DNA of 64,000 bases, taken from the NCBI GenBank assembly GCA_964035545.1, contig OZ037765.1:16554995-16618994 (forward strand). Reading direction: 5' to 3'. Shown one piece after another: positions 1-64,000 of the stretch (positions within the stretch are counted from its first letter, which is position 1; each line of letters opens with the position of its first letter). This DNA comes from Bugula neritina. Lineage: Eukaryota; Animalia; Bryozoa. The notes beneath the pieces were generated by a model. It was not told the DNA's origin, searched no databases, and saw only the letters and a program-made list of their open reading frames with translations. The translations under genes were made by a program, and so were the position numbers.

Positions 1-24
1 ACATTATTGCATTCAGCCTTAGAA

Positions 25-2260
25 AGTAGGAATAAATTATACATATCTCATAATATGTGGCTAATAATGTTTTTATTTTATAATAATGTCTTATACAAAA
101 TATTATTTTTTATAATTAACCTTGAACATCTTTAGATATTTTTGCATACTTGTGTACACACACACACGCACATACACACATGAAATTATTGAAATACATA
201 TTCTAACTGACTTGGGTGAATACAATACAATAACCTAACGTGAACTTTCAGGCACCAGTAAGTCAAAATCATCTAACACTTTTTTCGTTATTTGATTTTT
301 AAGGAAACTGTTGCAGCATGTTTAAAGCGAAGAAGCGAATTTACAGCGACATTTACCTGGAATATGGTTTCTCATACATAACAAAGGATAACCTGCAGTT
401 ACTGCTATGTGTGATATGTTTGAAGACCCTGTATAATGACTCTATGAAGCCATTTCAGTTAAAGGTCGAGAGTTTTTTGAGTCTAAAGAACGCCAAGCAA
501 AATGTTGTAGATTATATGCTAGTGGCCATATGCATGCTCAAAACCATGCCATTGTTGAAGCACCATATGTTGCTTCATTTCTCATAGCACAAAGTAAACA
601 ACCGCACACAATCGGGGAGACTTTGATAAAACCCTGCATGCTTGATTGTGCATCAATAGTACTTGGTAAACCAGCTGAGCGGAAACTTCGAGACATTTCA
701 CTTTCCAGCAACACTGTGAAGAGACGTATTGATGACATTGCCACTGATATTGAAGAGAAAGTAATTGCTAAAATCAAACAGTCGCCATTCTTCTCCGTAC
801 AACTTGATGAGTCCACTGATGTAGCTAATATTTCTCAATTATTAGTGTACAGTAAGTACGTGCACGGCAAATCTATAGAAGAAGAGTTTATGTTTTGTCA
901 GCCCTTACTTACGACAACATCAGCTGCAGATGTGATGCAGCTTGTTGACCAATACTTTGAGAGAACTGGGCTTATGTGGAAAAATGTAATTAGTGTATGT
1001 ACAGATGAAGCTCCAGCCATGCTGCGATCAAGATCAGGATTTGTACAGCTGGCAAGGAAGGAAAATCCTGACATAGAAGGTGCGCATAGCTTTATTCATC
1101 GTGAGGCACTCGCTTCAAGAACACTACCACAGGCAATGAAATCTAACTTAGCAACAAACATCAAAATTGTGAATTACATCAAGGCTTCAGCACTAAACAC
1201 TCGACTGTTTTCAGCACTTTGTCATGAGAGTGACGCTGCATTCACCACTTTGCTTTTTCACACTGAAGTAAGATGGTTATCCAAAGGAAACATGCTAGCT
1301 CGGCTCTTTGAGCTGCGAATGGAAGTCAAAAAATTTCTTGAAAGTAAAAACCAACAGGAACTTTTAGCAGCTATGCAAGCTAATTTATTTGAACTATGTA
1401 CTGCTTACTTAGTAGATATATTTGCTGCACTAAACAACCTGAATTTACGAATGCAAGGATGCAATCATTATGTCATTGCTTTTCATAGCAGCATCAATGC
1501 TTTCAAGGCGAAACTAAAGTTGTGGCAGACTCGCGCTCTTGTGAAAAATATGGTGTCCCCCCATACTCAATGAACAAATGAACCTGTTCCAAAGCCTTTT
1601 GCAAAAAACATCTCTGAGCATCTCAGTGAACTATTAGCAGTTTGAACGATATTTTCCAGAGCTACCCCCAGAAAAGGAGAAGATTATTGACTTAGCACGC
1701 AATCCATCTCAGCGCTCTGTTGAAGAAATTCCAGAAGAGTTGCAGGAGGACTTCATTGAGCTGATTAACAATCCTGCATTGAAAGATGAGTTTAAATCTT
1801 TGCCAATTGAGGAATTTTGGGTGTCTGCAAGTAAAATCCATCCACAAATAGCTGAAAAAGCACTAAAAGTTTTGGTGCCATTCAGCACCACTTATTTATG
1901 TGAAGTGGGATTTTCATCCATGTTGACTATCAAAAATGAAAAAAGAAACTGCCTTGATCTGCAGAGTGACCTGAGATGTGCCCTGTCTAAAACCGAGCCA
2001 GACATAAGCAAGCTGGCACAAAAACATCAGCTGCAGCCATCACACTGACAATTGGAATGCTCTTGTGTTTAATATATGTATATACTATTATTACAATCAT
2101 TATATATTATAATCAAATATAATAGAACAACTATAGACTTGTATCATACGTTATTTCAGTCTTTTAATGTACATATAAATTGCCTTTTCAAAAGGGGGGG
2201 GAATTATTAGTAAAAGTTCAATAAAGGGGGGAATGGCATGAAAAAGGTTGGGAGCCACTG
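25..2260 (+). mobile_element. hAT/Buster DNA transposon, presumably in a PHF12 intron; right end defined, left end uncertain
   Basis: The right TIR AAAAAGGTTGGGAGCCACTG (2241-2260; reverse complement CAGTGGCTCCCAACCTTTTT) is followed by CCTTAGAA, a Buster-type NNNTANNN target site. No matching left TIR is visible. The same 8-mer occurs at 17-24, so the start coordinate is tentative. Confidence 0.75.
318..2048 (+). pseudogene. Decayed hAT (Buster/ZBED8/SCAND3-like) transposase in three frameshifted or stop-interrupted pieces (318-587, 530-1573, ~1580-2048)
   Basis: Buster-type motifs: KKRIYSDIYLEYGF...CVIC...NDSMKP (BED start), FSVQLDESTD (catalytic D), VCTDEAPAM (TDGA mutated), HSFIHREALA (CxxH mutated), HTEVRWLSKG, PFSTTYLCEVGFS (catalytic E) and the C-terminal QPSH. 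Frameshifts and stops separate the pieces. Confidence 0.93.
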
Positions 2261-2439
2261 CCTTAGAATATTTTAAACTGAATATTTTCACTAATATTTC
2301 AACAATATATACAATAATCCCAGAGTAAACCGGAAGTGCTAGAAGTTTAGCATACTTCAGGTGTTTTAACATAAAATTTTCTAAACAAACATAGAATATT
2401 TCATTTTGACTATCATGTAGCGAGTAACTTGTCTTGCAG

Positions 2440-3966
2440 GTAACAAAGTTAGAGCAAGAGCCATGATGTGTCCTGTAAATGGCATGAGCAAGGGTCAACC
2501 AGTACCCATGTGTTACCGTAGTCTGTCTATTGGAACAGGGACTGAAGTTGATCTCTGTCTCACAGACTATGGGCACTGCAATCATGTCAGCTCCAAGCAT
2601 GCGCATATGTTCTATGATGAGGTTAGATTTGTTTCCCCATCTTTATGGTTATATACAGATATGCGATAGTCATGTCAAACTCTATGTCATATTCATGTAA
2701 GGTGATTTCTCTGCACAGGCGGCTTTATTTATTGTTGTGGTCAGTTAAATGAGATATGTTCAGATGCCTTTCTAGTTAAACCTGTATGTGTGGGATTTAA
2801 TTTTGTGCTAAAGGACACTCAGTGACGTGTGAGTAGCTTAGATGAAGTTGTTGTTAGCCTAAGTTCTTATCATGTGGCCGATAGTTGTAGGGCTCAGCGC
2901 TCTTCATGTATTACAAGACAGAAATGCTCCTCATTAGCATTTAGGCTAGAAATTATCCTTCATTTGAATAACTAGTGGAAGGATAGTTATTAGCTTTCTT
3001 GAATAATTTTCAATGGAATTTTATAGATTTAGGTATAAAAAACCTTCATACCCTTTTTAACATTTGTCAACATAACAAAATATTGTAGTGTACTTTAATT
3101 CTTGTTTATTATTATATAACATACAAGTAATACTGCTCGAAAATCATTTTTGAAAAACAGTTTTAACTTGAAAAAATAATAATTGTAATTGCTAATAGAC
3201 CGAATAGCCTCGCAGTCTTTTATTGGCTACAGCTATAGCCCACAGACTCCGTGTTCTAGTGCTTAACCCTAGATGTTGGTTCCATTTCATACCATCTTTC
3301 CTGTCTCTGTAGTTAAGCAAGCAGTTTGAGATACTCAACTACAGTGAGCACGGTACGGTAGTCAACAATGTGCTCTACAGCTGCGACTTCTCACCCAAGA
3401 CTTATGGTGGAGAGGATGAGGCTCCAGCTGATGTTGCTGCTATAAAAAAGATGGTGAAAGAGCGTCTACCAGACATTGATGTTATGTCTGCTAAATCAAC
3501 AAAAGTATGTTTTTTCTCAAACTTTCAATTATCTGTTGACAGGGAAAGCTGCATGTGTCATGCTGTGCAATTAGCTAAGTGCTTTTTTGTTGACGGCAAC
3601 AAATTTACTAACTCTGAGTTACAACCCGAGTATTTGTGTTAACCTTGACCTCTGTAGCCTATATACTCTTCCTCCCAGCAGCTGTTATCAACTTACCATA
3701 TCTGGTTTGTTATCCAGAATGAGAAGCTATGTAACTGTAAAGGAAGCCCTGCAGCTTTTATTGGCCCGAATGGTGCCGGGTGGGAAGGCACGGCTACTCT
3801 GCATCATGGTGCTCACATCAAGTTCGGTTGCCTACAGTTTGTGTTCAGCATAGTGGATAGCGACACTACTACAAGCATTAGACCAGATGTGAGCGTGGCC
3901 AGTCTACTGAGAGAACAATATAACACCTCACTACTTCGAGGCAACCAAACGTCTTTGGCTAGTTAG
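2440..3966 (+). CDS. PHF12: PHD finger protein 12, last three coding exons (C-terminal FHA domain); 5' part lies outside the window
   Basis: Exons 2440-2621, 3313-3504 and 3718-3966 (GT-AG, phases consistent) encode VRARAMMCP...[38 protein letters not shown]|[27 protein letters not shown]...CNCK...[27 protein letters not shown], which matches the PHF12 FHA region. AATAAA at 4144-4149. Confidence 0.95.
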
Positions 3967-5190
3967 TGAATTTAGTTCATATACATATTCTAAGTATAGG
4001 CTGAGTTTTTTTTATGTTTTCATTGGTTTTTAACCTGCAATTGCTATGAATAGTCAACTGTAAATATATATTATGTTGTTATACATTATTATATTAATTT
4101 TTCACAATTCAGTGTAATTAATACTGTAATGCAAGTGAATGTTAATAAATCTTTGTTTAAAAATTTAACATATAAATAACTGTTGCTCTCTTACTATTAG
4201 ATAGCACAATGTTTTGCAATGTTCAAATTTTATAACGTAGTTTTTTCTGATGGTTGTAATATTGGTTCCTAAAATATCTGCTGCGTGTCTTATTGGCTAA
4301 AGTATATTTTAGTTTCATCCCCTCTATTTTATTACCTGCATTTGAGAAGTTGTTTGTTTCCACTTTTTAAACTCCATTCACTATAAGTACTACATAACAG
4401 TTACGCTTTTTTATCAAGAGCTCCTACAACAGCTCCATTTGCTTCTAATGAGTAAAAAGCTAGTCATGTAATCTTTATTATACTTGAGGGAGCACTGCTA
4501 TATGGTCTTTTCTCCCAGTCTATTAGAAAAGTCGATTAAATTTAAAAAGAGAAGCGTTGAGATGCTATGCTTTGTTTTTGTTATTGCTTACTATGGACTT
4601 AACAGTGGATGTTTTGTTGGGTGTAGGATTGCGTGACTGTAAATACAATAGGGTATATTGAATAGACTGGCTTCTTCAGTATCTGCCAACATCAATAAAC
4701 CTGTGTCTTGTAGTACAAGCACTTGAGTGGTTGTAGAAGTCTGCCTATATACAGCTACAGTACTCATCTCTAGCTAATATTCATAAAACACTTTCTAAAC
4801 CTTGTCCTTGTGCAGAATGTTTCAAGTGAACATAACGTAAAATTTCTACTATATTAGTTAGTGGGCTGATTGGAAAAACTATTGATTCTAAACTCACTAA
4901 TAGGAGTTGGATTTATTAGCTAAAGGTCTATTATACCTGACAAGTTGCATGTAAGTGAACACTTTAATTTATTTACTTTTCCTTTTAATTTTAATTGAGC
5001 CAAATTAATTCTTTGAAAGTGTATTATGGCTGTGGTGAATGGCAATATTTTTGTTTTGCCTATAATTTTAAAGTAACATTTATGGGCGAAACCATGAGGT
5101 TAGCCAATAAGCACTTCATTGCTCTTTCTTGCCAAGATCTAGCATGACTTTCAATAATGTCAAATCTTGCAGTTTGGGGACACATTTTAT

Positions 5191-5383
5191 GGAGCAGCCG
5201 CTGTTTAGTGGTTACAGCGCTGACCTAGTAAGAGCTAGGTCATGGGTTCAAATCCCAGTAAAGGCCATTGGTTATGCCAAGAAAAATATTGGGCCACAAC
5301 TGTTCCTGTGCTCCAAATGAACAGTTTTTAGCCCCCTTGATAACACTTGCCATTAGGGGTTCCCACAGGGATGGAGACATGCA
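5191..5383 (+). mobile_element. tRNA-derived SINE, copy 1
   Basis: tRNA-like head with an A box (TGTTTAGTGG) and a B box (GGTTCAAATCC). It is colinear with a reverse-strand copy at 60882-61087, sharing CCCAGTAAAGGCCATTGGT and CACAGGGAT. Confidence 0.75.
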
Positions 5384-5799
5384 TGGCAGTGGGCTAGTGG
5401 TGCATTTGTAGCTAATTGACAAAATGTTGGTAGCATAATTTTATTAGTAATGAAGTTTGATGTCATTACAGATCTGTATTGTATTACCTTGTGCAGTGTT
5501 GAATAAATGTTATGTTAGCTCATTGGACTGAGCAAACAAGTATAACTTAGTTAGCTGATCTGGGTCTTGCATATAGTGTGCAATAAGTGACATTTGGCCC
5601 TAATGCAGTTTGGCTAATGTATTGTAACAGCTAAGCAACTATGAACATTGATAAAGTTTAATTGAATAGTTAAATGTATTTATTTCTAGAGCTTAATTTG
5701 CTGATAGAAATAAATGCTGGCCTGGGCTGCTCTGTGAAGGATGAAGGTTACATTAGCTGTTTAGAGTGATTGCTGTTGCATACAGGTTTATCAAAGCGA

Positions 5800-28334
<22,535 letters not shown>

Positions 28335-29354
28335 CTCTCTTCTATTAAAGTAGTAATCGCCTTCTTTTCATATTTCGGTTGACAATCTTTTTTATATTAA
28401 TTATTAATTGTGAAAAGCTTTAATTATTAAATCAAGTTATATATCAAACTGTAAAATTGCTTAGATGTTTTTGAAAACATAATTTGGAAATATATTTAGT
28501 TGTATTTTGCATTATCAAGTCCGTCCATAGATTGATGCCATTTAGTAAGGGATATTTTTTAGTAAATGGGTGTTTTTATGCTGCTAAAACTGTTGCCTTC
28601 ATTATATTATTATTAAATAACAATCATACTTTAATTTATTATGTATGTTGATTGATGAGCTTATATTCAGCCAATTTACAAAGTGTGTTTTGAAATTACA
28701 TGTTACAATTCATTTAATCAAGCCATGTACAATATCCATTATTGTACAATGTACATGATGCAAGGTTATTTGACCTCAGTTTATGCCCTGAAATTTGCAA
28801 ATTTCAAAGTTTAGCAGACAAAATGCATATAGGAATATTTATCTTGTTGGGATTGTAGTATATTATTGAACATGTGTAGAGCCAGTCTACAGTAGATGCA
28901 GCTGGTAAGCTAAACAAACTTGAAAATAAAAACTTGGATTGAATTTATTATTAAGTTAATCTTTAAATTATTATAGAAATAAAGTCTTTTTTACACAAGT
29001 AGCAGTACTACAGTACTTGTATGTTTTAATAAATAAAAACTTGCAACAATTGATCAAGTGAACCAGTGACAACTCCAGTAAATATAATAAATGAAATATA
29101 AGTATTTGCTAAGTAGAGGTACAATATTTGGAGTAGAGTGCAGGTACAGTATTTGGAGTAGAATACAGCGCAAAAAAACGATTTAGAGTAATAATGTTAA
29201 GTCAAACAATATTAGAAAATAAAAAGAATAGATATTAGAAAATAAATCAAAATTGAGATCAATTTTGAAAATCTGCATACATGTTAATGGCAGAAGTTTA
29301 ATGTTTAACAGTTTAGCACCTAAAGCACTACTCAATAATATTGTAAGCACTGTG

Positions 29355-32300
29355 CTATAACACATCTAAAAGAGCTTTAATAGAACTGTTCACATTCACG
29401 CCATGAAATTTCCATTTCAATGCATAAAAATCTGCACATTCAATTCTTTCTTTTTGATTTTCATTGTTGTTCTGATTTCCGCGCCTACAAAATTAGAATA
29501 CAAATTGTAATTAAATACAGATACAAAAATACAAAAGTAAAACATGACCATAGCATTAGCTGAAATATTTCAACAAACTATAAATATATTTCCTATATTA
29601 GTATTAGTATGGTGATGGCTATCGTTACTTTATTAATAGCTCAAAAACTAAAATAACAATTATTTATATTTTAGGGAAACACTCATGCACCTTTCAGCCC
29701 AAATGTAGCAATAAATGCTGTCAAATGAAGGCTGCTTGACAAACCAATCAAAGAAGTTCCTTTGGTGATTTGCTAATAAATTAGGAATATCGAATTAGGA
29801 ATAATAAACTTACACAAACATAGGATAAAGTAGCCGTTCAGTGAAAGCAGAAATACCATAAAAGAGCCTTTTTTCTACTTGGATATCTTCTTCTATCTGC
29901 AGCATTTGAATAACCATTTTCATCTTCTCATCATCTATAGACTGTATGAGGACATCTGAAAGAGCTTTTTGCAGGTCCTACAACAATCATCATAATAGCC
30001 TGAAGATAGCTACATTTAGAACCATTTAAACAGTTATAGACTATTTCGACTCATTTGAAGAGATGAATCTCAGACTACTTTTAGACTGCAAGTGAAGCTA
30101 AGAAAACCCAACAACTGGCTATTGATACCAATATAAATGTAATGGCCAAATATTTGTGCCAAAAATGAATAAAAATTACACAATAGCTGTCTACAATAAA
30201 AGCATAAAGCTCAATTTAAAGCTAACTAGATGACTGATACTATGGTTATGACTTCTTTTTCTATGACTCATGGCTCATGAGTGCTTATAGTACAGTGCTT
30301 CCTCTATATCTCATGTTTCCATTTTTCACGAAATTTCATATATGTTACCGTGAGAAGGGCTTGGACCTCCATTTTTGGCTTATGTATGTGTGTATAGGGA
30401 GAAAATAGACAAATTTAACGGATACATAAGTTACGTAATTTAACGGATACGTAAGTTAAATCAGGGTTTTGGGACCCGCAGCTTAGTGAGATACGAAGTG
30501 AGCACTGTATATAAATATAACATAATATTATGATCCAATAACAAGTGATATAAACTCACCTGAAAGTCAAGTTTACCAGAGTAAATATTTTTGTGTTTGT
30601 TGAATATTTTGTCGTAAAGCATCTGCCTCCTAGAAGTGACGACGCAGTAGCGGTTTAAGTATTGTAAGGGCGTCATAGTCTCCAGTAACAACATGTCAAT
30701 AGGCAGCTCAAACCTACTAGACTTCCTGGATAACGCCAGCCTTCCATTCATCCACGCCTGCATCTTTAGAGGAGACTTGGTCTGTAAACATATGACAACA
30801 AACTCTAATCAGTTGTTACTAGGGAATGTATTAATACTAGTTGAAAAAATGATAGAGTAGACCCTAATCAGTTAAAGTCAACAGCATTATATATATCTAC
30901 TTCAGTTAGAATCATATCATGGAGAGACTACAACCAATTGTACTACACTATACACAGGTGTACTACACTACATACAGGTGTACTACACTACATACAGGTG
31001 TACTACACTACATACAGGTGTACTACACTACATACAGGTGACCTACACTACATACAGGTGTACTACACTACATACAGGTGTACTACACTACATACAAGTG
31101 TACTATACTACATACAGGTGTACTACACTACATACAGGTGTACTACACTACATACAGGTGTACTACACTACATACAGGTGTACTACACTACATACAGGTG
31201 TACTACACTACATACAGGTGTACTACACTACATACAGGTGTACTACACTACATACAGGTGTACTACACTACATACAGGTGTACTACACTACATACAGGTG
31301 ACATCAATGAGTACTAATGGTATTCACAGGTGTATAACAAGTACATCAGGTCTACAGGGAAAGGTGATTAGACATGATACACTACACAACATTTCTAAAC
31401 CAGATAACACAAAGTATCAGATGTCTATAAGCTGTTATGAAGGTTTATAAAAGATTTATTTTGGTTTAAACTCATTGCCTCTGATCAACAGACAGTTTAC
31501 ATTGTTTATGAGCCCGCAGCAGTTTGTATACATAAAAATTTATGCTTAATAAATAAGTTAATATAAAAAAATAAGTTTTTAGCATAAAAAAGGCAATAAA
31601 AATTGAGATTTCATATAATAATGAAGTTATTAACCAACTACACACAGACACACACTTATTGTCAGCTAGTAATAATACTACAAAATAATTCAGCAGTAAA
31701 TTCACTGTTAGCACTGATCTAGTCTTGCAGAGTATAAGCAGTGCAAGTAAACTACTCAGGTAAACACAGCAGTCTACTTCTGCATATCCAAGGTCTCTAC
31801 AAATATCTTTTATAACAGTTGTACATGTCTAGGAGATTTTCTTCCCACAAAGTTGATAATTATGGAACTCACAGAATATAAACCATGGGATTGAAATTTA
31901 CAAAAACATATCTGATAACTATTGGACAGCTATACATACATATTTATAACTAAAAACATGTTATCCCTACTATTACTACTATACTATAATACTTTAGATA
32001 ACATTGTACCCTATACTTAACTATAGTACCTTAATAACAGTGTGAAAGTGTACCTGGCCTGCAGCTAATTCTAGCAGCAATAAATGCAATGATGAATACA
32101 GCAGCTTCTAGCACCACAGGAGGGTGGCACAAGATCTTAATTTGAATTAATCACTAATGCACACTCTGCATGTACACAGTTACCCTAATGTCAATATTTA
32201 AATCCTAACCAGGTCAGAATGAGCATTCCTATCATAACATAGTGGCAATAGAGTTGATCATTACATTCTTATAAACTTGGAACAAGTGTATCTATGGAAG

Positions 32301-35300
32301 TATTGAAGTATAAAATACACAAGTGCAGTACGAACAAAATTCATCACGAATAAAAACATATTTGTATAATTAGTGCATAAAAAAGAACACGCGAGCAGAT
32401 AAAATGTTAATTTATGTGTAAAATTAAAAGCAGCACCTGAGAAACAAGAGTGGCAGCAGCAATATTAGCAGTGTTAGATCTTGTGTTTTTAAGAACCTTT
32501 CTCATCTTCATCATTCTTTCCCTCATCAACTGTTGCAAATGAAAGCCAAACTCACACAAACTCATATTAAACTAATAATGGCAGTGACTACAAAAAGTTG
32601 ACATATCACACGGCATGATGTAACACAAGACACACATATGCACAGATTCTTACAATGAACACCCTAAACTTTCGCTTTACATAACATACTAGACATGTCG
32701 CATTATTGGACTTGTGAGTGAAAATTGTCATCACACAATCTTTTTTAACACTGGAAATAGAAAACTTATATATTAACAACACAGAATGAAAAAAACTCAG
32801 TATGAGTGTATCTAAAATTTCCTTGTATAATAAAAACAGAACAGGTGGGTTCAACTATTGGAAAGTATGCAGACCAAATATGTTTGTATTAGTAAATAGC
32901 AAATACAAAAAAAATTTATTAGAAAATTATAGCAAGCTGCAATTCCTGTTTTAATATGTTAATTATCTAGTAATATAAAGTTGTGGTTTCTAATTTTTAT
33001 ATCACCGTGTTAGTAACCCATTAAAAAAAGATTACCATTAGCTGCAACTCATACTTTGTAGTTATTAAACACAAAGCACTGCAAACCAAAAGGTGCCATG
33101 AAGGTTTTAAGTGTGATAAAACAGCGGCCATGATCATAAAAAACTTACAGAAATATCTACTTCAAAGAAATCATCCTCATCTCCCTTTCCACTGCCAACT
33201 TTTCTCCAGTGCTTAACCTTTGCCTCGCCAAGTTTATCCCCAGTGATGGGAGCTGCAGGAACAGGAGAGCTGGTAGGCAGTGGTTCTGGTATTTCAATAA
33301 CAGAGATCTCTGGTTCTAAGGCTACCACGGGGTCTGGCATCACCTCTGTTACAGGGGTTGGAGCACTGGCAACCAGAGACTCACTGGAACTCTTAGGAAA
33401 CACCCCTTTCTTTTTCCTCAAAGATCTAGAAACCAAAACTAGTCTGATGAATGCATAGTAACACAAAATAATGTAATAAAGCATAGTAACTGTTTTGTTA
33501 ACACATGCTCTTCTACGACAAAAATGCAATACATATAAATCCAAAGATAACTGAACTACAAAGACTACAGGGAATGTTTTACTCTGAGTGACAAACCAAG
33601 CCAGCTGAGTAGAAGAGAGGTTATGCTTCTTTGAAATACAAACAGCACAGTACAACACTAATCAGCACAGCCTACAGCTGCTGCTTTGATCGATATCAAA
33701 TGTAGAAAATGCCAAAGGTAGAAGTTAACTTTTAAAATGAAAAAAATACGAACGGCTTGGACGGCTCTTTCACTTTTTCTTCTTTCCTAACTACGGCAGT
33801 CACAGGCCTCTTTCTTGAAGTACTCATTTTTCGCTTTGAACCAACAGACCCAATATTAACCTAATAATATAATAAAAAAAAGAACACAATCGACAAAACT
33901 ATGCGTACACATTTCCAAGAAGCTCACTAACAAGTAGGGACACAGGTTTAACTCACCACTGAAACGCTATCTGAATGAGTTAGATTGACCACGTCCTCTA
34001 ATCCACTATTAGATGGTGTCACAGCAACTGCTGGGGTCACCTGGTCTGTCACTAGAGGAGAATCGGCGTCAGGGCCAGAGTTATCAGTCTGAAATATTTC
34101 TCACGAATGTAATGGCTGTGGTCACCATTAAATGGCTTTCTCAAAGTATATCTTAATAATAAATTTACATTAGGCCTATTAGTACTGCTTGTAGTTACAT
34201 GAATAAAATGGACCATACTATTTGATATTTTTTGTGTCTAGCAATTGCAATATGGCAGAAAAGAATATTACGAAGGAGATAACAGAAAAGTTGAAAGTAT
34301 GACAGCAAGAAATTGTGGACTCACAGACAACTGAGAACTATTAAGTTGAGGATGGAAAAATACATAAGAAGAGGATTTCAAGGTGGATGACTTGAATGAA
34401 GGAGATGAACCTGTATCGAGGATGAATGGCTTGTATGGAGTCTGAAGTGAAGCTCCACCCTCTTCTTTCACATTCTTTGAAAGTAACATTGTTCACTTAC
34501 AGTATTAACTAAAGCTCCAAACTGTTTTAGCGAAATTATCATTGTAGAACTAATTTTCGAAATAGAGACATCAACAAAGAGTGACTGATGAATAATGAGA
34601 AATGATACACACAGTGACAACTTTTGGGAAAGCTATTTGCTCTGATGTCACTACTTTGTCATCAAGTACCATGCTGCTTCTAACTTCATTCAGAACTTGC
34701 TGGGCTCTCTGCTCAGCAGCAACTCGCTCCTCATTGCTTAGACTTGAATGTTTACTCTTAAGAAAATTAGAGACAAGAACGCAAATAAGCAATAAAACAA
34801 TTAAATAGTGAGAATGTGAAACTTCCATTATAGCAATGTGTAATGGATGACATGAAAATTGCAGTGAGGAGATAATTGCAGCAAAAGTTTTATTTACCGT
34901 AAGAAGCTGCAAGATTTAAAGTTAAAATCAGATGTTTAAATAAAGTTGGTAACACTTCAAGTCAACTAAAGTTTTTTAATACAAACACATGTCTGCAAAA
35001 CAAGAACAGTTGGGATAGAGAATTTTTACATACTTTAGCGTTTTGTAACAACTCTTGCAGGTTTCTAAAGAAAGGAAAAGAAAAATATAAAAAATTAGTT
35101 AAAAATGGTGCAAGAGGATTAGTGTCAACTGTACAATGATTAGAAAAACAAAGAATATTTCAAAAAGATAAAAAGAAACTGCTGAATGCAACATTAATTT
35201 AATTCAATATGTAGGAAATATAAGCATTTCATACTTGGAAACAACACTTTCATTAGAGGTAGACTGCACAGGTTTATCAAGGAAATCCTCAATAATTGTG

Positions 35301-38300
35301 GTTATTTGAGAAGAAGGAGAAGGTATGGCCAGACTTTCAGCAACATGAGTGTCATTCAACAGCTGAGATGCAAGAAAAACATAATTCAACCAAAATGCAC
35401 CTAAATATGTGAACCAATATAAATTTTGTAGAATTCAGTGGCTGTAAGACAGAGAAACTTAAAGATAAAGAATATTGACCAAAAAACCTCGAAGTATGCC
35501 TAGAGAGTCTTCACCTCATTTGATCTTAAGTTTTATAAAATTTAGAAACTATAAATATTTAGCAGAGTTGTAGAACCAGCATTAGAAACTACTTTTACAA
35601 GAAATAACAAACACAGTACCGCATACAACTCACTTTAACCTTGAAGATGAGCTCCAAATACAAAGTGATCAGTATCATACACACAAATATCTCATGGGTA
35701 TTGATTGCAGTATTGATTATAATATTACCATTGTGGCATCCATTTTGGGGATTGATGGATCAACGACTGTGACATAATGGAGCTTTAGAATAATGGCTAT
35801 TGACTAGTAGCATTTTGAGACAATGAAGAAAAGAAGAAAATTAAAATAGGAAATAAAAGAAATATTTCAAGTAATACTAATCAAAACTTAGTTCACTATT
35901 TAATTTGTAAAGATTTTCAAAATTATCTTAAATCACGTAACTTTATTTAGAAACAATAACAAAACACTATTCATGCCCCACTATCTTTGAAACACGTGGT
36001 AATATAATATATTAGTAAATAATAATTATCCAATGCGTCAGATATTATTAGGTGGCAAACCCTGCAATAGTTATATATGTACTGAATGAAAAAACGAACA
36101 ACCATAATAAAATAACTTAGCACTGTTTACCAACCTGTCCCTCTTCATCAATTTCCAGCAATCCTTCATCATCTACAAAATAATGGTTTATTAGTTCTTG
36201 TTACACATCAAAATAAAAAATTATCAAATTTCTACATAAATTATTAAATTTTGATTCCACCTACCTTGTTCTGTAAGTTCAAAGTCCACACCATCCTGTC
36301 AAAACAATCAAAATTGCAACTAGAGTGACATGAAATAAGTAACATGTTTAAATTTGTGCATAAACAAGATATGAAGAAGTGATGCAGCTGTATGCACTAA
36401 GTAGGCTATACCAACAGCTGGCAGCTCAACCACAGGTGATGCTAAAGACAGGTAATTTAAATAGAAAAATTTTCTTGTAAATGGGAATTAGTTATGCAGC
36501 ACTTCTACAGTTTTTCACCCACCTGTGAATTTTTAATGGTATCAGCAAAATACTAGCCTTATGTGTAAGTGATGAGATAGTAGTAAGTGACTTGGACAGT
36601 GTGAGACATATTTTGTTATTTAAATAAATGTATGATAGAATAGAATGTTTGATGCATAACTAAGGAAAAAGTGGGTTAAAGTAAATTTAATTTAGTTATT
36701 GCAGTGACAGTGAACCAAGTAAACTTATGGAGAAAATACTTCTGGGTATTGGAAGTGCTGACAACTCCAACATTACCCTTCATTCTATAAACCAAATTTT
36801 TTATATTTTCTGAAATTAGTATCTAAGTGAGCTAAATTTTTCAACTATATATTTAATTGGCACAAATAAAACTTGTTTGACAATTTAGTCATGCTGTAAA
36901 CCATTATAATTTATAATTGAAGAAATGTAAATTTTTACACACCGAGTAATGCAACCCATCAGCAATTAATTCAGATTTATCTACAGGGATGCTGGCAACA
37001 TCTGGTGAAATAGGAACAGGTGAATCTAACAGCTTATCACTACTTTTTGCTTGAGAAAAATGAAGAGTTTGATTAGATGATGGTGATAGGCTTTTATGAG
37101 AAGGGATTGGTGATTGGAGAGACTCGGACATTTTCTCTAACGGCAAAACCATTTCATAGTTTAAAGTTTGCTTAAGAGCTTTAGTTTTATGAAATTCGGG
37201 TTCACTACTTTTAGAAGTATCTTGATCTGTAAAAAAGAGTGCTGAAACATCTTTTTCCACTTCGTGGCTACTCAACTTTGGAGGTGTAGTTAATGTAGCT
37301 GTCTTTGCAGCTGCTTTAAACTTCCTTCTTCTAGCTGGTGGTAAATCAAATAGAATATTTACCACTTTAGTTGAAACTTGCTCTTTTATAGATGACCTTT
37401 GAACTTCATGAATTTTTTTTAAATTAATGTTACTACAATAAGATGCAGAGCAAAGGCCCCGTTCCCCAGAACTGTGATAACTCTCGTGACTTTCTAGCAA
37501 CATCGTTTGAGCAGCATCAGCGTCAAGGTTGTCTGCTACTGAATTTTCCCACGAATCATTCTCAAATGAGAATAACCGGATGTTAGAACTATTTGGTGAA
37601 TTTGGTAAAGGCTGTTGCTGGTCCGAGTTGGGGTATTCATTAGGAAAGTCAGTAACTGAAAAGTCTAGACTTTCTGCTTTATGCATGATGCTTTTTATTG
37701 ATGGCTTTAAGTCTTCTAAATGATTCAAAACAAAAAATGCATTTTTTGGTAATGGTTTGCTGTGTTTATTGGGTAGATATGGTAAATGCAACACCTCCTG
37801 GTGACTGGGTGAAGTAGTCTCAGCGCTATGAGCAGCAGTAGAAATAGGAGAAATGCTTCTCCCTTGGTTAGCTTGAGAAAGCACTGTGTCTGTATCTTTA
37901 CCTTTGTTGTGTAACAGTTTGAACTCCGGAGGAACATTTTGAATCAGCTCTCTCTTCAATCTGTTATAAGACTTCATAGTCTCATGCCGTGCTCTGTCTA
38001 GCTCATATTTCTATACAGTAATTAACAAAACTTTGATATGTAATTTCCAGTGTGAAAAGTATTGAGTGCTGCCAAAAATACAAACTAATTATTGTATATT
38101 TACAATCAATTTAGCATATTTTGACAAAACAAATTACACACTTTTTGGAATCTCAGCCGATCTAAAATCTCTTTGTTGTCTGCCAGACTGTACCTGCGTG
38201 GTTTTGGTACAGTGTACAGACGGTGCACACGCTTTTTAGTAGCACTCTCCTTAAGAGTTTTAGTATTAAACAATGGATTTGATTTGTGCTCAAAATCATC

Positions 38301-41300
38301 TTTCAGTGAATGATGCCCGTTGCTGAGAAAGGTGCTCTGCTGATGAAAGAAGAAGAATTGTTATATGAGAATAGAAAATATCATTTCAGAACGAAACCTG
38401 AAATAAAAATTATAGTTTTACTGAACCTAATTTAAACAGCATGCAAATGACTGGATAAACAGAAACATCCATGTCATATTCCCAGAATTATAACCATGTT
38501 AAAAGTTTTCATCATTCCTTTCATAAGTAAAAAAATTGAAGACAACTCCCCAAAAGAACGGGTAGTAGTCATACTGAAATTCATATCATCAAGGAAACTG
38601 ATGAGAGAACACAATTCTCATTGATAAAAGAGTTGTATATTATTTGTCTGTAAATAATTATAAAACAATAACTATTTTGATCAAAAGCAAAAGCTTTTTA
38701 ATAAAAACAATAAAAGTACATTAGGTAGAAAAAAGCTTTGTGGTGCATGGCCAGCTGTTGTTACTACATAAATATTACAAAATCATACAATGAATTAAAA
38801 CTGAATATGCCTTAAATTTGATATCTGTGGGCAAATACTATTATGAACCAGCTGAAATACTAATAAATCTATTTGTTAGAACATTACTAAAATATAGCAG
38901 TTATTTGTAATTAGACATAATATCATGGAGTATCAATAAAAATAATATTTGTTGTATTTCAATTATGACAGTATCATACACTAATAAGAGTGGCACATGA
39001 TGTATTCTTAGTAATATTAATAATGGCGGTTTAATACGACATCGTACATGAGTTTACTGACTCACTTTCTCTCTATCAAACTGAGGACATTATGTAAAAG
39101 GTGAGATACAACAGGACTGAATTCTATGACAACAAAATATAGCTAATTTTTATATGAAAAACAGTATTTGACAATATTGAAGTAAAATTAATTTAAAGAT
39201 ATGAATATTATTTGGTGTAGAATTTTACACATAATAATTACTCTAGCTCCAAACCTTAAATTTAAAGGTACATCTAACACTTTATGTGTACAAATAGGTT
39301 CAATAATATTTTTGTACCCATACTTGCCTGTTATAATAATGTTGTACACTACATACCAAACAAAATACAATAAAAACTTGCACAATGTGAAAATTAATGT
39401 AGAATAAGCATACCTTGCCAAAGCTTTGAAATATATCAAGGAATTCCAGTTCTTTGGGATCAAACAATTTATCTCCGGTAACCTTATCGTAAATAGAACA
39501 TGGCGAGACAAAGTTGCAGAAGTGAGGCGTGTCTCCGCGAACTAACTACAAGAATAAATTATATGAAAACTGTTCAACTCCACAAGGCACGCTCACTCAG
39601 AACTATAAATTGATTGATTGAAAGATACGATTGTCTGAAAAAATGAGTAGTCGAGTTAGCTACACCATTCTGGAAAATCTTATAATTCTGCAGAGCAATA
39701 GTTGCAGATGGTGAAAGGAATAAACAAAATATGATATTGCGTAAACAAGCCTTATAGTAAGGAATACTATCCATACTAAGCATAGCTAACATTTTTTAGG
39801 AATTGAATTAAAATATAAATTTTTTATTTTTAAACAGTTTAATCGTAGTTTACAGAATTTAGTTGAGAGCAAACCATTATAAAGTATAACAAATTGCCTA
39901 CATTTGGCTATGCATTTAGATTTTAGTACATAATTTTTACATTATGAATTCAAATGGATTCAAACTAGACTTGTACTAAATCATTCTATACAGTTTAATA
40001 TATATCACTACACAACAGGAATTTGATGGTTTGAAACTGTTAAATGAAGCTGAATGTTCTGAATTCAGATAAAAGTGAAATGCTTTTAGAAGCTGTTTTA
40101 TTATGCTGTGTTGGTGCAAACAAGTAACCGATTGCAAAGTAATGGAATAGTTTACTATCAAAGCAGCAGCCTAAACCGCCTGTTGACAATAGCCAGTGTC
40201 AGTTACTGAAAACATACACAGTGCATAATTAAGTCAACACTCTATTATAACATAATCCAATGCAAATCAATATACTTTTGAATTTGACACATAGTTCTAC
40301 ATCAAATTATTTCATTTTATCCAATTACGGCTTTTTATAAATTAATTAATGCCTAGTTACTCAACTCTTAGCAAACTTATAAAGTTACAGCTTTCAATAA
40401 AAATAAATAAAACCAACAGCCTTTTATAAAAAATACTTGTAACTAATTGCTTTTGAATTTAAAGAATACGTTAAAAACGAAACATTGGTAGCGCTTCTAT
40501 TTTTAATTTTAAATTTTTTTATACTTGTGAGGCCCTCTCTTGGAGTCCAAAAAATTGAAGAAATTTACAAGTTTTCATGCAATCATATTCTTAAAACTCT
40601 ACCCAATAATTATCTGTTATTCCTAGTTTACTATTTGAATACTTTTCAAATTACAGAACTTGTAAACCACAGTTATTATATTATACATAATAACTTACAT
40701 AGTTGGAAGGTAGTGCACCTCTATCACCTCTCTGTAAAGGAAAACACAAATAGAGATTATATGACGGGGAAACAACTTTCTTACTCTACCATTTTTGTTG
40801 CAAAGCATCGCCATACTAAATTCACCATCTAGTAAACTGCGTACTTGAAAACAGGCATTCCAGGGACAGTATATAGGTGGTGAACATTATATTTATCAGA
40901 TATATAGCCATGGTCTATATTATTATCCGTAATCTAATATTTATTGTATATTATAATGCTGAAAACTAAACTAGTACTGAACATACACTTGGGAACAAAG
41001 TACGTAACAATATAATATAACGTTTGCCATATTCAGGTAGAAATGCTCAACACTGTTTTAAATCAAAGGAAATTATTTATAATCAGTAGACATAAACAAT
41101 TTGATACTATCATTCATAACTGTATACTTAGCAGCCATAGATACAGCAGAATGTTGCAAAGAAACAAATGTGAACAATTTGAATGCAGTAGTGATTTGCT
41201 AGATAAAGAGCCTTAGTCCAAAGATTGTGAGGGAACTGGTGAACTCAAACTTAATGCAAATTATCTAGAATCTATTAAAATTACTATTTACAGAACCTTA

Positions 41301-42717
41301 AACAAGACCCAAGTCACCTCACATGAATATTGCCTTCTTAAGTTCTAAACCTAAAATTCCAGAGCCTGGTTCAACTGATAAATTTATATGATAGTACTAC
41401 ATCCAGTGACTTGCTCCAAGAAGCTAAAATGAATCGTAGTCTCTTGCCAGCAAGACACTAGAGACCTTGCTACAGTGAAATTCTATTGAGTGACTGGACT
41501 CAATATATGCACACATCAAACCTCAAGATGCAACACTGCCTGGCAAGTATACACTATCATAATGAATATACTGTAGCAATGTTCTTGTTCATCTACGACC
41601 AGATTTTCAGGAGCAACAAACCAGAATATTTAGCACATAAAAAGTGAAAAATCAAACAAAGCAATCACATCATATATTATAAGAAAACCTTATACTTTCA
41701 GGTAAAAAAGATTTACAATAAGAAAATACAACTAAAAACATATGGAAAGGCGAATTAAAAAAAATCTTAAGCGTTAGTGGGATTAACTTGAGAAATTATT
41801 TCAATAGATAGACAAGTGGTAACTTCCTGAAACTGCTTACACTGGAACCACAATGAAATATAAGTCCACTCTGTCAAATACACAGAAGGTTCAATATAGA
41901 GATTCAAGCAATGATGTGATCAAGTGGAACTTACAGGAATTAATCAACAGGAATGACTTACTGTTCGGCCAGCAGGGGCAGACAATGGCCTTCGCCGACC
42001 TGTGCTAGAGTCATAACTTAGAATCTTCTCCGGATATAAAAAGGTTTTGTTGCTACGATTATTAGCAGTCATTGCAGAACCGGTTGGTGCATATTTATAT
42101 CGTATTTTAGAGGTTATCTCCCCACAACATTTACACTGTTCTAAAGACTGTCGGCCAAAGCTGCAAGCGGTTTGCGGTCTACTGAGATGAAGCCTAGAGT
42201 TGCAATGAGTGTTATTAAAGCACTGATTGTGTCTGTCAAAATACCGCAGATCTGGGTGGTGAGGCAAGTCATAGTAGTGATATTCCAACTCAACAGGTGG
42301 TTTACAGCTAGCTGAACGGCTAGTAGTTGGTTTATATGACCAATTTCCAACTCTTAGAGACCTATTAACAGGCACTTGGGCATTACAATGTTTATTTTTA
42401 TGTTGTGGTGTGTAGTATCCTCTGTTCTTAAAGTTGCGTCCATTTAAATTCACCCTCTCTCGGCTTTTACCATGCCAACTGTAAGCTGATTTCACTTTTG
42501 AATTCTGCAATACACATTCCATACTTGTAGCTTGGGTGGGTTTGACAGAGCTGGCAATGCTACTTTTACAATTGGATAGATTGAGTTTGTATGAGGGGTT
42601 GTCACAACCTTTGTCACTAAACGTAGGATTGGTATCACAGGGAGAGTTGGTCCTAAGTGAATTGTCACATTTTTCATATCCATCTGCTAACCATAGCAAT
42701 CCAGTATGCAGAGCCAT
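29355..42717 (-). CDS. Uncharacterised ~1230-aa protein, mostly disordered, with a helical, degenerate EF-hand-like C-terminal domain
   Basis: 17 phase-consistent exons (minus strand): 42717-41962, 39545-39414, 38339-38142, 38010-36943, 36295-36265, 36172-36135, 35782-35729, 35362-35235, 35064-35034, 34756-34613, 34088-33957, 33860-33754, 33425-33149, 32529-32437, 30781-30560, 29977-29814, 29484-29355 (TAG). C-terminus: FELPIDMLLLETMTPLQYLNRYC...LYDKIFNKHKNIYSGKLDFQDLQKAL...FYGISAFTERL...IECADFYALKWKFHG. Confidence 0.75.
30293..30507. mobile_element. Tc1/mariner-pogo (Tigger-like) MITE
   Basis: TA|CAGTGCTTCCTCTATATCTCA ... TGAGATACGAAGTGAGCACTG|TA: imperfect ~21-bp TIRs with TA on both sides. 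Confidence 0.7.
30939..31300. repeat. 20-bp minisatellite (TGTACTACACTACATACAGG), ~18 copies, intronic
   Basis: Near-perfect tandem units with no unique spacers. Confidence 0.98.
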
Positions 42718-43289
42718 TGAATTTCAAGGCTTCTTACTTTTACCAGTCTCAAGCAGCCATATATCATTTAATTTGATCTAAAAAAGTTGGCACGATAATT
42801 TTTCACAGTCATGCCATTTAAATTCACAAGAAATCACATAACAAAAACTTTTCATAGTGCACGAAATGTAGACACACAGCAATAGCTATATGTATGTATG
42901 TATTTTCCACTGCTATAATTATACGATATGTACTTGTAGGTGTAACCCTAAGGCCCAAACTGAAGTAACTATAATTGTAAGTATTAGTCAAACAATTAAT
43001 TGCATTACCGTTACCATTAAATGATATTTATTTTTAACTTTATATCACAAAATTAATGATAATAGTGACATTCCAGTTAAGTTTTTTATAATATTTATAT
43101 TCAACTTAATAGTAATCATAAAGGTAATCAATGTCATAGTCATTTTTATTTCGAAAAGATTATTATTAACCACAATAGTCAAACTCAATACCACTAAAAG
43201 CATTAAAAAGTGCTTTAGACCGACGAGCATACTGGTAGTGATAATCATATTGATACTGTACGAGTGTAACACAAAATCTAATAGCATAA

Positions 43290-43500
43290 GTATAACACTA
43301 ACAGTGAGTAACACCTACACTAACAGTAAAAGTAAGACTAAGTGTAACACTCAGTCTTACGCTGTCACTAACTTTAGCAATAAGTAATTGTAAAACACGA
43401 ACAGTAACAGTACAAGACTAAATCAAAATGTAACACTAACACAACACTCAACACTGTCAGTGTCACTAACAGTAACACTAACAGTGTAACACTAACAGTA
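43290..43500. repeat. Low-complexity TAACAC/TAACAG hexamer-like tract
   Basis: Directly visible degenerate repeats. Confidence 0.7.
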
Positions 43501-44271
43501 GTGCCAATGGCAATTGTAAACTTGTGTGTTAGCACTTTTAATGGTCGAAGTCTATTAGACTACTACTATAATCAACTCCACAAGCAAAGATTAAATAATG
43601 CCATACCTTCAGTTCAATTTAAATAAGCATTACTATAATATATCAATATGTAAAGTTGTAACGAAGTGAGAGTTAAGTTGGTTATTGTGAATCTCGCAGT
43701 GGCAATAATCGTAATTGTTAACACGTGGTTTTACATGTTGCGACGGCGTATTGGGCAAGTTTAGTCCAATCAATCACCAGACATTCGGGCCAACAATAGA
43801 CATTCTTTCAACAGTGCTGGTTTTCACTGGGTAAAACAGAGTATTTCATGACGCATTTTGAAGACAGCTCCATTAATTTATGTTAATTTTATAATATTTA
43901 TAAATTATATGTAATTGAGGCCTACATTGTTGTCAGTAACTTTAGTAATATAAATATGAGTTGCTAGATTAAAGGGCTGCAAAAGTTTGAGAGCTTTGGT
44001 ATTCAAGAAGTGATAAATCCAATTTTGAAAGTTATCTTGTAAGCTCTAAAGGTTATAAGCCATAGGGCATAGTGTATAAAACGAGAATGATCATCTCAAG
44101 CAACAGCAGCTTTGCATGTAAAATGTGCCGAAATGCATAGCTACGAATACCTCATAAATACATATAATGCCAAGTTGAAAGGTTGTAACTTGTAATAGTT
44201 TAAGAAAAATAGTGATGAACCCAAAATGCCATATTTGTCACTTAATCGAAAACAATTTTAAGGCTTTAGAT

Positions 44272-44587
44272 CAGAGGTCTTCAACCTTTTTAGAGCGAGA
44301 GCCACTGAATTGGAATATGCTGTGGTGAGGGCCACTATGTAAAATTTAGCTTGGGCTGGTGACCACAGCATTAATAATTTTCAAAATTACTTACTTTATT
44401 CCAAATTCCTAGGAAGTCCCAATAATTACTGCAGGCTGCATGTTATTTTAACATAATATATAAAAATAAGACTTTTAAGAGGTGGTTTTTCTACTCCAAT
44501 TCATATATGTTTGAAAACTAATTTTGTTTGTTACGCCTTTGAGGGCACCATAAATGTAGACTGGGGGCCGTCTGTTGGACAGCCTTG
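44272..44587. mobile_element. Old non-autonomous hAT (Buster/Charlie-type) MITE
   Basis: Degenerate TIRs CAGAGGTCTTCAACC and GTTGGACAGCCTTG. The flanks CTTTAGAT and TTTTACAA both fit NNNTANNN. GGGCC/GAGCC subterminal motifs are present. Confidence 0.55.
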
Positions 44588-45157
44588 TTTTACAACTTCA
44601 ATTTTAAATGATGATAGTAATTCGCAATTTATAAATTCAGAATCAGTGTAGAATTTTGGTAAAGAAACAACCAATTTTGATATCTCACCAAATAATTTTG
44701 CTGATATGGTAGCTAGTTAATATTGGATACTATTTAGCGCAATGTGCCGAATTACACATCCAAGATGTCTATTTGTTTTTCGCTTGGTAACTTGAGTTTG
44801 GGTAAAGGTAGAAAGAATTCTAGAGTTTGTGGATACAGAACCATTATAAAATTTTGATCTAGGAACAATTTTTTTTCAGTGGCCCACTAAAAGTGTAAAT
44901 ATGTCATTTTTCAGGCATTATTTGTGAGGTTACTCTAGAATCACTCTAGGGCCTAGGCTATATAGTGTGGAGTGAAAGTTGAGAGGTACTTTGCATAGGA
45001 TAGAATAGTTATCAAGGCCAGTTCTGCCTGCTATAGGTCATGTTGATAGTCCTTCATCATACAGGACATACCGATTGAGTGGTTTCTAACTACCCTTTGC
45101 AGCTACAAAATATAGAGATCTATTCCGATTCTCTGCACCACCCGACTCTAGCTATTG

Positions 45158-45483
45158 TGTGGGCAACTTCTTTTGCACAAGGGCCAAATTCAGAAGTTAG
45201 CCAAAACAAAGAGCCACATTACTGTACACATTAAATTTTATTATAATAAATTAATTTGTCACCAAACCTACACTGTGTTAATCAGAATGCATATAACAGT
45301 TATTATCTCAAGCATTAAAAGGGCCACTGAAAAATAGGCTAAGGGTTACAGGTGGCCCACCTCTACACTATATTTTATTCATTTAAGTTTACACAAGAGA
45401 AAGCAGGGCCCATCAGCCAAGATTTACTATGCAACTGAAATAGCCTCATTTTTTGCTCATAACCTGCACTGAATTTGCCCACA
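45158..45483. mobile_element. Possible old hAT-type MITE
   Basis: 13-bp inverted repeat TGTGGGCAACTTC / GAATTTGCCCACA (1 mismatch) with several internal GGGCC motifs; no clear TSD. Confidence 0.4.
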
Positions 45484-45868
45484 GTTATTATTAGCCATCA
45501 TGTCTACCTTGAATGTGATTCTAGGCCAAGTTAAAATATGCTGTTGGCTTGGGACTCGATTTAGGCATTACTCTGCAAGAAATTTGTTGATAGCACTATC
45601 CTAGCATGATTGATAAATATTAAATAAGTATTATATGAGTAACTGATCCCTCACCTCAAATGTGATAGATCTATAAGCCACTCACTAATAAAATAGAATC
45701 CTCAAACAGGAGATTGTATTACAACCACGGGAAATGATTTAAATTGAATGAAAGTTGTATTAAACCGGAGCAAATGACTGAAAAAATACAAAAATACTAT
45801 ATTATATAAAATAGGTAAAATATAAAATAAACTATCAAATTTAGTTTACAGACTCCAGCCAATAATGA

Positions 45869-48244
45869 TCAAGTATCATCCAGTGTAGAACCAGAAGAGA
45901 ATTTTGAGTCATTAAGGCGAGAGTCAAAAAGTTGTGAATCACCAAGAGTGAAATTTAGATTTTGATTAGTTCGAAGCTTTTGGCGCACAGACAGAGCTTC
46001 ACTGAGAAAATCTCGGGCATAGTTAATTTCCATTAGAGTCAAGTTGTTGACTTTAGCCACCATAGATTCACTAGACATAAACTGGTCCACACTTTTACGA
46101 AGTTTTGCTATACGCAAATCCCAGATATCTTTGATCAGAGTTCTAATTTCATCTGCTTGAGGGACATCATCTACAGCACTGAAGAACAGTAATCATATAC
46201 CAGGTGCAAATAAAATCGAAATACTTTTTTTAAAAAAACTTTTGCAAGTTGAAAGTGTCTAATTTCAATTGATTCAATTATAATTTCAAGCTAGAGCATT
46301 TTCTGGGCCAGCTGATTTTCTTTAGCAGGGTGCACCTTTAGAAGACGATACTAGACACATATATGCCAACATAAAAAACTTGTAGAAACTAATCCTAATG
46401 TCTTGGGGCTTAGAAATATATCCCAAACTTGACAGACTGAACAAACACCCATGTAGTGCAACTAGTACAGTACAAAGCTGCCAAAATATAACGGATACAA
46501 ATTACCAAATAACTAATAACTATGCCAGCTAAGAAAATGAATTTATACAAAACTTAGAAAAAAATCAAAGCTTTTGGACTGCAACCAACCAGCAGGTAGC
46601 ATGTTTTTATTGTTAATACGTTGACCCAACACAATTTTGATATGCAGGTAGTATATTATATCAAATTTATGATGAAATAAAAAAATTTCCAAAGCTGGCA
46701 CTACAAATCAAAACAAGGGGTAAAAACCAGAATGACACTTTTAAGTCACGAGGTTGGCAAAACATACTATTTCAACATGTGCTAGTATAAATAAAACTTT
46801 TCTATTGATGACAAACGTACAATTTAAGTAGGAGTCTGGAAACTTCCATATAGTGACTATGAGGTGGACTACTGAAAAACAAGGACTCAGCTTCAGACGT
46901 CTTCTTTGCCTGGAGGGAACCTGTAAAGTCAACTGCACAGGTGACTCTCATCTACACACAAAACAATAAAAAGGGATACTCACTGACTATAATATAGTAC
47001 AAGGCTTTTGGTTATACCAATACTGGAGATGTTATTGCTGTTCAATTGCGAAAAAATGGATATATTAGTTGAAAAAAATGCTATAACATAAATATCTTTT
47101 CATGAAACCATGCAGTGACGACCTAGTAACAAGGTGCAACAATTTTGTTCAACAGTAATTAATATACTCATATATTCACACAAAACAAGGATTAGACTAA
47201 TTATTAGGCTAATTATTGGCCAACAGATTTTAGGATGCATAATTGTTCAACACCAACTCCTTTATAAAGCCATTTTCATGTGGTAGGCAACTCCCAATCA
47301 ATAATGAAGGTTATTGGTGATGCAAAATCGAACATGGTATCAATTTGTGCATGAGATATTTGTAACCATTCACAGACGGATACCAGCTCAGTTTTGTTTC
47401 ATTCAAGCCGTTCTAATCACTGTTTTCATTATTATCTGTAGAACATAATAACATTTTTATTTTATTGATGATTTAAGATTACCTTGATTTACCTGGTGCT
47501 AACTCACTGTAAAGGCTAGCAACAGATGAATCAAGCCAACCTAGTCAGCTCATGAGGGAAACTGTTGATGTGCGTAGGTCAGACAGCTTGCATTCAGCTG
47601 GTATTATTGTCCTGTGTTGCCAGAGCCGTCATCACCTGATAGCCATTTGTGCTTGTCACTGGCCAGCAGGCACAGAGAGCAATCAGGTGACAAAGACACT
47701 ACATGGGTCAATCAGGAGGAATTTTAAGTGTTGCAAATAATAGGAAATTGGTGACTATTGAGACTACTAAAAAAAGTTCTATAAATTATCATAATAACAT
47801 GCTTGTAATAATTTATTTTGGTAGTAAAAAAACCCAACTTGTCCGAAAATACTGGAGGTCAATACTCACCCACAGACAACCAGTCAGGTAAAACTATTTC
47901 GCATTTTAAACGTTGTCTTAGATTTATTGCTAGCCAAAGGGGTACTTCTGTAGGAAGACCCGAAACAAAAGGTCCAACATTTCCCTGAAAATGAAATATT
48001 GTGTCAAATGATGAAGGCCAGTCATTGAAACACCTGGCTACAACTATTGTTAAATATATTTGACATTCAAATTATACAAATATACTTTTTCAATTTTGAA
48101 ACAGGAATATCTTATCAAATGAGTATTCCCTGCACTTACAGAAATTAAATAAATTATGTGATTTTGCGTGAACTTTGGAGTAATAGAAACCAATTGTTTT
48201 TCTGCAAGGAATTCAATCTCTGCTGGGCTTAATCGATTCACCAT
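45869..48244 (-). CDS. GINS2: DNA replication complex GINS subunit 2 (Psf2), ~209 aa
   Basis: Exons 48244-48140, 47984-47870, 46920-46821 and 46178-45869 encode PAEIEFLAEKQLVSITPKF...IYLIS|GNVGPFVSGLPTEVPLWLAINLRQRLKC...PDW|...HYMEVSRLLL|...DDVPQADEIRTLIKDIWDLRIAKLR...NNLTLMEIN, the hallmark Psf2 motifs. Confidence 0.96.
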
Positions 48245-50215
48245 AATTAACACACCTGTAAAAATAAAAAATAAATATTGGTTACAGCAAACCTAACAGA
48301 TTCAATGAATTAAGACTAAGGCTTCATTATCACTAATCATACAAGATCACAGGCTTTGAAAACATATTTAGAGCCCTGCAAAATTATGATGTGTAATAAA
48401 AGTAAATAAGCACAAACTTTAATTTGGGAATAGTGAAAACTTAAATTCACAAAGACAACATATTCTTGGATCACGAGTAAAATTATTATAACAGTAAAAG
48501 TGCATTGTATTTTTTAATACAATTAACCAGCTTAAAATTAATAGAACTCTATATGTATTTATAATTACTGGTTGCATTAAATTATTTATAATTAGTACAT
48601 AAATATTGCTGAAATTTATCTGCATTGCTTTCATACTTCACTTTCAAATAATCAAGAAAAAATACAGCAAAACACAAATTTGAGTTGAAAAATTACTTAT
48701 GAAAAAAAAATGAAACTTTATAAATCGGATAGCTTGATACCACAATACTACATAAATGTAGCTAGTAAGCCTCACTTCAATCATTACATTCAATAATATT
48801 AGTATTAGCACTAAACAGTGGTTAGTAAATCATTTAGGCCTAGGTAAAACTGATGCCACTATAGGAATAGAGATAGTGCGCCTCAAATGTAATTGCAGTC
48901 CAAATTTAAAATTTGTATAGTATTGCAGTATTATAACAAGGCTCCTAATGAGGTTAGGCCTGGCATCTTTTTTTGACAAAAACCACGGTAGTAACTGGGA
49001 GCATGAGGAATAGTACTGCTTTAATCACTTATTTTTCTGTAGGGACCTTGAGTAGCCATAAAATTCCATGCCTAATTTTTACAGTTCACAATATTTATGT
49101 TGATTATAATAAAACACATAGTATGGACATTGTAAAAGTAACATTAGGAAAGTCTTAATATACTGACAGGTTTCAATAGCCACTTACTTCTGTTGTTTAA
49201 ACTAATATTATTGCTATTACATTTGGTATATTTATAAACTATTACGATTCTTCAACTTAATTACTCACCAGGTATCAATTTATATTTAATGATAGCTCAA
49301 TTATTATTATTTACAATATGAATAAGTAATTGGAATACAAACACTAGATTAGTAAAACTAATTTAGCAAATGGGTAATTCTACTAAATCATTTAGTAAAT
49401 AATCTAGTGGAAGGTGAGCAGTTACACTTACTGGAGTTGGAGAGTGGATGTAAGAACTACTACTAGATGTAAGGTTTAATATGACTATTGGCATCGCTAT
49501 AGAATATGAATATCAACATAATTGTTAGTAGCACTAGCCCTAGGCTTTAGCCTTAGGTTTATACTTATACAGTTATATCTACCATTATGATTATTAAATA
49601 TTTGTACTTTAAGCTGTCACTAATACTGAAAAAGTAGAGCTATAACTATAAGTATAACTTAGTATAAGTATTACTATAAGTATAACTAATAAACTATTAG
49701 TATTACTATTAGTATTAGTATAAATTAGTAAATAAGCAAGCATAACTGTATCAATATTATTAATATATTATTATCATATCTAATCAGTAAGTTTTTCAAC
49801 TTTCAAGCCAAATCTACTCAACTGCTACTAGTACTACTTTTACTTTAACTTACTAGTGCGTAAATGTAGATGACCAAGTCTAAGGACTAAGAGAGTAACT
49901 GCAATGCAGCAATAGTATAATAATAATACTCGGTCTAATGACAAGCTGAGCATTATTATTTAGATTAACTTTAATATCATTCACATTGTAATAAAATCAG
50001 ATAGATACTTACACTTACAGTAACTAACTGTTGGCGTTAGGCGACAATGGCTGCACCAGAAAGTAGTTTGTTCAATCGGCACTTGAGTATATAAATATTA
50101 ACTTTAAAAGTTTATAAAGTGATGGCGTGAATTAAATCTTCACAAAGTTTTAAAAATACTACGTTTTACAACTACTACGTCTACTGCATTACTCCACCGC
50201 CTAAACATTTGTAAA

Positions 50216-50273
50216 TTTGAATGCGCGCGAAATAGAGCGCATGCGTAGATTGGCATTCAGTTTGCCGGCAAAC
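50216..50273 (-). promoter_or_regulatory. Probable cell-cycle promoter of GINS2 (E2F, CHR-like, NRF1-like and CCAAT elements)
   Basis: TTTGAA at 50216-50221; GCGCGAAA (TTTCGCGC on the minus strand) at 50225-50232; GCGCATGCG at 50237-50245; ATTGG at 50249-50253; palindrome GTTTGCCGGCAAAC at 50260-50273. This CpG cluster lies ~2 kb upstream of the GINS2 ATG, with minus-strand splice donors in between. Confidence 0.65.
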
Positions 50274-52362
50274 CATTGACAATCCGCATTAGGAATAAAA
50301 TGATATCAATACTACAAACAATGCAATCGCGTTTTTACTAAAAAGAGGGTGTGTCATAAGCAGGCGGGTCTTGTAAAGATGGGTAAACTGTCCACTCAGC
50401 TTTCTGTATTGCTAAAGCCACTGCGCTATTTACAGAGCTTTGGTATAGATACCCCGCCTTTTGATAACACGGAAAGAACCTTATAATAGACATTGTTCCT
50501 TCTAATATATATATATATAATTATAATATTATAGTTAAAAATTCGGAAGGGGATAACTTAGTACTAGCCAGAGCTATCTTAGTATTATTAGCACCACCAT
50601 TGTTAGTTGTTACCAAACTATATTTCAAATGCATTAACATATTATACATTGGAAGATCTGGTATCTGGTATCAAGCTCATTAAATCTTGGTGTACTGGGT
50701 AAAATTATTTTGTTAGAGCCAGGCTAAATTGCAATAAATTATTTTTATTCTCTTTGCCCCTTTGCTGATCCCATATCATAGGTATATTATTGAATATTAT
50801 TATATTTATCAATTGCAGTTGGAAAAAAATACTTATTTCATGATAATTATTATAACCAAAACATTTGCCTACTCACTATATTATTTTATTCCATAGTATA
50901 TACTTACTTATTTCAACAACAAAAATAATATGAATAAAAAAGTTGACAAATTGTAAAAAGTAGTATTGGAAACAGAAGTAAGATAATCAGAAATCTGTAC
51001 CCACCCTAACTTAAATAACTATAACTTACATAAAATTCTGCAAATTTAACTGCAAAATAGATGCTTCTGCGAAAAAATAGTTGTACAATTTTTGCAATGT
51101 GCATTATTTTATTTTATATCCTAGGTTCATGTGCCTGGGTTCATTTTTAATATATCTAAATTAAATCTTTGAAAATTGCCGTTAAAAATAACATGTTTGC
51201 AAGTAGACTATAAAGGCTTTTGTTATAAGAAAATGAATGAGTTAGTTATTTGGCAGTTGGGTGATTATGTAACATATAGAATTGGTAAATAACCCTGAGT
51301 TGGTTGAGTAACTTATACTGATTAGTGTATCTAGCCAAATGTTTAGCCTATTCATTTTTCTCTAGTCCATAATGATGAACTTGTTTACCCAGAAAGGGAG
51401 ATTAGAGTGAATACTATTTAGGCTTTTTAACATCATCTTTTTATTTTATGAGATGGCAGCTCTGTAACCACTGAATATGCTGGCCTTTGTAATGACCTCC
51501 CCTCAGTCCATTGCTTATGCACATAGCACCAATACATATATGTACATATTGGCAATCCGAAGCCATCAAGTAAATATGTTGTTATCTTTTATTTGTTTGC
51601 CTAGTTTGTCTTAGGCAGGGAATAAATATAATGTTCAAATGTTAAATAAATGAAATGGTGCCCTAGGGCCTAGACCCATGATTTACGACAGACATTATGT
51701 AGATTGTAGAGCAAATCACTATTTTCGTTATTTCTTGGATCAGTTGAAAGGGGTAAGCTCTAACTCTATACAAGCAAACTGAAATAAGGCATTTGCCATA
51801 TCAGTCAAATGAGGAGCTGTGGAATTTATTTATTTAGAATTTTATCTATCTAGTTAAATGCTTTAAAAATTGGTAGGTTATAATGGTGGTGAGTTGAAAT
51901 CAAATTAAGTTACCATTTATACATATATAATTTAAATAATATAGGCAAGGTTAAGAATGAAAACCAACTGGATTGAAAACCTCTAAATTTTCATATGCAC
52001 ATCTAATAGAGTAGTCATTATTCATATGTATGATGAACACCAGAGTCAGTTTTGTCTTAATTATACTCTTGTCTCTATTTGATTTAGACTATTAGATTTA
52101 AACTGTTGACATCACTATTTTTGTAAAAGATATTGCTGCCAAAGCAATAATTTAGTTCGAGGTAACTTCATAATATTATAATATAGGCTATTATATGTTG
52201 AAATATTATATATATATATATATATATAATATATAATGTATGCTGATTGTCAATCTAGTTGGAGTTCCAGCAAAGTAAAGTGCTCGATATCACGGGTGAC
52301 AGAGCTAATATAATGTAGTGTGTTCAGATTGTTACTGATACATATATATTTTATTTAAAAAA

Positions 52363-52415
52363 TCTTACACGACTATATAGTTTCGTGCAGTAAACTGCAC
52401 TCCTCAGGTGTTAGA
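52363..52415 (-). ncRNA. Minimal type I hammerhead ribozyme
   Basis: Minus strand reads UCUAACAC-CUGAGGA-GUGCAG-UUUA-CUGCAC-GAAAC-UAUAUA-GUC^GUGUAAGA. The CUGANGA/GAAA core is complete, stem II is 6 bp, stem III is palindromic (ACUAUAUAGU), and stem I is ACAC/GUGU plus UCU/AGA. Predicted cleavage is between 52371 and 52370. Confidence 0.9.
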
Positions 52416-53011
52416 CTAAAAATAAATAAAATCTATGAAGCATACCGATTATTCAAATTTTTACATAAAGAAAACTATCATGCTAAACACAACGTAAAAC
52501 GAAATGCAAACATAGTAGTGGATTTGGTGTTATCTATTAATTAATTAAATTGCTCTTTTTCTAAAGGATTAAACTATAAAAGCTAGATGTTTGATGGAAA
52601 GGCTAATTTATAATAGGTAGTACTATGGTTGAGAGTTGTTAGTATTGTTATGTGATGTTGCCCAGGTAGTGCTTACGTGCATGTCTGCATGTGGATAGAA
52701 TTTCATTTCTGTTATTAAGGGAAGATTTGCTGGGCTGGTATATTATGAAATATTTTTCCCATAGGCAGAGGTTGCATCTTTTAGTGACTTTGTTGTATGA
52801 GTTGGTCTTTTTCATAATTTTCCATGTTATGTCAAAATGGGTGTTCTTGTCTTTTAGTTTCCAGATATATTTGCTCAATTCAGTATGGTTCTTTTTTGTT
52901 TTGTTGTTAAAAGTTGATTTGTGGTTATAAAATCTGGTTTTGAATTCTGTTTCTGATGTTCCCACGTAAGTCTGGGGTTGGCTGCCATCTTTGGTTGTAA
53001 CTGTAGCTTGG

Positions 53012-53549
53012 TGTCACAAAACTGTTGGTAGCAGTGTGACGAGTTCGAAAAGTCTGGTAGTCAGAAGTGTATAGACAAGTAGTATACAGCTTGCTAATCC
53101 AGTTGTGAATAAATAGAGTTGTGGATATAAGTATACTTTATTTCTCTAGTAAGATATGCACAGATGAATGTATTAAAATGAACTCCAAGAATGAACTGAT
53201 TCGTAAACACAACTGCCTCAGTATTTATAGTAAACAAAACACTCTAGAACATTCTCAAGCATTCCAGTATAGAAGATTCTAGTAGAAAACATTCTCCACA
53301 TGCCAATACTATTTATAGAAAATCAAAACAAAACAAAACATTGGAATTTCCATGGTTATTTCGCAATTATTGCGCAATACCTTGTTTACATTGCTGGGCA
53401 GTAGTTAACATGACTAACCAAAACAGTAACAATGAACAATGACCCATCTCTTTGATTAGTCTAGAATATTTATGAACATTCCTGTATAATCATTAGGAAA
53501 AACCCGGTAAGTCTATTTATAGGTATATGTACACTCAGAATTTGTGACA
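53012..53549 (-). repeat. 3' LTR
   Basis: Direct repeat of 58153-58690, preceded on the minus strand by the polypurine tract AGAATGGGGGGT. Confidence 0.97.
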
Positions 53550-53595
53550 ACCCCCCATTCTAAGAGAAATTATCTTGATCATTTCTCCTAACTAC

Positions 53596-56500
53596 TTAAA
53601 ATTCTGAGTCAATTCGGCTTAGATAATCGGCTCCAACATTGTCCTTTCCTTTGATTGACTCCACCTTGATTCTGAAGTTCTGTAAATACATAGCCCATCT
53701 CATCACTCTGCTGTTCTCAAATTTGGCCTGGTTGATGTACACCAGCGGTTGGTGATCAGTCTGCAGCACGAACTCCACTCCATATAAATATTGTAGATAT
53801 TTCTTGACCGCCCATACCACAGCTAAGCATTCCTTCTCTATGGCTGAGTAGTTTCTCTCTCGGTCTAGTAATTTCCTGCTTGCGTAACTCACAGGGAACA
53901 GCTTTCCATCCTGAGGCTGCATCAGCACTGCCCCTAGCCCAACATCTGATGCATCAGTCCTCAGCACAAACGGTTTGTGTACATCTGGTAATTTTAAAAT
54001 TGGCGCACTTGTCAGCATTGTTTTTAAGCTGGTGTACGCCTTCTCTTGTGGTTCCTGCCATTTGACTTTCTTTGGTTCTCCCTTCTTTGTTAAATCTGTT
54101 AGTGGACTCGCTATAGTTGAATAATGAGGGATGTATTCTCTGTAGTAACTAGTAAGTCCAATGAACGATCTCACTTGCGTCTTATTGGTTGGCCTTGGCG
54201 CAGCCCTAATTTTCTCAATGTTGTCATCCATTGGTTTAATTTCACCCCTGTAAAGTTTATGTCCGATGAACTCCATGTTTGTTCCTCCTACTCTACATTT
54301 ACTCGGTCTAACGGTAAGTCCAGCTGTGGCAAGTCGGCTGAAAACTTCTGTTAGCATTTTAACGTGTTCTTCCCAACTTTCCGTGTGCACTAGAATGTCA
54401 TCAATGTAGTTGTCCACTCCTTTCAGATTTTCAAAAAGTTTTCTCAACCCTCTCACCAGTGTCGCTCCAGAGTTAACCATCCCAAATGGCATCTTGATGA
54501 ATTCATAATGTCCATCGGGTGTCACAAATGCAGTTTTAGGAATATCTTCTTTCTTCACTGGTATTTGCCAATATCCCTTGGATAAATCAAGTTTGGTAAA
54601 GTATTTATCTTTACTGAGCTTTCTGAAGACGTCATCTGTTTTCACCATTGGTTCAGGATCGAATACTGAGACTCGGTTTAGTTTGCGATAGTCTATACAA
54701 ATCCTGTTGCTTCCATCTGGCTTCTTTACTATCACCGTTGGTGAGGCGTAGGGAGAGGTAGATGGCCGAATAACACCCATCTTCAACATGTCCTCGATGT
54801 CCGCCTTGAGAGTCTCTCTTACCCTGTAGGGCAATCCATATGGTTTGGATTTCACTGGCTCATCAGTCGTGAGCTTGATAGAATGTTCTATTCCCGTTGC
54901 ATTTCCTGGCAAGTCACTGAAGATACCTTCAAACTTTCTTAGTAACTCCTCCAGCTGTCTTCTTTGCTGATTCTCCAGCTCTTCACCCAGAATGACATCT
55001 TTGCTTGTTTCTGTCTGCCGTTTCTTACTGTACAGGTCCAACAAATCATCTTGGCCTTCTTCTCTTTCCTCATCATGATCAATAACTCCAGTACCAGCAG
55101 CATCTAAAGTCATCACAGCTCCAACAGTCATAGGGTCGGTAGGCGCCTCCCGCTCAAAATATTTCTTCAGCATGTTGGCATGGTATGTTCTCCTCTTGCC
55201 TCTAATGTTGATAATGTAGTCATTCAGTCTGACTTTCTCCTCAATATTGAATGGTCCTTGCCAATGCATCAGCAATTTATTTCCATCCGTAGGTAGAAGA
55301 ATGAGCACTTTGTCACCAGGTCTGAAGTCTCTCTGCTTAGCTTTCTTGTCAAAATAGTGTTTGTATCTTTTTTGACTGTCTTTTAGCGAAGCTAGTGCCA
55401 TTTCCATCATGTCATCTAAACGCTCTCTCAATTCAAAAACATGTTGATAGCAGGTCTTGACTTCATCGGCAGTGTCTTCTTTTGTCCAAAGTTGTCGCAG
55501 GATGTACATTGGTCCACGCACAGTTCTTCCATAGAGTAACTCGAATGGGGCGAAGCCTGTTGATTCCTGTGGGACTTCTCTATATGCAAATAGAGCTGCA
55601 TTGATGAACCGATGCCACTGTCTTGGCTCTTTAGCACACAACTTTTTTAACATACTCTTGAGGGTTCCGTTGAACTTTTCCACAAGTCCATTGGCCATTG
55701 CATGGTATGGTGAAGTAGGAAGTTGTCGCATGTCAAGTAATCTGGTAAACTCTTTCATGTAATCCGAGATGAATTGAGTTCCTTGGTCGCTTATCACCTC
55801 CTCTGGTATCCCAACACGACTGTACATGTCAAGCAGCGCTTCAGCTACAGTAGCTGAGTCAATGTTCTTCAATGGTGTAGCTTCAGGGTATCTTGTAGCA
55901 TAGTCAACTAAAGTTAGGATGTAGCGGTGTCCTTTCTCACTTGGAGGGTTAATTGGTCCGATTAGGTCTATTGCACATCTCTTGAATGGGGTGTCAATTA
56001 GTGGAGTTTCCTGTACTGGAACTTTCATGACTGAGCCTTTTTTCACCGTCTTCTGGCAAATGTCACATGATTGACAGAAACGTACGACATCTCCGTTTAG
56101 TCCTGGCCAGAAGAAGTTGGAAAGCACTCTATCAGTGGTTTTCTTTACTCCTAGGTGTCCGCTCATTATGCAGTCATGAGCTTTTTGTAGAACTTCCTTC
56201 CTCAGTGAACTGGGTACCATGAGTTGTTTAACAGGTTTTACACTGGCAGACTTCGAGTCGGTGTACTCACGGTACAGAATCTTATTCCTCACCACAAACC
56301 TAGTGGTGCATCCCTTTTTCTCCTTCACTTCTTTTGCATAAAAGAAACGTTCCAATGTGGGGTCATCCCTCTGCAATCTGGCTATTTCATCTTTCCCTAT
56401 ACTTAATGGGTTAGTATTTGAATCAATCTTCAGTGGTTTGTCTCCTGACTTTTCCTTGACAGCCTGAGCTCTTGTGGTTACGGCGCAGTCCTTCCAGTTT

Positions 56501-58056
56501 TCCAGTGGCTGGTCAGCTGATCTCGCTCCATCCACATTCCCAATGAGCAGGTCACAAATCGTCTTGTCCATTACTGCAGCTTTGACGACACCATTGTAAA
56601 ATGGTGAGCGCACTGAGATAAGTGCCCACTGAGCCTCTCTAACACTTGCATCAGCCATATTCAGATAAACTGATTCTCCAGTTAAATGTTGAGGTTGCAC
56701 ATACTTTGCATTGACTACAATGCAACCACAGCCGGTGTCGCGCATTACAGTAGCTCGTTGGCCATTGACTTCCGCATCAAATATTGCTGTGCCCCCATCT
56801 TTGAATTTAGGTCCATTCTTGCAGACAGCAGCGTTGACAAACTTTTTACCATTAACTGTGATTTCCGTAGGTTCTTCCCCTTTAGATGAGATTCCTGGAT
56901 CTGTGACCACAGTCTTATTCTGAGTAATCGCTATTGCAGCAGCAGCATGCACTGACCTCCTACCATACTTTCTGCAGTCGGAAGTATTGTGGTTGTTCAT
57001 CTTGCAATGTGAACAGTACTTCTTCCCTCGCCGTGGGCAATTACGAGCAATGTGTGACTTATCTTTGCAGATGAAACATGCACCCTCACTTTTACTTCCT
57101 TGTTCAGCATTCATGCTACCGGTGGGTGTGTTTTCCATCCTTTTTATATTAGTTTTCTTAGTCTTTGCTAGTTTTCTTCCACGGGCGTGCAAAAACAGTG
57201 ACGCTGCATCACACATATCCTCACTGCTGTTGTAGGAACTTTGCTTTAAATGCACAGCTAGGTCGTCTGGGCATGATGATATAAATTGTTCAGTCGCCAC
57301 TAGTTTGGCTATGTCCATGCCCCCTGAAAGTTCTACCCACTTGTGCACATAACTTTCTATCCTAGTGAACAGTTGGGCAGGAGTTTCATCCTCGTAAGCT
57401 TCTGCCTCTCTGAGCTTTTTTCTGTAGCCCTCTTGAGTCAAGTTAAAGCGCTCCAACAAGGCTTCTTTGACTTTTTTATAATCTCTACGATCGGTAGGTG
57501 ACAACCGGATGTAAGCTTCTGTTGCTGTACCCCTTAGGTACTGACTGAGATGGTAGGGCCAATCTCCCTTGTCCCAATTACATCCTTCGGCAACCCACTC
57601 GAACCGCTCTAAATAGCTATCCATTTCGTCCACCTTCTCATCAAAGAATGGTATTTTTGGTTTTGGTTTGTTAGCTATTTCTAACCTGGTGTTCTCATGT
57701 CTTGAGTGCTCCAAACTTGTGTCAGCTTTCAGCTTTTCCATATCTAATTCATGTCGTTGTCTTCTCTCTTCTGCCTCCTGGTCAGCTTTAACCTTGAGTG
57801 CCATTGCCTCCTGATCAGCTTTAACCTTGAATGCCATTGCCTCCTGATCAGCTTTTATCTTCATCTCCATTAAGGCTTTCTCATTCTCTTGCCTGATCTT
57901 TTCTGCCTCACGCTCTAATCTACGTTCCTCTCGGTCCTTTTCTTTTTCTTCTTGTGCAGCAACAATGGGTAGGTTCTTTTCAACAAAAGCTATGAGCTTG
58001 TCCTCCACCAACCCAAGGTCTTTACCCATCTGTGTCACTCTCTCCAACAACGCCAT
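53596..58056 (-). CDS. Gag-Pol polyprotein, 1486 aa: coiled coil, SCAN-like capsid, 2x CCHC knuckles, aspartic protease, integrase (HHCC, DDE, GPF), reverse transcriptase, RNase H
   Basis: CFICKDKSHIARNC and CSHCKMNNHNTSDC; RDTGC; HDCIMSGH...CDIC, IDLIGP, SDQGTQF, NGLVEKFN, WQGPF; then ICIDYRKLN, LDLSKGYWQ, MPFGM, YIDD; then TDASDVGLGAVL, EKECLA, TDHQPL, ADYLSR. Confidence 0.97.
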   Translation of the reverse strand: MALLERVTQMGKDLGLVEDKLIAFVEKNLPIVAAQEEKEKDREERRLEREAEKIRQENEKALMEMKIKADQEAMAFKVKADQEAMALKVKADQEAEERRQRHELDMEKLKADTSLEHSRHENTRLEIANKPKPKIPFFDEKVDEMDSYLERFEWVAEGCNWDKGDWPYHLSQYLRGTATEAYIRLSPTDRRDYKKVKEALLERFNLTQEGYRKKLREAEAYEDETPAQLFTRIESYVHKWVELSGGMDIAKLVATEQFISSCPDDLAVHLKQSSYNSSEDMCDAASLFLHARGRKLAKTKKTNIKRMENTPTGSMNAEQGSKSEGACFICKDKSHIARNCPRRGKKYCSHCKMNNHNTSDCRKYGRRSVHAAAAIAITQNKTVVTDPGISSKGEEPTEITVNGKKFVNAAVCKNGPKFKDGGTAIFDAEVNGQRATVMRDTGCGCIVVNAKYVQPQHLTGESVYLNMADASVREAQWALISVRSPFYNGVVKAAVMDKTICDLLIGNVDGARSADQPLENWKDCAVTTRAQAVKEKSGDKPLKIDSNTNPLSIGKDEIARLQRDDPTLERFFYAKEVKEKKGCTTRFVVRNKILYREYTDSKSASVKPVKQLMVPSSLRKEVLQKAHDCIMSGHLGVKKTTDRVLSNFFWPGLNGDVVRFCQSCDICQKTVKKGSVMKVPVQETPLIDTPFKRCAIDLIGPINPPSEKGHRYILTLVDYATRYPEATPLKNIDSATVAEALLDMYSRVGIPEEVISDQGTQFISDYMKEFTRLLDMRQLPTSPYHAMANGLVEKFNGTLKSMLKKLCAKEPRQWHRFINAALFAYREVPQESTGFAPFELLYGRTVRGPMYILRQLWTKEDTADEVKTCYQHVFELRERLDDMMEMALASLKDSQKRYKHYFDKKAKQRDFRPGDKVLILLPTDGNKLLMHWQGPFNIEEKVRLNDYIINIRGKRRTYHANMLKKYFEREAPTDPMTVGAVMTLDAAGTGVIDHDEEREEGQDDLLDLYSKKRQTETSKDVILGEELENQQRRQLEELLRKFEGIFSDLPGNATGIEHSIKLTTDEPVKSKPYGLPYRVRETLKADIEDMLKMGVIRPSTSPYASPTVIVKKPDGSNRICIDYRKLNRVSVFDPEPMVKTDDVFRKLSKDKYFTKLDLSKGYWQIPVKKEDIPKTAFVTPDGHYEFIKMPFGMVNSGATLVRGLRKLFENLKGVDNYIDDILVHTESWEEHVKMLTEVFSRLATAGLTVRPSKCRVGGTNMEFIGHKLYRGEIKPMDDNIEKIRAAPRPTNKTQVRSFIGLTSYYREYIPHYSTIASPLTDLTKKGEPKKVKWQEPQEKAYTSLKTMLTSAPILKLPDVHKPFVLRTDASDVGLGAVLMQPQDGKLFPVSYASRKLLDRERNYSAIEKECLAVVWAVKKYLQYLYGVEFVLQTDHQPLVYINQAKFENSRVMRWAMYLQNFRIKVESIKGKDNVGADYLSRIDSEF

Positions 58057-58132
58057 AATGTCTCAACAACTGTTAATTAATCCTGTGTATACTCACGTTG
58101 TAACTAATAACTTCCCTGTGTGCGACTGAGAC

Positions 58133-58150
58133 TTCCCGGAGCAGCCCCCA
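58133..58150 (-). promoter_or_regulatory. Primer-binding site, tRNA-Pro-like
   Basis: Minus strand TGGGGGCTGCTCCGGGAA, 2 nt after the 5' LTR; the canonical Pro PBS is TGGGGGCTCGTCCGGGAT. Confidence 0.75.
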
Positions 58151-58152
58151 AT

Positions 58153-58690
58153 TGTCACAAAACTGTTGGTAGCAGTGTGACGAGTTCGAAAAGTCTGGTA
58201 GTCAGAAGTGTATAGACAAGTAGTATACAGCTTGCTAATCCAGTTGTGAATAAATAGAGTTGTGGATATAAGTATACTTTATTTCTCTAGTAAGATATGC
58301 ACAGATGAATGTATTAAAATGAACTCCAAGAATGAACTGATTCGTAAACACAACTGCCTCAGTATTTATAGTAAACAAAACACTCTAGAACATTCTCAAG
58401 CATTCCAGTATAGAAGATTCTAGTAGAAAACATTCTCCACATGCCAATACTATTTATAGAAAATCAAAACAAAACAAAACATTGGAATTTCCATGGTTAT
58501 TTCGCAATTATTGCGCAATACCTTGTTTACATTGCTGGGCAGTAGTTAACATGACTAACCAAAACAGTAACAATGAACAATGACCCATCTCTTTGATTAG
58601 TCTAGAATATTTATGAACATTCCTGTATAATCATTAGGAAAAACCCGGTAAGTCTATTTATAGGTATATGTACACTCAGAATTTGTGACA
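58153..58690 (-). repeat. 5' LTR
   Basis: Direct repeat of 53012-53549; TATAAATA and AATAAA on the minus strand. Confidence 0.97.
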
Positions 58691-59114
58691 CTTGGTATAT
58701 GATGCACTTTGTGAGGCATTTTCCATCTAGTGGGCACACTGTGCTGTTTCTGCAGTTACATTCTCGAGGAGGTTGGTTTGCTGGGTTGAGTAATCTTTTA
58801 TTGTGGCTGTTGATTATGTTGTTTAAATTTCTGCAGCAGCTGTAACTGAGTTTTATGTTGTTTTTGTTGAAAATTTTGTAGAGTTTGTGGTCTTTGGGTA
58901 TTTCTTCCTCCAGAATTTTAAAAAATTGTTTTCCCAGGTTGCTTGATACACTTTTGGAGAATGGGGGGTTATACCATGTGATGTTTCGTCGTCTTTCTCT
59001 TTTTGGTCTGCTAGTGGTGTGTGTTAGCTGGAATGTTAGGTTATGTGTGTATCCACTTTTACTTAGAGCTTCTTGGTGTATTTTTGTTGTTTGACTGAAG
59101 ACTTCTTCGTTAGA

Positions 59115-59116
<2 letters not shown>

Positions 59117-59210
<94 letters not shown>
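59117..59210. repeat. (TA)n microsatellite (~47 units) at the truncation point of the Penelope-like element
   Basis: Directly visible. Confidence 0.97.
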
Positions 59211-59212
<2 letters not shown>

Positions 59213-59772
59213 CTTTGACTGCAAGTACATACAAGCAGCATAATAATATATGCCCTTTAACCTTTTCAGTACAAGTATCAAGTAAATATCTTTTAAGATG
59301 AGAAATGACTCTCGGCCATGTTGTCATCACATTGAAATCTAAGGGAAGATAAATATACAGCAGCAGCAGGTTTTAATATATTGGAATTCAATAACATGTG
59401 CTTTCAGAGTCCAATATAACAATATAATATAGTTATAACTTATATTATATCAAAGTCACCCCTCTGCCATGTTCGCGCAGAGCTAAAACTTTGAAGTACT
59501 ATTTTTGTTTACGCTTGAGTGAGCAGAGATGATCTTTGACCCTTTGTGAATGAGTAGACCACACCCACCGCCCATGCAAGGACAAATATTTTTCGCGATA
59601 CAGTCACATAGGCAATGACAATCTCATTGTGACTTCGACCACTGACCTAAAAATTACATTATTAATATAAATATAATTATATGATTATCACTATAATAAC
59701 TATTATAAATATTCATAACCTAAATCAATATAATACCCATAATTAACATTCTACAATATCAACTTCAAGTTT

Positions 59773-60330
59773 AAGTATTACTATTAGTATTAGTATTACT
59801 ATTAGTAATACTAATAGTAATAGCAATACACATACTGTAAAGTGTATTACTATTAGTATTACTATTACTATTACTATTACTAGTGTTAGTAGTAGTACTA
59901 GTAGTAGTAGTAATAATGGCGATTACTCAGTCTCACTCTCAGTATTACTATTACTATTAGTATTCGACAGTATCAGTATGAGTATTAATATTATTATTAG
60001 TATTACTATTACATTTACTATTACTATTAATATTAGTATTACTATTATTATTAGTATTACTATTAGTATTAGTAATACTAGTAGTAGTATTAGACTTACT
60101 CTTAGTATTACTATTACTATTACCATTATTAGTAATACTAATACTATTAGTAATAGTAATACTAATAGTAATAATTAGTATTACTATTAGTATTACTATT
60201 AGTATTAGTATTACTAATAGTAATACTAATACTAATAGTAATACTAATTAGTAATAGTAATACTAATACTAATACAGTATTACTAATAGTAATAGTATAA
60301 GTATAACATTAACTATAAGTATTAGTATAG
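59773..60330. repeat. Low-complexity AGTATT/ACTATT/AGTAAT tract
   Basis: Directly visible; it explains the Ile/Ser/Thr-rich ORFs. Confidence 0.9.
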
Positions 60331-60881
60331 GTTCACTTAAACTGTAAGTGTAACACTAACTGTAAGTCATCTGTATAAGTTCACGTTCGCGATGACTCTG
60401 AGTATAAGATTAAGTGTGACACATACTTAATAGTAGTATCATATTGATAGTCATAGTGGTAGTGAGTAAGTGATAGTCATAGTGACATTGTCACATTGCT
60501 ATTGAGTTTGATATTTAATTTTATGTTCAATCAATATCAATATGGATATCATTATTGACTTTCACTTTGAACAAGTACAACCGACAGCGTAATATTTATA
60601 ATTATATCAAGACTTGAGTTATTCATATTAAATTTAAATAAAAGAATATTATTATAATAGTAATTATTACCGGTTGCATCACTGCACAGCTTGTTGCTGG
60701 TGCAATTTTCTACCATAATCCTAGTTTCACTAGCTTGAGATAAATAGCCAAGTACTCATACTGATTGACTTTTCTTAAGATGTGAAGTGCTCCTACTTCT
60801 AGTACAGTGCTACTACTACTACCAATACTAATACCTACTATTGCTGCTGCTATTAGTGCTACTAGTACTAATAAAACTCAC

Positions 60882-61087
60882 GCATGTTTATAGTCACTAT
60901 CCCTGTGAGAAACCATTGATGGGAAGGGTTTTTTTCAAAGCAGGTTAAGGACTTATTCATATGAGGCACAGAAGCAGTTATTACTGGATGCTCTTCCTAA
61001 CATCACCAATGGCCTTTACTGGGGTTCGAGCCGGTGAGTTTGTGTTGACTAAGTAAATGTTCCAACCCCTAGACCACAACTGCTCCC
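60882..61087 (-). mobile_element. tRNA-derived SINE, copy 2
   Basis: The reverse complement GGGAGCAGTTGTGGTCTAGGGG...GGCTCGAACCCCAGTAAAGGCCATTGGTGATGTTAGGAAGAGCATCC...CACAGGGAT aligns with 5191-5383. Confidence 0.75.
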
Positions 61088-62464
61088 AGTACTACTAATA
61101 CTAATAGCAACAGTATTGTTAGTAGGTAGTAGCAGCAACAGCTACTAGTACTAGTACTAGTGGTACTTTCTTTTATAGTAATCTTCTTTCATGCTAACAG
61201 TGCTAAACGAGCCTCTACCTCAACATTTAAAATTGAAAAAAAATTATAAAATTTATTATATATTTTTATACAAAAGGTAAAAGATAGTTTCAATAATTAT
61301 TTCATTAGCTGGTAAAAACTTATAATATGTGTAAATACAAGGTCATTACATTATGCTTCAAACTTTTTTCTAATCCATAGATATTTAGATATTTCAATTT
61401 TCAATATGCATTTCTTAGGCTCATCAATAGATTGAAATATCTAAATTTGTAACTTGTGCCATAGCAAATATTTTTGCAGTCACTATTAAAATTTTATTGT
61501 AGAGACTCTAGGTTTATCTCTAATGCACTATTCTTAGTATCGGTTTTCCCCAATATTTGATAAAGCGGTTACATACAACAAAGAAAAGTAAATTTTGCTA
61601 ATCGATGTTGGCACCTACTAAATTGGCGAATTGGCTTCTTAAAAAGCTGGTCTCCAAGCAACTTCTTTAGTATTACCAAGTATTACACTCGCTAGTCACC
61701 TCTCTTGTATAAGTTTGGTAAGCTGGGGCAATAAAATGCCATTCCTAAGGGCCGCTGGTGGAAAAAGATTTCTCCTGTGCCAATGCATACACAGTGTTTC
61801 CCTACATAATAAACCCTTGCCAACAGGAGTTCTCACAAAAATGGAAATGTTAAATATACATGAGTTTTAACAGAATCATGCCATTCGAGATTAACATCTT
61901 ACTGTCAATGATATAATGATGAAGCAGGGCTGGCCAATTACATTTATGTAATGCTGAAATATTCAAAAATATTTGAAAGCAACTAAATATATTTTTGGGG
62001 TTTTGCACCCATGCAATAAGGTTTTATAAGGACTTTGTACATCAAATTTGCCTTTCAACATCAAATTTAAAATAACTATATTGCAACGAATGTTATTTTA
62101 CTATTGCCATAACAACTCTTGTTTTAATTCCAATTTCTTTCATAGTCAAGTATAGTCATATTGGTAATATAAAGCTAAGAGCAGATGACTTATTTGAAAC
62201 TGCCCCAATAATGATATGCATTCTTTTTATCTTATTTTGCGTTTTCTTGGTTAATTTACATTTTACAATATTACACAGTATTGAATTTACTTTTTAATCA
62301 TTAGGGCCAATCTTGTAATGTAATAGCAGAAAAAATCAAATAATGTTCAATTATAGTTTTTCTTCTTCAATTGGTTTAATATTTATGGAGAACATGTTTC
62401 AATTTATTACCAACTAGTTGTGTGCTATTTATTTTGAGTTGTTAATTTATAATTTTACAGATTT

Positions 62465-64000
62465 ATGGCTAGTTTAGTATGGAAGCGAGTTGCACAGTTG
62501 CTGTCTGTTATGATTTGCACACTAGTCTACAATGAGTTTCTGGTTTATTACATTGTCTTGTCAAATTGCCGCTGGCCTCATGGACCGTCACAAACTGAAT
62601 CTACTCGTGCTATGCTGATTTCAGATCCCCACTTGCTTGGTCCTACTGGTCATTGGTGGGACCGGTTAAGAAGGTATTGTGTTTTACCAGGTTATTATAA
62701 TAATGCTGAACTTGCCCGCGGTCATTGTTCCTTTACAGTTCCTGAAACATGTTAAATTTATTTTTGTTTTATAACGTTTTTATTTCATCATTCCCAATTT
62801 TGTTGCTGTCACCTATATGGGCATTACAAGCGTATCCCATGATAGGAAAATATTGAAGTAATTAGCTAAAATAGACAGAAAGGCTGCTATATCCAAAATG
62901 TGATATATTTATTATTTTGCAGAGAGTGGCAGATGCAAAGAGCTTTTCAAACTAGTTTATATCTTCTAAAACCTGAAATAGTGTTCATTCTAGGTTAGTT
63001 AGTCACTCTAGATAGTAATTGTCAGATAGTTTAGAAAGTTATTTTTTGGAATAGACCATCAAGAATGTATGAATGAAGTATATTAGAACATTGTAGATGC
63101 TATCTGTATACAGCAGACATGAACAAATGTATAGCTTTTATTCTTGTCACCTGATGTAAACCTATGACTATGCAATGTAAACTAAAATTGTAAGGAAACG
63201 ATAGTTCTAACATCAATGATGATACAAGAATCAACTATGAATTTCCATTTGTTGAATGTATCTGCTTCGCTGGGCCTAGATATAGAACATACATCTTAAA
63301 GTTTGCATTATCATTGTGAATTGTTATTTCTAAAATTATAATTTGCAATTTTATGATTGCCCAATATTAATTTTATATGATGTAAGCTCATTTTATTTTT
63401 TAAAAACTTTTAGGCGATCTCTTTGACGATGGAAAATGGAGTAGTGATGCGGCTTTTCAGCAGGATGTTGTCCGGTTCCATAAGATATTTGGCCATTTGG
63501 ATTCTGTTGATTTAATTTCAGTAATGGGAAATCACGACGTGGGATTTCATTACATGTAAGTTAGATAAAAGTTGTTGGAGAATATGCTAGCAGCTAGATG
63601 CTGTAGTAAGGTAGTGATATCTGTCTGCATATCAATGAGAAGGCTTTTGTACTATACAAACAGTAAATACTTACCAATCTCCTTGTTAACTATTGTGTGC
63701 TGGAAGATATAAGTTTAAAGTTATGAATTAGAAATATGAAAATATTGTTTCACTGGTTTTCTTACAGTCTGCTAAGAAAATAAACAGCTGAGATGGAATG
63801 ATGTGCTGTGTGTTGTAGGATCAACTCACATAAGTTAGAAAGATTTGTGAAGGCTGTCAACTCTTCTGATTCTGTTCAGCATATCAGGCACAAGAATTTG
63901 TCCTTTATTACAGTGAACAGTATGGCATTCGAAGGTGACAATTGTGATATGTGTAGAAAAGCTGAAGAAAAGCTTGAAGGAATATCCAGGCAACTTCAGT
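62465..64000 (+). CDS. MPPE1: Metallophosphoesterase 1 (PGAP5/Cdc1-Ted1 family), 5' part; continues beyond the window
   Basis: Exons 62465-62673, 62923-62993, 63414-63555 and 63819-64000+. N-terminal TM segment followed by NEFLVYY...[31 protein letters not shown]...[23 protein letters not shown] and [12 protein letters not shown]. Confidence 0.95.

Follow-up and report, generated by a model that had tools for sequence, protein, structure and literature searches.

The type element of the Gmr1 clade comes from Atlantic cod (Gadus morhua; Goodwin & Poulter 2002, as cited in PMC3587641, PMC6238403, and PMC8220671), and Gmr1-like elements have been described as having the order SCAN-PR-IN-RT/RH (bioRxiv 10.1101/2025.03.03.638093). 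In protostomes, such elements were reported from crustaceans in 2013 (PMC3587641) and from an annelid in 2021 (PMC8220671), and Gmr1 is among the clades listed in several phyla (PMC8556966). A Gmr1/Osvaldo family of the flatworm Macrostomum lignano, Mlig-id38, is heat-inducible (PMC12801592). In the literature that we searched, no report of a bryozoan Gmr1-like element was found, and transposable element libraries for Bryozoa are said to be scarce (PMC13326412).

Here we describe an LTR retrotransposon of 5679 bp, located on the minus strand at positions 53012-58690 of a 64,000-nucleotide stretch of the Bugula neritina genome (hereafter, the window; contig OZ037765.1, assembly GCA_964035545.1). 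With high confidence, it can be considered an autonomous Gmr1-like Ty3/Gypsy (Metaviridae) element that was inserted very recently and represents a small family that was transposing until very recently.

Structure and boundaries of the element

The features of the element, in window coordinates, are as follows.

53007-53011, no strand: target-site duplication, left copy, CTTGG on the plus strand (sequence and paralogous empty sites with a single 5-bp copy)
53012-53549, minus: 3' LTR, 538 bp, TG...CA ends (100% identical to 58153-58690)
53550-53561, minus: putative polypurine tract, sense AGAATGGGGGGT, adjoining the 3' LTR (read from the sequence, function assigned from position)
53596-58056, minus: single Gag-Pol ORF, 1486 aa plus stop (ORF list; N-terminus conserved with homologue P0001)
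53614-54891, minus: RT-RNase H, aa 1056-1481 (Pfam RVT_1, RT_RNaseH, RT_RNaseH_2; Ty3 structures)
55156-56226, minus: integrase, aa 611-967 (Pfam Integrase_H2C2, rve; structure matches)
56497-56766, minus: predicted aspartic protease region (motif and position)
56974-57078, minus: two CCHC zinc knuckles, nucleocapsid part of Gag (read from the sequence)
57181-57432, minus: second capsid lobe, SCAN-like, aa 209-292 (Pfam SCAN and AF2 model)
57415-57678, minus: first capsid lobe, retroviral CA-CTD/Arc N-lobe-like, aa 127-214 (AF2 model alignment)
58133-58150, minus: primer-binding site TGGGGGCTGCTCCGGGAA, 2 nt past the 5' LTR (tRNA-Pro(CGG) match)
58153-58690, minus: 5' LTR, 538 bp (100% identical to the 3' LTR)
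58691-58695, no strand: target-site duplication, right copy, CTTGG (sequence and paralogous empty sites)

The LTRs, which had been judged identical by eye in the first-pass annotation, are so in an exact comparison over all 538 bp, and begin and end with TGTCACA...TGTGACA. In the 5' LTR, TATAAATA occurs at LTR positions 29, 233, and 321, and AATAAA at LTR position 408; within these repeats, we infer the limits of U3, R, and U5. All 18 nt of the primer-binding site are perfectly complementary to the 3' terminus, CCA included, of a host tRNA-Pro(CGG), the gene for which lies at G000:C2:7716150-7716221. The perfect target-site duplication likewise holds: CTTGG flanks the element on both sides and is present once in paralogous empty sites. 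The target is a copy of another, high-copy repeat. Where paralogous copies of that repeat are uninterrupted, as at G000:C9:3218441-3219684 and C6:9254779-9256022, the sequences on either side of the element overlap by exactly 5 bp, the single target copy, so that the element boundaries are proven independently of the element itself. A search with both flanks for an allelic empty site recovered paralogous sites only, owing to the high copy number of the target repeat.

The ORF is uninterrupted, as first noted, and its domains are arranged in the order Gag (two capsid lobes and two CCHC knuckles), PR, IN, RT, and RNase H, with all the catalytic motifs present. The Pfam scan placed SCAN at aa 209-292, Integrase_H2C2 at 614-670, rve at 690-785, RVT_1 at 1110-1268, and RT_RNaseH at 1358-1461, along with a match to RT_RNaseH_2 in the RT-RNase H region, so that the integrase indeed precedes the RT. 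The positions originally given for the protease, GPF, YIDD, and RNase H stand on translation and on the invariant columns of the homologues. The YIDD motif of the RT is encoded at 54397-54408, and the RNase H catalytic residues D1368, E1407, D1434, and D1477 within 53626-53955. The integrase, which also matches the PFV integrase (3e-25), contains an HHCC motif (H627, H634, C661, and C664), a DD35E triad (D697-D757-E793), and a GPF module at 55249-55263; H627, H634, C661, C664, D697, D757, E793, W932, G934, and P935 are all invariant in 25 homologues. The protease is called by motif and position because Pfam protease families gave only a weak match, in 1 of the 25 homologues: its DTG lies in the 56737-56745 region (D440 at 56737-56739) and LLIGN at 56536-56550, and R439, D440, and G442 are invariant across the 25 homologues.

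No env-like ORF was found between pol and the 3' LTR, which are separated by a gap of 46 bp (stop codon, 53596; LTR, 53549), and an endogenous retrovirus or errantivirus was accordingly rejected. No further ORF of at least 100 aa is present inside the element. Scans of the window for tRNAs and Rfam families yielded no matches, nor did the Pfam scan of the other large ORFs of the window, and the exact protein of the element and five other window ORFs are absent from the protein collection searched.

A Gag with a SCAN-like capsid lobe

The capsid region of Gag, for which an AF2 model was obtained (pLDDT 87), appears to consist of two lobes. The identity of the second, SCAN-like lobe is supported by Pfam and by the VIA-align Z values of the model: the Pfam SCAN match of this copy is below the gathering score (E 3e-5), SCAN is matched in 22 of the 25 collinear homologues (best E 5.2e-12), and the SCAN domain of ZNF24 (3LHR) aligns with model residues 83-169 over 86 of 92 residues (Z 9.0, rmsd 2.9). 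Model residues 3-90, the putative first lobe, align with the CA-like CTD of PEG10 (Z 8.9) and with the RSV/HIV CA-CTD and the Arc N-lobe (Z ~8), values that are middling for a helical domain. A sequence search of the Gag region alone against solved structures gave no match, and a Foldseek search gave weak matches, every one with an E-value above 0.05. The zinc knuckles are matched by zf-CCHC in 12 of the 25 homologues.

A Gypsy element with the integrase first

The first-pass annotation had recognized a Gypsy-type element with Copia-like order and assigned it to the Gmr1-like group, and the domain scans, the Ty3 structures, and the collinear homologues all support this view. The best solved relative of the RT-RNase H is that of Ty3 (4OL8, E 2.6e-81), and comparison with the Ty3 Gag-Pol (7Q5B) exposes the permutation directly: aa 1056-1481 of the element match Ty3 584-1008, whereas aa 611-967 match Ty3 1088-1445. 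Misidentification of a Ty1/Copia element as Gypsy, a reading that has the PR-IN-RT-RH order, that of Copia, in its favor, deserves almost no credence given that Pfam assigns the RT to RVT_1 rather than RVT_2, that RT_RNaseH/RT_RNaseH_2 and Integrase_H2C2 are matched, that a GPY/F module follows the integrase core, that the closest solved RT-RNase H is the Ty3 one, and that the RT of the element detects other Gypsy families in this genome, which have the canonical order RT-RH-IN, at 1e-47 to 1e-57. Within the element, RVT_2, gag_pre-integrs, and Copia Gag families were sought with Pfam, and none was found at E<=0.01. BEL/Pao was considered separately and rejected: there is no Pfam match to Peptidase_A17 or to a BEL-type RT, and the order is IN-RT-RH, not RT-RH-IN.

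The search for homologues of the Pol recovered 3106 proteins at E<=1e-10, the best 120 of which are all collinear with the element over IN-RT-RH, with 98-100% coverage (887 aa). These come from cnidarians, molluscs, crustaceans, bryozoans, hemichordates, and tunicates, in genera that include Watersipora, Saccoglossus, Oculina, Littorina, Penaeus, Ciona, and Babylonia, and the integrase comes first in all 23 homologues checked for order. In phylogenetic trees, the element groups with integrase-first proteins of Ciona, Saccoglossus, and others, apart from the canonical RT-RH-IN families of its own genome (SH-aLRT 100 for RT-RH and 97 for IN), a contrast group that comprises only two canonical-order families (three rows). 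One could imagine, on account of the rarity of the integrase-first order among Gypsy elements and nothing beyond it, that a canonical element was locally rearranged or misassembled. The probability of this is negligible in view of the collinear proteins from other phyla, which number in the thousands, and the same order, in one open frame, recurs in about 20 copies spread over nine chromosome-scale contigs; such concordance of 20 copies makes an assembly artefact unlikely. The assignment to the Gmr1-like clade is thus supported, as judged from the architecture that defines the clade, the SCAN-like lobe of Gag, and the collinear homologues, those from Ciona included.

Relatives and host range

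The nearest relatives of the element are bryozoan: first comes the cluster that includes a Bugula neritina protein (81-90% identity) and then Watersipora subatra (65-68%), and the bryozoan elements form one group (SH-aLRT 99 for RT-RH and 88 for IN). A relative listed in GenBank under Bugula neritina, KAF6033439.1, has a best match of no more than 84% in this genome. Identity of the Pol to cnidarian, mollusc, crustacean, hemichordate, and tunicate elements is uniformly ~58-62%, and the deep branches do not follow the host phylogeny; these features, together with the small size and youth of the family, are what one could invoke for a recent entry into the bryozoan by horizontal transfer from another phylum, a prospect raised at the outset. 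We consider such an event highly improbable: the closest relatives are bryozoan and grouped with the above support, the closest non-bryozoan sequence is at most 62% identical, and the primer-binding site fits exactly a host-specific variant of tRNA-Pro. There is, therefore, no sign of horizontal transfer, because the element clusters with other bryozoan elements in both the RT-RH and the IN trees. The accompanying suggestion, that the element would be a valuable record of the range of the clade should the host be a protostome, has to be toned down as well: bryozoans are protostomes, but protostome Gmr1-like elements have been on record since 2013, and the clade is listed as spanning several phyla, which makes the argument for range significance weak.

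A small, young family and its RT-less derivative

The first-pass annotation also called for counting copies of what it took to be a very young, potentially active element, and the copy analysis bears this view out. The genome contains 20 copies of the RT segment, at ~98% identity, and very few degraded ones. Among the 14 full-length copies examined, 10 have no LTR differences, 12 retain an ORF of 1471 aa or more, and a perfect 5-bp duplication flanks every one; across 24 elements, 17 show no LTR differences, with 5 substitutions in total in ~12.7 kb of LTR pairs. Among 12 intact copies, dN/dS is 0.13 (0.10 in IN and RT-RH; dS 0.065), which implies that the copies diverged while functional and not after insertion. 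On these sequence comparisons, namely LTR identity, intact ORFs, and dN/dS, recent activity of the family is well supported.

The copies differ among themselves by 2-9%, yet have identical LTR pairs of their own, so that youth could, in principle, be mimicked by gene conversion, which could keep LTRs identical, or by a very low mutation rate of the host, with the copy actually being old and inactive. This appears improbable because most ORFs are intact in addition to the prevalence of unchanged LTR pairs, because the differences between copies are strongly biased toward synonymous ones, as expected of replicating lineages rather than decaying copies, because the interrupted copy of the target repeat has paralogues that match it at 99-100% identity, and because so few RT segments have decayed.

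The same genome harbors an RT-less Gag-PR-IN derivative in about 45-50 copies, roughly twice the number of RT-bearing ones. Identical LTRs in 7 of the 10 such copies examined show that a working source of RT existed very recently, and the PR-IN of the derivative itself is subject to purifying selection (pN/pS 0.25 within its own clade), although part of this signal may stem from recombination with full-length copies. Because the derivative outnumbers its autonomous parent and its PR-IN is under purifying selection, it is tempting to speculate that, having arisen by a single 3' deletion that removed RT/RNase H, it became a stable 'satellite' retroelement that depends in cis on the Gag and integrase that it encodes and takes only the polymerase in trans; we regard this scenario as possible but doubtful.

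Given these features, the life cycle of the very recently inserted, autonomous Gmr1-like element can be tentatively outlined. The 5' LTR would drive the genomic RNA, which would be translated, with no frameshift, into one Gag-PR-IN-RT-RH polyprotein, to be processed by the aspartic protease that it contains. The RNA would be packaged by Gag, which has two capsid lobes and a pair of zinc knuckles; the primers of reverse transcription would be host tRNA-Pro(CGG), at the primer-binding site, and the polypurine tract; and the integrase would insert the DNA copy by means of a cut staggered by 5 bp, in this case, very recently and into a copy of a different young repeat. The RT-bearing family of ~20 copies, transposing until very recently, would also mobilize the more numerous RT-less deletion derivative. 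The element is presumably transcribed, its products processed and assembled into particles, and it may transpose to this day.

Significance and comparison with known elements

The element is a well-preserved example of a known, if unusual, type and not a new kind, and it leaves the known range and origin of the Gmr1 clade unchanged. What it provides is a complete bryozoan member of the Gmr1-like group, well annotated as to its boundaries, its SCAN-like Gag, the tRNA-Pro that would prime it, and the full set of catalytic motifs, which could be of use as a reference in repeat annotation. A consequence of the permuted order in this genome, namely an element that lacks RT/RNase H but retains the coding sequence for Gag-PR-IN, seems worth studying. 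Because the family is small and young, with a diversity shaped by selection and an abundant RT-less derivative, it lends itself, as a convenient natural system, to the study of trans-mobilization in LTR elements with Copia-like order.

Among protostome elements, Mlig-id38 of Macrostomum lignano (PMC12801592) belongs to the same broad cluster of LTR families and has ~20 copies, as here. That family responds to heat, whereas the only link of the present element to heat is a putative, conserved HSE-like block at 58382-58406 of the 5' LTR, directly upstream of the TATA box, which is only a lead because it combines three perfect nGAAn units with two imperfect ones. The vertebrate SCAN domains of ZNF24 (3LHR), PEG3 (4BHX), and Zfp206 (4E6S) share the fold predicted for the second capsid lobe (Z 8.1-9.0 over nearly the whole SCAN), but are domesticated host dimerization modules on zinc-finger proteins, whereas the SCAN-like lobe of the element is part of a retrotransposon Gag. 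With Ty3 of Saccharomyces cerevisiae (4OL8, 7Q5B), the element has in common tRNA priming, the 5-bp target-site duplication, and an integrase homologous over 357 residues; the two differ in that Ty3 encodes IN after RT-RH and has a frameshift between gag and pol, whereas here IN precedes RT-RH in one continuous ORF. With the Gmr1-like elements, it shares the Gypsy-type RT, RNase H, and integrase, the position of the integrase upstream of the RT, the SCAN-like Gag lobe, the overall order PR-IN-RT/RH, and the lack of env, and differs from them in the phylum of its host, Bryozoa.

A complete element in a young target

The LTR retrotransposon on the minus strand at window positions 53012-58690 is 5679 bp long and comprises, with its surroundings, the following features (window coordinates).

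53012-53549 and 58153-58690, minus strand: LTR pair, 538 bp each
53007-53011 and 58691-58695: target-site duplication CTTGG, directly outside the LTRs
53596-58056, minus strand: single long ORF, 1486 aa
58133-58150, minus strand: primer-binding site (PBS) TGGGGGCTGCTCCGGGAA, 2 bases past the 5' LTR
52192-53011 and 58691-59117: interrupted copy of a high-copy repeat

The first-pass annotation described an uninterrupted ORF of this length between LTRs identical by eye, with a perfect target-site duplication, and all three observations hold: the ORF is unbroken, the exact LTR alignment that the annotation proposed, extended base by base, contains zero differences, and CTTGG is present on both sides. 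The LTRs start with TGTCACA and finish with TGTGACA, and the G+C content of the element is 43-44%, against ~32% in the surroundings. Both flanks are parts of one repeat, and in uninterrupted paralogues, the left-flank and right-flank matches overlap by exactly 5 bp (for example, C9:3218863-3219684 with C9:3218441-3218867, and C6:9255201-9256022 with C6:9254779-9255205, on two contigs of the host assembly, G000); these paralogous empty sites thus confirm the element ends and the 5-bp duplication. That the target is also young follows from the 99-100% identity between the interrupted copy and its paralogues. Dozens of copies of this repeat occur at 96-100% identity, frequently as inverted pairs.

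Searching the host genome by pattern for a partner of the PBS yielded one tRNA gene, with the 3' end ...GGTTCAATTCCCGGAGCAGCCC, at G000:C2:7716150-7716221, which ARAGORN identifies as tRNA-Pro(CGG) and which is followed by a T-run. Its 3' end plus CCA is the exact complement of the PBS (18/18 bases), and this fit implies that the element is matched to a tRNA of its host; the tRNA-Pro(UGG) genes, commoner in the host, have 2 mismatched positions across the same stretch. The LTRs also contain a heat-shock-element-like block, GGAATGCTTGAGAATGTTCTAGAGT, at 58382-58406 and 53241-53265, with TATAAATA beginning 12 nt downstream. Over 24 copies, conservation of the block is 98% vs 95% for the entire LTR, and its variants are restricted to spacer bases between the GAA/TTC units.

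Ty3/Gypsy-type enzymes in a swapped arrangement

The ORF encodes the following Pfam domains and motifs (aa positions), the motifs being taken from the translation and its alignment with 24 homologues.

209-292: SCAN (E 3e-5, slightly below gathering score)
327-340 and 348-361: two CCHC knuckles
D440: protease (PR) DTG, with LLIGN; R439, D440 and G442 invariant in the alignment
614-670: Integrase_H2C2
H627/H634/C661/C664: integrase (IN) HHCC
690-785: rve
D697, D757, E793: integrase catalytic triad, DD35E spacing
W932, G934, P935: GPY/F module, GPF in this element
1110-1268: RVT_1
1217-1220: reverse transcriptase (RT) YIDD
1333-1461: RT_RNaseH/RT_RNaseH_2
D1368, E1407, D1434, D1477: RNase H (RH) residues

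The domain scan suggested by the first-pass annotation thus recovers rve, RVT_1 and RT_RNaseH, with rve first. In comparisons with solved structures, Ty3 RT/RNase H (4OL8) is a match for aa 1056-1481 at E 2.6e-81; in the Ty3 Gag-Pol chain 7Q5B, this segment corresponds to residues 584-1008, and aa 611-967, which also match foamy-virus integrase, correspond to residues 1088-1445. In Ty3, RT-RH lies ahead of IN, whereas in this element, IN lies ahead of RT-RH; the matches to one chain in reversed sequence order imply that the enzymes are of the Ty3/Gypsy type but are swapped in arrangement relative to Ty3, as the annotation had proposed. Between the stop codon and the 3' LTR lie only 46 bp, including the polypurine tract AGAATGGGGGGT, which leaves no room for env.

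An AlphaFold2 model of aa 125-320, based on an alignment of 25 homologues (mean pLDDT 87), consists of two helical lobes. Modeled lobe 1 (aa 127-214) aligns to the PEG10 capsid (CA)-like domain, retroviral CA C-terminal domains and the Arc N-lobe (Z ~8), and lobe 2 (aa 207-293), as predicted, resembles the SCAN domains of ZNF24 (3LHR; Z 9.0, rmsd 2.9 A, 86/92 residues), PEG3 (Z 8.6) and Zfp206 (Z 8.1). For helical domains, Z scores in this range are middling, and the Foldseek E-values were weak. The SCAN alignment of lobe 2 spans the whole domain and coincides with the Pfam match; Pfam SCAN is present in 22 of the 25 collinear homologues (best E 5.2e-12).

Relatives

A word-based protein search with aa 600-1486 retrieved 3106 proteins at E<=1e-10. 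Each of the best 120 covers 98-100% of IN-RT-RH within one local alignment, so the domain order is common to these 120; IN before RT was confirmed in 23 of the homologues. Named relatives include the bryozoan Watersipora subatra (65%), Saccoglossus (62%), the coral Oculina (60%), Penaeus and Ciona (59% each) and the gastropods Littorina and Babylonia (58-59%); the closest are bryozoan. The nearest cluster, with identities of 81% for the full-length protein and 90% for Pol, includes a Bugula neritina GenBank protein, the best match of which in G000 is <=84%. As indirect evidence, the bryozoan affinity of the nearest named relatives points to a bryozoan host, probably a bugulid.

Other Gypsy families of this genome have the canonical RT-RH-IN order. 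In quick, unrooted maximum likelihood trees of RT-RH and of IN, an analysis the annotation had envisaged, the IN-first proteins split from the canonical host families (SH-aLRT 100 for RT-RH, 97 for IN), the trees covering IN-first proteins and, as the contrast group, three canonical rows from two host families. The element joins the Bugula-containing cluster first and Watersipora next (SH-aLRT 99 for RT-RH, 88 for IN).

A family with probable recent activity

The genome spans 216 Mb in 321 contigs, with the window on contig 1. The RT segment is represented by 20 copies at ~98% identity, plus a few older fragments, which supplies the copy number sought in the annotation. In each of the 14 full-length copies examined, the LTR ends are the same and the 5-bp duplication is perfect; 10 are without any LTR difference, and 12 carry an ORF of >=1471 aa. 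Between copies, the coding sequence diverges by 1-3% and the LTRs by 3-9%. Among the 12 intact copies, dN/dS is 0.13 (dS 0.065); IN and RT-RH stand at 0.10, the IN-RT linker at 0.69. These values imply that the between-copy differences arose in replicating lineages selected to function. LTR pairs of 24 elements differ by 5 substitutions over ~12.7 kb, with 0 in the 538 bp of the present element (95% upper bound on its LTR divergence, ~0.56%); the insertions are far younger than the between-copy divergence. Judging from these sequences, recent activity of the family appears well supported, and the view of this copy as very young and potentially active gains support from the zero LTR differences, the intact ORFs and the dN/dS.

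A third size class (C9:4863187-4867688, C6:14445888-14448431, C1:6102931-6105473) contains IN and RT but has an open frame of only 893-895 aa, with LTR spacing of ~3950 bp, and is probably a separate 5' deletion derivative. Genome-wide, we detected >1000 candidate Integrase_H2C2 and RT_RNaseH loci, many within open frames of 1300-2000 aa, which implies that this compact genome has many apparently intact Gypsy families; these include both canonical-order and IN-first types. G000 also contains ciliate contigs and several distinct COX1 genes (G000:C321, C6:11174072-11175412, C17, C214, C73), with 9 TGA codons each in C321 and the nuclear C6 copy, which form a pair, none in C17, and some in the other two, consistent with a host mitochondrion, a nuclear mitochondrial insert and co-assembled organisms.

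An abundant RT-less derivative

The most interesting by-product of this analysis is an abundant RT-less Gag-PR-IN derivative. At least 10 copies (L016, at G000:C8:1541722-1546093, and nine more, L017-L025), 4344-4392 bp long, share one deletion, in which an imperfect 9-nt microhomology marks the fusion of element positions 3677 and 4976. The loss of ~1307 bp takes out RT and most of RNase H and causes a frameshift, leaving a Gag-PR-IN ORF of 1039-1046 aa that ends in a 34-residue tail. For the PR-IN segment, 69 candidate copies were detected (all 40 that were scored at 98-99% identity), against 20 for RT, so the derivative outnumbers the autonomous form by about two to one. LTR pairs are identical in 7 of 10 derivative copies, and the LTRs of L016 are identical to those of the element studied; such young copies show that a working RT source acted very recently.

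When Gag-PR-IN is split into halves, the first-half tree intersperses derivatives among full-length copies, but the second-half tree makes them nearly monophyletic, a conflict that indicates recombination between the two forms. In the half adjoining the deletion, the derivative clade has 41 synonymous and 37 non-synonymous variants, with pN/pS of 0.25 in PR-IN, well below neutrality, to which recombination may contribute. Four derivative units at G000:C9:6247889-6260717 form an LTR-sharing tandem array that repeats every 3876 bp, the length of the internal part and a single LTR.

Comparison with known Gmr1-like elements

Bryozoans belong to the protostomes, and the first-pass annotation had suggested that a protostome host would make this copy a record of the clade's range or of horizontal transfer. 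This significance does not survive comparison: Gmr1-like elements are known from several protostome groups, including crustaceans (2013; PMC3587641), the annelid Lamellibrachia (PMC8220671) and, as Gmr1/Osvaldo with one heat-induced family, the flatworm Macrostomum (PMC12801592), and according to a 2021 survey, Gmr1 is one of five Gypsy clades found in several phyla (PMC8556966). We saw no sign of horizontal transfer, the trees placing the element with bryozoan relatives. The literature searched yielded no mention of Gmr1 in bryozoans; the Flustra genome paper, which describes bryozoan repeat libraries as scarce, gives LTR elements as a class only (PMC13326412).

What defines Gmr1-like elements is the combination of enzymes of the Gypsy type with a position of IN upstream of RT (Goodwin and Poulter 2002, as cited in PMC3587641, PMC6238403 and PMC8220671), and assignment of the present element to this type is supported. 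It adds a very well preserved example to a known type of element, and the range extension is small. Its layout is the same as that described for Gmr1-like elements, namely, SCAN (capsid C-terminal domain)-PR-IN-RT/RH (preprint 10.1101/2025.03.03.638093).
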